DNA of 64,000 nt from a phage: the NCBI GenBank assembly GCA_021081985.1, contig GCA_021081985.1_3639.1; one strand, written 5' to 3'. Below the pieces are notes generated by a model that worked only from the letters and a program-made list of their open reading frames with translations, was not told where the DNA came from and ran no database searches. Below, piece by piece: positions 1 through 64,000 of the stretch; position 1 is the stretch's first letter, and every line of letters starts with the position of its first letter. The position numbers and the translations under genes were made by a program.

Positions 1-528
1 GTTAATGGGCTTATCAAATAATCTAAATCATGTATATGACCATACCCATTTGTATGCCATTCAGCTAATTCTTTTGGTAGAATTTGAGTTAGTGAGACGT
101 GCTTACTAAGGATACCAGCGAGAAGATCACGATGGCTACTAACCACTCCACTTGGTTTATTAGCGTTTTCTTTAGTAAACTCATCGGCAGTTTGTTCTAA
201 GAATCCCGTAATATCTGCAAACAGCTTCCCTTTACCTTCCCTAACGTTATCACGAGTTTTACGATATTCAATATAAGCCCGTGCAGCATTCTTGAGGTCA
301 AGATCCATTAGTGAATCTTCCACAATGCGGTGAATATCACAAACAGCCACTTTCTCTTGTGGTGGTTCTGATTTTTCCAGAGTTCCATAGACTTGCTCGC
401 CAACTGCACACGCCAGAGGATATGATTTCTCACCATAACCAGCAGCAATCAGAGCAGCTTCTGCCGCTCTAATAACTTTCACACCATCATAATCTTCTTC
501 ACGTCCATCACGTTTAACAACTTTCATT
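1..528 (-). CDS. nrdD: anaerobic ribonucleoside-triphosphate reductase NrdD, N-terminal part (gene runs off window start)
   Basis: Minus-strand translation from ATG at 528-526 reads MKVVKRDGREEDYDG...ARAYIEYRKTRD...ENANKPSG...HRDLLAGI...HDLDY with no stop before position 1; matches the class III RNR N-terminus pattern from memory. Not in ORF track because truncated. Confidence 0.8.
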
Positions 529-832
529 GTTTATTCCCCAGTTCAGTATTAATAAACGCAATAAATTCATCTGCCGTACCAACATACACAGTATCGACAC
601 CGCACTCATAGAAAATCCGTGGGACTGTTTTTGGGATAACAGGGGAGCATTTTAAGACCAATTCCTCTTTGGTGAAGTCTTCTCCTAATTTCTTATAGAT
701 AAAGTTAAGTCCTTTTTGTTTTGCAAACTCTTTTGCTCTTACACAATGAGGGCAATTATCTTTTCCATAAATTAAAAACGTGCATTCTTTAAAGTTCATC
801 TTAAAAATCCCAGATTTCTTCTTCTGCATCAT
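524..832 (-). CDS. glutaredoxin/NrdH-like redoxin
   Basis: 102 aa with CPHC active-site motif (GKDNCPHCVRAKEF); sits between nrdD and nrdB. True start may be the internal Met at 799 (MNFKECTF), 2 nt after the nrdB stop. Confidence 0.65.
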   Translation of the reverse strand: MMQKKKSGIFKMNFKECTFLIYGKDNCPHCVRAKEFAKQKGLNFIYKKLGEDFTKEELVLKCSPVIPKTVPRIFYECGVDTVYVGTADEFIAFINTELGNKQ

Positions 833-1889
833 TCACTGTGGTGTTAACACGATAATCTGTGTTAGACATTTCTTGGTTAGCCGTCTGCTGTAGCGCAGGA
901 TTCATCCATACTTGCATAAACGGCAAAGGGTCTTTGGAAGGAGGGTTGAAGTCTCTATCAAATCCAAAATGATCATAGATAGGAGAACAATTATAGTCAA
1001 CCCACTCTTTCAGCAATGGTTCGTTAAGGCCAATGATTGCTCTACCATCACTGAAGATATAGTGACTCCAACTATACTCTTTTAATCTAACTTCGTCAAG
1101 AATTTCTTTCAATTCATGTTTGATGGCATTAAAGCTGTTCAACCATACAGGGTCTTCTAACAGAATTTCAATAATTGCCAAGTCGTTCTTTGTGTGGAGA
1201 ATCTCATCAAGCATTATTTTTTGCACAAGTTGTGCCACTTGAACAAAGATCCCTTGTTCAGCCAGGGCAAATGTGCACGCAAAACTGGATATGAACTCTA
1301 TAGCTTCTAGGCCAAGCAGAGCAAACATAGCTCTCAGAATGCCTCTACGGGCTTCTTCTTTATCTATAGAAGCAGGATCCAGTCTGTATTTAGCACCAAG
1401 AACTTCTAGTTCACGCATATATTTGACAATGACACCAGATCTGTTTAAAACTTCTTGGTTGTTTTGTACTTCTTCAATAATTTCTCGTGCATTTGGCAAA
1501 CACTGTCTGACAATTTCTGAGTATGTCAAAGCATGAAGCACTTCGATTTCTGCCTGTTTCATCATCAAAGCGTATAATTCACTGTTTGTGATGAATGGGG
1601 CAAATAAACAGATAATTGATTGCGCTGCAACACTATCAGCTTCCCATTGCCACATCAAAGTTTGCACCATAACATCATAGGTTGATTTACTGCATGTGGC
1701 AAAATCTGAAATTGATTGTACTAAATCAACTTCGTCTTCTGACCAGTCTTGCTCTTTTTGTTTTTTATACAAATCGAAAAGTTTTGGGTATTTTTTATTA
1801 ATGGAGTCATACATCCCCATCTGCTGACCAAGAAACAGAGGGTAATCCCCAGTTTTATGTGCTGTGTTTTCTGTATTGAATAATGCCAT
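801..1889 (-). CDS. nrdB: ribonucleotide reductase small subunit NrdB (class Ia)
   Basis: 362 aa; di-iron/tyrosyl-radical R2 pattern; adjacent to nrdA; GAGG RBS upstream. Confidence 0.85.
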   Translation of the reverse strand: MALFNTENTAHKTGDYPLFLGQQMGMYDSINKKYPKLFDLYKKQKEQDWSEDEVDLVQSISDFATCSKSTYDVMVQTLMWQWEADSVAAQSIICLFAPFITNSELYALMMKQAEIEVLHALTYSEIVRQCLPNAREIIEEVQNNQEVLNRSGVIVKYMRELEVLGAKYRLDPASIDKEEARRGILRAMFALLGLEAIEFISSFACTFALAEQGIFVQVAQLVQKIMLDEILHTKNDLAIIEILLEDPVWLNSFNAIKHELKEILDEVRLKEYSWSHYIFSDGRAIIGLNEPLLKEWVDYNCSPIYDHFGFDRDFNPPSKDPLPFMQVWMNPALQQTANQEMSNTDYRVNTTVNDAEEEIWDF

Positions 1890-1902
1890 TTAAACCTCGA
1901 TG

Positions 1903-1921
1903 AAAAAGGGGCGAAAGCCCC
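1903..1921 (-). terminator. intrinsic terminator-like hairpin between nrdA and nrdB
   Basis: Plus strand aaaaaGGGGCgaaaGCCCC; on the minus strand this is a GC hairpin followed by a T-run. Confidence 0.45.
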
Positions 1922-1929
1922 TTAATAAA

Positions 1930-4653
1930 TTACAATGCACAACTCTCGCAGTACGGATCTTCAACTGAACTATCTGCAATCAAAGGATAGTTCTTTTTAG
2001 TTTCTTCCTCAGCTTGTTTCTTCGCGTGAAGTTCCGCTGTCAAGGAATCACCAGCACCAACCTTAGAATTTAGATAGTACCACGTTTTCATACCCACTTT
2101 TGTTGCTTTGATAAGATATCCTAACTGCTCTTTCATAGAAATCTTACCATCTTTTTGTTTGGTGTAATCAAGGTAGAGATCTGCACTGATCGCCTGCCCA
2201 GTAAATTTCTGGAACAGGGCATAAATATCTATCAGATCATTTGTTGGTGTATCCCAAGCAGATGTGTAGTAATCTTTTAATTTTTCATAATCAGGAACGA
2301 TAAAAAGAACCTGACCTTGAGGTGATTTTTTAAAGATTACATGATCACGAACAGGGTATATACCGTTTGTTGTGTTTGTTGCCAAAGACGAACTTTCGTT
2401 CGGCATGTAGGCTTCCAACACACTGTTTCTGATCCCGCCAAAATCAACAATCTCCTTGCGTAAGGACTCCCAATCCTGTTTGAGTGTAGGATCCTTCACC
2501 ACACTATCAATCGTTTTGTTGTAAGTATCAATCGGTAGCCAGCCAGATGGGTATTTTGTTTTACCAATCCACTCACAAACACCACGTTCTTTAGCTAACC
2601 GTAGACTTGCCTTATGAAGGCTGTAGCTGTGCAATTCAGCTAAATCATGTACCAACTGTTTGCTCTCAGGAGAACCATAAGGAACTCTATGTGTCGCAAT
2701 ATAATGCGCCACGTTTGTGATGCCAACACCAATAGACCTACGTTTTTTAACTGTACTCTCCATATTTTCATACGGATAGGTCATGATATCCATCACGTTG
2801 TCAATCATGAGTACGGTATAGTATGCCACATCTTCATACTCTTCTTGTTTAACTCTGCCAGCAACCAACGATGCTAGGAAGCATAAAGCAACTTCACCAT
2901 CTTCAGCATCATGCTCGAAAATGTTACGCATGTCTGAATAGCCTTTTGTTGGAAGAGATATTTCTTGGCACTGCCCAGTTAGCAAGCCATTAAACACTCC
3001 CATATGGCGTTTTGGCTCAGAAAAACAGTAGGTGTCGTCAATACGCCCATGGTCTCTGATCTCAACAACAACTTCTTTTTGTCTGGCTACCGTGTTTTGG
3101 TCTGGCAAGTTTAATTCAATAAGCTGATCCCCAACTTTTAAATCACAAGCCATTTTCTCCAACGGGTTATCTTGTAAATAAAACCTGTGATAGGGGGTAC
3201 AAGTAAGCTCTTTACCTGTACTCGTCACTACAGTAATGAGTTTCCTATTACTACCTGTTTTTCTGACAATAACCTCTGACCACTCTTCTCCATTCCACAC
3301 CTCAACAATACGATCTTTAAGGTCGGAAATGGTTTGATACCCATCCTTAGTGAGAATTTTCGTTTCTGGCGCAACACACAAATTGCTTGAATAAATAATT
3401 TCCTTAAATGGGGTGTGTCTATTCATCTCGTCAGTCCAGTAAACATAAAGTCTACCAGTTTCTGTACGCTGGGTAATTATCTCCATTGCCAAATCTCTTG
3501 CCTTAATCCAAGTTTTTGGAATAGAAGCATCCTTGGCAATCTTATCAACTTCAGAGTCAAACTCCTCCATTGTCATAGTGAACATCCCATCATGGAGTTG
3601 TGGGGCATCTTTATAAGATACCAGCATCCAATCTAGGTTTTTCGCAACACGATTGACAAAAGATTTGTTAATACCAACGGAATAATCCATTGTGTTAATT
3701 CGCTTAGATGTCACAGTCATAGGGTTACGTAAGCGAATTAATTCATCAATTTGTGGATCAAGAGCTAAGAAAGAAACTGTTGCTGAACCACCTCTGGACT
3801 GTTGCCTATTTTCTTTTACCCCAGCATCAATACCACGATAATAAGGTAGTTTACCCATATGCTTGATTGTGTTTCCTCTAACACCATCACCAATAGAGCG
3901 AGATGCTAGATAATAACCGATACCAGCTTGATTAACAGTCATCGTATATGCAACTTCTCGTGCAACACCGATGGACTTAGCTGTATCGTCTGCCTTAATT
4001 ACACAACACGAAGCATATCCTGTTTTCCCGGTACGAAGCCCGTTAAGGTATGGTGTCGGGGCGTTGATCTTAAGATCAGACAAATATGTGTACAATTTTG
4101 TCACATCTTTAATACGACGAGCCTTGGGCATATTCTTCATAACTGCCATTGCCATCCCCATAAACATCATCTGCGGGGATTCAAAAAGGATGTCATTAAC
4201 AGCGTCCTTAATACCGTACTTATCACGGAACTGTTTCAATACAGCATACCCATAAGACAGATCTTTACTATGGTCGATAACAGCTTCTAATGCTGTTAAC
4301 TCCAAGCCTGTGTATTTCATATCTTCCCAATAGCCTGAATCAACCATACGGTGATAGAAATTTGGCAAACTTGGGATTTTTGTGAACCCACCAAAGGCTT
4401 CTTTATAAATCTGCCCGACTAAAACTCTACCAGCCATCCGTGCATGTGCTTCATCTTTACGGCTAATACATGCATCTATAATAGCTTGGTTCACTTCTTT
4501 GGTTGTGCAACCATCATATAGTCTTTTATATGCGTCAAGAGCAATGTGTGACCAGTTGCCGTTGCCATCATCACCAAAAATGGCAGCTTTGTTAAGGCGT
4601 TCAGGGTCGAATACTACCTCTGACCCATCGCTTTTAATAACTTTAGTAATCAA
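1930..4653 (-). CDS. nrdA: ribonucleotide reductase large subunit NrdA, interrupted by a mini-intein
   Basis: 907 aa; active-site SSNL-C..QEISLPTK matches the E. coli SNLCLEIALPT region once residues 426-561 are removed; remaining extein about 770 aa. Confidence 0.85.
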   Translation of the reverse strand: MITKVIKSDGSEVVFDPERLNKAAIFGDDGNGNWSHIALDAYKRLYDGCTTKEVNQAIIDACISRKDEAHARMAGRVLVGQIYKEAFGGFTKIPSLPNFYHRMVDSGYWEDMKYTGLELTALEAVIDHSKDLSYGYAVLKQFRDKYGIKDAVNDILFESPQMMFMGMAMAVMKNMPKARRIKDVTKLYTYLSDLKINAPTPYLNGLRTGKTGYASCCVIKADDTAKSIGVAREVAYTMTVNQAGIGYYLASRSIGDGVRGNTIKHMGKLPYYRGIDAGVKENRQQSRGGSATVSFLALDPQIDELIRLRNPMTVTSKRINTMDYSVGINKSFVNRVAKNLDWMLVSYKDAPQLHDGMFTMTMEEFDSEVDKIAKDASIPKTWIKARDLAMEIITQRTETGRLYVYWTDEMNRHTPFKEIIYSSNLCVAPETKILTKDGYQTISDLKDRIVEVWNGEEWSEVIVRKTGSNRKLITVVTSTGKELTCTPYHRFYLQDNPLEKMACDLKVGDQLIELNLPDQNTVARQKEVVVEIRDHGRIDDTYCFSEPKRHMGVFNGLLTGQCQEISLPTKGYSDMRNIFEHDAEDGEVALCFLASLVAGRVKQEEYEDVAYYTVLMIDNVMDIMTYPYENMESTVKKRRSIGVGITNVAHYIATHRVPYGSPESKQLVHDLAELHSYSLHKASLRLAKERGVCEWIGKTKYPSGWLPIDTYNKTIDSVVKDPTLKQDWESLRKEIVDFGGIRNSVLEAYMPNESSSLATNTTNGIYPVRDHVIFKKSPQGQVLFIVPDYEKLKDYYTSAWDTPTNDLIDIYALFQKFTGQAISADLYLDYTKQKDGKISMKEQLGYLIKATKVGMKTWYYLNSKVGAGDSLTAELHAKKQAEEETKKNYPLIADSSVEDPYCESCAL
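2971..3378 (-). mobile_element. mini-intein in nrdA (about 136 aa, no endonuclease domain, C-terminal Gln)
   Basis: Insert starts CVAPETKILT (block A-like), has LTCTPYHRF (TxxH block B-like) and DTYCFSEPKRHMGVFNGLLTGQ followed by +1 Cys; Cys codon at 3378-3376 checked. Confidence 0.6.
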
Positions 4654-4928
4654 ACATTCTCCTTCTCTTCTACATCATATTTAGCCAAAAATAAAGCAGC
4701 TTCATCATTAAGATCCTCTTTTAAAGAGTCTCTATCATCTGCAAGGATATTAATTACTTTTCCTGTGTATGCGTCATAATAAACATCATCATACATCTTA
4801 CTATCATCTGTAAGATCATTAAAATATAACCACCCAGCATAATGATATTTATCATCAAAACCGCGATCTTTCCATTTGGTCTTTTCTCGCGCCATTATGC
4901 CCCCAGACCAAACATATCGCCAAGCCAT
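4650..4928 (-). CDS. hypothetical protein
   Basis: 92-aa ORF co-oriented with neighbours. Confidence 0.3.
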   Translation of the reverse strand: MAWRYVWSGGIMAREKTKWKDRGFDDKYHYAGWLYFNDLTDDSKMYDDVYYDAYTGKVINILADDRDSLKEDLNDEAALFLAKYDVEEKENV

Positions 4929-5371
4929 GATTCATCTTTAGAATCAAAGTTAATATCTAAACTTTGCTTTCTTTCTCCACGCTTTGTGTATTTTCTGACA
5001 TTGACTTTTTCTGCCACAGGAAGATCGTATGGAAGATCAATAACAAATTCCATATCCTTTTCTGAATACATCTCTACATCAAGAATATCTATACCATTAT
5101 AAATTCCTGCGTATGGATAATCATTCCGCATATCACCTACAAAAATTGTTGTTTTTCTATAGGTTGATGGGAAATTGGCACAACGAACATTCTTGTTGTG
5201 TAGCATTGTAATATGCTTAGGAAGTCCATCAGCATCACTGACTTGGAATCCAATAGCATACAACGCAGCACGAAGTTGATTTTCTTCTTTAATATTAAAA
5301 CCGGGGATTGTGCGAAGAAAGTCCAGCGTCACAGAAATATGCTGTGTAGGTTTACGTTTTGTTTTTTTCAT
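4895..5371 (-). CDS. hypothetical protein
   Basis: 158-aa ORF directly downstream of a strong minus-strand promoter-like element. Confidence 0.4.
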   Translation of the reverse strand: MKKTKRKPTQHISVTLDFLRTIPGFNIKEENQLRAALYAIGFQVSDADGLPKHITMLHNKNVRCANFPSTYRKTTIFVGDMRNDYPYAGIYNGIDILDVEMYSEKDMEFVIDLPYDLPVAEKVNVRKYTKRGERKQSLDINFDSKDESWLGDMFGLGA

Positions 5372-5430
5372 ATATTCTCCACCACATTTGCAAACTAGGG
5401 GACAAATAGCCCCCTATACATCATGCAAAC

Positions 5431-5459
5431 ATAATATGTATTTTTATTAAATTTGTCAA
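5431..5459 (-). promoter_or_regulatory. sigma70-like promoter (TTGACA-17-TATTAT) on minus strand
   Basis: Minus-strand reading TTGACAaatttaataaaaatacaTATTAT; -35 overlaps the stop of the upstream gene. Confidence 0.45.
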
Positions 5460-7342
5460 CCTGCCACAACATTGTTGGGAACTAGTTGGCGGTATTGTAC
5501 CCACCCACGTAGATTTCCTGACCACATATTTCCTTTTCTATCCATATGCGTCACACCGTCACTTGCCTGTCCATCCCACCACAATGAAGCCTCATTCTCC
5601 AACATAGGTGTTGCAACATGCTCAAAAGGAGATGCGTGTACCTTATCACCACTTGTTAGCTTTTTATAGATATCAAGGGCTTTATCCTTAGTGTTGTTAA
5701 GCACGCGATACGAGACTTGTGCACAACAAGACACAGAAATAGCAATTGCCTCATCAACACGTAGCATCACAGGCTCGTTGTTCTCATCTAAAACACAATA
5801 CCCATGAAATTCTCCAACATCCTCACCAACATCAACTGTGTAGAGGTGCTCTACATATGGGGTGTGCCACTGACCAGGTTCTAATAGCTCAGGTACAGAC
5901 TCATCCACAGCTTGTTTCATGAGAGATGCTAGTTTATGGATCGTCGGGTCTGCATCTCCATCTGCACGAAGATGGAAAAAATTATTCCAATCCGTAGCAG
6001 TAACAACAGTTTTCATCCTCTGGAACGGTTCCAGTAAGCGATTTGCCACCTGCTTGTGATAGCCAGCTTGTGAGTATGCTTCGGCAAAACGTGATGCACT
6101 TAAAGCCGCCAATTGCCACCAATCCTCTGGGGAATATCCAGCATCTATTTCAGCATTGTGATTACCATCATCTTGCATACCAGGTTTATTCTTACCAAAT
6201 TGAACAGGCATGGCAGGATTTTTTCGTACTTGCTCAATCATCTTAGAGATTGGAATTGCTCTGCTGCTCATAGCATTCCTGCTAAACAGTCTATGCGTCA
6301 TAAGTTCACAGTTCCCACTGATAAATACGACACCTTCCCTTCGAACAACCACGTAGGAGGTGTCTACACTTACACAATACACCTTCCCTACATAGTCCTC
6401 ATACTCGAAGATATCTTTATCCTGCCTTAGACTAATGTAGTTCGTAACTTTAAATGAGCATTTATACAGAGAGCCATACTTACGAATATTCACAGAGTCA
6501 CCATTCAGGTGAGCTAACACCTGAATTTGGTTAATCAGTGTTTTGGATGTGGTGTTATACTCCATGTTGTCAATATTGCCGTCTGAGAGTAGCAATGCTC
6601 TCTTAAATAAGCGGTACTGCTCCTTATTTAACCCTCTGATATATTTTGGTAATTTTTTCTCCCCTTCTCCAGTGTAACATGCTTCTGTTAATGGGTTTTT
6701 ATTAAAACTGATAACTATATCGTCCCCATATATAGAGGTGCTATATTCGTATCCACACTCTTCAAGGATACGTGTAACTTCCTGTACCTTCCGAGACTTT
6801 TTAAAATGGAAGTTTGCCTTATTCCCCTTTTCTGGGGTATGTCCATCAGCAGCAAACCAAACACAAAATTCAATCTCCGCATCAGAAAGGTCACACTTTG
6901 CATTCATTACCCCAGACTGCTCGATACGTAATGTTCCATAGTCTCCTACAAGTTCCTCAGCAAGAATCGTCTTACTTACAAATTTACCCCCAGTAGTCCT
7001 TTTTTTCGTAAGGACTCGATGCTTGTCTGTAACAAGCATGGGGAACTTCTTCTTGTTCAGAGATACCATCCGATGACGACCTTCGTTCTCTATGTGTGCG
7101 GATGGGGTTACAAAGCTAATAGCTCCTGTTGTATCATCATACTGTGCTACCTTAGCATTGAGTGCAAATACTTCCCTGAAAGATCTGAACTCTGGCAATT
7201 CCGAGTTAATCTGACTGAGTATTTCTGTCTTCTCGTCAAAGCAGTGAATAATGCGGGGGTATTCCAACTCAAAAGTGGTAATTCTGATACCTTGTGGGGA
7301 AATACTGTCAGCTACGATATGTACAGAGATCTGATTATTCAT
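5456..7342 (-). CDS. thyX: ThyX-like flavin-dependent thymidylate synthase interrupted by a LAGLIDADG-type intein
   Basis: Extein junction TTFELEYPRIIH/CELMTHRLFSRNAMSSRA resembles the ThyX motif region; ANRLLEPF..TVVTATDWNNFFHLRAD resembles the ThyX R..LP..T..N.R..HF.LRAD segment. N-extein is only 33 aa and there is a long C-terminal extension. Confidence 0.55.
   Translation of the reverse strand: MNNQISVHIVADSISPQGIRITTFELEYPRIIHCFDEKTEILSQINSELPEFRSFREVFALNAKVAQYDDTTGAISFVTPSAHIENEGRHRMVSLNKKKFPMLVTDKHRVLTKKRTTGGKFVSKTILAEELVGDYGTLRIEQSGVMNAKCDLSDAEIEFCVWFAADGHTPEKGNKANFHFKKSRKVQEVTRILEECGYEYSTSIYGDDIVISFNKNPLTEACYTGEGEKKLPKYIRGLNKEQYRLFKRALLLSDGNIDNMEYNTTSKTLINQIQVLAHLNGDSVNIRKYGSLYKCSFKVTNYISLRQDKDIFEYEDYVGKVYCVSVDTSYVVVRREGVVFISGNCELMTHRLFSRNAMSSRAIPISKMIEQVRKNPAMPVQFGKNKPGMQDDGNHNAEIDAGYSPEDWWQLAALSASRFAEAYSQAGYHKQVANRLLEPFQRMKTVVTATDWNNFFHLRADGDADPTIHKLASLMKQAVDESVPELLEPGQWHTPYVEHLYTVDVGEDVGEFHGYCVLDENNEPVMLRVDEAIAISVSCCAQVSYRVLNNTKDKALDIYKKLTSGDKVHASPFEHVATPMLENEASLWWDGQASDGVTHMDRKGNMWSGNLRGWVQYRQLVPNNVVAG
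6311..7243 (-). mobile_element. intein with LAGLIDADG-like endonuclease domain in the thyX-like gene (about 311 aa)
   Basis: Starts CFDEKTEILSQ, ends VYCVSVDTSYVVVRREGVVFISGN followed by +1 Cys; internal VWFAADGH and LLLSDGNID motifs; boundary codons checked at 7243-7241 and 6313-6311. Confidence 0.55.
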
Positions 7343-7662
7343 TATAAAGCCCCTTCCAGTTTCTTTAGAAAGTCATCTTTAAAACTATCTACCAGTTTCA
7401 TATATTCTTCTGCAATCATATCCTCAATAATCCCACGGCGTTCAGAATACTTTTTATCGAAGGAGATCATTTCTTCGATTTCTTCTGCGGTGAAGATTTT
7501 TAAGTGCATATCATTAATAATTTTAGTAACAAATTCCTCTGTGATACCCAGATCTTCAATTGTGATCCCTGTTCCTTCAAGGCCAAGGATAGGGATGATT
7601 TTCCCTGCACGAGCAATCATTTCATTCTTAAGGTATTCAAAAGATTCTTTTTTCAACATCAT
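7342..7662 (-). CDS. hypothetical protein
   Basis: 106-aa ORF; ATGA overlap with downstream gene. Confidence 0.35.
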   Translation of the reverse strand: MMLKKESFEYLKNEMIARAGKIIPILGLEGTGITIEDLGITEEFVTKIINDMHLKIFTAEEIEEMISFDKKYSERRGIIEDMIAEEYMKLVDSFKDDFLKKLEGAL

Positions 7663-7856
7663 CTTCCTCTCTTTTTTATCTTAAACTTTGTTTGCGGATC
7701 CACACCCGCTTTAAAAACAAGATATCTTGTAAGAATATCATTACACATATCACTGGTAGCTTTAAAAGAGATTAAGAAGTCCCCATCCTCTGTGAAAACT
7801 TCCACCCAATCTCCATATTTTACTACAAAATCACCTTTTGTGCATCGTCTAATCAT
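7659..7856 (-). CDS. hypothetical protein
   Basis: 65-aa ORF in operon context. Confidence 0.3.
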   Translation of the reverse strand: MIRRCTKGDFVVKYGDWVEVFTEDGDFLISFKATSDMCNDILTRYLVFKAGVDPQTKFKIKKRGR

Positions 7857-8458
7857 GCTATGTCTAAAACAAAATCACGTATTGTATACCAATCATCTGT
7901 TTCAAGGTCTAGGGATGTTTTTAATTCTTCAGACTGATCATAAGGTGTTTTAAATTTAATTTTAATAACCTCTGGACCAAACTGATTAAGGAACTCATTC
8001 CTATCATCAATAATAACATCAACATCTACCCCAGCTTTATGCTTTGTTGCATAGAAAGCATGACCGGAACCAGGCTCTAAGCTGAAAAACTCTTCTGTTT
8101 CTCTTTTTAGAAAGCGCACTTTAGATGAAAAATGACCTTTCATACAATAAGAAACAAAATGATTAAAATGACCAGCTTTAGCCCATGCAGCTACTGCTTC
8201 CACTGCACCGGGGAGAGGCTTCAACTTATCGTAAAGATAAGGATCCTCCCAAAACTCATAAGGACTAAGCTGATGCACCTTCGCAGGTGGAAAATACTTA
8301 GAAACATTGTAATACAGCATACCTTGCGGGTTTGGTGGTGGTAATGATAAATCCATTTTAACACCATAAACCTTTTCCAACCACTCAATCCAAGGTGTCC
8401 CAGAGTCAACAAATGTCAAATCTACATCGATTCCGATCTTAAGCCTGCTCATCCTCAC
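7853..8458 (-). CDS. HAD-superfamily 5'(3')-deoxyribonucleotidase-like protein
   Basis: N-terminal IGIDVDLTF (DxDxT motif) and later GVDVDVIIDDR aspartate motif. Confidence 0.55.
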   Translation of the reverse strand: MRMSRLKIGIDVDLTFVDSGTPWIEWLEKVYGVKMDLSLPPPNPQGMLYYNVSKYFPPAKVHQLSPYEFWEDPYLYDKLKPLPGAVEAVAAWAKAGHFNHFVSYCMKGHFSSKVRFLKRETEEFFSLEPGSGHAFYATKHKAGVDVDVIIDDRNEFLNQFGPEVIKIKFKTPYDQSEELKTSLDLETDDWYTIRDFVLDIA

Positions 8459-9063
8459 TTCACCTCACCAAGACCAGCTACTGAAAAAATAAACCACTTA
8501 TGGATTGACTTGGCACAGTCTTCCATTTTACCATCAATATTCTCGAAATCTTTTTCGTACCCTCGGATCCCATCTAAATAGAGCCAATTACGACTATCAT
8601 TGCCCCAGTCACAACCTTCTCTGTGAATACGTGCCAAGAAGAATTTACCACCAGTTTCATAGGCATAGTTGGAAAGCTCAAGAATCTCTTCCTTAAAACC
8701 ACCATCTGAAAAAACAACCAACCATGCCTCTTGATGGTTTTTCTTTAAATTCTCTACAGCAGCTTTGCCAAAAGCATTCTGTCCGAAAATTGGTTTGATC
8801 ACATTCTCCGAACAATGAATCATCCATTTTCGTGGGGAAACCTGTATTCCATCAATTTGCAGGTAAGGGCAAGGTTTTTCTTTGTATCTACGGTCATAAA
8901 GACTGTTCCACAAATCTTTTGAGACTCCAGCAGATCTGGTAGCAACTTCAAAAAGTAGTTTCTTCACTTCTTCATGAAACACACCAGAGATATTCTCACT
9001 CAAATAAGAACAAATAGCGTCTTTTCCAGCACCTGGTGGTGCATTTAAAACAAGAATATGCAT
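8455..9063 (-). CDS. P-loop nucleotide kinase (dNMP kinase-like)
   Basis: Walker A LNAPPGAGKD at N-terminus; nucleotide-metabolism context. Confidence 0.45.
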   Translation of the reverse strand: MHILVLNAPPGAGKDAICSYLSENISGVFHEEVKKLLFEVATRSAGVSKDLWNSLYDRRYKEKPCPYLQIDGIQVSPRKWMIHCSENVIKPIFGQNAFGKAAVENLKKNHQEAWLVVFSDGGFKEEILELSNYAYETGGKFFLARIHREGCDWGNDSRNWLYLDGIRGYEKDFENIDGKMEDCAKSIHKWFIFSVAGLGEVK

Positions 9064-9077
9064 TCAATCTCCCACAA

Positions 9078-10052
9078 TCAGATGATATTAACAAGGGTAT
9101 TAGCCATCTCTTCTTTGGTGCGGATATTACGTCTGTCACGCATAACAGATCCACAACATTCGCAACGGTAAGCCTGAAATTTTGATAGATATGTTGTTCC
9201 TACCTTACCATCCATAACTGACAAATTATCAGAATTGCATCTTACACAACGAAGTTCAACATTATCATCCGGCTCATTAAAAAGTGTAACGTTAGGATGT
9301 TTTTTCATGAAAGGTCTTACTTTAAGATAAATACCTTCCAGTGTTGGAATATCACCAATGTTATAATATTCCATTTCCTCAAATGCCTTAACATCTCCGT
9401 GGCAGCATCGTTTCCACAAAGAGATTCCTTCGTGGTGTCTTTTACGAGCCTCTAGTTGAAAGTAGTTACACGCAGCTTCTAAGGAGTTAGAAGGTAATGA
9501 AAAAGCATTCTTTAACTCTGCAAGAGTATCAATAACAATATATGGCGATGGGGGGTTCATACCATGAAAAGCAAATCTTTGGTTTGCCCATCCTTTATCA
9601 AATTTAGCATTGTGTGCAATGAAAATATCACACTCATCCAAAATGTGCCACAAATCTTCCACAAGCTCTCTGTCATCATGGATATCTGTTTTAAATGTTT
9701 CGTAGTCAGGTAATTTACTACTTAATATTGCTGGATTGTCTAACCACTTCCCTGCCCATGTCAACATATATGGCTCGCTCTCTACGTGAGACGGAGAGAT
9801 GTTTTCTTTAATTCTTCTAAATACCCAAGCCAACGTTGGTGCTACTTCCACATCACCCAGAAAAATCTTTGCCCCTGGCTTTTTAGTGAGGGTCTCCACA
9901 ATCTGTTTTGATGCCTCTGTATTCTGAGCGTGAGCTTTAAGAACTAACCTGATATGTGACTCTTTACTTTCTTTTCCCAGATACCGACGAGCTATTTCTC
10001 TGTTGCTCAAACCTTTAGACTTTAACTCTAGAATTTCTTCTGCACTAAGCAT
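9078..10052 (-). CDS. DEDDh (DnaQ-like) 3'-5' exonuclease with N-terminal HTH and C-terminal Zn-ribbon
   Basis: LSNREIARRY HTH-like; DVEVAP, IAHNAKFD and YNIGD exonuclease motifs; CVRCN..CECCGS at C-terminus. Confidence 0.5.
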   Translation of the reverse strand: MLSAEEILELKSKGLSNREIARRYLGKESKESHIRLVLKAHAQNTEASKQIVETLTKKPGAKIFLGDVEVAPTLAWVFRRIKENISPSHVESEPYMLTWAGKWLDNPAILSSKLPDYETFKTDIHDDRELVEDLWHILDECDIFIAHNAKFDKGWANQRFAFHGMNPPSPYIVIDTLAELKNAFSLPSNSLEAACNYFQLEARKRHHEGISLWKRCCHGDVKAFEEMEYYNIGDIPTLEGIYLKVRPFMKKHPNVTLFNEPDDNVELRCVRCNSDNLSVMDGKVGTTYLSKFQAYRCECCGSVMRDRRNIRTKEEMANTLVNII

Positions 10053-10264
10053 TACACCTCTCTAACAAACTCGATGATATCGTTAACAGCAAAATCACGG
10101 ACATCACCCTTGTCGATATCGTATGCCCTCATTAGCCATTGAGGTTTTTTGTGATAAGGGGTCGTTCCAAACCACATTTTTGGGTCTAAAACATTTCTGT
10201 AGCCACACTTACCTTTCCAGTTTTTATAATAAAAACGTAGAGGGTTATTCAAATCTCCAGCCAA
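10052..10264 (-). CDS. hypothetical protein
   Basis: 70-aa ORF. Confidence 0.3.
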   Translation of the reverse strand: MAGDLNNPLRFYYKNWKGKCGYRNVLDPKMWFGTTPYHKKPQWLMRAYDIDKGDVRDFAVNDIIEFVREV

Positions 10265-10544
10265 AATTATCCTCCGTCTGCCTCACAAATTCCTTCAAAT
10301 ACAAGATAATACTATCCTGTTTCTTAGTTGTTGAAGGAATGTCTAATCCAAGGTCTTGTTTTGCTCTTTCGATGATCTTTTCATTAGAGCATCTTCTTAA
10401 GAACTTTAGCATGTCATCCTTATATGAGGGATGTAAAGGGTAACTGCTAAAATCCCTCTCAAGATAATCTGCAAGGTTTCTTAATGCTGTAGACAAAGAT
10501 GTTTCTGTGTGAAGTGACACATACTTCATCCAAGCCTTCAACAC
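10245..10544 (-). CDS. hypothetical protein
   Basis: 99-aa ORF. Confidence 0.3.
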   Translation of the reverse strand: MLKAWMKYVSLHTETSLSTALRNLADYLERDFSSYPLHPSYKDDMLKFLRRCSNEKIIERAKQDLGLDIPSTTKKQDSIILYLKEFVRQTEDNFGWRFE

Positions 10545-10768
10545 GTACCCTTCGAAAGTGTTAACACACTGACTAAGGACTCCACGGCATTTCCCTTCAA
10601 AATGGTCATGATCAAGACAAGGGTTGCGAAGTGGCTCACCTAAAACAGGATCAAGACCATTCTGGTCTAAGATTAGATATTCTCTAAACTCAGCTATTTG
10701 CTTAGGATTTTTTAACCAGAGACTATCGTTGAGAGGGACGCTTACTGCTTTCTTCCTTGGCTTACGTT

Positions 10769-11398
10769 TTACTTTCTGTTGTTTTTGTCTCTTTCTTGGG
10801 ATAATTCCTCCAAGAATTTTTTACCTATTAAGTAAGCATCAGCATAATCTGATTTACCAGCAGCCAATGTAATACCATCTAACCAACCAGGACAAACACA
10901 ATCAACAGCCCGTATCATGTGTGATTTTTCCATCTTTACTTTACGAGATGAGTATACCTTTTTCCCAGTCTTTTTGTCAAGTCTTTCTTTAACTATTTCT
11001 CTATCTTTTTCTGGGAGTAAGTTTCTGGCAAAAGACTTTAGAGAAGTTGGTGGTATTTTATGTATATTATCAAGCCACTCAGGTGATTTATCACATAAGG
11101 CATAGACAATGCAATGGAACAAACCTGCCAAATCACGCGTCGCATTCCCTACAGATCCGAAACTCAAATCCTCCATCACATACTTATCTATCTTGTACTT
11201 ATCAACTAATTCCAAGATCTTTTGAACTATGTGTCTGATTTGTTCGTAGACTGTATCGTAATAAACAACATCTTTATTTTTCTTAGACCTGCTGGAGTTA
11301 GATCCTGTTCTAATCATCTCTCTATATATGGGAACACCATGCTCCCATATAACAACAGCGCAGTGGGAGATTGACTGGTCAACCGACATCAGTCGCAT
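10769..11398 (-). CDS. RuvC-like Holliday junction resolvase
   Basis: N-terminal MSVD, VMEDLSFG and SDYADAYLIG resemble RuvC catalytic D/E/D-x-x-D motifs. Confidence 0.5.
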   Translation of the reverse strand: MRLMSVDQSISHCAVVIWEHGVPIYREMIRTGSNSSRSKKNKDVVYYDTVYEQIRHIVQKILELVDKYKIDKYVMEDLSFGSVGNATRDLAGLFHCIVYALCDKSPEWLDNIHKIPPTSLKSFARNLLPEKDREIVKERLDKKTGKKVYSSRKVKMEKSHMIRAVDCVCPGWLDGITLAAGKSDYADAYLIGKKFLEELSQERDKNNRK

Positions 11399-11708
11399 CT
11401 AAACCCCCATCAAAACTTTCAACAGCCTGATCTTTAAATAAAACTAAACCACATTCTAAATCACCATGCAACACACTTGTCAGAAGAACTAGTCTTTCTC
11501 CTTCTACCAACTCACAATCTTCTAAAATCTGTGCAGCAAATATTTTATCCTTGTTTATAAAATCATCCTTAAAAAGGATATGATCACCATTCTCATCTTC
11601 TACTAATTTCCACTGCCCTGTACCAACCAAGAACTTCGGTTTCAAAGACGATACAGAAAGTGCTTGGGTGTCCCTCATCACAGCTTCTATAATCATCACA
11701 TCTATCAT
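11379..11708 (-). CDS. hypothetical protein
   Basis: 109-aa ORF. Confidence 0.3.
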   Translation of the reverse strand: MIDVMIIEAVMRDTQALSVSSLKPKFLVGTGQWKLVEDENGDHILFKDDFINKDKIFAAQILEDCELVEGERLVLLTSVLHGDLECGLVLFKDQAVESFDGGLDATDVG

Positions 11709-12838
11709 AGTACCCCTACCCTTTTCAATTCTGTTGCTAGTGTTGTTTTATCATTGGGGTGTCTTTTCATGTAAACCATCTGGAAAATTACAGATGCCCA
11801 TTGACCAGCACTCATCTTTTTAAGGCTTCCATCCCAAGATGTAAATTCAACCCCGTTTGGAAACCATGCCTTATACTGGTCAACAATTGCTTCCCACATC
11901 TCTTTTTCTGTTCCAAGATGCCCGATCAAATTGAATGCCGCAGTATCCCCAAATCTTCCGTTTATATCAAAACACTGGTATGGTTTAATATTGTCAGAAA
12001 TATCACCACAAAGCATCTGATAACCGAAGAACTTTTTGCCCCAGCCTTTAACCTTATTACCTTCCATCCATATTTCACCCATTGAGTCATCAATCAGCAT
12101 TGGGGTTGGATGTTTCCACTGCTTCTCTCCGTTATCGCGCATCGTATCAAATAGCAGACCTGGTGTTCCTTTCTGATCCTTATCGAAGGATGCTATCAGG
12201 AAATTAAACTTACCTGTCTTCTTATAATTTTCCCACCCTGTGTACATTAGTACGGATAAGTAATCATCTGCTTCAACACCATTGATGACTTTTGCATTGT
12301 ACTTCTTCTTAACGTAATCTCGCGTTTCCTGTAAAAGCAACGGCCTGAGTAGATCTTCCCTATTACCTTTATATCTTTCTGGGGCAGGAAGCATAAGACG
12401 GAAATTATTCTCGCCACCAAGAACACCAACACCTTGCTTGCTACTAATTTCAAGATGATCAAAAATAGCATTGATCTTCATTTTGAGAAGATGAAGGCAA
12501 TTCTCAACAGGCTCCGGTGTTTGGATATCCTCAACAAGGAAGTCTTCCCTCGTCCAAGGTGTAAATGATTTTCCTGCGGCCTTTGCTTTCATTTCCATAT
12601 TGGCATTTTGGTCTTTTAGCCAACCGCCTACAACTTTTTTGGTTGATCCCCAAAACTCTGTGCGATTACGAAACTCTTTAGATTTCCCAGATTTAATATG
12701 CGTCGCTCGGATGGTTCTTTTTTCAGAACCAGCAGCCGATACGTAACATGTTTGATCTAAATCTAAGACAATTACACAATCATTTGTGATTTTATCTTTC
12801 CAGTTTTTATCGTATGGATACCCCACAACACCTCTCAA
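11705..12838 (-). CDS. flap endonuclease / 5'-3' exonuclease (RNase H-like)
   Basis: GVEADDYLS and LCGDISDNIKPY motifs typical of phage FEN/RNase H enzymes. Confidence 0.65.
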   Translation of the reverse strand: MRGVVGYPYDKNWKDKITNDCVIVLDLDQTCYVSAAGSEKRTIRATHIKSGKSKEFRNRTEFWGSTKKVVGGWLKDQNANMEMKAKAAGKSFTPWTREDFLVEDIQTPEPVENCLHLLKMKINAIFDHLEISSKQGVGVLGGENNFRLMLPAPERYKGNREDLLRPLLLQETRDYVKKKYNAKVINGVEADDYLSVLMYTGWENYKKTGKFNFLIASFDKDQKGTPGLLFDTMRDNGEKQWKHPTPMLIDDSMGEIWMEGNKVKGWGKKFFGYQMLCGDISDNIKPYQCFDINGRFGDTAAFNLIGHLGTEKEMWEAIVDQYKAWFPNGVEFTSWDGSLKKMSAGQWASVIFQMVYMKRHPNDKTTLATELKRVGVL

Positions 12839-13272
12839 GTATTACCTAAATAATCTTTCAAATAGCTAACGTCAAGTTCCCATTCCTGACGCTTACTTCT
12901 CTCACGATACAGAGCAAACGCCTCTTCAACATATTTTTCGGCTACATGTTGAGGGATGTTGTTAACTTTCATGAAATGCTTCAAAGCTATATGCCCTCTA
13001 CCTCGTAAACTAGCCAAACCAATATGTTTAACTTCGTGACACGATGGGCATAGTGCAATAAGACCTTTCAGGGTGATCTTACCATCTTCAAAATCCCATA
13101 CCTCGTGGCATTCAACAGGGTGTTTATGTCCTTTGCCACCGCAGATTTCACATTTATAACCTGCTTCTGCATAACATTTCTTTCTTACCTTGTCCCATTC
13201 TGATTTTGATAAGTAAGAACGTAAATTGTTGAACCATGCCGTTTTAGGTACTAGTTCAATAGTTAATCTCAT
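12835..13272 (-). CDS. HNH-like zinc-binding nuclease family protein (putative)
   Basis: CEICGG...HPVECHEVW...CPSCHEVKH Cys/His pattern. Confidence 0.35.
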   Translation of the reverse strand: MRLTIELVPKTAWFNNLRSYLSKSEWDKVRKKCYAEAGYKCEICGGKGHKHPVECHEVWDFEDGKITLKGLIALCPSCHEVKHIGLASLRGRGHIALKHFMKVNNIPQHVAEKYVEEAFALYRERSKRQEWELDVSYLKDYLGNT

Positions 13273-13450
13273 TCCGATTTCTCCCGAAGTACATATGCAA
13301 AATTCTCATCCAACTGGGCATTGGTAAAAGAGCCAGCAGAGAACATATCATTAGTGCCTTCAAATCATAATCTTGACAAACAAGCCATCCAATGCTTACC
13401 AAACATAAAGACAGGATAAAACTTAACAACACTATTAGCATATTTTTCAT
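13256..13450 (-). CDS. small hydrophobic membrane protein
   Basis: 64 aa, two hydrophobic segments. Confidence 0.25.
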   Translation of the reverse strand: MKNMLIVLLSFILSLCLVSIGWLVCQDYDLKALMICSLLALLPMPSWMRILHMYFGRNRNEINY

Positions 13451-13470
13451 AACAATCTATGTTCTATGTT

Positions 13471-13704
13471 TTAATGAAATATTCTTTTTGATGGGCAGCT
13501 TCCAGCACCTTCTTTAACCACTGTTTCTGTCCTATGCCCATCGCTATAAATACAGACTTTGGAATCACCATCACGATATTCTGCCTCAAGGCTCAAGGTG
13601 TTTGTGGTAGAAATTGCTAGAGGACTAAACAGAAGTGAGGACAGGAGGATAATGTTTTTAAATTTCATTTTTACCACCTTTGAAAAAGCCCGATGAAAGC
13701 TCAT
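13471..13704 (-). CDS. small secreted protein (signal peptide; probable start at internal Met near 13668)
   Basis: MKFKNIILLSSLLFSPLAIST signal-peptide-like N-terminus. Confidence 0.3.
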   Translation of the reverse strand: MSFHRAFSKVVKMKFKNIILLSSLLFSPLAISTTNTLSLEAEYRDGDSKVCIYSDGHRTETVVKEGAGSCPSKRIFH

Positions 13705-13709
13705 CGGGC
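13683..13709 (-). terminator. intrinsic terminator (minus strand)
   Basis: Plus strand aaaaaGCCCGATGAaagcTCATCGGGC; on the minus strand a 9-bp GC stem followed by a T-run. Confidence 0.5.
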
Positions 13710-13719
13710 ATACGGTATA

Positions 13720-14610
13720 TTATTTACCTGTAGGTAATGTTACAAACGGGGCTTGTGCTCCACTAGTCATATACACAGGTGTTACACCATTCCATTTATT
13801 AATTGCTTCAAGCTGCATAATCTCTGGATTTTTACGCAGGGCAGCACCACGTAGTTCAATAGACTCTGCATCACCTTTGGCAATCAAGATTTTAGCATCT
13901 GCTTCGCCTTGTGCCTGTAGGCGTTTAGACTCAGCCTCACCACGAGCAGCCTCGATACGTTTCTGAGCTTCAGCTTTCACTTGCTGAATTTCGTTTTCAC
14001 GAAGCAGTGCTTTTTGTGTTGCTTCGATCTTAGCATTGATGGAAGCCGTTACCTGTGGAGGATACACCAGATCGTCAGTATAAGACAGCTTCACAAGCAC
14101 GATACCAACAGGATCAAGTTTTTGTTTCAGATGCTTGGTTACACGCTCAAGCAGTTGTGTTTTTCCATCACCAGCCAGTGTACCGATATCCATTGAACCA
14201 GCTTCTTTGATCAAAGCATCAGAGATATTCTGGCGAATGTTTACCTCTGTAATTTCTTGCACACCTTTACGGTACGTCTGGAAAATAGTCGTTACTTTAG
14301 AACGATCAACATAATACTCAACACCAATTTTCGCAGAAACTGTCATAGAGTCTTTTGTCTGGAAATTGAATGGTTGGTCATAGTTATGCAACTGGTTAAA
14401 AGTCGGGAACTGATAAATCTCTTCGTTCCAAGTCAGCCAGTACTTACCTACCCCAACCTCTTGTTGTTGGACACCTTTTTCATCACCGTACAGATCAACT
14501 TTAACGCCAACGTAACCTGCTGGGACTGTTGCACGTTCACAACCTGTCAGGCCAATTGCGGAGACAGCAAGAATACCTGCAAAAATAACTCGTTTAATAG
14601 ATTTAAACAT
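13720..14610 (-). CDS. SPFH/band-7 (prohibitin/HflK-like) lipoprotein
   Basis: Lipobox LTGC after a hydrophobic N-terminus; band-7-like core; C-terminal coiled coil AEAQKRIEAARGEAESKRLQAQGEADAK. Confidence 0.6.
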   Translation of the reverse strand: MFKSIKRVIFAGILAVSAIGLTGCERATVPAGYVGVKVDLYGDEKGVQQQEVGVGKYWLTWNEEIYQFPTFNQLHNYDQPFNFQTKDSMTVSAKIGVEYYVDRSKVTTIFQTYRKGVQEITEVNIRQNISDALIKEAGSMDIGTLAGDGKTQLLERVTKHLKQKLDPVGIVLVKLSYTDDLVYPPQVTASINAKIEATQKALLRENEIQQVKAEAQKRIEAARGEAESKRLQAQGEADAKILIAKGDAESIELRGAALRKNPEIMQLEAINKWNGVTPVYMTSGAQAPFVTLPTGK

Positions 14611-14623
14611 TAAAACAATCTCC

Positions 14624-14836
14624 TTACTTTTTAAGTTTCCCAGTCTTCTTCTTAGAAGACTGTCCTAAGAACACCTTACGCCCCCAGACAAAAACAATCA
14701 TCGGAGACACAAACACCATTGCAAAACCACACATTACCATCAGTGTGTCTTTTGCAGACAGCATTGTTGGTACTACAAATCCAATGATGACACAGATAAA
14801 AACAAGAATACCAACGCAATTTAAATACGTCTTCAC
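14624..14836 (-). CDS. small two-TM membrane protein with basic C-terminus (holin-like candidate)
   Basis: 70 aa, two hydrophobic helices, C-terminal KKKTGKLKK. Confidence 0.3.
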   Translation of the reverse strand: MKTYLNCVGILVFICVIIGFVVPTMLSAKDTLMVMCGFAMVFVSPMIVFVWGRKVFLGQSSKKKTGKLKK

Positions 14837-14838
14837 AA

Positions 14839-15156
14839 TTATCCCTCACGACCAAACAGAATATCCACCTCAGCCATTTGCTCAACCTTTTCCTCAAGGT
14901 CTTTTCGCTTCTTACCCGCTTGGTATTGTCGGTCAAATTCTGCATTTATCATTGCATTGATAAATTTAGGGTCGTATCCGTGGCTTTCTTTTTCTACGGA
15001 TACAATATCTTTAAGCATGTCACTTGCGTCTTTTTTCATGATGCGAGCTTCAACACCTTCCAAGATGACTTTTTTCAGTCGATCGCGCTCAACAGGATCA
15101 GAAGGTAAAGTATTTTTCAGTTCAATTTTTGTTTTAGGCATACGTGGCATTTTCAT
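14839..15156 (-). CDS. hypothetical protein
   Basis: 105-aa ORF downstream of a promoter-like element. Confidence 0.3.
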   Translation of the reverse strand: MKMPRMPKTKIELKNTLPSDPVERDRLKKVILEGVEARIMKKDASDMLKDIVSVEKESHGYDPKFINAMINAEFDRQYQAGKKRKDLEEKVEQMAEVDILFGREG

Positions 15157-15180
15157 CTCCTCTGTCTACGTATAAATTTA

Positions 15181-15208
15181 ATTATAAAAATTTTATATGG
15201 TTTGTCAA
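15181..15208 (-). promoter_or_regulatory. sigma70-like promoter (TTGACA-16-TATAAT) on minus strand
   Basis: Minus-strand reading TTGACAaaccatataaaattttTATAAT upstream of the gene starting at 15156. Confidence 0.4.
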
Positions 15209-15214
15209 GGGGTA

Positions 15215-15421
15215 TTAAATAAAATCTACACCAATTAAATCACCATCACAACGAGCAATATTATCTGCCACACTGCTAAGTTCATAGACATAGCAAGTAT
15301 GAGCATATTTCTTAGCGCCACCCCAACGGCGCTTTACAACAAAGCGTACAACACACTTCTGAAACAGTGTTTCTGTACCACCGCGTTGTTCGATCTTCTT
15401 GATAAGGTCTTCGATATTCAC
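15215..15421 (-). CDS. hypothetical protein
   Basis: 68-aa ORF. Confidence 0.3.
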   Translation of the reverse strand: MNIEDLIKKIEQRGGTETLFQKCVVRFVVKRRWGGAKKYAHTCYVYELSSVADNIARCDGDLIGVDFI

Positions 15422-15433
15422 TTTTTACCACAC

Positions 15434-15461
15434 TTCCAAAACAAGCCCCTTATAAGGGGCT
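15434..15461 (-). terminator. palindromic hairpin, terminator-like (minus strand)
   Basis: AGCCCCTtataAGGGGCT with T-rich tract on the minus strand. Confidence 0.4.
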
Positions 15462-15482
15462 ATTGTTATATATATATATTGA

Positions 15483-16172
15483 TTACACTTTAATAATCGG
15501 TTCAACAAAGGTAATTGGTTTCATAATTTTACCATTACCATCCATAAAGGCAACACGTTCACCGACCTGAACATGGATTACAGAATTATAACGTCCTTTT
15601 GAACGGCGTTCAATCTCTTTGCATTCAAACTCCAACATTTCTAGTTCTTTATCCTTGTAGTCAGGATATTTAACAAGCAGTTGTGTAATTGTTGGGAACT
15701 TAGAGTCGTTAGAATTAAGAACCTCTTCCATATTATACCCAAGATTGATATCCAATTTATAGCATAAAGCCACAACTTGTTTCAAAATCTCAGCATAATC
15801 AGAGATTTTCAACTTATCTTTATGTACCAAGTCAAGCAAACTACCGATTTGCAACTCAACCGTGTCTGAGGGAACCATGCATGACTCCCATTTTTCAGTG
15901 TCCCATTGCACCAAACGCAAAGCGTAAGAGCTTACGACAAAAAGATCACAGGCTGCATCAATAACCGCTGCCTTGTCGGATGATGATAAGGCTTCAATAA
16001 GCTCAGAAAGCTCCTCTTTAATAAGATTTGTTTGTAGTTTAATATCTGTTGACATTCCTCCACGACCAATCCTTGCTACCTCATTCCATTGGGCAACACG
16101 ATGACCATATGCAATCATGTTATCAGGCTTACTCATGGTTTCAAGTGTGGAATACATATTTTTTAAATTCAT
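15483..16172 (-). CDS. MazG-like nucleotide pyrophosphohydrolase (putative)
   Basis: IKEELSELIEALSSSDKAAVIDAACDL resembles the EExxE...D all-alpha NTP-PPase motif. Confidence 0.35.
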   Translation of the reverse strand: MNLKNMYSTLETMSKPDNMIAYGHRVAQWNEVARIGRGGMSTDIKLQTNLIKEELSELIEALSSSDKAAVIDAACDLFVVSSYALRLVQWDTEKWESCMVPSDTVELQIGSLLDLVHKDKLKISDYAEILKQVVALCYKLDINLGYNMEEVLNSNDSKFPTITQLLVKYPDYKDKELEMLEFECKEIERRSKGRYNSVIHVQVGERVAFMDGNGKIMKPITFVEPIIKV

Positions 16173-16181
16173 CTCTTCTCC

Positions 16182-16553
16182 TTAATTTACTGCATCTGGT
16201 ATATGATCACCATCTGGTTGATCACGAATTATTCTTAGAGGTAACAAAGCACCATTTTTTCCTGTGAACAGACATTTATCTGCATAGCTACCATTCTTGT
16301 ACCAAGAGTATGATGTATTAACTTTATAAGTCATACCATCAAACTGGCAAGCAACAGTGTTAATTATTGGCCTAATAAGACAAAATGTAAGGATACCAAT
16401 AACAACAAACCATGCGATAATAATCTTGCGAATATTTGGTTTTACCCAATCAATAAAATCATCTAATTTATCCCGTCTGAACCTATATGCCAGATACACA
16501 CATACAGAGAACAGTACAGTAGTCAGTAGAACGAACACCCAATACCAAATCAT
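16182..16553 (-). CDS. membrane protein
   Basis: 123 aa with two hydrophobic helices. Confidence 0.3.
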   Translation of the reverse strand: MIWYWVFVLLTTVLFSVCVYLAYRFRRDKLDDFIDWVKPNIRKIIIAWFVVIGILTFCLIRPIINTVACQFDGMTYKVNTSYSWYKNGSYADKCLFTGKNGALLPLRIIRDQPDGDHIPDAVN

Positions 16554-16565
16554 AATTATTAACCT

Positions 16566-17891
16566 TTAATATATAGGATCCCACGTCAAAGAATCTACCT
16601 CACGAACACATTTGCCAACAGGAAATTGCGGAACACCGTCATCGGTCCTTGCTTGGTATGTAAAAGTTATATACTTGCCGATAAGTTTTTTCATATTCTC
16701 TTGTGAGCGTTCTTCGTGTGTGCCTCTCATCTTACAGTTAAATTGTGTACCATCCTTCTCAGCACACAACAGGACACCTTCTCCATTCTTATCCTCAAAG
16801 GAATCAAGAACTCTGGCCTCACCATCCTGAAACAATTTCCACTTTTGAAGATCAGACGATCTTTGTCCAAACTCATACTTTCCGTGAAAGTTCCTTATTA
16901 CAACACCCTCATAACCTGCTTCCATAAACTCCTTGATGAGCATTTTAACACGATCCTCATCAGACACTATTGCTCCGTGCACTACTTTAATCAGGTTATA
17001 AGGCCATGTATACTCAGAGACTTTCTGTAAATTATTAAACCTACACTTGTCTGTGTCAGAAGACATCCATGGTGTGTCATCTTCCGAAGGTATATCGAAA
17101 ATATGATATTCTAAGTCTAAACTTGAATAACCACAATACTTATTAATATTTTTCTCTGGTTTCTTTGTGATAGGATGTTCTAACCCTTCGGAGTCTTTCC
17201 AAAACTCATCACCATTGTTAATTGCTTTTTCAAATCGCTTTATGTCTGATTGATAGTCTTTTTCTATCTCACATTCTATCTCTTCTGGTGTTCTCCATTT
17301 CTTAGCCAAAGAGACTATTTTCTGGAGACTTAACCCATGAATATACAACTCTCCATCAAACATTTTCAATCCTGTCTTTTTGGCTAGTTTAGACATCTGA
17401 TCAAGCAATTGGCCTTGTACAGGATATGTTTTATTGCCACGACTATTAAACACAGGCACGCCATCATCACCAACCAGAACAAGTGCTCTAACACCATCAA
17501 GTTTTGGTTGAACATGCAAAGGATACACTAAAGAACTTTTCCTTTTGATGGCATCATGTGCCAGCATTGGTGAGAAATCTTGGGTTTTTGTAAGATCATC
17601 CTTAGATACGCGATACCCAAGGCGTACTTGTTTTTCCCACTTAGATTTTGCCTCCAAAACAGCTTGTTCTGTATCAGTTGTCTCATTTTTCTTACCGATG
17701 TTTTTGGCAAAGCATTTTGTGCGTTTATACTGCATTTTACCGTTTTCTTTACCAAACTCAACAACAGTTTCTGATCCATCTGCCCACACATTCCACACTT
17801 GATATGTACCATCCCTGTTTAGGGCGTATAGTGTTGGAAGGTTATTTTCAAGCATTAAATACCTCGCTTGTGACAACAGGTTTTCCTTCAA
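16566..17891 (-). CDS. ATP-dependent DNA ligase
   Basis: Nucleotidyltransferase motif I KLDGVRAL (KxDGxR); 441 aa. Confidence 0.7.
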   Translation of the reverse strand: MKENLLSQARYLMLENNLPTLYALNRDGTYQVWNVWADGSETVVEFGKENGKMQYKRTKCFAKNIGKKNETTDTEQAVLEAKSKWEKQVRLGYRVSKDDLTKTQDFSPMLAHDAIKRKSSLVYPLHVQPKLDGVRALVLVGDDGVPVFNSRGNKTYPVQGQLLDQMSKLAKKTGLKMFDGELYIHGLSLQKIVSLAKKWRTPEEIECEIEKDYQSDIKRFEKAINNGDEFWKDSEGLEHPITKKPEKNINKYCGYSSLDLEYHIFDIPSEDDTPWMSSDTDKCRFNNLQKVSEYTWPYNLIKVVHGAIVSDEDRVKMLIKEFMEAGYEGVVIRNFHGKYEFGQRSSDLQKWKLFQDGEARVLDSFEDKNGEGVLLCAEKDGTQFNCKMRGTHEERSQENMKKLIGKYITFTYQARTDDGVPQFPVGKCVREVDSLTWDPIY

Positions 17892-18633
17892 GGTGATTTT
17901 CTACCAACTCAATAAGTTTTTGGTTGCTGAATGCTTCAACTGCTCCACAGCGCATTTGGTACACACCATATTTATCATACTGCTCTTGTTCAAAGTAATT
18001 GATCGCTGGGTTTATTACAACCAGTTTAATACCTCGTTTTGCGATTGCATGCAGCAATTCCCAGTTAAAGTCGATAACCTGATTAGAGCAGCCAACCAGA
18101 AGTACAAGATCTTGAGTATTCAAGTCATCAAGCATGGTAAACATGTCCTGATAAAGTGGTGCATTCTCACCGAAAAATACCACATTTGGCTTGCACCACC
18201 AGTAATCATCAGGGTCAACAACCGCATATCCGACATCAATCACACGTTTAGGAAACTCTTCACCATTCTGTACAACAAGCTCTTTGAGAAAACCATGTAC
18301 ATGGAGAATATCCTTCTTTTCAATGCCAGCACGTTCAAGCAGATCGTCAACGTTTGTTGTAAGATTACGTACTTGTCCAGGATAACGGTTATACCATTCT
18401 GCTACACGAAGATGTGCCATGTTGGGGTGCACAGTCTTCAATTCTTCACGGCGTTTGTTATAAAATTCGTGTGTTTTGTGGTAAAAATTACCACGAAATG
18501 CATGAATATTACATACTTCTTCAAGATCATATTCATCCCAAAGAGCTTTACCTGACGAAGTATCTGTACGGAATGTGCGAATACCGCTTTCTGTTGACAT
18601 ACCTGCACCACTAATCACAAGTAATCGACGCAT
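17848..18633 (-). CDS. Sir2-family (sirtuin-like) NAD-dependent protein
   Basis: GAGMSTESGIRTFR, TTNVDDL, HVHG, VVFFGE motifs; no CxxC...CxxC Zn ribbon seen. Confidence 0.65.
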   Translation of the reverse strand: MRRLLVISGAGMSTESGIRTFRTDTSSGKALWDEYDLEEVCNIHAFRGNFYHKTHEFYNKRREELKTVHPNMAHLRVAEWYNRYPGQVRNLTTNVDDLLERAGIEKKDILHVHGFLKELVVQNGEEFPKRVIDVGYAVVDPDDYWWCKPNVVFFGENAPLYQDMFTMLDDLNTQDLVLLVGCSNQVIDFNWELLHAIAKRGIKLVVINPAINYFEQEQYDKYGVYQMRCGAVEAFSNQKLIELVENHLEGKPVVTSEVFNA

Positions 18634-18641
18634 ATAACCAC

Positions 18642-19049
18642 CTATTGTAATTTTAAAGAGTTACGTAAACGTGCTTCTTGACGGTCACGAATAAACTGCG
18701 GGACATCATGAATGCTTTCGTTACCATGATAATTTTCCACAACTACAGATGTTACATCATAGCAGTAGTTTTCTGCTAAGTCAAGATAAGGTTTCAACTC
18801 TTTCGCAGAAGTTGTTGTGTTTGAAACAATAATCTTTTCAACTTCATTCTGCATGTGGAGTTCTACTTTGTCACGACACCATTGATGAGCTTTGTGGATA
18901 TTTTCTTCTTTCCACTCATACACACCGTCTTCGGTGTAATGAAATTGGTCAGCTTCACACACAGGCCAACGACCATCATCAGACAACTCTTTAGCAAGAG
19001 TTGATTTTCCTGACCCAGAGACACCACGTAAAATAAATAACTTTTTCAT
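18642..19049 (-). CDS. P-loop polynucleotide-kinase-like protein
   Basis: MKKLFILRGVSGSGKSTLA Walker A; 135 aa. Confidence 0.5.
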   Translation of the reverse strand: MKKLFILRGVSGSGKSTLAKELSDDGRWPVCEADQFHYTEDGVYEWKEENIHKAHQWCRDKVELHMQNEVEKIIVSNTTTSAKELKPYLDLAENYCYDVTSVVVENYHGNESIHDVPQFIRDRQEARLRNSLKLQ

Positions 19050-19059
19050 TAGTTTTCCT

Positions 19060-19392
19060 TTAGTATTGGTGACGATAAAACTTTATACCTAAAGTGTTTT
19101 CGAAATATTCTCTCGCCAACATAAACTTGTTCACGGCAGATGGGTTAGAGCTATGTACGTGAATCTCTTTAAGATTCGTAAACTTACCATCATGAAGCTC
19201 ACGTTCAATATAGATGAAAGCATCGTAACCTTCCTCATCACCACCCAAATCATTATCAAAATGGATGGAATCAATGTCGCTATCACTCATAAATTTTAGT
19301 AATGAGTAGAAGCTAGAGAGATTCTTACACCATAAGGCATTAGGGTATCCATAATCTACTGGATTTCGCAGATCATCCAACCACAGTTTCAA
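19060..19392 (-). CDS. conserved hypothetical protein (MKLWLDDLRNP...FDNDLGG motif)
   Basis: 110-aa ORF between the kinase-like and ligase-like genes; family not assigned. Confidence 0.3.
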   Translation of the reverse strand: MKLWLDDLRNPVDYGYPNALWCKNLSSFYSLLKFMSDSDIDSIHFDNDLGGDEEGYDAFIYIERELHDGKFTNLKEIHVHSSNPSAVNKFMLAREYFENTLGIKFYRHQY

Positions 19393-20321
19393 ATTGTACC
19401 TCCGAAAAAATCCTCAATAATTTCACGACGGAATTGTTCATGCAAACATTCCCAATGTTCTTTAGAATAGTTATCACGCAAATAGTTTAAAAGGTTATAA
19501 TACTCTTCGTCAACTTTCTTCTTAGCTTCTTCTGGGTTTCCCCAAATCATATCCCACTTGTTCTTACCGCCACGCATCAAAAATTTCTTCGCCAAATAGT
19601 GTGGTGATTTTATCTTCAAGAGAAGATCTTGCTGTCCTGTAGCAGCACGTACAACAAACCCTTCATGTTTGCATTCTTTAGACATTTTCAGGATGTCTGA
19701 AAAGTGCATATTTATGTAAGTCTCTGGTCGTTTAAAACCGAACTCTTTTGCGATAAGATCCAGAGCTTTTTCACTAAGCATAGAAGTTAATTTGTCTTTA
19801 TGAAATCGAACACCAATCAAATACACACCTGCCTTTTCTGGTACAATGTGTGGGTCTGAAGGAGCGCAAATCTCAAAGATAAATGTTGTCTTTGGTTCTT
19901 CCACACATGATAACAACATTGGCAAATTAGTACATTCTTCCATGATCATACCTTTTGCAAGTTTTGCAAAATCGGAATCTAGAGTTCCTGTTGTTGAAAC
20001 AATTAGCTCACCATTGTATGAGCTTACTGCTGCCATGAAGCCATTAACTTTACGTGCTGCATTCACAACCATATCTTTTGGAAGATCAGTACCGTTCTCT
20101 AAATGATTGAAAATCTTGGTAAAAGGCCACACAACGATGTTGTCATCACTGTCCACAACCATACCACGGCAATCAAGTAAGCGACTGTCTTGATCCCACA
20201 AGTTTTCCCAAAAAACTTTGTTACTGTATTTCAAAACAGACAAACCTTTAAACTCACCACTGGTATAAGTCTTCTTTTTGACAAGGCCTTTTGATACTAA
20301 ATCTTCAACATTGAATTTCAT
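19389..20321 (-). CDS. RNA ligase-like nucleotidyltransferase (putative)
   Basis: KVNGFM motif I-like lysine nucleotidyltransferase signature; 310 aa. Confidence 0.45.
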   Translation of the reverse strand: MKFNVEDLVSKGLVKKKTYTSGEFKGLSVLKYSNKVFWENLWDQDSRLLDCRGMVVDSDDNIVVWPFTKIFNHLENGTDLPKDMVVNAARKVNGFMAAVSSYNGELIVSTTGTLDSDFAKLAKGMIMEECTNLPMLLSCVEEPKTTFIFEICAPSDPHIVPEKAGVYLIGVRFHKDKLTSMLSEKALDLIAKEFGFKRPETYINMHFSDILKMSKECKHEGFVVRAATGQQDLLLKIKSPHYLAKKFLMRGGKNKWDMIWGNPEEAKKKVDEEYYNLLNYLRDNYSKEHWECLHEQFRREIIEDFFGGTI

Positions 20322-20518
20322 TTGTCTTCACCGTCACTATTGTATGATTGTTTATTAAATGACTCAATTATACATGTTGATCGTCTTGCGTCAACAGATT
20401 GGCTTGTTAAATCTTTAGCAACAACTAGTTTTTCCACATCATCTTTTTTGATGGATCCGTAAGCACCAGAATCCATCATGAAGAATATTTTATCTTCTGT
20501 TATCTTGTGTATTTTCAT
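20318..20518 (-). CDS. hypothetical protein
   Basis: 66-aa ORF. Confidence 0.25.
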   Translation of the reverse strand: MKIHKITEDKIFFMMDSGAYGSIKKDDVEKLVVAKDLTSQSVDARRSTCIIESFNKQSYNSDGEDK

Positions 20519-20539
20519 TCATAAAATCTCAATAATTAT

Positions 20540-21118
20540 TCAATGGCCATCAGCAGTGAAAACGTCTTTTTCCATACACATTTGGTATGCTTCTGGCAGA
20601 CCCAAAATTCTCCCATGTACATCCCAACCAACATCAAGAATCCGTCCTTTCGCACTGTAAGATCCGTGACTGTGCCCATGCAAGAACACAGACCCATAGT
20701 GAGATTTATTCCACGCGGCAAACGGGTAATGACTCATACAAATTTTTTGTTCATAATCGTTAAATTCGTAATAATCGCACACATCATGACCACGTTTTTT
20801 GAATGTTTTAATCGCATCAAAATTGTCATGATTACCTTTGACAAGGACGATATGCCCAACAAGTTCATCAAGAATTTCTTCAAGTCTTTTAATAACTTGC
20901 TTGCCACGACCAAAACAAAAATCACCAAGCACAAAAGTCACAGTATCGGCATCTGCGCCGTGGTTAAATTTCACTGTGAGGTCTTGGTTCATTTGTTCAA
21001 CGGTTTTGTACAAATCACCACGAAAACGTTTTGAACTCTCAAAGTTCAGGATGTTTTTATGCCAGTAATGTAAATCAGATGTTACACGGTATTTGGTTCC
21101 CATTTCTCTCTCCCTCAC
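20540..21118 (-). CDS. calcineurin-like metallophosphoesterase
   Basis: DLH, GDF, GNHD and GHSH metal-binding motifs in order. Confidence 0.7.
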   Translation of the reverse strand: MREREMGTKYRVTSDLHYWHKNILNFESSKRFRGDLYKTVEQMNQDLTVKFNHGADADTVTFVLGDFCFGRGKQVIKRLEEILDELVGHIVLVKGNHDNFDAIKTFKKRGHDVCDYYEFNDYEQKICMSHYPFAAWNKSHYGSVFLHGHSHGSYSAKGRILDVGWDVHGRILGLPEAYQMCMEKDVFTADGH

Positions 21119-21128
21119 ACAACAAAAA

Positions 21129-21566
21129 TCACTGTCGCTCTAACAAATCTTCTGCTGGATAAGCATACAGCATGTATTCCCAACCACGATGGTAATGTCT
21201 GTGTTGCCAGTTGATTAATTTTAGACACACAATGTTCACCACGTTCCTGTCCCCATGGATAAAAACACAAGTCTCAAGGATTGACTTTCCAAACTCAACA
21301 TGACTGTCAAGATACAGTTTTGTGTTGTATCTTTTTTCAGCATCCAGCATGATCTGTTTCAAGGCCAGAAATGCCTCGCAACACACAGATTTTTCATCAG
21401 AAATCATTTTGATATTCAAGCATTCACCCCCACACAGGCAACCACGCAAATCGTGTCTGATCACCACAACACAATCGGTTTGAAACAAACCTGTTTGACA
21501 CACAACAGGCATCGTCGTAGTGTCATGCCTAAACACAGACAGATATGATACGACGAAGATCCCCAC
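21129..21566 (-). CDS. Cys/His-rich hypothetical protein (first gene of the minus-strand block)
   Basis: 145-aa ORF; several Cys and an HRHYH stretch. Confidence 0.3.
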   Translation of the reverse strand: MGIFVVSYLSVFRHDTTTMPVVCQTGLFQTDCVVVIRHDLRGCLCGGECLNIKMISDEKSVCCEAFLALKQIMLDAEKRYNTKLYLDSHVEFGKSILETCVFIHGDRNVVNIVCLKLINWQHRHYHRGWEYMLYAYPAEDLLERQ

Positions 21567-22122
21567 ACAGAGTCACATAGTGACTTGTGACAACCCGAAT
21601 CCATGATTGAGATAAACACACAGAGACAAACCTGTAGGGTTTGTTGATGTGGGTTTATCTCAGAATGGCTCATGAGGGTTAGATGATCACAAGCTATCAG
21701 CGCAGTGAGCATCTTACACACTCACGTATTGCCTGAAGAGTCTCATCGACTCATGCTTTCAGGCAAAACACTATGAACTCTATGATTCGAAATCATCGAA
21801 CCATACGATTCGACTCAATCGAATCATATCAACAAAAATATTTAAAATCAAGTCTTGACATTCTTCAAGACTTAATGTATTTTAAATAAATTTTATATAA
21901 TATATTATTATATATAATACGTAGTATTATATTATATTAAATTATATTATATAATTTATATTATATTAGATCATATTAAATAGATCATAGTATTATAATA
22001 CGTAGTATTATATTTAATAGATCTTATAAGTTAGTTTAATTTGATCAGTTAGTATTGTGTCCCCAAAACGGGGACATACCCATGTCCCTGAAATGGGGAC
22101 ATATGGGAGGGGTTGACATTGT
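21567..22122. promoter_or_regulatory. divergent intergenic control region (AT-rich repeats, palindromes, promoter-like boxes)
   Basis: 556 bp non-coding between opposed gene blocks; IR gagataaac..gtttatctc (about 21610-21662), IR tgcctgaa..ttcaggca (about 21731-21766), gattcga/cgaatcat repeats, IR aagtcttga..tcaagactt with TTGACA (21850-21873), AT-rich attatat repeats (21880-22050), paired GTCCC..GGGAC hairpins (22058-22102), TTGACA at 22113-22118. Confidence 0.45.
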
Positions 22123-22548
22123 GTGGGGTTATGGGTAGCATTCTCGGTGTTGGATTACACACCGGAGTTTGCCTTGAAATCTAATGTTGGGGGTTTCCAT
22201 GTAAATCCGAAAGCTGGGTCATACATCGCTGTCCCGACAGAGTGGGTTTTTGATGAACGGTTATCACCAAGCGATCTGCAAAGATTGATACGCTTGTTGT
22301 GGAGATACGAGTATTTCAAGAATCTGAACCCTCTGGGTGGGGAACTGGTATTCTTTCCGTCACAACAATCCTTGTGTGGCCTGTTGGGGTGGAATGAAAA
22401 CTCACGAACCAAAGTGTCTGAATTTCTGTCTCGGATGGAGAGCTTTGGTTATATCAGGCGTGTTAGATCAGGATTTCAGGATTCTGATGGTAACGTGAAA
22501 CCAAGAAATTATATTATCGTCAATCGTATCAGAGGGGATAAATCATGA
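22123..22548 (+). CDS. putative winged-helix DNA-binding protein (start uncertain)
   Basis: 141-aa ORF from GTG; LIRLLWRYEYF...GYIRRVR helix-rich segment; track start lies inside promoter-like sequence so a downstream TTG near 22174 may be the real start. Confidence 0.3.
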   Translation: MGLWVAFSVLDYTPEFALKSNVGGFHVNPKAGSYIAVPTEWVFDERLSPSDLQRLIRLLWRYEYFKNLNPLGGELVFFPSQQSLCGLLGWNENSRTKVSEFLSRMESFGYIRRVRSGFQDSDGNVKPRNYIIVNRIRGDKS

Positions 22549-23354
22549 ATATTCGTTTGAGTTTGAACAAGCTACATGTGCCAGTTGACCATTTCACATT
22601 TAGTGGTGGTGAGGAGCAGATTAAGATCGATATGCGTCATGTTCCGCATGGTTCGATAGGTTTTGTTGATATCTTCGCTAGACTCAAGAACTCACAGGAT
22701 GTGATGTGTTTGGCACTGCTTGTTGATGCAGTTAATCGTCTTGGCAATTTGGATGTTGGTGTGGAAAAGGTTTTACACCTGCCGTACATTCCGTATGCTC
22801 GACAAGACCGAGTTATGAACCCTGGAGAATCTCTGTCGGTGAAAGTCTTTGCCACAATGATTAACTCGCTTGGTTTCCACAAAGTCATCGTCGATGATCC
22901 ACACAGTGACGTATCCGCAGCACTGATTGATAACGTGAAAATTCGTTCTCAGACTGATTTGTTCTTGAACATGAATTTTGATTTTGATCTGCTTACGGAC
23001 GAATCGCTTGTGTTGGTTGCTCCAGATGCAGGTGCACGCAAGAAGACCCAGAAGGTTGCTGATACCTTGGAACTATCTGTGGTTGAAGCAGGTAAAATCC
23101 GTGATGTGGGAACAGGGGCAATCACAGGCACAACAGTGTTTGGTGATGTTGGTGGGAAGACATGCCTGATTGTCGATGATATCTGCGATGGTGGGTTTAC
23201 GTTTACAAACTTAGCTCAAGCCTTGAAAGCTGCTGGTGCAAAACGTGTTATTTTGTATGTTACGCATGGAATTTTCTCTCGTGGGAAAGAATTTATTCTC
23301 GACGGTGGTGTTGACGAAATTTATGCATACTACGACTGGACAGAAAATTTTTAA
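22545..23354 (+). CDS. ribose-phosphate pyrophosphokinase (PRPP synthetase) family protein
   Basis: LPYIPYARQDR, VLVAPDAGA and LIVDDICDGGFT motifs. Confidence 0.8.
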   Translation: MNIRLSLNKLHVPVDHFTFSGGEEQIKIDMRHVPHGSIGFVDIFARLKNSQDVMCLALLVDAVNRLGNLDVGVEKVLHLPYIPYARQDRVMNPGESLSVKVFATMINSLGFHKVIVDDPHSDVSAALIDNVKIRSQTDLFLNMNFDFDLLTDESLVLVAPDAGARKKTQKVADTLELSVVEAGKIRDVGTGAITGTTVFGDVGGKTCLIVDDICDGGFTFTNLAQALKAAGAKRVILYVTHGIFSRGKEFILDGGVDEIYAYYDWTENF

Positions 23355-23418
23355 GTTGGTATTGACAAAGATACGTTTTAGTGAAAAAATACGTTTTTAG
23401 GATTGGAGGGTTGAGATC

Positions 23419-25134
23419 ATGCTTCACAAAGAAAGTCCATTGCTGTTTGCAGATTTTTATAAACCAAGTCACATCTCGATGTACGACAAACGTTCACAGT
23501 TTGTTCAAGACAACATGACACCACGCAATGCGAAACACTTTGTACACTTTGCAGATGATGACCATCGTGTAATGTTTGCTGGTCTTCAGGGATTTATCAA
23601 GTGGTTCCTGATTGACATGTTTAATAATAATTTCTTTGCTTTACCGAAAGAAAAGGCGATTCAGGATTACAAAGAGATTTGTGATTTGAGCATTGGGAAG
23701 GATGCTGTTGAAACTTGGGGTTTTGAGAGATTGCATGATCTTGGATATCTCCCAATTGAAATTAGAGCTTTGCCTGAAGGAACTCTTGTTCCTGTTCAGG
23801 TTCCTATGTTCACGATTCAGAACACGCACCCTGATTTTTACTGGCTGCCAAACTTCCTTGAGAGCGTGATCTCCTCGGAGACTTGGAAGACAATTACCAC
23901 GGCAACGACTTTCTGGCAATATCGTAAACTATCAGAACTGTGGGCAAAGAAAACATGTGATAACAACGATCACGTTCCTTTCCAGAACCATTGTTTTGCA
24001 TACCGTGGTGAAGCTGGAACACATGACGCAGCACAGAGCGAATTTGGGCAACTGATTAGCTCAATGGGCACAGATACAATTCCAGCGATTGTTTACGCAA
24101 ATCGCTATTACAACATGAAAGGTCGCTTTGTTGCTGGGTCTATTCCCGCATCTGAGCATAGCGTAGCGACAACGAACATTGGTTTTATTGTTGAGCGTAT
24201 CCAGCAGGAAAATCCTGACATGTCGCTTGCTGAAGCACGTTTTCGTGCTGAAGTTGAGTTCTTAAAGCGTTATGCAACAGAGATTTTTCCGTCAGGCTAT
24301 GCTTCATACGTCGCAGACAGCTATGATTTTTGGGCAATCATTACACAAGCAGCCAAAATCCTGAAAGATGAGATTATGTCTCGTGATGGCAAGCTGGTCT
24401 TCCGACCGGACAGTGGGATCCCAGAGCACATCATTGCTGGCTATCGTGTGTGCTCTCAGGAAGAATGGGCAACGGGACAGTGCTGTGATATGGATGCTGT
24501 GCTGTTTAAAAATGGCAAATATGTCACTCTGTACGAGATGTCCAGAGACACTTCTTGGATGCGAGATTCGGAAGGCAACCTCGTAGATTGGAAATCTTTG
24601 ACAGGTGATGAATTTACAAATTATCTTACCAAAGAGGAGGTTAAGGGTGCTGTACAATGCTTGTGGGAAATCTTTGGTGGTAGTGTAAACTCTTTGGGTT
24701 ACAAAGTTCTTGATAGCCATGTTGGTTTAATCTACGGAGACTCTATCACAATCTCTCGTGCTAAAGAGATCTTTGAGCGCCTTGAAGAACGAGGCTTTGC
24801 TTCCAGCAACATTGTGTTTGGTGTAGGATCTTATACAACGCAATATACAACCCGTGATTCTCTTGGGATGGCTGTAAAAGCTACTGGTGCTGTGATTGAT
24901 GGCAGACAAGTAATGGTTGTAAAAGAGCCTAAGACTGATCTTGGGAAGAAATCTGCGAAAGGTTTTGTTAAAGTTATTCGTGGTGATGATGGTGAGTTGA
25001 AGCTGGTAGATAATCTTGGTATTAATCAGGTATCTGACCCTGACAACGAGCTTAGAACAGTTTTTGTTAATGGTAAGCTGCTTGTGGATGAGGATCTTGA
25101 AGAAATTCGTCAAAGAGCTTTGTCACAGCTTTAG
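23419..25134 (+). CDS. nicotinamide phosphoribosyltransferase (NAMPT/NadV) family protein
   Basis: 571 aa; N-terminal LLFADFYKPSHISMY and overall NAMPT-like pattern; GGAGGG RBS. Confidence 0.8.
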   Translation: MLHKESPLLFADFYKPSHISMYDKRSQFVQDNMTPRNAKHFVHFADDDHRVMFAGLQGFIKWFLIDMFNNNFFALPKEKAIQDYKEICDLSIGKDAVETWGFERLHDLGYLPIEIRALPEGTLVPVQVPMFTIQNTHPDFYWLPNFLESVISSETWKTITTATTFWQYRKLSELWAKKTCDNNDHVPFQNHCFAYRGEAGTHDAAQSEFGQLISSMGTDTIPAIVYANRYYNMKGRFVAGSIPASEHSVATTNIGFIVERIQQENPDMSLAEARFRAEVEFLKRYATEIFPSGYASYVADSYDFWAIITQAAKILKDEIMSRDGKLVFRPDSGIPEHIIAGYRVCSQEEWATGQCCDMDAVLFKNGKYVTLYEMSRDTSWMRDSEGNLVDWKSLTGDEFTNYLTKEEVKGAVQCLWEIFGGSVNSLGYKVLDSHVGLIYGDSITISRAKEIFERLEERGFASSNIVFGVGSYTTQYTTRDSLGMAVKATGAVIDGRQVMVVKEPKTDLGKKSAKGFVKVIRGDDGELKLVDNLGINQVSDPDNELRTVFVNGKLLVDEDLEEIRQRALSQL

Positions 25135-25146
25135 CAGCATAATCAT

Positions 25147-25172
25147 TCCCCTCCGCACGGAGGGGTTTTTCA
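25147..25172 (+). terminator. intrinsic terminator after the NAMPT-like gene
   Basis: CCCCTCCGcacGGAGGGG followed by TTTTT. Confidence 0.55.
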
Positions 25173-25188
25173 TTCCTAGGAGAGCGTT

Positions 25189-25395
25189 TTGAGAAATTTC
25201 GTAGTCAAGCACGACAGAAACCGTGCATCAGTCCACACAGACATGAAAAAAGCGTGGGAGCCAGATATCCTTGACGGACTAGAAGAACATTACATCGAAG
25301 TCGGTCTTTGCAAGGATGCCTCATGTGACCTTTCCCCTCATGAGATTGCAGTAGCAGAATACGAACGTGGTGTCAAGGCTTCTGGAATAGTTTAA
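25189..25395 (+). CDS. hypothetical protein
   Basis: 68-aa ORF. Confidence 0.3.
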   Translation: MRNFVVKHDRNRASVHTDMKKAWEPDILDGLEEHYIEVGLCKDASCDLSPHEIAVAEYERGVKASGIV

Positions 25396-25463
25396 TTGAC
25401 AAAAATAAACACCACTGATAAGATCTAATAACAAGATAAAAATAAAGTTAGTGGTGATTTGTT

Positions 25464-25712
25464 ATGTTTAAATTAAAAATGGTTCTTAAGTCTGATAACG
25501 GGGAGTACGTAGAACATGAGTCTTTTCATAAAACACATGATGATGCGCTTGAAGAAGCGGATGATGTCGCTTTTTCTACAACTGGTTTTGGAATTGAATC
25601 CTGGAAATATATTGCATCGTTCGGTGAAGAAGGCGGGTTATATTATTTCTACCCCATCGAAGGGATTAGTACAACAAAGTACGTTATCAGGATCCTTAGA
25701 ACAACCGTATAA
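25464..25712 (+). CDS. hypothetical protein
   Basis: 82-aa ORF; promoter-like TTGACA-17-TAAGAT at 25396-25424 upstream. Confidence 0.3.
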   Translation: MFKLKMVLKSDNGEYVEHESFHKTHDDALEEADDVAFSTTGFGIESWKYIASFGEEGGLYYFYPIEGISTTKYVIRILRTTV

Positions 25713-25995
25713 AAATCGTAAACAAAGACGTGCAGAAGCTGCAATGAAAAGATCACGGAGAAAAGTAAGATGACCAAAACGTATACTGAAGAGACGCATA
25801 AACAAGTTGAGTTGTTGCTTTGTAGGTTACAACAGTGTATTGACAGAGTTCGTATTTTACGTTTTGAGTTTGAAAATAATATCTCTTAATGTGAGGAATG
25901 TATGAGAAAAGGTATTGATTTTGAAAAAGAAGTTGGTTTCGGGGAAGGGTGTCATCAAGAAGAAAATTGGGATGTTTAAAATTTTAAAATATCTC

Positions 25996-26024
25996 TTGAC
26001 AATGTAGATCATACAGGATAACAT
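25996..26024 (+). promoter_or_regulatory. sigma70-like promoter (TTGACA-17-TAACAT) upstream of first tRNA
   Basis: cTTGACAatgtagatcatacaggaTAACAT about 22 nt before the tRNA 5' end. Confidence 0.4.
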
Positions 26025-26045
26025 CATCTCATACCAAAGAGATAC

Positions 26046-26121
26046 GGCCCCTTAGCTCAGTGGTTAGAGCAGGTGACTCATAATCGCTTGGTCGCTGGTT
26101 AAAGTCCAGCAGGGGCCACCA
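26046..26121 (+). tRNA. tRNA-Met (anticodon CAT; could also be Ile2 or initiator)
   Basis: Manual cloverleaf: acceptor GGCCCCT/AGGGGCC, D-arm GCTC..GAGC, anticodon loop cTCATaa, T-arm GCTGG..CCAGC, encoded CCA. Confidence 0.75.
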
Positions 26122-26173
26122 AATGTGGCACACGAAATAAACTAGGTTTATTGTTTTCGGAGGAGAAAACTTA

Positions 26174-26497
26174 ATGGCTAAGAAACAGTCTGCTAAAAAG
26201 GTATCAGCTATCGAGGCGATCAAGCAACCTTTTCAGTTTGAATCAAAATCCACGCAGACACATTCTGCACCGCACGATGTGCGTCTTGGTGGCAAAACGC
26301 AAACTGTAGCAGTTCTGAAAAAACGCAAAGATGAAGACGGTAATACTGAAATGTATTATGAATCTGTGTCTCGTGTCATTGGTGGTGAAGTGATTTCTGC
26401 TTCCTATCGTATCCGTACTGGGAAAACAAAGCGTGAACGAGAAGTGAAACAGAAAACAAGCACTCCTGTAGGAAACGTTAAGAAAACTAAAAAATAA
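26174..26497 (+). CDS. hypothetical basic protein
   Basis: 107 aa, Lys-rich; GGAGGAG RBS. Confidence 0.35.
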   Translation: MAKKQSAKKVSAIEAIKQPFQFESKSTQTHSAPHDVRLGGKTQTVAVLKKRKDEDGNTEMYYESVSRVIGGEVISASYRIRTGKTKREREVKQKTSTPVGNVKKTKK

Positions 26498-26573
26498 TTT
26501 ACTGACGAGAGTGCCACCGTGAGCCAGCGTCATTAAACAAAGGGAATCACGGACATTCAGGAGGGTTGAGATT

Positions 26574-26765
26574 ATGATAGGATCTTTGCTTAAGATTGCA
26601 AGCGATGTAACAACAACGGCTGTTGAAGTGACTGCTGCGGTAACAACTCCGTTTGTTGATTTAGCATCAGATGCTATAGCAGCAGCAGACGAGATGATTT
26701 TGTCACCGACATCTGATCTTGTCCAAGATCTTTGTGATTCTATAAAAGATGCTGTAAAAGATTAA
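26574..26765 (+). CDS. hypothetical small acidic protein
   Basis: 63 aa; AGGAGGG RBS. Confidence 0.3.
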   Translation: MIGSLLKIASDVTTTAVEVTAAVTTPFVDLASDAIAAADEMILSPTSDLVQDLCDSIKDAVKD

Positions 26766-26773
26766 AATTTTTC

Positions 26774-26802
26774 TTGACATAGTTTTTGTTTTTCTGTATA
26801 GT
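26774..26802 (+). promoter_or_regulatory. sigma70-like promoter (TTGACA-17-TATAGT)
   Basis: TTGACAtagtttttgtttttctgTATAGT upstream of the ORF at 26839. Confidence 0.5.
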
Positions 26803-26838
26803 TACTTTATCAAAGCTAATTTACATAGGAGAGATTGA

Positions 26839-27486
26839 ATGTCTACTAAGATTTCCGTAACTCGTGCACTTGCTTCTATCTCTAAGATTGAAGATAAGAT
26901 CAATAAGCGCATTTATAACCTTGAATGTATTAAGATTGCAAAAGGAACTGAGAATAATTGTAAGATTCCTGGTTATATCGGCTCTGTTGATGATTTTAAG
27001 AAATCTGCGATCAACGACTATCAAAGTCTGCAAGACCTCTTGGCAGTTCGCGATGAACTGAAGGCAAAAATTGTCAAGTCTAATGCTGAGACAATTGTCA
27101 AAATTGGTAAGGTGTCTATGACAGTTGCTGAGGCAATCGAACGCAAACGGACGATTTGCTTTAAACAAGAGTTGTTAAACAAACTTTGTGCACAGCGTGC
27201 TTCTGCACAGCTTCTTCTGGCAAAAGAAGAAAAATCTCTGGAAGATAAACTTGAAAATGCCAGAGCGCCATATATCCAACGTGATAAAGCGCCAGATGCA
27301 GAGCAGATTAAGACTGTGGAAGCTCCCATTCGAATGATGAACACACCATCGGTTGTGGATCCTCTTGAACTGGCTTCTAAGATTCGTTCTCTTGAAGAAG
27401 AGATTGAAGATTTCTTGTCTAACGTTGATTTTGCGTTGTCTGAGTCAAACGCTAAGACAGAAATTGAGATTGAGCACTCTCTCTAA
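26839..27486 (+). CDS. hypothetical coiled-coil protein
   Basis: 215 aa; heptad-like charged stretches; AGGAGAG RBS. Confidence 0.4.
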   Translation: MSTKISVTRALASISKIEDKINKRIYNLECIKIAKGTENNCKIPGYIGSVDDFKKSAINDYQSLQDLLAVRDELKAKIVKSNAETIVKIGKVSMTVAEAIERKRTICFKQELLNKLCAQRASAQLLLAKEEKSLEDKLENARAPYIQRDKAPDAEQIKTVEAPIRMMNTPSVVDPLELASKIRSLEEEIEDFLSNVDFALSESNAKTEIEIEHSL

Positions 27487-27520
27487 AAGGCTCTGATAAT
27501 ATCATTATCGTTCCTTTGTT

Positions 27521-27733
27521 TTGAAATTTAAAACATTGCTTTTGATTAACGAAGTTTACATCATCTTGCCTCCTGGGGATTGGAGGTTAAATATTCCCCA
27601 CCATGTATCGTATATGTATGAGGATAATACAGAACATAGATGCAGCGAGGCACACGAAGATGCTTTGTTGTTTCCACTAAGTAAAAGTTCATACAATAAA
27701 GGTCAATGGTTAAATGTGAAAGATGAAACTTGA
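27521..27733 (+). CDS. hypothetical protein
   Basis: 70-aa ORF. Confidence 0.25.
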   Translation: MKFKTLLLINEVYIILPPGDWRLNIPHHVSYMYEDNTEHRCSEAHEDALLFPLSKSSYNKGQWLNVKDET

Positions 27734-27851
27734 AAGTTGACTCTTGAAAGATAAAATTTCGTTTATCATCTGAAATCCTTGACACAGGTTATGGCTCACA
27801 AGATATGGTCTGTAAAGCCTCAAGGCTGTTAATCGGAAGCAATGTCTTATT

Positions 27852-27926
27852 GCTCGTATAGCTCAACGGTAGAGCACCTGCCTTGTAAGCAGGGGGTTGC
27901 AGGTTCGAAACCTGCTGCGAGCACCA
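27852..27926 (+). tRNA. tRNA-Thr (anticodon TGT)
   Basis: Acceptor GCTCGTA/TGCGAGC, D-arm GCTC..GAGC, loop cTTGTaa, T-arm GCAGG-TTCGAAA-CCTGC, CCA encoded. Confidence 0.75.
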
Positions 27927-27928
27927 AT

Positions 27929-28025
27929 GCTGGGTAAGCCCTTTGGCAAGGGCGAGGATTTATAATCCTGAAAATAGACGGGCTAGCCGTTGAATACATA
28001 GGTGGTTCGATTCCATCACCCAGCC
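27929..28025 (+). ncRNA. atypical tRNA-like element (97 nt; intact acceptor, D- and T-arms, aberrant anticodon region)
   Basis: Acceptor GCTGGGT/ACCCAGC, D-arm GCCC..GGGC, T-arm GGTGG-TTCGATT-CCATC, but about 46 nt between D- and T-arms with two hairpins and no encoded CCA. Confidence 0.3.
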
Positions 28026-28226
28026 ACAAGTTTGTTTTATAGTGTATTAGCTTATATTATTCGATATAAATGCCTGATCAGCATTTGTTGTGAATGAGGC
28101 ATACAATGCGTGAGAAAGCTATCGGTGCGCAACGTTGATTTCAAACGTAGTCATGCTCGTAGAGCACCAACTGTGGAAGTTGGAGGGTGGTTGAGTAACC
28201 ATACACTATAAAGCATTCTTTAAAAT

Positions 28227-28311
28227 GGGCGGTGTCCCCACACAAGTCTTCTAAACTTGTACTTAAAAAGTGGGAAGGAAGTGAGAGGTTCGATTCCTCC
28301 ACCGTCTACCA
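28227..28311 (+). ncRNA. atypical tRNA-like element (T-arm, acceptor and CTTCTAA anticodon-like hairpin but no D-arm)
   Basis: GGTTCGATTCC T-loop, acceptor GGGCGGT/ACCGTCT plus ACCA, hairpin CAAGT-cttctaa-ACTTG; does not fold as a canonical cloverleaf by hand. Confidence 0.3.
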
Positions 28312-28387
28312 GATTAACCCCAACTTGAGAATCGTCAGCGCGGCTCGTAAGACCCACTCTATAGGTTCTCTACCTGGGGTGCTTATT

Positions 28388-28464
28388 GCACGGTTGCCGG
28401 AATTTGGTTACGGGTCTGTCTGCAAAACGGATATATGTCGGTTCAAGTCCGACACCGTGCTCCA
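28388..28464 (+). tRNA. tRNA-Cys (anticodon GCA)
   Basis: Acceptor GCACGGT/ACCGTGC, loop cTGCAaa, T-arm GTCGG-TTCAAGT-CCGAC, CCA encoded. Confidence 0.7.
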
Positions 28465-28501
28465 AACTTTCAATTTCTTGGCAAATATGTTAAAATACCA
28501 C

Positions 28502-28530
28502 TTGACAGATATGTTTTTATTTGATAATAT
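28502..28530 (+). promoter_or_regulatory. sigma70-like promoter (TTGACA-17-TAATAT)
   Basis: TTGACAgatatgtttttatttgaTAATAT upstream of ATG 28551. Confidence 0.45.
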
Positions 28531-28550
28531 CATTAAGTGGGGTTTTTAAA

Positions 28551-28898
28551 ATGGCTACTAAGCAGCTTACAAAACGTAGAAGAGGAAAAGGTCGTCCTCT
28601 GAAAGAGGAATCTAATGCAATTCAGTTAGAGAAAAATATCCTAGATTTGAAAACGAATCTGATTGCAATGATTCCTGAAGCTCATCAGGTTCTTAGGGAT
28701 TTGATGAAGAATGTGAATACAAAAGACAATATCAGAGAAAATATCGCTCGTTATGTTATTGAGAAAGGTGAGCAGATGCTTTCTGATTACTTTGATGAGG
28801 AAAACGAAGAGTTACTCGAAAAAGATAACTCAGAAAAAGCGCCTATTAAGGCAGCCAAACCATTCTCGACGGATATTGTTCAATTCAAACAAGGTTAA
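28551..28898 (+). CDS. hypothetical protein (start at internal ATG of track ORF 28521..28898)
   Basis: MATKQLTKRRRGKGRP...; promoter-like element immediately upstream. Confidence 0.35.
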   Translation: MATKQLTKRRRGKGRPLKEESNAIQLEKNILDLKTNLIAMIPEAHQVLRDLMKNVNTKDNIRENIARYVIEKGEQMLSDYFDEENEELLEKDNSEKAPIKAAKPFSTDIVQFKQG

Positions 28899-28899
28899 T

Positions 28900-28989
28900 G
28901 TGTCGTTAGACCGTAGGGGTAGCGGGGGAGACTGTAAATCTCCTGTCTCGAAAGGGACTCGGGTAGTTCGACTCTATCACGGCACACCA
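28900..28989 (+). tRNA. tRNA-Tyr (anticodon GTA), long variable arm
   Basis: Acceptor GTGTCGT/ACGGCAC, loop cTGTAaa, variable-arm hairpin GTCTC-gaaa-GGGAC, T-arm GGTAG-TTCGACT-CTATC, CCA encoded. Confidence 0.7.
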
Positions 28990-29057
28990 ACTAAATCTGT
29001 ACTGGCTTTGATGTGTGACGATACCCTCCAATCGTGGTTGTTGGGTCAGTACAGTTT

Positions 29058-29133
29058 GGGAGTGTAGATCAGTTAGTAGATCGCTCGACCGATAATCGAG
29101 AGGACGTAGGGGCAGAGCCTACCACTCCCACCA
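29058..29133 (+). tRNA. tRNA-Ile-like (anticodon GAT) with non-canonical T-loop and C33; possibly degenerate
   Basis: Acceptor GGGAGTG/CACTCCC, D-arm GATC..GATC, loop ccGATaa, T-arm GTAGG-GGCAGAG-CCTAC. Confidence 0.4.
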
Positions 29134-29138
29134 AATAT

Positions 29139-29213
29139 GCATCCATAGTTTAATTGGGAAAACTACAGCCTTCCAAGCTGAAGTCGAGGGTTCGATGCCC
29201 TCTGGATGCTCCA
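29139..29213 (+). tRNA. tRNA-Gly (anticodon TCC)
   Basis: Acceptor GCATCCA/TGGATGC, D-arm GTTT..AAAC, loop cTTCCaa, T-arm GAGGG-TTCGATG-CCCTC, CCA encoded. Confidence 0.65.
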
Positions 29214-29338
29214 GTTAAAAGATGTCAATGAAATCCGCTTGGGTCAACTGAAGACCGTAACAAATTCCATGGGGTTGTGTTTGCGGTCCAACCCTAGACA
29301 TCTTCTATCTTTAGTAGAAGGCTTTAATACGGACGAGT

Positions 29339-29569
29339 ATGATGGTTTCTAAATTAATCATAACAAGGCATCATAATGCTAAAGAAATAGAGATTGTGAA
29401 TGCTGCTGGCACTCTTGTGCTAAAAGTTGGTAAAGACTGTCCTTTTGAATTGTGCCAGAAGGAACTTTTAAGTTTGTGCGGTTTCAGGTTTAAACAGATT
29501 ATCTTTGAAAATGCTTTTCAATATTCAGACTTAAACCAGTACATTATATCTAGGCTTGATCCTGCATGA
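29339..29569 (+). CDS. hypothetical protein embedded in tRNA array
   Basis: 76-aa ORF. Confidence 0.3.
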   Translation: MMVSKLIITRHHNAKEIEIVNAAGTLVLKVGKDCPFELCQKELLSLCGFRFKQIIFENAFQYSDLNQYIISRLDPA

Positions 29570-30123
29570 GATACTTGAAATATTTATCTTGGATCCTGTT
29601 AGCACCTCTTGATCCAATTATGTCGGCTCTCTGTGTTATTCTGGCTCCTTTTGTTGTTCCGTTCTATAATGAGAAGACAGGGCATCTACCCTATATTTTC
29701 AGGTGGATGGAAACATATGATAATCCTATAGACGGTGACAGAGGACACATAGAGAGATGGGAAGAAGTCCGTAAAATAGGAAGTTTTGGTGTTTACCTAC
29801 AACGAGTTGCTTGGTTGTGGAGAAATAAAGCCTACAATTTTTCCTATCACGTACTTGGACGTGAAATCGCATCTGTGACAAAGTGGAAAGGAAACATCCA
29901 TGTAAGCTCTGATGTGGAGGATAATCAACAAGGCTATTTGTTGATGTGGAATGACAATGCGTGGGGTGTATTCGCGTTTGTCCCGTCTTTTAGATTGTTT
30001 GGAAAACAATTTTACTGGCGAATTTATGTCGGTTGGAAACTGAAGAGTGTGGTTCCTGAAGACAGAGCTTTTTCAAGAGAGAGGGTGATGTTGGCATTTT
30101 TCATAAGTCCTTTCCGAAAATAG
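29566..30123 (+). CDS. hypothetical protein (hydrophobic N-terminus, Trp-rich) embedded in tRNA array
   Basis: 185-aa ORF, ATGA overlap with upstream ORF. Confidence 0.4.
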   Translation: MRYLKYLSWILLAPLDPIMSALCVILAPFVVPFYNEKTGHLPYIFRWMETYDNPIDGDRGHIERWEEVRKIGSFGVYLQRVAWLWRNKAYNFSYHVLGREIASVTKWKGNIHVSSDVEDNQQGYLLMWNDNAWGVFAFVPSFRLFGKQFYWRIYVGWKLKSVVPEDRAFSRERVMLAFFISPFRK

Positions 30124-30129
30124 TTTTTA

Positions 30130-30211
30130 ATGAGAGTAGCGTAACTTCACTGGGTGAAGGCTGGCCTCCAAAACCAGTGACTAAGAGGTTCGATTCCTCA
30201 CTCTCGTGCCA
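30130..30211 (+). tRNA. tRNA-like gene, possible tRNA-Trp (anticodon CCA), irregular D-region
   Basis: Acceptor ATGAGAG/CTCTCGT, loop cTCCAaa, T-loop TTCGATT, CCA encoded; D-region forms a tight 6-bp hairpin instead of a normal D-arm. Confidence 0.35.
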
Positions 30212-30212
30212 A

Positions 30213-30288
30213 AGGGGATTAGCATAGTGGCCTAATGCAACGGGCTTTGACCCCGTGATCGGTTGTTCGAATCAACCATCCCCTGCCA
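30213..30288 (+). tRNA. tRNA-Gln (anticodon TTG)
   Basis: Acceptor AGGGGAT/ATCCCCT, D-arm GCAT..ATGC, loop cTTTGac, T-arm GGTTG-TTCGAAT-CAACC, CCA. Confidence 0.75.
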
Positions 30289-30297
30289 AGTTAAAAC

Positions 30298-30387
30298 GGA
30301 GAAGCAAATCGATTGGCGACGAAACCACATTGGAAATGTGCTGACTGGTAAAACGGCTTGAGAGTTCGATTCTCTCCTTCTCCACCA
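30298..30387 (+). tRNA. tRNA-Ser (anticodon GGA), type II
   Basis: Acceptor GGAGAAG/CTTCTCC, loop tTGGAaa, T-arm GAGAG-TTCGATT-CTCTC, CCA; variable arm pairs weakly. Confidence 0.5.
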
Positions 30388-30401
30388 GTTTTTAAGGATT
30401 T

Positions 30402-31145
30402 ATGTATGCACTCTCCCCAAGAAAAAAAAATGGAAAACAGATATTTAATTTGTTGAAAAGCGGAAAAGGCTTCTCAAACCCGCTTCAATCAGGTCTTTCT
30501 CTGGTTGGTGGTAAAGTAAGTAGTCTATCTTCTTTATCTTCCTCTATTTCTTCGGTAACTAACCCAGCTATAAAGGCTCAATTAGCTGCCGCAGGTTTGA
30601 CAACTGGCGTTTTATCAAATTTTACTTCGTCTCTTGGTTCTGTTACAAGCACGACAAAAACGCTTGTTGATTATGGTCAGAAATCTGTTGAAGAGTTCTC
30701 CCAAAGAATGCACGCAGCGAGTAATTATATGAGTACTCTGAGCAGAATGGGAGAAAAGACAAGTTGTTCAATATTTAGTGACGTTATGTCTGTAGCCACT
30801 GATTTAGGTAAGAAAGCTATGGATGCCGTTAATTCCGCGATGGATGCGGTGAACGATGTTATGTCTCAATTGCAAGATGCAATAAATAAGGGTTTGAATA
30901 CAATATCTAGTTTGGCGAGTAAAGCTGTCTCAGCGATAAACAAAGGGATCCAGAAAATGTCTGAGTATGCTAGCCAAGTGACAAAGATGATTGAAGATGA
31001 AGCAAAGAAGTTGGCAGACTACTTAAAGACAAGTGCTGAAGGATTTCTCGCAGATATCCTACCTGATTGGTTTAACGATTCTTGTAAATCTGGTATAGTT
31101 GACCAGATTGCTACACCAGAGATGAAAGAAGTTCTTAAAAAGTAA
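30402..31145 (+). CDS. hypothetical Ser/Thr-rich helical protein embedded in tRNA array
   Basis: 247-aa ORF between tRNA genes; start may be internal. Confidence 0.4.
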   Translation: MYALSPRKKNGKQIFNLLKSGKGFSNPLQSGLSLVGGKVSSLSSLSSSISSVTNPAIKAQLAAAGLTTGVLSNFTSSLGSVTSTTKTLVDYGQKSVEEFSQRMHAASNYMSTLSRMGEKTSCSIFSDVMSVATDLGKKAMDAVNSAMDAVNDVMSQLQDAINKGLNTISSLASKAVSAINKGIQKMSEYASQVTKMIEDEAKKLADYLKTSAEGFLADILPDWFNDSCKSGIVDQIATPEMKEVLKK

Positions 31146-31147
31146 TT

Positions 31148-31241
31148 GGAAGATTAACCCTAATTTGGTAAGGGGTCTCCCTGCTAAGGAGATAGTAACC
31201 CAGAAATGGGTGTGCCAGTTCAAGTCTGGCATCTTCCTCCA
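31148..31241 (+). tRNA. tRNA-Ser (anticodon GCT), type II
   Basis: Acceptor GGAAGAT/ATCTTCC, loop cTGCTaa, variable-arm hairpin ACCCA-gaaa-TGGGT, T-arm GCCAG-TTCAAGT-CTGGC, CCA. Confidence 0.65.
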
Positions 31242-31320
31242 CTGTATGTCAAGGCTCAGATTTCTTCGGACCTGGGCGTTCGCCTTTGTTGGGTGTATAT
31301 TCTCGGCAGAGGCTATCTTT

Positions 31321-31409
31321 GGAGGCTGGGGTGCATGGTGCACAAGCTGGTTTGAACCCAGTCCCGCTGTAGAGATATGGTGACAGTTCGATTCTGTCAG
31401 CCTCCTCCA
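31321..31409 (+). tRNA. tRNA-Ser (anticodon TGA), type II
   Basis: Acceptor GGAGGCT/AGCCTCC, loop tTTGAac, T-arm GACAG-TTCGATT-CTGTC, CCA. Confidence 0.6.
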
Positions 31410-31632
31410 AGTTATCTTTAATGTAGCTTGTTTAGTTGCTTGGTGTGATTTTTCGGTGGATGGCTGCAACCATCTTATCGATACCCCAGAGCAGTCCGCT
31501 CTTTACTGGCGTAAGCCAAACACTTATGATGGTCATGTAATCGTAATCTATCATTAGTGTGCTCTCCCTGGAGAGCTGTTGCGTATAGCTAATTATTGTG
31601 TGAGTAATTAGCTATTTTAAAGATAATTTGAC

Positions 31633-31709
31633 GGATCTGTAGCCAAATGGTTTAAGGCACTCGACTTTTAATCGAGAGATTGTTGGTTCGAATCCAACCA
31701 GATCCACCA
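31633..31709 (+). tRNA. tRNA-Lys (anticodon TTT)
   Basis: Acceptor GGATCTG/CAGATCC, D-arm GCC..GGC, loop cTTTTaa, T-arm GTTGG-TTCGAAT-CCAAC, CCA. Confidence 0.8.
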
Positions 31710-31718
31710 AAATATTCA

Positions 31719-31809
31719 GGTTCTTTGACCGAGTGGTCGATGGTGACGGCCTGTTAAGCCGTTGGGAGGAATCTCCCCACCGAAGGTTCGAATCCTTCAG
31801 GAACCGCCA
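31719..31809 (+). tRNA. tRNA with anticodon GTT (Asn codons) but type-II body and G73 discriminator
   Basis: Acceptor GGTTCTT/AGGAACC, D-arm ACCG..TGGT, anticodon stem ACGGC/GCCGT with loop cTGTTaa, variable-arm hairpin GGGAG-gaat-CTCCC, T-arm GAAGG-TTCGAAT-CCTTC, disc G, CCA. Confidence 0.5.
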
Positions 31810-31893
31810 ATTCTTGACTTAATCAAGTCACAGATATCACCTAGCCAGCGATACCAGTTAGTAGATTCTGGGACAATTAAAATCTACATTTCT

Positions 31894-31971
31894 CTGTCCG
31901 TAGCGCAGCTTGGGTAGCGCGGGTCACTTGGGATGATCAGGTCGTTGGTTCAAATCCAACCGGACAGACCA
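31894..31971 (+). tRNA. tRNA-Pro (anticodon TGG)
   Basis: Acceptor CTGTCCG/CGGACAG, D-arm GCGC..GCGC, loop cTTGGga, T-arm GTTGG-TTCAAAT-CCAAC, CCA. Confidence 0.75.
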
Positions 31972-32013
31972 ATAAACATATACATATCAAAGCAGAAATG
32001 TACAGAGGATACC

Positions 32014-32205
32014 ATGTTAACAGTTAAAGTCGTATCTCCAAATGATGAACAAATTTTTTGTGGGAAAATTGTTGGGTATTGTGCTCATCAAAAGTCTATA
32101 GCTATTTCAGGTATTGACCAAAAAGTGTTTTTGTCTGAGGATCAGACCGCTTATGTGATCAATGCCAATGGAAAAACTATTTCTGTGTATCGTGGAAAAC
32201 CGTAA
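32014..32205 (+). CDS. hypothetical small protein (internal ATG of track ORF 31933..32205, which overlaps tRNA-Pro)
   Basis: MLTVKVVSPNDEQ...; AGGA RBS 5 nt upstream. Confidence 0.3.
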   Translation: MLTVKVVSPNDEQIFCGKIVGYCAHQKSIAISGIDQKVFLSEDQTAYVINANGKTISVYRGKP

Positions 32206-32219
32206 CTCTTAATATAAAT

Positions 32220-32296
32220 GGGCGATTGATGGAATTGGTATACATGTCAGGCTTAGAACCTGAATTTTGGGGGTTCGAGTCCCTCATCGCCTACCA
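32220..32296 (+). tRNA. tRNA with anticodon TAG (Leu codon CUA) but short variable arm (type-I body)
   Basis: Acceptor GGGCGAT/ATCGCCT, anticodon stem TCAGG/CCTGA with loop cTTAGaa, 5-nt variable loop, T-arm GGGGG-TTCGAGT-CCCTC, A73, CCA. Confidence 0.5.
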
Positions 32297-32301
32297 ATTA
32301 T

Positions 32302-32377
32302 GTGACGGTAACTCAGTTGGTAGAGTGCCTTGCTGAAGACTAGGTGGTCACAGGTTCGAATCCTGTCCGTCACACCA
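32302..32377 (+). tRNA. tRNA-Phe (anticodon GAA)
   Basis: Acceptor GTGACGG/CCGTCAC, D-arm ACTC..GAGT, loop cTGAAga, T-arm ACAGG-TTCGAAT-CCTGT, CCA. Confidence 0.7.
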
Positions 32378-32392
32378 AACAGGAAATAGATT

Positions 32393-32623
32393 ATGCGAAG
32401 AAAATTGAAGAGTGCATATATCCAAAAAATAGAGACAGTTAGAAAATTTTGTGCTGGGTGGCCTCTTATTCTACTTATTGCCGATTCTAGGTATACTACT
32501 CAAGATGTGAAGAACTACAAGAAAGTAGATAAGTATTGTCGGACAAAGAAAGGAAGACTTGATGGTACTTATGAGATCCATTTTGGTCATCCACCTAGAA
32601 GGATTTCTCTTGGTAATAAATGA
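32393..32623 (+). CDS. hypothetical basic protein
   Basis: 76-aa ORF between tRNA genes; AGGA RBS. Confidence 0.35.
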   Translation: MRRKLKSAYIQKIETVRKFCAGWPLILLIADSRYTTQDVKNYKKVDKYCRTKKGRLDGTYEIHFGHPPRRISLGNK

Positions 32624-32627
32624 ACAT

Positions 32628-32703
32628 TGCGAGTTTGAAGTCTGGTGACTTCGCTGGTCTCATAAGCCAGTCCAGATTGGTTCGATCCCAATACTCGCAA
32701 CCA
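32628..32703 (+). tRNA. tRNA-Met/Ile2 (anticodon CAT), second CAT tRNA
   Basis: Acceptor TGCGAGT/ACTCGCA, D-arm GAAG..CTTC, loop cTCATaa, T-arm ATTGG-TTCGATC-CCAAT, CCA. Confidence 0.65.
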
Positions 32704-32834
32704 GAATTAAAGTGGACACTAAGGAAGGTCGTGGCTGAGTAAACGGTAAGACACTCTCGACATGTAAAGGTTCCTTCGCCACTTTTCTCAAATAACTATA
32801 ATAATAATCCAATCAATCTCCTCTCCTATGCCTA

Positions 32835-32860
32835 ACCCCGCCTCTTGCGGGGTTTTTCTT
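32835..32860 (+). terminator. intrinsic terminator closing the tRNA array
   Basis: AACCCCGCctcttGCGGGGTT followed by TTTTTCTTT. Confidence 0.6.
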
Positions 32861-32906
32861 TATGTGCTAGTCTTTACGCATCTTGTTTTGTACTTAAGGA
32901 TAGCTA

Positions 32907-34267
32907 AGATGTTGCATGTTTTCAAAAAAGAAGATTTTCAAAGAGAGTATGACATTTTGTGCTCTTTTATACCAAAAGGTGTTTATGATTTATTGTCAAA
33001 GCTGGATGTTAAGATAGCTGGCGGTGCAATAACCTCTTTGTTCTCTAATAGTAAAGTCAACGATCTTGATTTGTATTTCCCATCTTGGGAAAGCCTTGAG
33101 ATATTCATTGCGTACATGATGGATAAAAGACTCTTGTCAGGGAAATATGATTTGTCTAAGAAAACAAATGGCTGGGCGTCAGATCAAAAAATAGCATTTA
33201 GGCATTTCTATAAACTTGATCACGGTGATCCAGCATTTTCAAATTTTACAGATCCTCTTTCTATAGGTAGAGAATATGACAATGAATACGATTATTTATG
33301 TGATGAAGATGATAATTTGCCAACCATGAAAAAGGTTGGTGTGACAGATAAGAGTGTGATGTTTTACTTTGGACAAGAGCCTGTCTTTCAATGTGTGGCT
33401 GTGGATGTGTTCAAAACAACAGAAGACATCTTTAGCAAATTTGATTTTACAATAAATATGGGTGCTTTTAACTTCAAAGATGGTGTGTGGGAATTTAATA
33501 GCAATTTCTTAAAACATATTGCTCAAAGAGTTTTGGTTGTAAATCATAAAACTGAATACCCGATTATGTCACTTTTGAGATCTGAAAAATACAAATCTCG
33601 TGGCTATACAATTTCGAAAAAAGAGACAATGAAACTGGCTATGACCATTGCTAACCTTCAGATAGAAGGTTGGGAATCGGCAAAGTCACATCTTAGCGGG
33701 ATGTACGGAATGAAACTGTCAGATATTTTTGATGAGACAAAACAGTTTTCACTTGATTCTTTGGTTGAGTGCCTAGACAGATTAGAATCTTGTTGCCAGC
33801 AGGTAGACAAAAATGTTACCCCTGTGCAACCGTTGCCGTTTAATGATGTATCTAAAGTTAATATGTTTAATATTTTTCAAAGATTAAGAAAAGCAACAGG
33901 CAGGAAATACTTTACAAAACTATATGGGGTTTGTCCTGCTGAAGTTTTCTATCTTATGATGCCAACAAAAGATACACATTATGTTGGGCTTTACAAAGAA
34001 GATATAGCAAATAATTTTCCCACTCTCAGACTTTATGTTGATGAGAAGAAGGCAAGAGAATATTACGAATACCTGTGTGAGTGTGGTAAGACAGATGGTT
34101 ATGGATGCCTAATGTATAAACCTGGGGCAGTTCTCTTAGATGTCTCAATAAGTGATCCATCTAAGATGCAATACGATATCATAACTGATGAGATTAATAT
34201 TTATGAAAACAGAAAAACAACATTGAAAATTGAAAACATTATTGTGTGTGATGGGGATATATCATGA
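32907..34267 (+). CDS. class II nucleotidyltransferase, CCA-adding enzyme / poly(A) polymerase-like (start at internal ATG; track ORF 32828 spans the terminator)
   Basis: KIAGGAITSLFSNSKVNDLDLYF (GG..x10..DxD pol-beta NTase motif) and FDFTINMGA (DxTIN-like motif) resemble tRNA nucleotidyltransferase head-domain motifs; follows the tRNA array. Confidence 0.5.
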
Positions 34268-34665
34268 TATGGTTTAAAACGCTGTTAACTTTCTTTTCTA
34301 GGAACATAAAACAGATAGGTGTTGTTTTGTGTTGTGTGGTTCTCGTCTGTGGTATCTTGGGGATAAAACATTGGTATAATGACCAGTTAACATCGTCCTA
34401 CAACGCAGGTGTCAGCGACACGGATCTTAAATGGGAGAGGATTAACCAGCAAGTTAGAGATCACAACAACGCTTTTAAAAAACAACAGCAGGATAAGATC
34501 GATGAGTTGTCAACCATGTTGGTGAAAGAGAGAGAAATTAATAACCAACTGAAAGAAGACCTTGATAAAAAGGTTAAAAGTTATAGCAAAACACAAGCAG
34601 GAAAACAGGTTTGCCTCGATAACCAGTTTGTTGATATCTATAACGACAGTTTGGGGTCTAAATGA
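34264..34665 (+). CDS. i-spanin (Rz-like inner-membrane spanin)
   Basis: N-terminal TM helix (IGVVLCCVVLVCGILGI) then charged coiled-coil; ATGA-coupled to downstream lipoprotein. Confidence 0.55.
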   Translation: MIWFKTLLTFFSRNIKQIGVVLCCVVLVCGILGIKHWYNDQLTSSYNAGVSDTDLKWERINQQVRDHNNAFKKQQQDKIDELSTMLVKEREINNQLKEDLDKKVKSYSKTQAGKQVCLDNQFVDIYNDSLGSK

Positions 34666-34955
34666 AAAAGTATGTTATCATGGTTCCTTTTCTATTGTTT
34701 ATGTTAACAGGGTGCACTTCACCACCTGAGAGAGTTGTTCCTGTTGCAAAAGAGATCATAATAAGCGATATCCTAGCAAGACCACCCGCTGAAGCTATGA
34801 TACCACCGAAAGAACCTGAAAAATTGCCAGGTGGTCTTAGTAATGCAGATGCTATCGAGGTGATTAAGAAAAACAACATTAAGGCTGCTGAAGATCGTAT
34901 GAAATTAAGAACGTTACAGCAGTATGTAAAGACAATATTTTCTTCAGACAAATAG
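34662..34955 (+). CDS. o-spanin (Rz1-like outer-membrane lipoprotein)
   Basis: Signal peptide with lipobox LTGC, Pro-rich mature part, 97 aa. Confidence 0.6.
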   Translation: MKKYVIMVPFLLFMLTGCTSPPERVVPVAKEIIISDILARPPAEAMIPPKEPEKLPGGLSNADAIEVIKKNNIKAAEDRMKLRTLQQYVKTIFSSDK

Positions 34956-34963
34956 TTGACAAT

Positions 34964-34995
34964 GCCCTTATTTAATGATAAGGGCTTTATTTTTA
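34964..34995 (+). terminator. intrinsic terminator after spanin genes
   Basis: GCCCTTAtttaatgaTAAGGGC followed by TTTATTTTTAT. Confidence 0.55.
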
Positions 34996-35050
34996 TCGTG
35001 ATTCGTGGTAAACTACCTCCTATGGTAGGAATAGAAAATATGGAGGTCTT

Positions 35051-36397
35051 TTGAGTAAAGTATTTGGACCTGCCAGTCCTAAACAAAAAATGATTTTGGA
35101 GAGTAAAGCCCAAATTCTAATAATTGGCGGGGCCGCCGGGTGTTTGTCTAAAGACCACGAGGTGTTGACACCATCTGGCTGGATTAAGATATCAGAATGG
35201 TCAGGACAGGACATTCTGCAATATGATAAAGCCACTGGGGAGGCTAAATTTATCCCTCCTTTAGAGTTTGTTAAACTCCCTTGTGAAAAACTTACAAGAA
35301 TAGAAGGTAATGGTATTTGTCAAGAGCTATCTGACGAACATACTGTGATTTATAAACCAGACTATAAATCACAGCCAAGAACACTTTCTTTTTCTGAAGT
35401 GGCAGAAAGACATAACAACTCTGTTAAAAAAGGTTGGACAGGTAAGTTCATAACTACATTTAACTATGATGGGCCTGGGATAGACATGACAGAAGGGGAA
35501 TTAAGGCTTCAGGTTGCTGTCATGGCTGATGGGAGAGTTGTTAAAGAAGGGAAAGATAATTATACACAGATGCGCTTTGCTAAAAAGCGTAAATATGACC
35601 GCTTAATCGAACTTTGTAAAAAGTTTGGATTAAGATATGAAGATAGAGGATCAAAACCCAGTGAAAGATATACCACTGGGGAACAGTACGAGGTCATTGT
35701 ATGGCCTAAATATCCTGATAAAAAATTTACAGAGAAATACTATCAGTGTTCAAATGAACAACTGGAGATAATACTTGATGAGATTTTTCATTGGGATGGT
35801 TCTTTTTGTAAGCCATATGGCGGTAAAACACATAATAGCTTTACAGGTAGATATTTTACTGCTCATAAGACGAACGCTGATTTTGTTCAGTTTATAGGAT
35901 CTTCTCTTGGTTATAATACCACCATAAGCCATGATACAAGAAGTGGAAAGGACAGTTATACTGTTAATATTATGGCTAGAGGAAAAGGATTAAGGTCACT
36001 GGCTAATAAAGACAGAAAAGCTGAGTTTAAAGAGTTTATACCTACGGATGGGTTTAAATACTGCTTTGTAACACAAACAGGTTTCTTTGTTACCAGACTA
36101 GAAGATTGTGTGGTTGTCACTGGGAATAGTGGAAAATCATATCTCCTACAATTGATGCCGCTTGCTTATGTCGATGACCCGCAGACAGCATGTATAATGT
36201 TTCGTAGGACAACACCTCAATTGACAGGTGCAGGTGGACTTTTTGATACAGCGAAAAGTATTTATTTGCAACTCGATAAGGAATGGAAGCCGAAGTTCAG
36301 GGAGAAAGCTCTGGAAGCAATTTTCCCATCTGGGGCAAAGGTGTTGTGGAGACACATGGAGTATGAGAATAACAAATTAGATCATCAGGGTGAATAG
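35051..36397 (+). CDS. terL: terminase large subunit, 5' exon (ATPase N-terminal part) containing an intein in the Walker A loop
   Basis: TTG start with GGAGG RBS; IIGGAAG/[intein]/SGKSYLLQ reconstitutes a GxxGSGKS P-loop; ORF reaches a stop at 36395-36397, probably intron-derived. Confidence 0.65.
   Translation: MSKVFGPASPKQKMILESKAQILIIGGAAGCLSKDHEVLTPSGWIKISEWSGQDILQYDKATGEAKFIPPLEFVKLPCEKLTRIEGNGICQELSDEHTVIYKPDYKSQPRTLSFSEVAERHNNSVKKGWTGKFITTFNYDGPGIDMTEGELRLQVAVMADGRVVKEGKDNYTQMRFAKKRKYDRLIELCKKFGLRYEDRGSKPSERYTTGEQYEVIVWPKYPDKKFTEKYYQCSNEQLEIILDEIFHWDGSFCKPYGGKTHNSFTGRYFTAHKTNADFVQFIGSSLGYNTTISHDTRSGKDSYTVNIMARGKGLRSLANKDRKAEFKEFIPTDGFKYCFVTQTGFFVTRLEDCVVVTGNSGKSYLLQLMPLAYVDDPQTACIMFRRTTPQLTGAGGLFDTAKSIYLQLDKEWKPKFREKALEAIFPSGAKVLWRHMEYENNKLDHQGE
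35141..36127 (+). mobile_element. intein with LAGLIDADG-like endonuclease domain in terL P-loop (about 329 aa)
   Basis: Starts CLSKDHEVLT (block A-like), ends CVVVTGN followed by +1 Ser; internal LQVAVMADGRVV and ILDEIFHWDGS motifs; boundary codons TGT 35141 and AAT 36125 checked. Confidence 0.6.
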
Positions 36398-37659
36398 CTT
36401 GCCCTTCGTGCCTATAACGGTGGAACTCCCTATGGGAAAATACCGTGCCACAGAATATGGAAATATAAAATCTGGGTGTAACGACTATCTCCGATGAGTG
36501 TAGGAGAGTAGAATCACAAGCGATTGGTGATCCAAACGGCACGCCAAGGATGGAAGATATAGTCTGTTCCACATGGAAACATGTGGCGGGTGTTTTAGCA
36601 CACCGCCTCAGTGTAGCGAACTGAGGGGACAATAAGTTGCAGTATACCTTTATAGGTTTTGATGAGGGTTGGTATTAGCTCTCTTTAAACCTCCCTAATT
36701 GTCGGGGAAACCTTTATTGTTTACATAACCAAGCAAATGTGGTAACATGTTTGTGGCCTACACTAACTATGTAGGGTATGGTAATATCATGTAAAATTAG
36801 GTAATCCGCAGCGAAGCATCCCTATGGGATGAACGTTCAACGACTATCGCTTACGGGCGTTAGGGCCAAGCGGTGAGGGAAACCTCCAGTCTTTCAGACT
36901 GCCGAAATGGGAGGATATTTGCGTAATAATATTAAAAAATGTGTTGACTGCCATAGAGAACTTCCTCTTGATAAATTTTTTCTTTCATCAAAAAGTAGTG
37001 ATGGATATTCTGGAGCTTGTAAAGAATGCTACATGTATTATAGACTTAACAACTCCAGAAAGAATAAGGATATGATTAAGAAAGAGGATGCTGCCATGTT
37101 TATACAAGATTTGGTATCATCTGGTGAACTTTTCGAATGCAAAACTTGCCGTAAGAAGTTTTTAGCTGATAATTTTTATACTAAGAGAGATTATGGTAAA
37201 GTGTATCTTGCAACAAATAGATGTAAAAGATGTGAAAAGTTTTACCAAATAGAGAGAAAGTTTGGCATCTCTGAGGAATATTACTTTTCAATGTTGGAAA
37301 GGCAGGGGTTTAAGTGCGAGATATGTAAAATACCTTTGGAAGATTATAAAAATCAAGGGTATAGAGATTTTTTCTCCGTAGATCATGACCATAAGACAGG
37401 GAAGATTAGAGGTTTGTTATGCGATAAGTGTAACAGGGCTTTGGGATTTTTCGGAGAAAATGAGGAAACACTTTTAAATGCCGCAGAATATATACGCAAA
37501 TATAAGATATAGTCTGGTCTGCATGGTGACATGCAGCAGCACGTAGTGGTGCGGGATAAGAGTAGCGATCTTATCTGAACAAAAACGACACAATTCACAT
37601 GGTCACAGATAGATTATCTGATATCTCGTCTACGTTCAAACTCTAAATATCCGAGCAGG
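36398..37659 (+). mobile_element. putative group I intron in terL carrying an HNH homing-endonuclease ORF (boundaries approximate)
   Basis: 1.26-kb interruption between two terL reading frames; contains aattgtcggggaaacc (P-like, 36667-36682), gggtatggtaata (36774-36786), aatccgcagcg (Q-like, 36803-36813), gttcaacgactat (R-like, 36835-36847) resembling conserved group I core elements recalled from the Tetrahymena and T4 introns. Confidence 0.55.
36907..37512 (+). CDS. HNH (His-Me finger, Endo VII-like) homing endonuclease encoded within the terL intron
   Basis: 201 aa; several CxxC pairs and VDHDHKTGKIRGLLCDKCNRALGFF matching the DHDH...RGLLC..CN motif of T4 endonuclease VII-type nucleases. 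Confidence 0.65.
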   Translation: MGGYLRNNIKKCVDCHRELPLDKFFLSSKSSDGYSGACKECYMYYRLNNSRKNKDMIKKEDAAMFIQDLVSSGELFECKTCRKKFLADNFYTKRDYGKVYLATNRCKRCEKFYQIERKFGISEEYYFSMLERQGFKCEICKIPLEDYKNQGYRDFFSVDHDHKTGKIRGLLCDKCNRALGFFGENEETLLNAAEYIRKYKI

Positions 37660-38700
37660 ATGGTTATCTCTTGTAACCCTGATCCAGATCATAAGATTAA
37701 AGAGTTGATTTCTTGGTATTTAGACGATGAGGGGTATCCTATACCTGAACGTGACGGGGTGATTAGATGGTTTATAAGACGTGACGGGGAGTTTATCTGG
37801 GGTGAATCAGAGCAAGAATTAATTGAAAAGTATTGGGATGGCAAGGATGAGAAAAGAAAGCCTAAACCACTTTCATTTTCCTTCATTTCCGCAACAATAT
37901 TCGATAATCCTCCCATGCTGGAGAATAACCCAGATTATCTAGCATTCCTTGAAGGTCTTCCAGAGGTAGAAAAAGCCCAGTTATTGCATGGAAACTGGAA
38001 CGCAAGACCTGAAGGGGCAAACTATTTCCAGAGATCTTATTTAAAAGAGGTTCCCTGCTTACCTCTCGGTGTTGTATCTGTTCGTCCGTATGATAAAGCA
38101 GGTACAGAAAGAACATCTGGAAACAGATATCCTGACTTTACAGCATCTGTTAAGGTAAGTAAAGACAATGATGGTTTTTACTACTTGTCTGGTGATTATT
38201 GTCCTGAATTTTTTGATGATGGTAGATATTCGACTCAAACGCAGGGAAGATTCTGTAAAAAAGCTGGGGAACGTGATGTTATCATTAAGAAACAGGCTTA
38301 TTTTGATGGTGATGATGTCACCATAATTTTCAGTGTTGACCCAGGACAAGCAGGAATAAGTGAATTTTTAACAAGCTCCCGTGAACTAATAGCGGAAGGG
38401 TTTACAGTAGAAAAAGATCCTACACCAAGCAATAAATCAAAATTAACACGATTCACACCGTTTGCAAAACTTGCTCAAGCAGGTATGGTGAGAATAGTTC
38501 GTGATAGTTTTGATCCTAAAACTTATGAAGCCCTTATGACAGAGCTTGAAAAGTTCAATGGGGAAAGGAGTACTACGACAAGAAAAGACGATTGGGTCGA
38601 CGCCATTTCTTCTGGGATAAATTATCTTGAAAAAGAAGAAATAGTCAAACCTGTTGTTATTCCAAAAATTGTAGCTCCTACCTTGTATAAAAGAATATAA
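37660..38700 (+). CDS. terL: terminase large subunit, 3' exon (Walker B and nuclease domain); true exon start may lie slightly upstream
   Basis: ELISWYLDDEG Walker-B-like (hhhhDDE) soon after start; acidic residues consistent with RNase H-like nuclease domain; track coordinates used. Confidence 0.65.
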   Translation: MVISCNPDPDHKIKELISWYLDDEGYPIPERDGVIRWFIRRDGEFIWGESEQELIEKYWDGKDEKRKPKPLSFSFISATIFDNPPMLENNPDYLAFLEGLPEVEKAQLLHGNWNARPEGANYFQRSYLKEVPCLPLGVVSVRPYDKAGTERTSGNRYPDFTASVKVSKDNDGFYYLSGDYCPEFFDDGRYSTQTQGRFCKKAGERDVIIKKQAYFDGDDVTIIFSVDPGQAGISEFLTSSRELIAEGFTVEKDPTPSNKSKLTRFTPFAKLAQAGMVRIVRDSFDPKTYEALMTELEKFNGERSTTTRKDDWVDAISSGINYLEKEEIVKPVVIPKIVAPTLYKRI

Positions 38701-38715
38701 CAGAGGGGATAATTC

Positions 38716-40257
38716 GTGTCAACAAGATTTGCACAACAAGAAGAGATTTCTAAAGCAGGTAATGAGAGACTTGCTGTTAGTCGTCTTCGCACCGGAGAGT
38801 TAGGCTCTGGTGCTCTTTCTCAACTTAGGGCTGAATCAGAAATTATGAAAGTTAAGGAGTTGAGATGGCCTAATTTCATCGCCACTGTTGAAGCCATGAA
38901 GCAAGACCATACAGTTTCCACAGCCCTTGATACAAAGTATGTCTTTGTAACCAAAGCATTCAATGACTTTAAAATCTTGTACAACAGAGATAGCAGAAAA
39001 TCTAAGAAAGCTGCTGAGTTTGTGGAGTATGCACTGAAGAATCTTGCTAATCAACAAACTCTGCGTGATATAGCCCGAAGCGCAGCAACGTTCAATGAGT
39101 ATGGGTTTTCGATATTTGAAAAAGTTTATCGTACTGAGCCAGAGACTTCAAGGTATGCTGGGTATATTACGATTGATAAAATTGCATTCAGGCCACAGTG
39201 CAGTCTTTCTAGATCAAAGCCTTGGGTATTTGATGCCGATGGCAAGACGCTGAAGGGCATTAACCAAAGCAGTTTGGCTTTCTCTAATTTACAAAACGGA
39301 ATGCTAGGTGACACTTTAAGCATTATACGTAAATTAACTAATGGTGATGATGTTTTTATTCCAGTTAATAAGTTGATGATAATGAGTTTGGGAGGTACAG
39401 AATCAAACCCGGCTGGGGTATCACCATTAGTGGGTTGTTATAGGGCATTCCGAGAGAAGATCCTTATAGAAAATTTGGAGACTATTGGGGCATCTAAAGA
39501 CCTTGGTGGTATCATAGAACTTAAAATACCTTCCCAGATCCTTAATAAAGCAGCAATAGACCCAACATCACCAGAAGCTGCTATGGTGCAAGGATTAATG
39601 GCAGATGCTGCTAACGCACATGCTGGAGAACAAGCCTACTTTATTTTACCATCTGATCTCAATAACCAAGGTGGTAAACAATATGAAATGTCTCTCAAAG
39701 GGATAGATGGGGCAGGTAAACAATACAGCACTCAAGAGCTTGTTAATTCTCGCAAGAAGGCCATTCTTGATCGCTTTGGTGCTGGGTTTATTAACTTAGG
39801 TAACGACGGGCAGGGATCTTATAATCTTTCAGAATCAAAACAGACTATTCATGGTCATTTTGTCCAGAGAGATATTGATATTATTACCGAGGCGTTCAAT
39901 AAGAACTTAATACCCCAACTTCTTGCTTTGAATGATATAAGATTATCTGACGAAGATATGCCTAGATTAAAACCTGGACTTATTCAAGAAGTTGATATGG
40001 AAGGGTTCTCTAAATTTGTTCAGCGTATTGGTGCTGTTGGGTACTTGCCTAAGACACCTACAGTTATTAATAAAATTCTTGAGGTTGGTGGTTTTGACGA
40101 AGAAATCCCAGAAGATATGGACCTTGAAGAGTTGTTGCAAATTCTTGGTCAGGATGTAAGTCGTTCTGGTGATGGGATGACTCCAGGGTCAACAGGTAAC
40201 GGAACATCAAAAATATCAACAGTGAGGGATAATTCTGTTTCTAATTTAGAGAATTAA
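38716..40257 (+). CDS. portal protein
   Basis: 513 aa immediately after terL; size and position typical of portal; GTG start with GAGGGG RBS. Confidence 0.55.
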   Translation: MSTRFAQQEEISKAGNERLAVSRLRTGELGSGALSQLRAESEIMKVKELRWPNFIATVEAMKQDHTVSTALDTKYVFVTKAFNDFKILYNRDSRKSKKAAEFVEYALKNLANQQTLRDIARSAATFNEYGFSIFEKVYRTEPETSRYAGYITIDKIAFRPQCSLSRSKPWVFDADGKTLKGINQSSLAFSNLQNGMLGDTLSIIRKLTNGDDVFIPVNKLMIMSLGGTESNPAGVSPLVGCYRAFREKILIENLETIGASKDLGGIIELKIPSQILNKAAIDPTSPEAAMVQGLMADAANAHAGEQAYFILPSDLNNQGGKQYEMSLKGIDGAGKQYSTQELVNSRKKAILDRFGAGFINLGNDGQGSYNLSESKQTIHGHFVQRDIDIITEAFNKNLIPQLLALNDIRLSDEDMPRLKPGLIQEVDMEGFSKFVQRIGAVGYLPKTPTVINKILEVGGFDEEIPEDMDLEELLQILGQDVSRSGDGMTPGSTGNGTSKISTVRDNSVSNLEN

Positions 40258-40278
40258 CACCCAACCTTCTGAAATAAC

Positions 40279-40968
40279 TTGCAAAAGAAAAAGAACGATG
40301 TTAAAATAACTGTTAATGGGGAAATAATGAAATTTAAAAGCATTAAAGACCTTCCTTCATCAGTATCTGATCTGTCTCTTGTTCAAAAGAGCAAGATACT
40401 GAATATCGCTAATGGCCTGATTGCTTCAGGCCATTCTCCAGAAATTTCTGTAGAAAAGGCTTCCGAGAGAGTTTTATCTCTAAATCTTAAAAAGAGTCTT
40501 AATAAAGAAACATCTGTAGTTAATATTCAAAAAGATGCGGAACAAATGATCTCTTATGAGGTTATTTATGAGCCAAACACTAAGGATGCCCATGGAGAGT
40601 GGATGTCTCCTGAAACGATAGTAAAGGCAAAAGAATCCTACGATAAGGCACTCGCTGCTGGTTTGGTGAAAGAAAATTTATTCCATCTTAGTGAGACTGA
40701 TGCATTCACTATTGAAAAAACTTGGATTCAAGAAGAACTGGATGTTGTGGTCATTGGGACGGAACAGATAATTAAAGCAGGAACATGGGTAGCCAAGGTT
40801 AAGTATAATGATCCTGATTTGTGGAATTTGAAAAAAGCAAATGTTGTTGGTGGTTTAAGCATCCAGTGCTCTGGGCGTGTGGACACAGCAACAGGAGAAA
40901 TAACAGATGTTGATTTCGGTATCGAATGTCTGGGTTATCTAGATGAAACAGAGGAAGAGGACGAATGA
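40279..40968 (+). CDS. head morphogenesis protein (possible prohead protease); start probably internal ATG near 40327
   Basis: Position between portal and scaffold-like gene; acidic C-terminus. Confidence 0.3.
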   Translation: MQKKKNDVKITVNGEIMKFKSIKDLPSSVSDLSLVQKSKILNIANGLIASGHSPEISVEKASERVLSLNLKKSLNKETSVVNIQKDAEQMISYEVIYEPNTKDAHGEWMSPETIVKAKESYDKALAAGLVKENLFHLSETDAFTIEKTWIQEELDVVVIGTEQIIKAGTWVAKVKYNDPDLWNLKKANVVGGLSIQCSGRVDTATGEITDVDFGIECLGYLDETEEEDE

Positions 40969-41966
40969 CAATTGTAAAGGCCAAAGCCATTAAGGAGAAG
41001 GGTATTGCACTGTGTCATGAGCTTCAAGGGTATTCTGCTAATTTAAGACCAGTATCACTTCTTATGAAGTCTGATCTTAAACCCGAGCAGCTTACTAAAG
41101 ACGTTATCAAAGCCCTCCAGCAAGTAACTGTTACAATGAGCTTTGAAGAATTTCTGCGTAGATTCTTCTACATGTGGCATGATGATGCAGAACTGCTGGC
41201 AAAACTTCTTGGTTTTGAAACTGAACTTGAATACGATGCGGCGCAAAACCCTGATGATGAATTTATTGTGGCGTGGAATGCACAACATCAAGAATTTCTT
41301 GAAGAACGCGTGCAAGCAATAACAATTGCTAAAGCTGCTCACGAAGGTAAAGAATTAGATCTCACTAAACAATATGAGTTGTTAAAATTACAACAATTGT
41401 TTGAAAAAGGTGTTGCAGAATTAGGAGTCACTTTCGTAGAGGGTGATGATAAAGATCTCCAGGTGACTGGGGTCGTCAAAGAAGCAGGTTCAAATCCTGT
41501 AGTTGATAAATCCAAGAAAAAAGAGGAGACCTCAGTGTCTAATAATGTTGATGTTACCAAATCTCAGGAATATCTGGATCTGGTTAAAAAATTAGAAGAA
41601 GCTGAAGCCAAAGCTGCTAAAGCTGATGAAATTATCAAAGCTGCTGTTGAAGTGGAAAAGAAAGAAGCTCTGAATAAAGCAAAAACTTTCACTTTCGCTG
41701 CTGACTCTGATCATGAAGCACTGGCTAACTTTATTATCGAGAAAGCTAATGCTCCTGTGGTGGCTATTCTGGAAAAAGCACAGGCTCGTATTCAGGAGCT
41801 TGAAGAAGAAGTTAAGACTGTGAAAAAAGAATTTGCTACCGCTGAACATGGCTCCGGTGCTGAAGCTACTACAGACGACATTAATAAGTCTGCTGAAGAT
41901 ATTCTGAAAGCCAACGTAGAAAAAGCTCGCGCCCGTGCACGCGAAGCGGCTGCAATGAACGCGTAA
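40965..41966 (+). CDS. scaffolding-like coiled-coil protein
   Basis: 333 aa, Ala/Glu/Lys-rich helices (EEAEAKAAKADEIIKAAVEVEKKE...), upstream of decoration and capsid genes. Confidence 0.4.
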   Translation: MTIVKAKAIKEKGIALCHELQGYSANLRPVSLLMKSDLKPEQLTKDVIKALQQVTVTMSFEEFLRRFFYMWHDDAELLAKLLGFETELEYDAAQNPDDEFIVAWNAQHQEFLEERVQAITIAKAAHEGKELDLTKQYELLKLQQLFEKGVAELGVTFVEGDDKDLQVTGVVKEAGSNPVVDKSKKKEETSVSNNVDVTKSQEYLDLVKKLEEAEAKAAKADEIIKAAVEVEKKEALNKAKTFTFAADSDHEALANFIIEKANAPVVAILEKAQARIQELEEEVKTVKKEFATAEHGSGAEATTDDINKSAEDILKANVEKARARAREAAAMNA

Positions 41967-41984
41967 TTCGAGGAGATTAAATAA

Positions 41985-42407
41985 ATGGCTAATCCAATTC
42001 AAGGTTTCTACTCTGACATTGTACTGGGTAAAGTTGATTCTTCTGACCAAGGCTATAGCTTCAAGGAAATGGAGATTCAGTACGCAGCAGGTATGAAAGC
42101 AGGTATGATCGTTAAAGAAGACGGTACTCTGGTCGCTTCTGGAAGTGGTACAGATGCTTATGGTGTTCTTGTTGACCATGATCTTGTGCCTGCTTACGAG
42201 CCAGTTACCCCGTACAAAGTAGGAACCAAATATAATTTTGTTGTTGCTGTTCGTGGCGTTACTCTGAATAAGTCCAAGATTGTGTTCTCCGACGGTTCCA
42301 CTGGAATTGACGAGACTGCTATTAAAGCTCTTGAGGCAAGAGGTCTGAAAATCACCGATAAATATTACGATGGTTCTGAAGATATTAAAGTAACGGCTAT
42401 CAGCTAA
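41985..42407 (+). CDS. head decoration protein (lambda gpD-like position)
   Basis: 140 aa directly upstream of the major capsid gene; GAGGAG RBS. Confidence 0.4.
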   Translation: MANPIQGFYSDIVLGKVDSSDQGYSFKEMEIQYAAGMKAGMIVKEDGTLVASGSGTDAYGVLVDHDLVPAYEPVTPYKVGTKYNFVVAVRGVTLNKSKIVFSDGSTGIDETAIKALEARGLKITDKYYDGSEDIKVTAIS

Positions 42408-42430
42408 TTTGCATCAAGGAGAATTTATAA

Positions 42431-43444
42431 ATGGCAGCAGTACAGACTAACGACTTTCAAATCGTAAACCTTGGCGCAGCACTGGAACTTGTTCCACGTC
42501 AGTATCGCCTGATTACCAACATGGATCTGTTCACCGCTTACCATGGTGAAACCACAATTGCTCGTGTTGAGCGTGTTGACGAAATTGTTGCGGATATTCC
42601 TGCACGTCGTCGTGGTGGAGAACGTAACTATGTGGGTAGTGAAAAAGCTCAAATCAAGAACTTCAACATTCCGTTCTTCCCTCTGGATCGTCAGATCACT
42701 GCGGCAGATGTTCAGAACTTCCGTAAATATTTCACTACGGACGCTCCGAGAACTGTTGAAGACGTAGTTGCTCGCGTAGTTAAGCGTATTCGCGTTTCTC
42801 ATGAACAACTGAAAGAAAAAGCAATGGTTCAGGCAATCATGGGTAAATCATGGTCTCCACAAGATCCGACCGCACAGTACAACTACTTTACCGAGTGGGG
42901 AGTTACCCAGCATACTGCCAATATCGACTTCACAGATGTCGCTGTTGACCCGTCTGATCTGATTGAAAAAGACGCTCGTGCATACATCATCGACAATGCA
43001 GGTGATAACGGCAATAACTACAATATCATTGTTCTGGCTTCTCGTAAATGGTTCTCTGCTCTGATCGCCCATCCGCTGATCATGAATGCATACCAGTATT
43101 ATTCTTCTACCCAAGAGCCGCTGCGTCGTCGTCTGGGTATGGGTTCTGAGAATGCCAACAACCGTATGTTTGTTCATAAGAACGTAACCTACATTGAAGA
43201 CATCTCTGGATATATCCCAGATGGTGAAGCATACATCCTGCCGCAAGGTATTGATGATATGTTCCAGATCCACTATGCTCCGGCAGATGATGTTCGTGAA
43301 GCAAACACTGTAGCTGAAGAACTGTATCTGTGGTACAAATCTTCTGCATATCTGCGTGAAGAGAAAGTTGAATCTGAAACTTCCTTCTTGACGGTTAACA
43401 CCCGTCCTGAACTGGTTGTGCGTTCTACTGGTACTTTCGCATAA
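42431..43444 (+). CDS. major capsid protein (lambda gpE-like)
   Basis: 337 aa, strong RBS AAGGAGA, codon usage biased toward highly-expressed codons (CGT, CTG, GGT), followed by strong terminator. Confidence 0.7.
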   Translation: MAAVQTNDFQIVNLGAALELVPRQYRLITNMDLFTAYHGETTIARVERVDEIVADIPARRRGGERNYVGSEKAQIKNFNIPFFPLDRQITAADVQNFRKYFTTDAPRTVEDVVARVVKRIRVSHEQLKEKAMVQAIMGKSWSPQDPTAQYNYFTEWGVTQHTANIDFTDVAVDPSDLIEKDARAYIIDNAGDNGNNYNIIVLASRKWFSALIAHPLIMNAYQYYSSTQEPLRRRLGMGSENANNRMFVHKNVTYIEDISGYIPDGEAYILPQGIDDMFQIHYAPADDVREANTVAEELYLWYKSSAYLREEKVESETSFLTVNTRPELVVRSTGTFA

Positions 43445-43470
43445 GATAGCTTAAATGCTACCTCTAATGA

Positions 43471-43500
43471 GGGGAGGTGAATTATCACCTCCCCTTTTTT
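43471..43500 (+). terminator. intrinsic terminator after major capsid gene
   Basis: GGGGAGGTGaattaTCACCTCCCC followed by TTTTTT. Confidence 0.6.
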
Positions 43501-43575
43501 CACATTCTGACCTTAATAATAGCCACTTATCCTGTGTTGTCAAGTGGTTTTTACTAAGGAATAAAAGGAGATTTT

Positions 43576-44085
43576 ATGGCAAATCAAAATTATCGTATTT
43601 TCCCTAATAAAGTGGAACTGTTTAAGTTTTTCGGAGCATATGCACCACAATTGAATGCAGCGGTATCTGCAAGACTGCCTTTGAATGGTTTATGTGTGGG
43701 AACACAACACAAAGCATTCAGAAACACTGTTGAGTTTTTCACTGCTCTTGCTGAGATGTCTGGTCTTGATGTTGATGCACAGCACTCTACTATTCGTATG
43801 GGATCTTATATCGTGTTCTTCAACAAAGATATCCCTAGCCCAAATAGTATGGGTAAGGTAGTTGATGCCAAGATTGTAGAAGTGCAAGATAAAAAGGATG
43901 ATAAAGAAAATCTATCTATTGACCTGATTTTAGAGGAAGCAATGTCTCTGAATGATGAAGCTGATAAAAAAGGTAGTAAAGATAGATTAGTTGAGTTTGC
44001 ACTTTCTAAAGGTGTTACACTGACTAAGAACAAATCCTTTGAAAAGATGATTGCTGATCTTAAATCTGAATTAGAAGCATTTTAA
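43576..44085 (+). CDS. hypothetical structural protein
   Basis: 169-aa ORF with AAGGAG RBS. Confidence 0.3.
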   Translation: MANQNYRIFPNKVELFKFFGAYAPQLNAAVSARLPLNGLCVGTQHKAFRNTVEFFTALAEMSGLDVDAQHSTIRMGSYIVFFNKDIPSPNSMGKVVDAKIVEVQDKKDDKENLSIDLILEEAMSLNDEADKKGSKDRLVEFALSKGVTLTKNKSFEKMIADLKSELEAF

Positions 44086-44112
44086 AATGTTTTTTTTTCA
44101 AGGAGTTAAGCA

Positions 44113-45366
44113 ATGACAGCAACAACAGGTGTTGGTGGTTTAATTTATGGTCGTGCATTGGTTGACCAGAAGACAGGAAAGAAAATAAATTTTGATGAAC
44201 TGGGTGGCGGGAATATTCCAGAAGATATAACAGATCTTATTGCATCTAAAGCCCCAATAGAAAGCCCTTCATTTACAGGGAACCCTCAAGCACCAACACC
44301 GTTGGATGATGCTATTGGAAAGGAAATAGCTAATGTAGAATATGTGAGGGGTTTAATTGCAAAATTGGCTGACTCAGCGCCTGAAACATTGGATACTCTC
44401 AATGAATTAGCGAAGGCATTAGGTGATGACCCTAACTTTGCGACAACCATAACTAACGCTCTTGCTGGTAAACAACCATTGAGTGAAATACTGACATCTT
44501 TGTCAGGATTGATTACTGCTGGAAATAAACTAGCTTATTTCAGTGATAAAAACGTAATGGCTTTGGCAAATCTCTCCGCTGTTGGTCGAGTTATCATAGG
44601 GCAAGACTCAAAAACTGGTGTTCTCGATTATCTGGGGATAAAAACCGCTGCCGCAAAAGATGTACAAAGGGATATCTACGATACCACAGAAGGGGTGGTA
44701 TCTTTACCAGGGGCATTTGGTTTTGGTGCGTTTTTTCCTACGGAGAAAGAAGTTGTTTTTCAAGAGAAGAATGGGCCAGAGGAATGGGTTTCTTGGTTGA
44801 GAAGTGCACAACCTGGTCGCTACCTTGTTCGCCAAGATTTACCTTCAGGTGGCACACCTATTATTAAAGGGATTACTGCTTTCAAAGGTATGGTTGAGGT
44901 ATTGTCACCATATCCAGCAGAGAATGCAGAGCAGGCAGCAAAAAATAGTAAACATGCCTATTTTTATGGCATAAATGGGGAGTTGTACCATTATCGCTTA
45001 CTGACTATTTTTGCCAATGGTGACTGGGTGAATATAAAAGGGCAATTCTCTTCTTTGCAGTCTACGGTAGGCAATTCTTGGGGGAGTCCTGATGTTGGAG
45101 GAATAATGTTAGGAGTGTATCTTGGCGCTTCAGACACTGATTCAAACAGAAAACTTGTTCGTGGTCAGACTATCCCAGGATCCCGCATAGGGTGTATAAC
45201 TCTTTACAGCAAAGTTTCCGCAACAGGTGCATATCAAAGTACACCAGTTTCTGTTACACACAGTACTGAAACACAGAGAGGTACGTTTATAGCCTTATCC
45301 GGTTCACCAAGCAATAGTAATGGTACTGATACAGGTTATATTGGCCTTTTTATGAGGATTGCATGA
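44113..45366 (+). CDS. tail fibre protein
   Basis: N-terminal ESPSFTGNPQAPTP motif typical of phage tail-fibre N-termini; contains one copy of the PGAFG..PGRY repeat domain. Confidence 0.55.
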   Translation: MTATTGVGGLIYGRALVDQKTGKKINFDELGGGNIPEDITDLIASKAPIESPSFTGNPQAPTPLDDAIGKEIANVEYVRGLIAKLADSAPETLDTLNELAKALGDDPNFATTITNALAGKQPLSEILTSLSGLITAGNKLAYFSDKNVMALANLSAVGRVIIGQDSKTGVLDYLGIKTAAAKDVQRDIYDTTEGVVSLPGAFGFGAFFPTEKEVVFQEKNGPEEWVSWLRSAQPGRYLVRQDLPSGGTPIIKGITAFKGMVEVLSPYPAENAEQAAKNSKHAYFYGINGELYHYRLLTIFANGDWVNIKGQFSSLQSTVGNSWGSPDVGGIMLGVYLGASDTDSNRKLVRGQTIPGSRIGCITLYSKVSATGAYQSTPVSVTHSTETQRGTFIALSGSPSNSNGTDTGYIGLFMRIA

Positions 45367-45935
45367 TGCTAGATATTAAAGATATCAAGTCTCCACAGTA
45401 TCTTCTTAATGGCGACGTTGATTGTCTGGTACTTTTTGATGGTTTTTCTGATTATCTTCCATACACCGCTTCCAGCAACGACTATAGTGAAACTGGGAAA
45501 GCAGTTTGGGATTCCTTACAGTCTGGTAATTTTGGGGAGATTGCCCCGTATGTAGTAAACCCTCAATTTATCGAGGCATTAAAGCAACAGATGTTATCAG
45601 AAATAAAAGAGTGGAGAAAACTGGAAGAAAGCTCTACAGCTATTGTTTCTTATAATGGTGCAAGGTATGATGTCAATAATGCAACCCTTGGTCGTATTTA
45701 TCCAGTATTATTAGCACAAAAAGCATCCTCGGCTAGACAAGCTGTGGTTTGGAGAGATGTTGATAACAAACCTGTAGAGATGAGTAGCTCTGAATTTGAA
45801 AATCTTGTTGTAGCTATGTCTTCCGAGTTGGCAACTAAGAATGATTCAATATACATCAAGCAACGAGAAATGAAAGATCAAGTGCTTTCAGCCTCTACGG
45901 TTGAGGAATTACAAAGGATAAAAATTGGGTGGTAG
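45363..45935 (+). CDS. tail fibre assembly protein (putative)
   Basis: 190 aa, ATGA-coupled directly after a tail fibre gene. Confidence 0.4.
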   Translation: MMLDIKDIKSPQYLLNGDVDCLVLFDGFSDYLPYTASSNDYSETGKAVWDSLQSGNFGEIAPYVVNPQFIEALKQQMLSEIKEWRKLEESSTAIVSYNGARYDVNNATLGRIYPVLLAQKASSARQAVVWRDVDNKPVEMSSSEFENLVVAMSSELATKNDSIYIKQREMKDQVLSASTVEELQRIKIGW

Positions 45936-47716
45936 CTATGGATTATAAGGATAAAGTTGTCAATGCTGAAGTCATACTTCCAGATGGGCATAGTATTGGA
46001 GGATCAGGACTCCCAAGCCAATCTTTTAAATTATACACAGAAGACACCGCGACCATAAAACTTTCAGGTAATGGTGAAAAAGCAACACCACTTAAAGGTG
46101 TTGTTGTGGTGGCAGAAGATGAAAATAATGCTCTCCAAGCTGGAGATAATGGGTTAGCTGTTAAGGTTAGCCCTGCTGCAAATAACCTGTTGGAGTTGAA
46201 ACAAGGGGCATTATATGTAACAGCGCCCGAAATAAATATCCCTATATCTCCTAAAGAAGGAAATGCTTTAACAAATCTGACTTCTGAAGGTGAAGAGGGG
46301 TTGTATGTTGCACCTACCAAAGTACAAGGATGGCTTTATGATCCTGCGCCTGGTGTTGCAGCTTTGCCTGGAGCTTTCGGCTACGGAATGACAAATCCTG
46401 GAGCAATTTCACTTATTGCTTACAGTCTTGGCGATGTTGCACGTTCTGCCCATAACCTACACCCAGGTAGGTATTATACTTTCACCACACGATCTGAGGA
46501 AATGACCGGAATAACAGAAATTATCTGGCTGGATAATGGCTGGGGCGACAAAACCAGCCAGACAGCAACAAAGCTGGTTCTGTTTTTTGGAAAAGACGGT
46601 CGTATGAAGTATACAATCCGTGGCGACAATCCAAGGGAGCCAGCAGTGTGGTATGATTTGTTAACTGCCAAACAAGCGAATATTCATGATCGCACGGCTG
46701 GTGTTGCAGCCATACCGGGAAGTTTTGGGTACGGTATGGCAGCGAGCGATGGTGTCACCTTATCGTTGCTAAACATTGATGAGATCGCTTCTCTTGCTAA
46801 TCAGACCATGCCGGGGAGGTATTATGCCCATATACAATTCCCAGCAAACTCTGGCGTATTTGAAATAATATGGCTAGATAATTGGCAAAATGATAAAACT
46901 TCAGCAACGGCAAGTAAATTGATCTTGTTTTATGGCGCGGATGGTAGTGTTAAGTATACAATTAGAGGCTCAGACCCTAGTACCCCTGTTTCCTGGGTAG
47001 ACCTTGGAGGAAGTTCTGCCACCTATTCACTATCTATCGGCACAGTTTCCTCTTTGGAAAGTGGGCAACAGGCAACCGCATCAATAACTGGTGATTCTCC
47101 TTCACAAGTTCTTAACTTAGGTATCCCTAAGGGTGCTGATGGACAAACAATAAAATCTGTTAATGCTGTTGTTAAAGAAATAGACAGTGCACAACAGGTA
47201 ACACTGACTTTTACAATGACAGATGATTTAAGTCAACAGGCGAGCTTTAATATCCCATTTTCTCCTCAGCCGACTATGAAGTTGTCAGCAACATCTGGGA
47301 ATTTCTCTTTCAATTATAGCGATACACCTTCAGCGAAAAAAGCAGCGGGGAGATCTGGGTCTTCTATATATTTGAAAACAACAGTTGATCTGAACAGATC
47401 AACTGCTGGCAGTACAGATGTTATGGTGGATGTTCGTTTGACAGAGATACCTTGTACGGAAGACGGTACGTATCTTGATTATGATATCTATGCAGAATAC
47501 CCAAGTGTTGTCGGGTCAGGGCAACCCACAGTGGCTGTATGGCTTATTCTACCAACAGTTCCCACGCATACCATTGATCCCAAGACGAAGACAATAACTA
47601 AACTTCTTCGTGGTGATGGTTTATCAGGACTTAATGGAATCATTCCTATTGCAGGTGCAGACGAACAAGTCCACGAATTTAAATATTTCTTGCAATATTC
47701 TTATCTGAACAACTAA
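45929..47716 (+). CDS. tail fibre / receptor-binding protein with tandem internal domain duplication
   Basis: Two about 110-aa repeats (ALPGAFGYGM..PGRYYTFT..EIIWLDNGWGDKTSQTATKLVLFFGKDGRMKYTIRGDNP and AIPGSFGYGM..PGRYYAHI..EIIWLDNWQNDKTSATASKLILFYGADGSVKYTIRGSDP). Confidence 0.55.
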   Translation: MVAMDYKDKVVNAEVILPDGHSIGGSGLPSQSFKLYTEDTATIKLSGNGEKATPLKGVVVVAEDENNALQAGDNGLAVKVSPAANNLLELKQGALYVTAPEINIPISPKEGNALTNLTSEGEEGLYVAPTKVQGWLYDPAPGVAALPGAFGYGMTNPGAISLIAYSLGDVARSAHNLHPGRYYTFTTRSEEMTGITEIIWLDNGWGDKTSQTATKLVLFFGKDGRMKYTIRGDNPREPAVWYDLLTAKQANIHDRTAGVAAIPGSFGYGMAASDGVTLSLLNIDEIASLANQTMPGRYYAHIQFPANSGVFEIIWLDNWQNDKTSATASKLILFYGADGSVKYTIRGSDPSTPVSWVDLGGSSATYSLSIGTVSSLESGQQATASITGDSPSQVLNLGIPKGADGQTIKSVNAVVKEIDSAQQVTLTFTMTDDLSQQASFNIPFSPQPTMKLSATSGNFSFNYSDTPSAKKAAGRSGSSIYLKTTVDLNRSTAGSTDVMVDVRLTEIPCTEDGTYLDYDIYAEYPSVVGSGQPTVAVWLILPTVPTHTIDPKTKTITKLLRGDGLSGLNGIIPIAGADEQVHEFKYFLQYSYLNN

Positions 47717-47726
47717 GGGGATAATT

Positions 47727-47984
47727 ATGGCAACAACAGGTGTGGCTGGTAAAGTATATGCATCAAGCCTTGTTGATATAAAAACTGGAAAATCTGTGAA
47801 AATCGAAGATATTATTGCTGGAGGCTCAGATAGCTATGTTCTTCCAGCGGCTACGGAATCAGTATTAGGAGGTGTTAAGAAAGCACAAACACAAGCAGAT
47901 TCTGTGGCTTCAGATGTCTCTACGTTGGTCAACGATTTTAATGCTTTGCTTGCCAAGTTGAAAGCCGCTGGTATTATGTCGTGA
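47727..47984 (+). CDS. short paralogue of tail-fibre N-terminal domain
   Basis: MATTGVAGKVYASSLVDIKTGKSVKIEDIIAGG parallels MTATTGVGGLIYGRALVDQKTGKKINFDELGGG of the fibre at 44113. Confidence 0.35.
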   Translation: MATTGVAGKVYASSLVDIKTGKSVKIEDIIAGGSDSYVLPAATESVLGGVKKAQTQADSVASDVSTLVNDFNALLAKLKAAGIMS

Positions 47985-48015
47985 TAAAAAAGACCCTTCG
48001 GGGTCTTTTTATTTT
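47985..48015. terminator. bidirectional intrinsic terminator
   Basis: aaaaaAGACCCttcgGGGTCTttttatttt; A-run on one side and T-run on the other; convergent genes on both sides. Confidence 0.6.
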
Positions 48016-48413
48016 AGGAGTTCCTGTACTCCTTTATTCAAATTTGCATTAATATACGGTTCACGCCCATTCTTATAGAAAGTACAGATGTATTTCCCAG
48101 TGTAAGATTTTTTTCCTGAGATAATTGCGACATCATCAAAATATTGATATGCTTCTGCTTGCTCTGCAATTCTGCCTTCAAAGCCTGATGACACAACAAT
48201 CACGTCTGGTTTAAATGCTTCTCTGAATCTCTTATCGCAAGATAATTGTACAATACGGCTAATTGCCTCATCTTTTTCTTCTGGTGACAACCAACTTGCC
48301 TCGACAGATTTATAATCATTAATGTCTGGGTTATTTTTCACATATTGGAGAGTCCCCGCTGCAATAACAGCACAGACGCACAGACCAATTGTAATTTTTA
48401 AAATATTTTTCAT
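48009..48413 (-). CDS. reverse-oriented secreted/lipoprotein-like protein (moron candidate)
   Basis: 134 aa on minus strand inside plus-strand structural module; N-terminal KITIGLCVCAVIAAG signal/lipobox-like sequence. Confidence 0.45.
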   Translation of the reverse strand: MKNILKITIGLCVCAVIAAGTLQYVKNNPDINDYKSVEASWLSPEEKDEAISRIVQLSCDKRFREAFKPDVIVVSSGFEGRIAEQAEAYQYFDDVAIISGKKSYTGKYICTFYKNGREPYINANLNKGVQELLK

Positions 48414-48477
48414 AAATCCTCCATAGCAGTTGTTGTGTTTATCTTACCTACGGAATTTTTCGTGTCAAGCGTTTTTA

Positions 48478-48506
48478 ATGACAAAAATTGTATTTTGTGA
48501 TAATAT
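48478..48506 (+). promoter_or_regulatory. sigma70-like promoter (ATGACA-17-TAATAT, with upstream TG)
   Basis: ATGACAaaaattgtattttgtgaTAATAT upstream of the ORF at 48541. Confidence 0.45.
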
Positions 48507-48540
48507 AGTTACTAACAAGTAACATAAAATGGAGAGTTAG

Positions 48541-49059
48541 ATGACAGACCAAGAAATTGTTGATTACATCAGGCTCCTGCTTGGGTCAATATCCCCAGAG
48601 GCACTACCTGATGAAGTTATCATGGCATTCCTTGAGATGGAGAAAAAAAGAGCAAACTGGCCTAACCCATCATCCACGCCTTGCGACATGTGGAGAGTGG
48701 TCTATAACACAATGGTGGCTGTATTAAGATGGTTAATTCTTCAAGAGATAAATTCTGGCGAGGCATCCATCACAGAAAGATTGGAAAAGATAGGTGATGA
48801 GACAATACAGGTGAAAGGCGGATCGTCATACCAGAACTGGAAAGATTTTCTGGACTGGCTACTGCAAAACCCTGATTACGTCAATAGCTGCCTGAATGGT
48901 GTCTCTGGTTTGGTTATTGTGGGCGGTGTGCGACAGGATGAGTTTTGGCGTGTTAAGAGTAATCCTAACTCAAGAAGCCCGTTTGATGTTTCCGGTATAG
49001 TTCCTCAAACAGGAGTTCCCGGTATTCCTCGGAGATACCCAAAACACAGGTATTATTGA
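48541..49059 (+). CDS. hypothetical head-tail joining region protein
   Basis: 172-aa ORF, GGAGAG RBS. Confidence 0.3.
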   Translation: MTDQEIVDYIRLLLGSISPEALPDEVIMAFLEMEKKRANWPNPSSTPCDMWRVVYNTMVAVLRWLILQEINSGEASITERLEKIGDETIQVKGGSSYQNWKDFLDWLLQNPDYVNSCLNGVSGLVIVGGVRQDEFWRVKSNPNSRSPFDVSGIVPQTGVPGIPRRYPKHRYY

Positions 49060-49124
49060 CAATCGTATTCCTAATTATTGATTTTGCTTGGATAATGTGG
49101 TAAAATACCTTAACGGGAGTTCTT

Positions 49125-49601
49125 ATGAGAACAAAATTTAAATCTCATCAAGATTTAAGTGCTTTGGAGAATTTTTATAACTCTGTACAGCAACTTGATA
49201 AAAAACAAGTCTCCTATGGTTATTATGATGACCCACACTATTCAGGACTAAATACTGCAACTCTGGCAGCTATCCATGAACAAGGCTGGAATAATCTTCC
49301 AGCCCGTACATTCATAACTAGCGCGGCTGTGTCCTTTCAAAAGGATTTGGAGAAATTACAGAAGGAGTTATTCGGCACGTTAGCATCTGGAAGTAATAAT
49401 CCAACCCCAATGCTGAAAAAAATTGGTAAAGCAGGTGCTGAAAAAATTAAGTTTGTAATAGACTCTGGGCTTTTCCCTCATAATACTGTATCAGATGCAT
49501 GGGCAGATGTCAAAGGTTTTAGTGCAGCTATGTATCATTATGGGGATTTAAGAGATTCCACAACTTATAAGATTTCGAACAGAAGAGGTTCAGGGGCGTA
49601 A
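49125..49601 (+). CDS. hypothetical structural protein
   Basis: 158-aa ORF; promoter-like TTGATT-17-TAAAAT upstream. Confidence 0.3.
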   Translation: MRTKFKSHQDLSALENFYNSVQQLDKKQVSYGYYDDPHYSGLNTATLAAIHEQGWNNLPARTFITSAAVSFQKDLEKLQKELFGTLASGSNNPTPMLKKIGKAGAEKIKFVIDSGLFPHNTVSDAWADVKGFSAAMYHYGDLRDSTTYKISNRRGSGA

Positions 49602-49604
49602 ATT

Positions 49605-50039
49605 ATGGCGGGATACAAACTTATAGGCAAGAACAAATTGATACCCAGAGTTACCATGAAAGGTAGACACAGGCAGTTCAAAAAGACAGACTTAGATAAT
49701 CCATTTGAAAATGGTGGGTTGGATATTGAGTATGTTGAATTTGATGTACCTGAATGTGTCGTTCAACCTATTAGTGGTAAAGCAGCTAGGGATTACACGT
49801 CCCAATTAGTTCCTGAAGGTGGTAGGCAGTATGATTCCTTTACTGTGTATTCATCTGTGATGTTAAAAGGCCCAGTTGAAGGATCTGATAACATGGCTGA
49901 TCAGATTCTATTAATGAACTCTCGTGGTGAGATGGAGTGGTTCACAGTTATTAAATCTGATTTGTATCAGACCACAGGTGTCTCTAGGTTCAGAGCTTAT
50001 GTGGTGGCAATACCAGAAGGGACAAACGGAGGTATTTAA
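49605..50039 (+). CDS. hypothetical structural protein
   Basis: 144-aa ORF tightly packed. Confidence 0.3.
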   Translation: MAGYKLIGKNKLIPRVTMKGRHRQFKKTDLDNPFENGGLDIEYVEFDVPECVVQPISGKAARDYTSQLVPEGGRQYDSFTVYSSVMLKGPVEGSDNMADQILLMNSRGEMEWFTVIKSDLYQTTGVSRFRAYVVAIPEGTNGGI

Positions 50040-50569
50040 TGACTGATTTTATCAGTGCAGATGAAATCTTCGATGCTTTGACGAAAACAATAGGTTCTTT
50101 TTGTAAAGAAGTTACTGGTAGGAAAGTCGTGCTGGCAGGGGAAGATGAAATACCTAAAGTTGATGGTGAGTTTATTCTAGTGGATCTTACTGCTGTAGAT
50201 CAGCTTGACTGGCAATCAGACGATGGATTTACTGATGATGGTCGAGCGATGACAGTCCATAACTATGAAATTGTATATACATTGACTGCTTATCGTGGTA
50301 AAGCACCAAATGCCCTAAGTCGTATTTTACAAGCTATGAACTTACCTTTTATATACGATAAGTATTTCCCAACTAATTCACCTTTTGCATATTCCTCCTC
50401 TTCAACAATATCTCGGTTGAGAGTTCCTTTGAATGTCCAAAAATATGAAACTCGGGCTGTAGTGCTGATAACTTTTAATGTTTGCTTTGCAGAAACAGAC
50501 ACTGGAGTTTTCGAAGATTTGGAAACCCTCAATGCGCAACTTTCATATCATTTTCCGAAAGAGGATTAA
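50039..50569 (+). CDS. hypothetical structural protein
   Basis: 176-aa ORF, ATGA-coupled. Confidence 0.3.
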   Translation: MTDFISADEIFDALTKTIGSFCKEVTGRKVVLAGEDEIPKVDGEFILVDLTAVDQLDWQSDDGFTDDGRAMTVHNYEIVYTLTAYRGKAPNALSRILQAMNLPFIYDKYFPTNSPFAYSSSSTISRLRVPLNVQKYETRAVVLITFNVCFAETDTGVFEDLETLNAQLSYHFPKED

Positions 50570-50695
50570 AAGAAATATTTTGGTTATTGATAAGCACTGG
50601 CTTATTGGTGATCACGATGTGGAGAAATAACCCACAACACAGCACAAATAAGTGCTGGTCAATAACTGTACGTACAGAAATAAAAGAGGAAATCG

Positions 50696-52108
50696 ATGGC
50701 TTATAATGACAAGGTGGTTGATGTAACAGTCACACTTGGTACTCAACCAATCGACACAAAAGGGTTTGAAACCCCACTGTTCCTTGCGATCCATAATGTC
50801 TTCCCAGAAAGAGTTCGTGCTTATACCGAACTTAGTCAATTAGTTGATGATGGATTTGCTGTTGGAACACCTGCATATAATTATGCATCTAAGGCATTTT
50901 CTGGAACATTCCGTCCACAATATCTGATGATTGGTCGCCAAGGCTTCACCAATACGGTTGTGGATTTTACAGACCAGACAAACACAGACCCAGAAACACC
51001 TGTAGCTCTAAACTTTGTGACAGGGGCTTATCAAAAGAGCATACTTGTCAATGTAAATGCATCTTCAGAGCCTTCTACAATTGCTACATCTCTGGCTGAC
51101 GCTATTAATGCGGATACAACGCTGAAGACTGTACTTACGGCAACAGCAAGCGAGGCTAAAGTAACAATTGCCCCAAAAGATAGTGGCAAGTTTAGTGTTG
51201 GTAAAGACAGCGGAAATATGGTCATCACCAATACCTCCGATGAGACAGTTTCTTCTGTTCTTCCGCAGGTTATGACCGCAAATGAGAACTGGTATTTTGT
51301 CAGCACTGAGTCACACACAAAAACATCTATCTTAAGTGCCGCCGCATTCGCCGCTGCAAATTACAAGATGCATGTCTACTCAACTGCGGATGAAAAATCT
51401 AAAACTGCTGATAGTGATTCCATCGCAGATGAACTGAAAGCTCTGCAATACGACACCTCTATTGGTATGTACGATCCGCTGGCAGACAGTGCCTATCCAG
51501 AAGGAGGAATTATCGGGGCGATGGCCTCAAATGATCCTTCCTATGGGGATTCTATCCACCTGAAGACTATGGACGGGGTTGTTGCTCCAACCTTGAGTGC
51601 AACGGAACGTATGACTATCTGGGGTAAGAATCTGAACTTCTACCGCATGATTAATGGTGTAGGATCCTTCTATGAAGGCAAATGCGCTTCCGGCAATTAT
51701 GTAGATGTTGTGAGATTTGGTCACTGGCTTAAGTTCCGCACCGAAGAAAGTGTTTTCGGATATATGTCCCGCAGATCCAACATGGGCCTGTCTGTTAAAA
51801 TGAGTGATGATGACCTCCCTAACCTGAAGTCTGTCATCATGAATAACCCTATCAACGTAGGTATTTCTAACGGAGCTATTTTAACAGGTTATGATGAGGT
51901 TAACAAGGTCTTCTTCGACCCTGTAATCACAATCCCTCTGCGTGGAAGCATACCTACTAACGATCTGGCAGCACGTACACTTAACAACGTGAAAGTGGAA
52001 CTGGTATACAACACACCACTACATTTTGTCAAGATCCGTATGACTGTCATGCTGGACAAAACAGGTTCAAATTCTGGTAACGCACAGACAGTAACAGCAG
52101 GAGTGTAA
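50696..52108 (+). CDS. tail sheath protein (putative)
   Basis: 470 aa immediately upstream of a 157-aa tube-sized gene, chaperone pair and tape measure gene; canonical contractile-tail order. Confidence 0.5.
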   Translation: MAYNDKVVDVTVTLGTQPIDTKGFETPLFLAIHNVFPERVRAYTELSQLVDDGFAVGTPAYNYASKAFSGTFRPQYLMIGRQGFTNTVVDFTDQTNTDPETPVALNFVTGAYQKSILVNVNASSEPSTIATSLADAINADTTLKTVLTATASEAKVTIAPKDSGKFSVGKDSGNMVITNTSDETVSSVLPQVMTANENWYFVSTESHTKTSILSAAAFAAANYKMHVYSTADEKSKTADSDSIADELKALQYDTSIGMYDPLADSAYPEGGIIGAMASNDPSYGDSIHLKTMDGVVAPTLSATERMTIWGKNLNFYRMINGVGSFYEGKCASGNYVDVVRFGHWLKFRTEESVFGYMSRRSNMGLSVKMSDDDLPNLKSVIMNNPINVGISNGAILTGYDEVNKVFFDPVITIPLRGSIPTNDLAARTLNNVKVELVYNTPLHFVKIRMTVMLDKTGSNSGNAQTVTAGV

Positions 52109-52111
52109 TAA

Positions 52112-52585
52112 ATGAATACAGCTATTCTAACGCCGTATGCATATGACCCTAAAAAAGTAAAACTGTATCTGATGACTCAAAGAGTAACAGGATTCGCAGC
52201 GGACACGAAAATTGTTGTGTCCCGTAATGAAGACAATATCATCCCCCACATGGGGGTTGATGGTGAGCTATCTGCTGCACTGTCCCGTAACCAATCTGGT
52301 GTTATGACGGTTTCTCTTCAGAATACAGCATCATGGAATGGTAATTTAGCAAACTGGCAAAAACAAGCATCCGTAACTGGCCTTATTTTCTTCCCTGTTC
52401 TTCTGGAAGGTTCTCAAGGTATGGGCTTGAGTACAATTGGATGGATTCAGAAACAGCCTGACCTTACTTACGGAACGGAAGTTGGTCAGATGGACTGGGA
52501 AATTGGTATTCTGGATGCTTGGTTGAGTCCTGATACTCTGTCCTCTGTTGGCTTCGGCCTCGCTGGACTTTCCGGTATTATTTAA
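52112..52585 (+). CDS. tail tube protein (putative)
   Basis: 157 aa between sheath-like and chaperone genes. Confidence 0.5.
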   Translation: MNTAILTPYAYDPKKVKLYLMTQRVTGFAADTKIVVSRNEDNIIPHMGVDGELSAALSRNQSGVMTVSLQNTASWNGNLANWQKQASVTGLIFFPVLLEGSQGMGLSTIGWIQKQPDLTYGTEVGQMDWEIGILDAWLSPDTLSSVGFGLAGLSGII

Positions 52586-52660
52586 TAATTTCGTGTGCCA
52601 CATGGATGTGGCCTTTATACACGTAAGGATAGTTCAACTTCTAAAGACGCAGGAGCGTGC

Positions 52661-53128
52661 ATGAAAATCAGACAAACAACTGAAATTGACCTAGCGGGTC
52701 ACAACTTTGTTATTACACATTGGTCCCCAACAAAAGCATTTAAAAATATTCCTAAGATAGGACGTTATATTGCTGTTCCAATGGCATCCATTTCTGGAGC
52801 ACTTATGTCTGGTGGGCAGAATCTTTCTGATGCTATTCCAACAGCAGTATTATACCTATTTGACCAGATGGAGCAAGATAATATTGAAGAACTTTTTGCC
52901 TTAATTCTGGACGATGTATCTGTTGATGGTATGGCAGGTAAGGTAGACATTGATGATATTTTCCAAGGGAAGATGATGGACCTTATCAAACTCGTGGCGA
53001 AAGTGCTGGAGGTTAACTACGGCTGTTTTTTCACGAAAGACGGTTTCGCAAGCCTTCAGGATCTTCTGGGACGCCTGGGTCAGACCCATCAACTGAACAC
53101 GATGGATCAGGCAGAGGAAGCGGAGTAA
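52661..53128 (+). CDS. tail assembly chaperone (start at internal ATG with AGGAG RBS)
   Basis: Position upstream of tape measure gene; contains a slippery heptamer near its 3' end. Confidence 0.5.
   Translation: MKIRQTTEIDLAGHNFVITHWSPTKAFKNIPKIGRYIAVPMASISGALMSGGQNLSDAIPTAVLYLFDQMEQDNIEELFALILDDVSVDGMAGKVDIDDIFQGKMMDLIKLVAKVLEVNYGCFFTKDGFASLQDLLGRLGQTHQLNTMDQAEEAE
53026..53032 (+). other. candidate programmed -1 ribosomal frameshift site (T TTT TTC)
   Basis: Heptamer in zero frame tgT TTT TTC acg; the -1 frame is open from 53017 to 53406, giving a chaperone fusion product. Confidence 0.5.
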
Positions 53129-53163
53129 CACCGTCTAATATTTCGAAAGTTGTCCTGAGAGCT

Positions 53164-53406
53164 ATGAACTATGCAAGAAAAAATAGCTCATTGACTTGGT
53201 TCGATTATTTGTGGTGTCGTGCTCTGAAGAGTTTTAAAGGTGAGTCTTATTCCTCACTTGAGTCTGCTGACATGGCCTACCTGCTTAAACTGAACGAATA
53301 TCTTGATATCGAAGAGTTTATCCAAGACGTACAGGAGAGAGAGGAACAAAGTGCAGCCAATGCTGCCGCCGCTGCAAATAGGTCGCGCCGAGGTAGAAGA
53401 GGTTAA
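53164..53406 (+). CDS. tail assembly chaperone -1 frame extension (track ORF)
   Basis: Open in -1 frame relative to the upstream chaperone ORF; ends RSRRGRRG. Confidence 0.4.
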   Translation: MNYARKNSSLTWFDYLWCRALKSFKGESYSSLESADMAYLLKLNEYLDIEEFIQDVQEREEQSAANAAAAANRSRRGRRG

Positions 53407-53410
53407 TCTC

Positions 53411-53446
53411 AAGCCAGGTTCCTTCTCGGAACCTGGCTTTTTTATT
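53411..53446 (+). terminator. strong stem-loop, terminator-like, before tape measure gene
   Basis: AGCCAGGTTCCttctcGGAACCTGGCT followed by TTTTTTATT. Confidence 0.55.
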
Positions 53447-53457
53447 GAGGAAAATCT

Positions 53458-55830
53458 ATGGCGAATATCATAGTAACTAAAACCGTAAATGCTGTCGAGT
53501 GGTCTGTAGATCGCACCAGTTACGGTCGTGCAATGAAAGCTATAAAATCCCTGAAGAAGGAATGGGAAAAGACTAACAGAGCTTTCACTTCTAATAAAAG
53601 TAATCCGGCAGCAATTTATAAACGTTCTGCGCAAGAGGCTCGTCTTGTAGCTAAAAGATTACACCAAACTGAACGTGCAGAGCAAGCAAAATCTACGGCA
53701 CATGCTATTGCAATGGCAAAAAAGGAAGCTCGTGCTCGTGAACAAATAGCCAAAGTTGAGAGCGCGAGAAGAAAGCAAGCAGTAGCCAGACTAACAAACA
53801 GAAGAACACCTGAAGAACAAAAAGAATATAATGCATTAAAATCAAAGTTGAAGCAGATGGAAAAAACAGGTTCTGGATATGTAACAAATCCAGAAATATC
53901 TGCTGCCCGTCAAGCAAGATTGCAGCAAGAACTTGCAGCAAGAAAGTCTTCAGGGTCTGCCTCTGGTATTGTTGGGGATCCTAATAGTCGTCACGATCCA
54001 AGTCTTGTGGCTGCCCAGAACTCTGCTATGGAACGCTATCATAAATCTATTCCGAAAGAAAAAACAGCGGATGAGATTAAGGCAGAAAAAGATGCTAATA
54101 AGAAGAAAGAAAGAGAAGCGTTAAGAGCAGAAAGGATAAAGGCTGCAAAACAATCAACAATTGCTAATGCTGCTGTAAGACTTCGTGCTAAGTATGGTGA
54201 TGATTTCAGGTCTAAAATTAAAGGTTATGATGATCTGGAAAAGAGATTTATGCAAAGCCAGACTATGAGAGCTTCTAATTTCCGTGCTGAATTGGCAGCA
54301 ATGGAAACAGGACTCCGCAAAGCTAAGGCAAATACACTATCTCTTGATCAAGGATTGAAAAACCTTCGTAGCACATTAATTAGTGTTTCTGCTGCATACG
54401 GAGCTTTTAATGCTGCCGCAAGTGTTGTGAAAACAGGACAATTCTTTCAAGGCATGGAAGCTACCATGTTAATGGTTTCTGATGACTCAGAAGAAGCAGC
54501 GAAAAGAATACAGTTTGTTCGGGAGCAATCTTACAGATTGGGTTTGAATTTAAAAACCGCCGCCCAAGGTTATACCCAAATGTCCATATCTGCCAAAGGT
54601 GTTTTGAGCAAGGCGCAAAATGACGAACTGTTCAAAGGTTTCTCAGAATATGCTACTGCACTTCAGGTTGATCCTGTAAAATACCAGCGTGGTATTACCG
54701 CTATCCAACAAATGATGGGTAAAGGTCAGATCATGGCTGAAGAATTAAAACAGCAGTTAGCCGAGGGTATTCCTGGTTCTCTTGATGTATTCCTTAAAGC
54801 CACACAAGAAGCATTCAATGATTCATCTATAGACATTGCAAAATTAATGGATATGATGAAGAATGGAGAGCTAAAGGCTTCAAAAATTCTTCCTTTGGTC
54901 GCTAAGTATTATGCCGAGGCTGCAAGAAAAGGTGGTGCACTTACCAAGGCACAACAAAGCAACCGTGTTGCTATGCAGCGTTTACAACAAACATGGATGA
55001 ACTTTCAAAATAAGATATTTGAAAGTGGATTTGGGGATGAATTAACTAAAACGTTTAATGATTTGTCTCACATGTTGGATGCTAAAGGACCGTTAGCTGA
55101 GAAAGTTGGACAATTTACTTCTGGATTCATAAAGGGCTTTATGGATATCGCACATACGATATCTAATGTCTGCATTTTTATAAATGCAGAATTAAACATG
55201 TATATCCCACAATGGATAAAGAAAAGTGAGACATTCCAAAAAGCGACTAACTGGGTAGGTTGGGGTCTCGGTGCTCTATTCTTCGCGACTTCCTTGGTTA
55301 GAGTATTCAGAATCTTGGCTAAAATTGCTGGAATAACGGGAACATTGAAAGTATTGAAGGATATCTTTGGTGATGGTGACGATAAACCTAAAAATCCAAG
55401 AAAACCAAGAATACCAAAATTCCTGAGACGCGGTAAAGGTTGGCTCGGTTTAATAGCAACAGCCGCTATAGCAGCAACAGGTTTGGATGTTGATGACTCC
55501 GAAGAACCAAGTTCTGACCAAATACCTACAAAATCAATGCAGGAAGATTTTGTTAAGAACAGGAGTATTTCAGGCGGCCTTTCTCAATGGTGGGATAGTT
55601 TATGGGCTGGGCATATGCAGGATAAAGCCAACTATCTTCAATCCCATAATCTAATGCCTGGCGGATCTGCTACAGGTCAAACTGTAGCTCCTATGGTTAT
55701 TCCTACCGAGCCTGTCAGTGGTGAAATAACAATTAAAATAGATGCTGGAGAATTACGGAATATGATTGACCAGCAAATAGAGACAGCTAATATGGATAAC
55801 ATTAATCTTATTCTTGCTGTCCCTCAATAA
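53458..55830 (+). CDS. tail tape measure protein
   Basis: 790 aa, extended Ala/Lys/Glu-rich helical N-half and hydrophobic segment, located after the chaperone pair. Confidence 0.7.
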   Translation: MANIIVTKTVNAVEWSVDRTSYGRAMKAIKSLKKEWEKTNRAFTSNKSNPAAIYKRSAQEARLVAKRLHQTERAEQAKSTAHAIAMAKKEARAREQIAKVESARRKQAVARLTNRRTPEEQKEYNALKSKLKQMEKTGSGYVTNPEISAARQARLQQELAARKSSGSASGIVGDPNSRHDPSLVAAQNSAMERYHKSIPKEKTADEIKAEKDANKKKEREALRAERIKAAKQSTIANAAVRLRAKYGDDFRSKIKGYDDLEKRFMQSQTMRASNFRAELAAMETGLRKAKANTLSLDQGLKNLRSTLISVSAAYGAFNAAASVVKTGQFFQGMEATMLMVSDDSEEAAKRIQFVREQSYRLGLNLKTAAQGYTQMSISAKGVLSKAQNDELFKGFSEYATALQVDPVKYQRGITAIQQMMGKGQIMAEELKQQLAEGIPGSLDVFLKATQEAFNDSSIDIAKLMDMMKNGELKASKILPLVAKYYAEAARKGGALTKAQQSNRVAMQRLQQTWMNFQNKIFESGFGDELTKTFNDLSHMLDAKGPLAEKVGQFTSGFIKGFMDIAHTISNVCIFINAELNMYIPQWIKKSETFQKATNWVGWGLGALFFATSLVRVFRILAKIAGITGTLKVLKDIFGDGDDKPKNPRKPRIPKFLRRGKGWLGLIATAAIAATGLDVDDSEEPSSDQIPTKSMQEDFVKNRSISGGLSQWWDSLWAGHMQDKANYLQSHNLMPGGSATGQTVAPMVIPTEPVSGEITIKIDAGELRNMIDQQIETANMDNINLILAVPQ

Positions 55831-55834
55831 TTTG

Positions 55835-55862
55835 AAGGGGCTTTTGCCCCTTTTTGTTGTTT
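55835..55862 (+). terminator. intrinsic terminator after tape measure gene
   Basis: AGGGGCttttGCCCCT followed by TTTTGTTGTTTT. Confidence 0.55.
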
Positions 55863-55909
55863 TAATAAAAGATTTATGATAAAATCATACAATAACAAGT
55901 GAGGTTCTT

Positions 55910-56776
55910 ATGGCTTCAGTTTCCAATAACCAGTCAAAACCGCAGCAAGGTAAAGCTACAGCAAATGTCGAAAGAAAGGTAAGTAATGCACAAGAAACAA
56001 GCTCTGGTGTTAAGTATACACTTTTTGCCAGCGGTTTGAATTATGGTGGTCGTAATATTGAACTGAAAGATAAAAATTATACAGACGATTTAGCTATAAT
56101 TTTTGATGTTGTTGAAGAACACTCCTATACGAGAACTGTGGATAAGACTTCTTATGCAGTTGAAGATAGGGTTAAGTTTAGTGATCACGGTGTAATAGAA
56201 GATGGGAAATTCTCTTTTAGTGCAAGGGTTAGCTCATCACCACTTTCAATTATTCAGTTTAATTACATAGATAAAGATACCGATAATCAGAACCCCGCTG
56301 CTTCAAAAAGACCAGAAAAAGCTCTGGAAGTGCTTGAGCGCCTCATAGACCAAAGACAAATTGTAACTCTTGTGACAGAGGATAGAATCTTAGATAATTA
56401 TATCCTTACTTCAATGGAGGCATCTCGTAGCAATTCAGATGGTGCGGCATTAGTTTTTCAATTAGAGTTTACAGAGTTCCGTACATTCACATTAGGAAAG
56501 ACTGTTTTAGCCACCATCTACACAGATCCTAAGAAGTCAGGGAAAACAAAACAGAAAGGTTCTGTTCAATCATCCGCTACCCAACAAGAAGTTGATATTA
56601 TGGCTAGAAAAACATTATACTCTGGAGACCAAGCTGATTTCTGGAAAAACTGGTCAGAGAGCAGACACCATAATTTAGATGATGTTACTTCTCTACAGAA
56701 AGTTGGGTCATATACACTTACTCCGTCTGGGGAATTTAAAGATCTGGATGGGAACCCTATGAAGTTTGGTAAGTAA
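55910..56776 (+). CDS. hypothetical tail/baseplate protein
   Basis: 288-aa ORF in baseplate region. Confidence 0.3.
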   Translation: MASVSNNQSKPQQGKATANVERKVSNAQETSSGVKYTLFASGLNYGGRNIELKDKNYTDDLAIIFDVVEEHSYTRTVDKTSYAVEDRVKFSDHGVIEDGKFSFSARVSSSPLSIIQFNYIDKDTDNQNPAASKRPEKALEVLERLIDQRQIVTLVTEDRILDNYILTSMEASRSNSDGAALVFQLEFTEFRTFTLGKTVLATIYTDPKKSGKTKQKGSVQSSATQQEVDIMARKTLYSGDQADFWKNWSESRHHNLDDVTSLQKVGSYTLTPSGEFKDLDGNPMKFGK

Positions 56777-56786
56777 GGAACTATAG

Positions 56787-57137
56787 ATGTCTAAAATAAC
56801 TTTTGTCTGGGATATAGATGGGTTTGCTGATCAAACAATGAGAGTTGTCTTGGACAGTAAAACATACGAGATGAGATTTCAATGGAATGAAAGGGATGAA
56901 TCTTGGCTTGTGTATTTTGGGGATGTTGGCTCCACACCCACGATATCTTTTAAATTAACAACAATATTTGATATCTTTGAGCCGTTCAAATACCTTGAGA
57001 ATATACCATCTGGTCAATTGTCTGTTTTTTCTTTTAAACAGTCTACAAAACGTGTCGGAAGATACAATATCGGATTTCTTGCAGATCTCCAACTTCTTTA
57101 TTCATCTCCTGACGAGGAGTTAACAGGTGAGGAGTAA
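56787..57137 (+). CDS. hypothetical tail/baseplate protein
   Basis: 116-aa ORF. Confidence 0.3.
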   Translation: MSKITFVWDIDGFADQTMRVVLDSKTYEMRFQWNERDESWLVYFGDVGSTPTISFKLTTIFDIFEPFKYLENIPSGQLSVFSFKQSTKRVGRYNIGFLADLQLLYSSPDEELTGEE

Positions 57138-57142
57138 TAATT

Positions 57143-58141
57143 ATGCCATCTTACAGAACAAGAACATATAAACTAACAATAGGTAAACCAGTATACATTG
57201 GAGAGAAGCCAACGAATATTTCAGATTATACAAATCAGAATAATAAGGATGCTTATGTTGTAAGTAACGAGTACGGTTCTGCAAATATAGAATTTGAAGT
57301 TAAAAAAGACAACTCAAAAGACCCTAACAAAGGTTACGTAACAATTTACAATTTAAGTGATGAGACCGTTAGCTATCTAGATGCTAATCAGAGAGAATCT
57401 CTAGCCATAGTGTTGGAGGCTGGGTTTGATGGTGAAAACCAAATGTTATTCTCTGGGACAGTAGAGTTTGTTCAGGATAAATGGGATGGAAATACTCGCC
57501 AAACAAAAATGATCCTTGGTGATGCAACCACAAATATTATGACTGCTAAAACAGCAAGATCATATAAAAAAGGAACACCTTTAGATACTGTTCTTAATGA
57601 TTTAATTTCTGATTTAAAATTACCTATCGGAAAAGTTGTTAAATTCGGGAATAAGACTCTTCAACAATCAATGGCATTCACAGGGAATGCTGCTAATAAT
57701 CTTGAGAGGTTAGCTAGAAATACAGGTTCCACATTTAGTGTCCAAGACGGTGCTGTGTACTGGACAACCCAAGGTAAAAGATTTAAGAACGCTGTTTTTG
57801 AAATAAGCGCAGAATCTGGGATGCATGATTCTCCAACCCCACAGAATCCAGAACCTGCTAAAAGAAGACTTGAGAAAGAAAGCAAAAAGAAAAAAAGGAA
57901 ACCTAAACCCGGTACGGATACAAGACCAAGTAGAGCAAGAATAAAAGAAGACGCTGGGTTGGTTGTAACCACAGAGCTTAATGGGGCAATTATTCCTGAG
58001 AGCACAATTTATTTGAAGAGTCATAAATATACAGGTTTTTATAAAGTAGTATATTTGACACACAAAGGGCAACTTGAAGGTGGAGATTGGATTTCCGAAA
58101 TTGGCCTTGCTGAAGCCCGTGGTGGTGTTGTGGAGGAATAA
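57143..58141 (+). CDS. hypothetical tail/baseplate protein with Lys-rich linker
   Basis: 332-aa ORF; KRRLEKESKKKKRKPKP low-complexity segment. Confidence 0.3.
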   Translation: MPSYRTRTYKLTIGKPVYIGEKPTNISDYTNQNNKDAYVVSNEYGSANIEFEVKKDNSKDPNKGYVTIYNLSDETVSYLDANQRESLAIVLEAGFDGENQMLFSGTVEFVQDKWDGNTRQTKMILGDATTNIMTAKTARSYKKGTPLDTVLNDLISDLKLPIGKVVKFGNKTLQQSMAFTGNAANNLERLARNTGSTFSVQDGAVYWTTQGKRFKNAVFEISAESGMHDSPTPQNPEPAKRRLEKESKKKKRKPKPGTDTRPSRARIKEDAGLVVTTELNGAIIPESTIYLKSHKYTGFYKVVYLTHKGQLEGGDWISEIGLAEARGGVVEE

Positions 58142-58842
58142 TGGCAGCAATTCAAAGAATGGACGCAGCATTGAATCAGTGGTTTGCGAGACAAGCCAGA
58201 GACATCCATACAGGATTAAGGGCGAAGGTTGTTGAGGTTGATTATAGCATACCCTCAGCAACTGTACAACCTTTGGCATCCACCAATTTCGACGACGGAA
58301 CAGTAGATGCATATCCTGCTGTTTTCGACGTGCCACTTTCGATGCCAAGCGCAAACGGCGGTAAGGCAAGACTTACATTGCCTGTTAAACCAGGTGATAT
58401 TGTCGGGTTATCTTTTTCAGAGAGAAATGAGTCAGATGCTAATGACTTAACGACACACGGTTTATTTCCTGGGTGGTCAATCATTGGTGTTCACAGTGAT
58501 GGGAATGCAATGGTTATCGACCCAAACAATGTGGAATTATGGAACGACCAAGTTCATTTCTCTCTTGCCCCTGAAGGAGATTTTGTATTAAAAGGCCCAG
58601 TGGGAACATTTACTGTTGATAAAGATGGCAAAATGTCTTTTACCAACGGGTCTGCGACATTGACAGCGAAGCCTGATGGGAATATAGAGATGAATGGGGC
58701 GAAGGTGACACCAGATGGGAATATTGTGACAGCTAGAGGTGTAAGTCTAAATGATTTCTACGACTGGTTTACAAGACACACACATCACTATATTTGGACA
58801 GACCCATCTGGTGAAAGTGACACAAATGTCCCTAACAAATAA
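58141..58842 (+). CDS. baseplate spike / gpV-like protein (putative)
   Basis: 233 aa, Gly/Thr-rich beta-type C-terminus, position before wedge-like genes. Confidence 0.4.
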   Translation: MAAIQRMDAALNQWFARQARDIHTGLRAKVVEVDYSIPSATVQPLASTNFDDGTVDAYPAVFDVPLSMPSANGGKARLTLPVKPGDIVGLSFSERNESDANDLTTHGLFPGWSIIGVHSDGNAMVIDPNNVELWNDQVHFSLAPEGDFVLKGPVGTFTVDKDGKMSFTNGSATLTAKPDGNIEMNGAKVTPDGNIVTARGVSLNDFYDWFTRHTHHYIWTDPSGESDTNVPNK

Positions 58843-58851
58843 GGAGTGTAA

Positions 58852-59379
58852 ATGGCAACTCTCTATTCTGATTTATTAATGGATCCTGTTACTGGGGATC
58901 TCGATGTCTCAGAAGGTCTTAAACTGATAGAATCAAACCAAGTTAGTCTTCGTCAACGTTTGTGGCTAAGGTTTAATGTCTGGCAAGGAGACTGGTATTT
59001 CGATGAGACATTCGGATTTCCATATCGAACATATATTAGCAAGAAGGTTATGAAGACTGTACTTGATAATAAGATAAAAGAGGTAACAAGGCAGGAACCG
59101 GACGTTTTGGAAATAACTTATTTTCATTCCACAATGGATTCAGGGACAAGAAGCTATCAAGCATATTTTGAAGTGACAACCAAAGAACAAGAGGTTGTTA
59201 GGATTGCCTTTATAGGGCAGGATGAGTATTATTATCCAGAAGCTGATGCAGGGACAACAATCCTTTGCGATGATGATGGCTGGATACTTTGGGCTAACAA
59301 ACTCTATTACCTCATCAATTTCCGTTTACCTCGTACAGGTGACGCAACTTGGTGGAATAAGTGGGCAACTAATGAATAA
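58852..59379 (+). CDS. baseplate wedge protein (gp25/GPW-like, putative)
   Basis: 175 aa; N-terminal YSDLLMDPVTGDLDV resembles the GPW/gp25 family start. Confidence 0.4.
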   Translation: MATLYSDLLMDPVTGDLDVSEGLKLIESNQVSLRQRLWLRFNVWQGDWYFDETFGFPYRTYISKKVMKTVLDNKIKEVTRQEPDVLEITYFHSTMDSGTRSYQAYFEVTTKEQEVVRIAFIGQDEYYYPEADAGTTILCDDDGWILWANKLYYLINFRLPRTGDATWWNKWATNE

Positions 59380-59383
59380 TGGA

Positions 59384-59412
59384 AAGGGGCTTATGCCCCT
59401 TTATTTGTGTTT
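59384..59412 (+). terminator. intrinsic terminator
   Basis: AGGGGCttatGCCCCT followed by TTATTTGTGTTT. Confidence 0.55.
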
Positions 59413-59433
59413 ACTATTTATAATTAAGACATA

Positions 59434-59461
59434 TTGTGGTAAAATAACCACATCTTATAAT
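59434..59461 (+). promoter_or_regulatory. sigma70-like promoter (TTGTGG-16-TATAAT)
   Basis: Perfect TATAAT -10 at 59456-59461 downstream of terminator; inverted repeat GTGGTaaaataACCAC in spacer. Confidence 0.45.
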
Positions 59462-59484
59462 AATTTACAAGAGGAGGCATAATC

Positions 59485-60978
59485 GTGGCTGCTCAATTTG
59501 GATTAAATGACTACGGTTTTTCAATTCCGTCCCTTGATGACTTGATAACAGACACTAAGCAATCCCTTATTAGAGCTTTTGGTGAAAACTTTAACACCCA
59601 AACTAACTCTGTTGTTGATAAGATCACTACTATTTTCAACGAAAGGGAATATCAATTAATTCTTTTGGCTGCATCTATTTATGCAGCACAAACGCTAGCA
59701 GGGGCAGAAGGTATATATCTTGACGAGATTCTTGGTCGTCGTGGCATATTCCGTAGAGGAAAAACCAAAGGGTCCGGTACTGTTCAAATGGTAATTAATA
59801 ACACAGTGCCGTATAACATGATTTATGATGCCGCAACATACAGTATTGACGGTGGAAATTTTGTGTTAACAGAAGATACCGCCGTTGCTGGCAATATCAT
59901 AGCGCAGCAAATAACCAATCAAGATTGGGTTCTTGGTAACTACACCATCCAGATAGTTAACCAGAATGATGGGACAACAAAGACACTGAACCTATCTCTG
60001 AAAAACAAAACTCCAAACAGTACCGAATTAAACTCTTTTATGATGGCTATGAAAGAGTTTATAGTCGATAATACAACTTATCTGAATGAAGATAAGATCT
60101 TTATCGAATCTTCTTCAGGAAGTATGTTTATAGGTTATGATCAAAATAAGAAAATGATTGGTCTGAATGCCCCTGTGGACTTTAGAACATCACCCCTACT
60201 TGGTCAAAGAACAATAACCATGGATGTTATTGCTGTTGAAGCAGGAGAAATATCTAGAGAAGCAGAGACAGTTACTAACATAAGCCCAACACCAAGTGGT
60301 TTTGTTAGCTTGACGAACAGGGAAGCATTCAGTGATGGTACAGATGTCGAGACAGATACAGAATATAAGCTGAGAGCCTCAAATACAACATCCGCAGGTG
60401 CAGCCGCAACACGACCTGCTATTGTTTCTGCTGTTTTAAATGTGCCTGGTGTAAGTAAGGTTAAAATTTTCTCCAACAATACTGGTGTGACAAACGAGTA
60501 CGGTGTTCCAGCGTATAAGTTTGAGACAGTAGTCTATGGTGGGGCCACAGAAGATATCAGTAAGGCACTTTATAATACTATAGCACTCTCTAATGCTACT
60601 TATGGTGATGTATTCTATGATGTGACTACAGAAGATGACCAAGTAGAAAGAATTTATCATAGCAAGGCAAAAGTAAGGCAACTTGAAATTCGTGTCAGAT
60701 ATAAAGGTAAATTACTATCCCTTACAGAACAGAACACGATCAGGGATTCCCTTAAAGCTGTTGTTGATCCTCTTAACATTGCAGATACGTTGTACAATAT
60801 TCAACTTGTTTCTGCTGTGGGGTCATCCATCTCATCAGGCAGATTTACTCAACTTTTAGTAGATGTCAAAAACAAAGGTGAGCCAGACAGTACGTACACT
60901 AATGATGATATTGTTGCTACTATGACAGAAGTTTTCGCTGTAGAGTTAAATGACATAACTTTCCAGCAAGTTCTTTAA
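59485..60978 (+). CDS. baseplate J-like protein (putative)
   Basis: 497 aa, GTG start with GAGGAGG RBS, in baseplate gene order. Confidence 0.45.
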   Translation: MAAQFGLNDYGFSIPSLDDLITDTKQSLIRAFGENFNTQTNSVVDKITTIFNEREYQLILLAASIYAAQTLAGAEGIYLDEILGRRGIFRRGKTKGSGTVQMVINNTVPYNMIYDAATYSIDGGNFVLTEDTAVAGNIIAQQITNQDWVLGNYTIQIVNQNDGTTKTLNLSLKNKTPNSTELNSFMMAMKEFIVDNTTYLNEDKIFIESSSGSMFIGYDQNKKMIGLNAPVDFRTSPLLGQRTITMDVIAVEAGEISREAETVTNISPTPSGFVSLTNREAFSDGTDVETDTEYKLRASNTTSAGAAATRPAIVSAVLNVPGVSKVKIFSNNTGVTNEYGVPAYKFETVVYGGATEDISKALYNTIALSNATYGDVFYDVTTEDDQVERIYHSKAKVRQLEIRVRYKGKLLSLTEQNTIRDSLKAVVDPLNIADTLYNIQLVSAVGSSISSGRFTQLLVDVKNKGEPDSTYTNDDIVATMTEVFAVELNDITFQQVL

Positions 60979-60988
60979 GGATGTTATT

Positions 60989-61666
60989 ATGGCAGACTAT
61001 TTAAAAGATGTAAATCATATACACACACTGCCAGATTTCGTTGAGGGAGGTATTGATTATCTCCCTGGTGATTTTCTGAAAGAGAAAAAGAATCTTGTAA
61101 AATTTCTGACAATATACCTTGAAAGATTGAAAGCTATTGATGAGATGCTTGTAAAGCTATCAGAAGGTAGATTATTAAGGAATGCCGCAGGGCTGAATCT
61201 TGATGAGATAGGTAATCAGGTTGGTATTGAGAGGAACGGGCTTGATGATGCCACCTATAGGGCAATAATAATGATCTTGGCTGCTGGATCTGCAAGACAC
61301 GGTACAAGACCAGAGTTTATTGAAACATTAGATCAACTGTTTGGTGTTGGAAATTTTACAACTTACAAAGGGGATAATTACCGTTTTGACGTAAACGTAT
61401 CGAAAAGCTGTTTCGACTTAGCAGCAGCGATAGATGAGATACTTGACCTATTACCGTTACCAACTCACCTTAGACTAACAGAGTCTGTGGGTTTGGCGTT
61501 TGGCTTTAAGAATGACAAACATGCACTTGGATTCGGATCTGTGGCAGAGAAATCAAGAACTGGGGATGGCGGTTTAGCCCATCTAGTTTACGTACCGGAT
61601 CCACCAAGAACATCGGATGACATCCTTATTTATGTTGACAATATCTCTGTAGATGCAACAGAGTAG
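60989..61666 (+). CDS. baseplate/tail protein (putative)
   Basis: 225-aa ORF between J-like and fibre-like genes. Confidence 0.35.
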   Translation: MADYLKDVNHIHTLPDFVEGGIDYLPGDFLKEKKNLVKFLTIYLERLKAIDEMLVKLSEGRLLRNAAGLNLDEIGNQVGIERNGLDDATYRAIIMILAAGSARHGTRPEFIETLDQLFGVGNFTTYKGDNYRFDVNVSKSCFDLAAAIDEILDLLPLPTHLRLTESVGLAFGFKNDKHALGFGSVAEKSRTGDGGLAHLVYVPDPPRTSDDILIYVDNISVDATE

Positions 61667-61678
61667 AGGAGACCACAT

Positions 61679-63742
61679 ATGGCAGAGGCTATTTTCACAG
61701 CCAGAAGAGAAGATGACTCTGTAGCTGTCAGCTTTGACTATGAAACAATACCAAACACAGCTATTGCTGGAAGAGATTATACACCCAAGGTAGGTACGGC
61801 AACAATTCCTAAAGGGGAAAAGTCTGTACAGATACCTGTGGAGATAAAACAACATCCTAAAAACTCATTACCAAGAGAATTTACCTTAAAAATGAGTAAT
61901 CCGTCTTTTGGTGCAAGGCTAGACAGGCTGGCTTCCAGATGTGTTATTAGCACCAAGGAGGATATGTCTGAGTTGGGGTGGGGAACAAAAGAAGAGAAAA
62001 TGTTTCTACCTAAATATTGGACAATTGATTCTCAACCCACAGAAAGTTGCTCTATAATATCTAATGGTAATATACTTACAGCTTATATGACTAATAGAAC
62101 TGTAAGCGGTTTAGCAGGGGTTATTTGGAGCACAAAAGATAAGTATGATCATAAAGGGATCTCTTTTCAAGATCACACAGATCTTCGAAACGCTAAGCTG
62201 TGGTTCGATATAGAGTTGGGCGACGGAATGCCTGATTTCAATAATGAGAAATTGACCCCGACATTAACCCTTAAACTTTTAGATGGGGCGACCCATTATA
62301 TCCCTCTGTACGCTTATGCTGAAAATATCAGCGAGGATTATAAAAGAGCCACAATCAAACTTGATTTTTCAAATTTAAAATCTGGCCCTGATGTGAACGT
62401 GCCAGTGGATACCTCTCAAGTGGATCAGTTTTTCTTTTCTATGATATCTGAGAAGTATGCAGAAGGAGAAGATGTTGTCCCTAAAGAAAATCAGAACCTT
62501 ATGTTGAAAATAACTCTTAAAGAGCCTGATACAGGCTATACAATGATGAGAGTTAATAATTTGACAATTCCTGCACATGATGTGCGTATGTGTACATCCT
62601 ATGATGACATGTATAACCTGACACCTGAACGAGTGGTGGACAACTGCTTGAAACTTGGGTACAGGGATATGATAAACCACTATAATGGTATGTCGCATTA
62701 TTACGAGTTCTCTTGGGAAAGCTCCGCATGGAAACTGAACAAAGATGTCCCTGTCAATAATGCAACCCTACAATGGATGAATAACTATTTCGCACTGACA
62801 CGAGCAAATGGTTATAAGGTTATCAATTCTATTAGTTTTGAGTTGATGAGCACTGTATGTCCGGCAGAATGGGTGCAGCATGATTGGAATGATGCATTGG
62901 CTGAAACAGGCTATACACCTCCTAGTTGGGTATTATCACCTAATATTAATGAGGGTATGCAATATATCCAAAGTGTGATAAATAAAATAGCAGCTACGTG
63001 CGAACAAGTTAACCAAGTTGTTATCATTCAGATAGGAGAACCTTGGTGGTGGTATAATACAGCTACTAACTTACCTTGTGTCTATGATTATACTACAAAA
63101 GTTCGTTTTAATGAAGAGACTGGATTGTATGCTCAAGACATGGGAACAATTTATGACTTTAAGACCGGAACACCCTATGATGAGTATGTAGATTTTCTAA
63201 GACAGTGCTTAGGGGAGCGAGTGGTAAAATTCGGTGCTGATCTTAAAAAATCTTATCCTAATGCAAAAATAACACTTTTACCGTTTTTACCATCCATTAT
63301 TGGTAATGGTATTATGGAAAAGATAAATTTCCCTAGTGGTAGTTATACACCTGAGAATTTTGATTTCTATTGCTCCGAGTGCTATGACTGGTTACTTCAA
63401 GGAAAAATGGAAAAATCATTTCAGGCTATCACCATTCCGCGAGATGTCTTAAAATTTGAAGAAGATAAGATACATTATCTGGCAGGATTTGTTCCAGATG
63501 AAGGGCTAGCACCATTATACGGATTTGACCCTAATTCTAATTATAGAGAATATCTTTGGAAAATGATTATAGGGAACATCGTTCTTAATGAGTTTAAGTT
63601 TCCAGGTATTTATCAATACATATGGGCGTATCCACAAGTAATGCATGATTCTATAACAGTGCACAACTCTCAATCCGCAGTCTTTCATATGGGGCATACA
63701 GCATTGAAAGGGTATTTAAAAGATACCCCACCAGAAGTTTAA
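61679..63742 (+). CDS. tail fibre / receptor-binding protein with Calx-beta-like N-terminal segment (putative)
   Basis: 687 aa; AGRDYTPKVGTATIPKGEKSVQIPVEIKQ...EFTL resembles a Calx-beta-type motif; distal position in tail module. Confidence 0.4.
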   Translation: MAEAIFTARREDDSVAVSFDYETIPNTAIAGRDYTPKVGTATIPKGEKSVQIPVEIKQHPKNSLPREFTLKMSNPSFGARLDRLASRCVISTKEDMSELGWGTKEEKMFLPKYWTIDSQPTESCSIISNGNILTAYMTNRTVSGLAGVIWSTKDKYDHKGISFQDHTDLRNAKLWFDIELGDGMPDFNNEKLTPTLTLKLLDGATHYIPLYAYAENISEDYKRATIKLDFSNLKSGPDVNVPVDTSQVDQFFFSMISEKYAEGEDVVPKENQNLMLKITLKEPDTGYTMMRVNNLTIPAHDVRMCTSYDDMYNLTPERVVDNCLKLGYRDMINHYNGMSHYYEFSWESSAWKLNKDVPVNNATLQWMNNYFALTRANGYKVINSISFELMSTVCPAEWVQHDWNDALAETGYTPPSWVLSPNINEGMQYIQSVINKIAATCEQVNQVVIIQIGEPWWWYNTATNLPCVYDYTTKVRFNEETGLYAQDMGTIYDFKTGTPYDEYVDFLRQCLGERVVKFGADLKKSYPNAKITLLPFLPSIIGNGIMEKINFPSGSYTPENFDFYCSECYDWLLQGKMEKSFQAITIPRDVLKFEEDKIHYLAGFVPDEGLAPLYGFDPNSNYREYLWKMIIGNIVLNEFKFPGIYQYIWAYPQVMHDSITVHNSQSAVFHMGHTALKGYLKDTPPEV

Positions 63743-63757
63743 GAAGGAGATACTTTT

Positions 63758-64000
63758 ATGGCTACACCAAGTATACCAATCGAGATTTGGGCAGCGGGGG
63801 ATGTAATTCTCCCTAATACTCACGGGGAGAATAAAATAAGACCTATTGACGACCTTTGGTTAAAAGGTTGGGATATGGGAGAAAAACCAGCTTGTGAAGA
63901 ATTTAACTATGTTCTTCATATGATGACAAGTTGGATAAAATATGTTACAGGGGATCAAATTCCTGAATTAGATACAAGATTTTTAAGAAGAAGTGAAAAT
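63758..64000 (+). CDS. hypothetical tail protein, 5' part (runs off window end)
   Basis: ATG with AAGGAGA RBS; open to window end (MATPSIPIEIWAAGDVILPNTHGENK...). Confidence 0.3.
   Translation, partial: MATPSIPIEIWAAGDVILPNTHGENKIRPIDDLWLKGWDMGEKPACEEFNYVLHMMTSWIKYVTGDQIPELDTRFLRRSEN

What the first reader, a model, noticed from the sequence alone, without database searches (positions are those of the whole stretch)
53026..53032. Programmed -1 frameshift signal in the tail assembly chaperone gene
The heptamer T TTT TTC sits in the zero frame near the 3' end of the chaperone ORF, and the -1 frame is open from 53017 to 53406. This gives the G/GT-type chaperone pair conserved upstream of tape measure genes. 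A strong hairpin (53411..53446) follows the extended ORF.
Basis: partly seen in the sequence, partly recalled or inferred. Interest (0 to 1): 0.45.

Follow-up and report, generated by a model that had tools for sequence, protein, structure and literature searches.

The report
Tail chaperone -1 frameshift site
This is the usual "slippery" site at which a small share of ribosomes shift back one base to make a longer tail-assembly chaperone; it is real and strongly conserved, an expected feature of long-tailed phages that is simply not annotated in this phage group.

Summary
The window is about 98% identical to Escherichia phage Av-05 (Vequintavirinae). T TTT TTC (53026-53032) lies in X XXY YYZ phase in the tail assembly chaperone gene (52661-53128, Pfam Phage_TAC_15), between the tube and tape measure genes. 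The -1 frame is open from 53017 to 53406.

- All 77 distinct related loci, plus one metagenome contig, carry an in-phase slippery heptamer in the 0/-1 overlap.
- 73 of the 77 have T TTT TTC. Divergent lineages have G GGA AAG, G GGT TTT or C CCT TTT instead.
- The conserved C-terminal domain always lies in the -1 frame. It begins upstream of the window's first possible start codon (ATG 53164). 19 of 28 lineages have no start codon at all before it.
- Synonymous variation collapses at the site.
- No conserved 3' RNA structure exists. A GGAGGT lies 12 nt upstream and may stimulate slippage.
- The hairpin at 53411-53439 is a lineage-conserved terminator-like element, not a general part of the signal.

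The predicted products are a 155-aa short form and a 248-aa fusion. The same frameshift has already been proposed for homologous chaperones of Felix O1-like and Pakpunavirus phages. This is a new member of a known kind, and an annotation gap.

The parts
52661..53128 (+). Zero-frame tail assembly chaperone ORF (short product, 155 aa; G-like / TAC-N)
   Evidence: Pfam PF21822 Phage_TAC_15, E = 1.7e-30, residues 13-129. phrog_3840 'tail assembly chaperone', 7.6e-71. RefSeq Av-05 names it tail assembly chaperone. In the AlphaFold2 model (pLDDT 69) the confident core ends near residue 124.
53008..53013 (+). Shine-Dalgarno-like GGAGGT, 12 nt 5' of the heptamer (possible stimulator; inferred)
   Evidence: An SD-like element 10-14 nt upstream occurs in 15 of the 23 listed T TTT TTC lineages. 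It is absent in four others (Certrevirus CR3 and KaOmega, phiA047, two Felix O1-like relatives). The reported stimulatory spacing for -1 shifts is 9-14 nt (PMC5009743).
53026..53032 (+). Slippery heptamer T TTT TTC in X XXY YYZ phase (codons Cys122 3rd base, Phe123, Phe124)
   Evidence: Identical and in phase in 73 of 77 distinct related loci. TGT/TCT/AGT-TTT-TTC is invariant at synonymous sites in 14 of 14 Vequintavirinae lineages.
53032..53160 (+). -1 frame linker (HERRFRKPSGSSGTPGSDPSTEHDGSGRGSGVTPSNISKVVLR): a basic patch, then a Gly/Ser/Pro/Asp-rich segment of variable length. It contains no ATG, GTG or TTG.
   Evidence: The segment is free of stops in all relatives although its length varies.
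53161..53406 (+). -1 frame conserved C-terminal (T-like / TAC-C) domain, with stop TAA 53404-53406. The fusion product is 248 aa (124 + 124).
   Evidence: phrog_10409, E = 1.2e-46, covering residues 42-123 of the -1 product. The near-invariant Ala (74 of 75 sequences) is codon 53161-53163, just upstream of the first ATG at 53164. The domain is conserved across all lineages.
53411..53445 (+). Intrinsic-terminator-like hairpin plus T run, directly after the -1 frame stop and before the tape measure gene
   Evidence: Folding energy -23.3 kcal/mol, z = -5.75. Listed by the terminator scan. Kept with compensatory stem changes in Vequintavirinae and Aeromonas Plateaulakevirus. Absent in phi92-like, Felix O1-like and Barbavirus-like loci.
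52112..52585 (+). Tail tube gene (context)
   Evidence: Pfam KPP10_Orf10 and phrog_280. The homologue is annotated tail tube protein in the EduardKellenberger record.
53458..55830 (+). Tape measure protein gene (context)
   Evidence: Pfam TMP_3, 7.8e-18; phrog_5255, E = 0.

Best explanation
Programmed -1 ribosomal frameshifting of the lambda G/GT type.

Most ribosomes translate 52661-53128 and release a 155-aa chaperone. A minority slip while tRNA-Phe occupies the P site on UUU (53027-29) and the A site on UUC (53030-32). Both tRNAs re-pair one base back, on UUU UUU (53026-31). Decoding then resumes at CAC (53032) in the -1 frame and ends at TAA 53404-53406.

The result is a 248-aa fusion with three parts: the chaperone core (residues 1-124), a flexible Gly/Ser/Pro-rich linker, and a conserved helical C-terminal domain.

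By analogy with lambda gpG/gpGT (inferred, not shown here), both forms coat the tape measure protein through the shared N-domain. The rare C-domain then recruits the tube protein to start tail polymerisation. Neither form stays in the virion.

The heptamer alone is probably sufficient. The GGAGGT 12 nt upstream may raise efficiency by pairing with 16S rRNA. No 3' RNA structure is involved.
For: **Shown from the sequence and from comparison**
- Phase, open frame and gene context are as described.
- 77 of 77 distinct related loci have an in-phase X XXY YYZ heptamer in the 0/-1 overlap. They span Vequintavirinae, Stephanstirmvirinae (phi92, phAPEC8), a Pseudomonas phage, Aeromonas Plateaulakevirus, Barbavirus-like phages, Felixounavirus and uncultured contigs. 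73 of the 77 have T TTT TTC.
- Where T TTT TTC is missing, another canonical heptamer stands nearby: G GGA AAG (L015, L086), G GGT TTT (L087, L088), C CCT TTT (L091).
- The base before TTT TTC is always T, although the codon encodes Cys, Ser or Pro. TTT-TTC is never TTC-TTT, TTC-TTC or TTT-TTT. Third-position entropy falls from about 1.1-1.4 bits to 0.4-0.6 at the site.
- The conserved C-domain is in the -1 frame in every locus. Eight different spacings between the zero-frame stop and the domain anchor all equal 2 mod 3. The near-invariant Ala lies upstream of the window's first start codon. 19 of 28 lineages have no ATG, GTG or TTG between the heptamer and that residue.
- The confidently modelled chaperone core ends at about residue 124, which is where the shift occurs.

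**From the literature**
- UUY A-site codons and all-pyrimidine heptamers are among the more shift-prone in E. coli (PMC4066793).
- The G/GT mechanism and its conservation are described in PMC5009743.
- The same shift has been proposed for homologous chaperones of Felix O1-like phages (PMC4319497, PMC4591319) and of Pakpunavirus and Andersonviridae (PMC12846349).
Against: - There is no direct evidence that the fusion protein exists in this phage or in any Vequintavirinae member.
- Efficiency is unknown.
- None of the 13 GenBank/RefSeq records inspected annotates a joined CDS.
- No fusion-length protein appeared among 76 database relatives.
- The window does have an ATG at 53164 after a weak GAGAG, so an independent 80-aa product cannot be excluded as an additional species.
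- The zero-frame amino acids N-Y-G-x-F-F are themselves conserved, so part of the nucleotide conservation reflects protein constraint.
- The loci are phylogenetically related, so the counts are not independent trials.
Confidence: 0.88

Rival explanations
1. Transcriptional slippage. RNA polymerase stutters on the T6 run and inserts one extra U in a fraction of transcripts. Ordinary translation of those mRNAs then gives the same 248-aa fusion.
For: - The site is a homopolymer (T6).
- Inserting one U would give exactly the same ...CFFHER... product, so protein data cannot tell the two mechanisms apart.
- A paper on T4-like phage chaperones (Vladimirov et al. [quoted passage not shown]
Against: - Lineages that lack T6 carry G GGA AAG, G GGT TTT or C CCT TTT, always in X XXY YYZ phase. 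These are classic ribosomal shift sites with runs of only 3-5 identical bases.
- Productive bacterial transcriptional slippage is described for runs of about 9 A or T (PMC5009743).
- Position 7 is always C, never T, although T would lengthen the run. That C is also the first base of the -1 codon, so this point is only partly independent.
Confidence: 0.05
2. Two separate genes. The downstream ORF is translated on its own, by initiation or re-initiation at ATG 53164 or TTG 53191 as in the RefSeq annotation. The heptamer is then an incidental consequence of a conserved Phe-Phe.
For: - All inspected database records annotate two separate CDS.
- The window has ATG 53164 with a weak GAGAG 2 nt upstream.
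- Phe-Phe is conserved at protein level.
Against: - The annotated starts differ between records, in codon and in position.
- 19 of 28 lineages have no start codon before the conserved part of the domain. In the window, the conserved residues (ISKVVLRA) lie upstream of the ATG.
- The PHROG profile of the small ORF extends upstream of the window's ATG.
- The 44 codons before that ATG are stop-free although the -1 frame stop density is 11% per codon.
- The frame relation is -1 in 77 of 77 loci despite varying spacing.
- Synonymous choices T-TTT-TTC are fixed.
Confidence: 0.04
3. Chance co-occurrence of a slippery-looking heptamer and an open -1 frame, with no function.
For: In-phase heptamers are common: 13 of 62 genes have one in their last 36 codons. 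A second T TTT TTC on the minus strand (19404-19410) looks incidental.
Against: Conservation persists across lineages with only about 28-45% chaperone identity. Alternative heptamers substitute for the original one. Synonymous variation is suppressed at the site.
Confidence: 0.01

Closest known systems
Phage lambda gpG / gpGT tail assembly chaperones (Levin et al. 1993; Xu, Hendrix & Duda 2004, 2013, 2014; as summarised in PMC5009743)
   Same: - Two overlapping ORFs lie between the major tail (tube) gene and the tape measure gene.
- An in-phase slippery heptamer sits near the end of the first ORF.
- The second ORF is in the -1 frame without its own start.
- The arrangement yields a short abundant product and a long rare one.
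- No 3' stimulatory structure is needed.
   Different: - The heptamer is T TTT TTC, not G GGA AAG. Barbavirus-like relatives of this family do use G GGA AAG.
- There is no detectable sequence similarity to gpG or gpT.
- The host virion is a contractile-tailed myovirus with a sheath.
- The shift occurs 31 codons before the zero-frame stop.
- The products and their ratio have not been measured here.
Phage P2 E / E+E' (myovirus tail chaperone frameshift; Christie et al. 2002, recalled from my own knowledge; efficiency note in PMC5009743)
   Same: Contractile-tailed phage, gene order sheath - tube - chaperone pair - tape measure, and a T-rich heptamer (T TTT TTG in P2, from memory).
   Different: A different protein family (no Pfam overlap tested positive here), a different last base of the heptamer, and a large virulent phage rather than a temperate one.
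Felix O1-like phages Moogle and Michonne (PMC4319497, PMC4591319), and Pakpunavirus Adele / Andersonviridae TAC-N / TAC-NC with the 'GTTTTT' motif (PMC12846349)
   Same: The chaperone is homologous. The Felixounavirus phage finno is hit by tblastn (about 30% identity) and has T TTT TTC at the same aligned position and the same downstream -1 domain. Those papers propose the same -1 shift on comparative grounds.
   Different: Those reports cover Ounavirinae/Andersonviridae and Vandenendeviridae. I found no report or annotation of the shift for Vequintavirinae or Av-05. Vequintavirinae add a long acidic zero-frame tail, a longer linker and a terminator right after the -1 ORF.
E. coli dnaX -1 frameshift cassette
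   Same: An internal Shine-Dalgarno-like sequence lies within the 9-14 nt window upstream of the heptamer (window: GGAGGT, 12 nt).
   Different: There is no 3' stem-loop. The heptamer is different. The SD-like element is not conserved in all lineages and coincides with a conserved Leu-Glu-Val, so its role is unproven. Efficiency is expected to be low rather than about 50%.

Membership tests
G/GT-type tail assembly chaperone frameshift (Xu, Hendrix & Duda 2004) | Pair of overlapping ORFs located between the major tail/tube gene and the tape measure gene | tested here: met
   The order is tube 52112-52585, ORF 52661-53128, -1 ORF to 53406, then tape measure 53458-55830. The same order holds in 13 annotated relatives.
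G/GT-type tail assembly chaperone frameshift (Xu, Hendrix & Duda 2004) | Upstream ORF is a tail assembly chaperone | tested here: met
G/GT-type tail assembly chaperone frameshift (Xu, Hendrix & Duda 2004) | Canonical slippery sequence in zero-frame phase within the overlap of the two frames | tested here: met
   T TTT TTC lies at 53026-53032, and the overlap is 53017-53128. Present in 77 of 77 related loci, with four different canonical heptamers across the family.
G/GT-type tail assembly chaperone frameshift (Xu, Hendrix & Duda 2004) | Downstream reading frame lacks its own conserved translation start and is conserved as protein from the shift site onwards | tested here: met
   There is no ATG, GTG or TTG between 53032 and 53163. 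The near-invariant Ala lies upstream of the first ATG. 19 of 28 lineages have no start codon there (alignment).
G/GT-type tail assembly chaperone frameshift (Xu, Hendrix & Duda 2004) | A fusion protein is actually made, at a low fixed ratio to the short form, and is required for tail assembly | not testable with these tools
   This needs protein analysis and genetics. No fusion-length protein appeared among 76 database relatives, but automated gene calling would not produce one anyway.
G/GT-type tail assembly chaperone frameshift (Xu, Hendrix & Duda 2004) | Neither product is part of the mature virion | not tested
   The text of the rV5 virion proteomics paper lists tube and sheath proteins and does not contain the words 'chaperone' or 'tape measure' (PMC3606486). 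The supplementary table was not inspected.
dnaX-like stimulated -1 frameshift cassette | Internal Shine-Dalgarno-like sequence 9-14 nt 5' of the shift site | tested here: met
   GGAGGT at 53008-53013, with 12 nt spacing. The spacing rule comes from PMC5009743. The element is not conserved in all lineages.
dnaX-like stimulated -1 frameshift cassette | Stable stem-loop or pseudoknot a few nt 3' of the shift site | tested here: not met
   The 80 nt downstream fold no better than shuffles (z = +0.48). RNAalifold on 13 lineages predicts no pairs. There is no Rfam match above threshold.
Programmed transcriptional slippage | Long homopolymeric A or T run (about 9 in described bacterial cases), conserved as a run regardless of reading phase | tested here: not met
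   The run is T6. Relatives substitute GGGAAAG, GGGTTTT or CCCTTTT in strict X XXY YYZ phase. The run-length figure comes from PMC5009743.

The most novel reading that the evidence does not exclude
The frameshift rate in this chaperone family is tuned lineage by lineage through an upstream rRNA-pairing element. GGAGGT or GAGGTGA lies 10-14 nt before the heptamer in E. coli, Salmonella, Klebsiella and Pseudomonas phages. It is absent in Certrevirus CR3 and KaOmega, Aeromonas phiA047 and two Felix O1-like relatives. There is no 3' structure at all. On this reading, the ratio of short to long chaperone, and through it tail assembly, would be set by a 'half dnaX-type' signal. A more remote variant is that the conserved terminator just after the -1 ORF acts at long range on shifting, as reported for T7 gene 10.
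Probability: 0.3. Interest if true: 0.4.

Novelty: new member of a known kind. Interest (0 to 1): 0.28.

Why it matters
- **Annotation.** In every Vequintavirinae and related record I inspected, the second half of the chaperone is annotated as a free-standing 'hypothetical protein' with arbitrary start codons (ATG, TTG, GTG). The correct product is probably a 248-aa fusion. Correcting this removes a spurious gene family (phrog_10409) and completes the tail-assembly gene set of a phage group widely used against E. coli O157 and Salmonella.
- **Biology.** The family-wide comparison gives a clean natural experiment. One homologous site is served by four different slippery heptamers, which argues for ribosomal rather than polymerase slippage. 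The result extends the G/GT rule to another large group of contractile-tailed phages. It does not change the current view of how tails are built.

Tried and rejected
- **3' stimulatory RNA structure.** Folding 53033-53112 gives z = +0.48, and RNAalifold on 13 lineages finds no pairs. Rejected.
- **Rfam scan of 52500-53600.** The only match is a sub-threshold chance hit to the L10 leader.
- **Hairpin 53411-53439 as a frameshift element.** It lies about 380 nt downstream and looks like an intrinsic terminator. It is missing in phi92-like, Felix O1-like and Barbavirus-like loci that keep the frameshift. It is not a general component.
- **Broad 13-sequence chaperone alignment as a locus query.** It failed because it has no conserved stretch. 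I used a Vequintavirinae subset and single proteins instead.
- **AlphaFold2 on the fusion without an alignment.** pLDDT was 39, so the model is uninformative and was not used.
- **Literature search for a reported frameshift in rV5, PVP-SE1, Vequintavirinae or Av-05.** None found. Vladimirov et al. 2022 on T4-like chaperones could not be read.
- **Second in-phase T TTT TTC on the minus strand (19404-19410).** The downstream ORF has its own GGAGG plus a TTG start overlapping the stop, so this looks like ordinary translational coupling.

Full report
**Identity of the window and gene context**

The region 52100-53500 is 98.2-98.4% identical to Escherichia phage Av-05 and four near-identical phages (Vequintavirinae, Avunavirus). 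It is about 82% identical to PVP-SE1-like Salmonella and Cronobacter phages.

The local gene order, from ORF listing, Pfam, PHROGs and the RefSeq annotation of Av-05, is:

| Coordinates | Gene | Evidence |
|---|---|---|
| 50696-52108 | tail sheath | phrog_205 |
| 52112-52585 | tail tube | KPP10_Orf10 / phrog_280 |
| 52661-53128 | tail assembly chaperone | Pfam Phage_TAC_15, E = 1.7e-30; phrog_3840 |
| 53164-53406 | small ORF, 'hypothetical' | phrog_10409 |
| 53458-55830 | tape measure protein | TMP_3; phrog_5255 |

This is the canonical position of the chaperone pair of long-tailed phages.

**The observation**

- The chaperone ORF starts at ATG 52661 (GGAG 5 nt upstream) and ends at TAA 53126-53128.
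- In that frame the codons are TGT (53024-26), TTT (53027-29) and TTC (53030-32). TTTTTTC at 53026-53032 is therefore T TTT TTC in X XXY YYZ phase, at residues Cys122-Phe123-Phe124 of 155.
- The -1 frame has a TAA at 53014-53016 and is then open to TAA 53404-53406.
- The hairpin at 53411-53439 has a 12-bp stem and a 5-nt loop, followed by T6. Folding energy is -23.3 kcal/mol and z = -5.75.

**Is it more than chance?**

- A heptamer alone is not rare. In-phase X XXY YYZ motifs occur at 0.47% of codons in 62 putative genes of the window. 13 of the 62 genes have one in their last 36 codons.
- The -1 frame of those genes carries stops at 11.1% of codons. From that figure I calculate p of about 0.006 for the 44 stop-free -1 codons between the heptamer and the first ATG/GTG/TTG (ATG 53164). 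For all 124 codons the figure is about 5e-7.
- Only three heptamers in the window are followed by 60 or more open -1 codons. The other two lie at gene ends and run into the next gene. I inspected one of them and found that the downstream ORF has its own start.

**Comparative evidence**

I collected the homologous locus from three kinds of source:
- 13 annotated phage genomes;
- IMG/VR contigs;
- one ENA metagenome contig.

This gave 77 distinct sequences plus L091. They cover Vequintavirinae (Avunavirus, Seunavirus, Vequintavirus, Certrevirus and Klebsiella phages), Stephanstirmvirinae (phi92, phAPEC8), a Pseudomonas phage, Aeromonas Plateaulakevirus, Rheinheimera Barbavirus and relatives, and Felixounavirus. 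Chaperone identity to the window goes down to 28-45%.

*The heptamer is conserved, or replaced by an equivalent one.*
- Every locus has an in-phase X XXY YYZ heptamer inside the 0/-1 overlap.
- 73 of the 77 have T TTT TTC at the same aligned position, in the motif N-Y/F-G-x-F-F.
- The four Barbavirus-like loci have G GGA AAG (L015, L086) or G GGT TTT (L087, L088).
- L091 has C CCT TTT.
- Replacement of one canonical shift heptamer by others, always in phase, is hard to explain unless tandem tRNA slippage is the selected function.

*The -1 frame always leads into a conserved domain.*
- In every complete locus the -1 frame stays open from the heptamer for 70-97 codons beyond the zero-frame stop. 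Two contigs (L039, L078) end before the stop. The +1 frame closes within 1-20 codons.
- The -1 product consists of three parts: a short basic patch (RRFRKPSG and similar), a Gly/Ser/Pro/Asp-rich linker of variable length, and a conserved C-terminal domain of about 80 residues (...KNSSLTWFDYLWCRALK...YLLKLNEYLDIEEF...).
- Eight different spacings between the zero-frame stop and a near-invariant Ala of that domain all equal 2 mod 3.

*The downstream domain has no conserved start of its own.*
- That Ala (74 of 75 sequences) is window codon 53161-53163, immediately upstream of the first start codon, ATG 53164.
- 19 of 28 representative lineages have no ATG, GTG or TTG anywhere between the heptamer and that residue.
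- Database annotations start the small ORF at different codons and positions. The Av-05 RefSeq start maps to TTG 53191 in the window.
- The PHROG profile of the small ORF extends upstream of the window's ATG.

*Synonymous variation collapses at the site.*
- In a codon alignment of 14 Vequintavirinae lineages, third-position entropy at conserved residues is about 1.1-1.4 bits along most of the gene. It falls to 0.4-0.6 bits around the site.
- AAC, TTT, TTC and the downstream GGT are invariant.
- The codon before TTT always ends in T, although it encodes Cys or Ser here, and Pro or Ser in other subfamilies.
- Phe codon usage in the structural genes is 63 TTT to 50 TTC, so fixation of TTT-TTC is not a codon-bias effect.

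**Stimulatory elements**

- No 3' structure is present. The 80 nt after the heptamer fold no better than shuffles (z = +0.48). RNAalifold on 13 lineages predicts no pairs. Rfam gives nothing above threshold.
- Upstream, GGAGGT (53008-53013) ends 12 nt before the heptamer.
- An SD-like element (GGAGGT, GAGGTGA, GGAG and similar) 10-14 nt upstream is present in 15 of the 23 listed T TTT TTC lineages. It is absent in Certrevirus CR3 and KaOmega, Aeromonas phiA047 and two Felix O1-like relatives.
- The published stimulatory spacing for -1 shifts is 9-14 nt (PMC5009743).
- The element coincides with a conserved Leu-Glu-Val. Nine of the 12 lineages with Glu at this position use GAG, against a GAA:GAG usage of 102:52 in the structural genes. 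I treat it as a plausible, unproven enhancer.
- According to Sharma et al. 2014 (PMC4066793), UUN A-site codons, homogeneous ZZN codons and all-pyrimidine heptamers are among the more shift-prone in E. coli. That description fits U UUU UUC.

**The hairpin**

It sits 4 nt after the -1 frame stop and 12 nt before the tape measure start. It looks like an intrinsic terminator.

An equivalent hairpin plus T run follows the -1 stop in all Vequintavirinae lineages and in Aeromonas Plateaulakevirus, with different stem sequences that keep pairing. It is missing in phi92-like, Felix O1-like and Barbavirus-like loci.

It is therefore a conserved transcriptional feature of some lineages, probably lowering expression of tape measure and baseplate genes relative to sheath, tube and chaperone. 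That role is inferred. It is not part of the shared frameshift signal. Its position after the -1 stop rather than the zero-frame stop is consistent with the -1 ORF belonging to the same expression unit.

**Structure**

An AlphaFold2 model of the 155-aa product was built with 31 aligned relatives (pLDDT 69, pTM 0.63).
- It shows a beta-hairpin plus helical core.
- Confidence is 80-90 up to about residue 120 and drops to 55 and then 39 afterwards.
- The shift therefore occurs at the end of the folded core. This is what is expected if a common N-domain is joined to alternative tails.

The single-sequence model of the fusion was unusable. No solved structure is related by sequence.

**Mechanism**

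*Shown by sequence and comparison:* the signal, the frames, the conservation, and the absence of an independent start.

*Inferred from the lambda paradigm (PMC5009743):*
1. Most ribosomes make the 155-aa form.
2. A few percent slip -1 on U UUU UUC, with tRNA-Phe in both the P and A sites.
3. These ribosomes make the 248-aa fusion.
4. Both forms bind the tape measure protein through the N-domain.
5. The C-domain recruits the tube protein.
6. Both forms leave before the virion is complete.

**Rivals**

- *Transcriptional slippage on T6* would give the same protein. The substitute heptamers have runs of only 3-5 bases and strict phasing. Described bacterial cases use runs of about 9. Confidence about 0.05.
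- *Independent translation of the small ORF* is contradicted by the missing start codons and by conserved residues upstream of the ATG. It could still exist as a minor extra product in this phage. Confidence about 0.04.
- *Chance* is excluded by the conservation.

**What is known**

- The G/GT frameshift is a textbook feature of long-tailed phages (PMC5009743).
- For homologous chaperones it has been stated for the Felix O1-like phages Moogle and Michonne (PMC4319497, PMC4591319).
- It has also been argued from comparative data, with an invariant 'GTTTTT' motif, for Pakpunavirus/Vandenendeviridae and Andersonviridae (PMC12846349).
- For Vequintavirinae I found no paper and no joined CDS in 13 records.
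- A search of 5.8 billion proteins with the fusion returned only short forms, nearly all about 146-162 aa, each covering at most about two thirds of the query.

**Verdict**

This is a real, conserved, ordinary recoding site. It is a new, unannotated member of a known kind.

Noticed in passing
window 53411-53445 (+); equivalents in L007, L009, L010, L011, L012, L018, L019 and others: A terminator-like hairpin directly after the -1 ORF stop and before the tape measure gene. It is kept with compensatory stem changes across Vequintavirinae and Aeromonas Plateaulakevirus, and is absent in phi92-like, Felix O1-like and Barbavirus-like relatives. It may set the transcript ratio between sheath/tube/chaperone genes and tape measure/baseplate genes.
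   Followed up: partly
window 19404-19410 (minus strand), genes 19389-20321 and 19060-19392: A second in-phase T TTT TTC lies 5 codons before the stop of a 310-aa gene (phrog_562, RNA ligase / tail fiber attachment catalyst). The -1 frame runs on into the next ORF (phrog_1479). That ORF has its own GGAGG plus 6 nt plus a TTG start overlapping the stop (TTGA), so this looks like ordinary translational coupling rather than recoding.
   Followed up: partly
L015, L086 (G GGA AAG); L087, L088 (G GGT TTT); L091 886-892 (C CCT TTT): Divergent members of the same chaperone family use different canonical slippery heptamers at or near the homologous position. This is a natural substitution series that could be used to compare shift efficiencies.
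   Followed up: yes
window 55834-55853 (+): A second terminator-like hairpin (GAAGGGGC-TTTT-GCCCCTTT plus a T run) lies immediately after the tape measure gene stop.
   Followed up: no
window 52590-52612 (+): A short hairpin (GCCACAT-GG-ATGTGGC) lies in the 75-nt gap between the tube gene and the chaperone gene. It has no clear T run, so the terminator scan did not list it.
   Followed up: no
phage records MG065682.1 and MG065676.1: Several records named 'Campylobacter phage' (A112b, A116, host C. jejuni) carry a chaperone locus whose identity to the window (52%) is the same as that of E. coli Vequintavirus phages such as Murica. This suggests mislabelled or contaminating rV5-like coliphage genomes.
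   Followed up: no
L015 3120-3758; L019 3319-4476: In Rheinheimera Barba19A and Aeromonas 4L372XY, a homing (HNH) endonuclease gene is inserted between the chaperone pair and the tape measure gene. The chaperone-tape measure adjacency is therefore not absolute.
   Followed up: no
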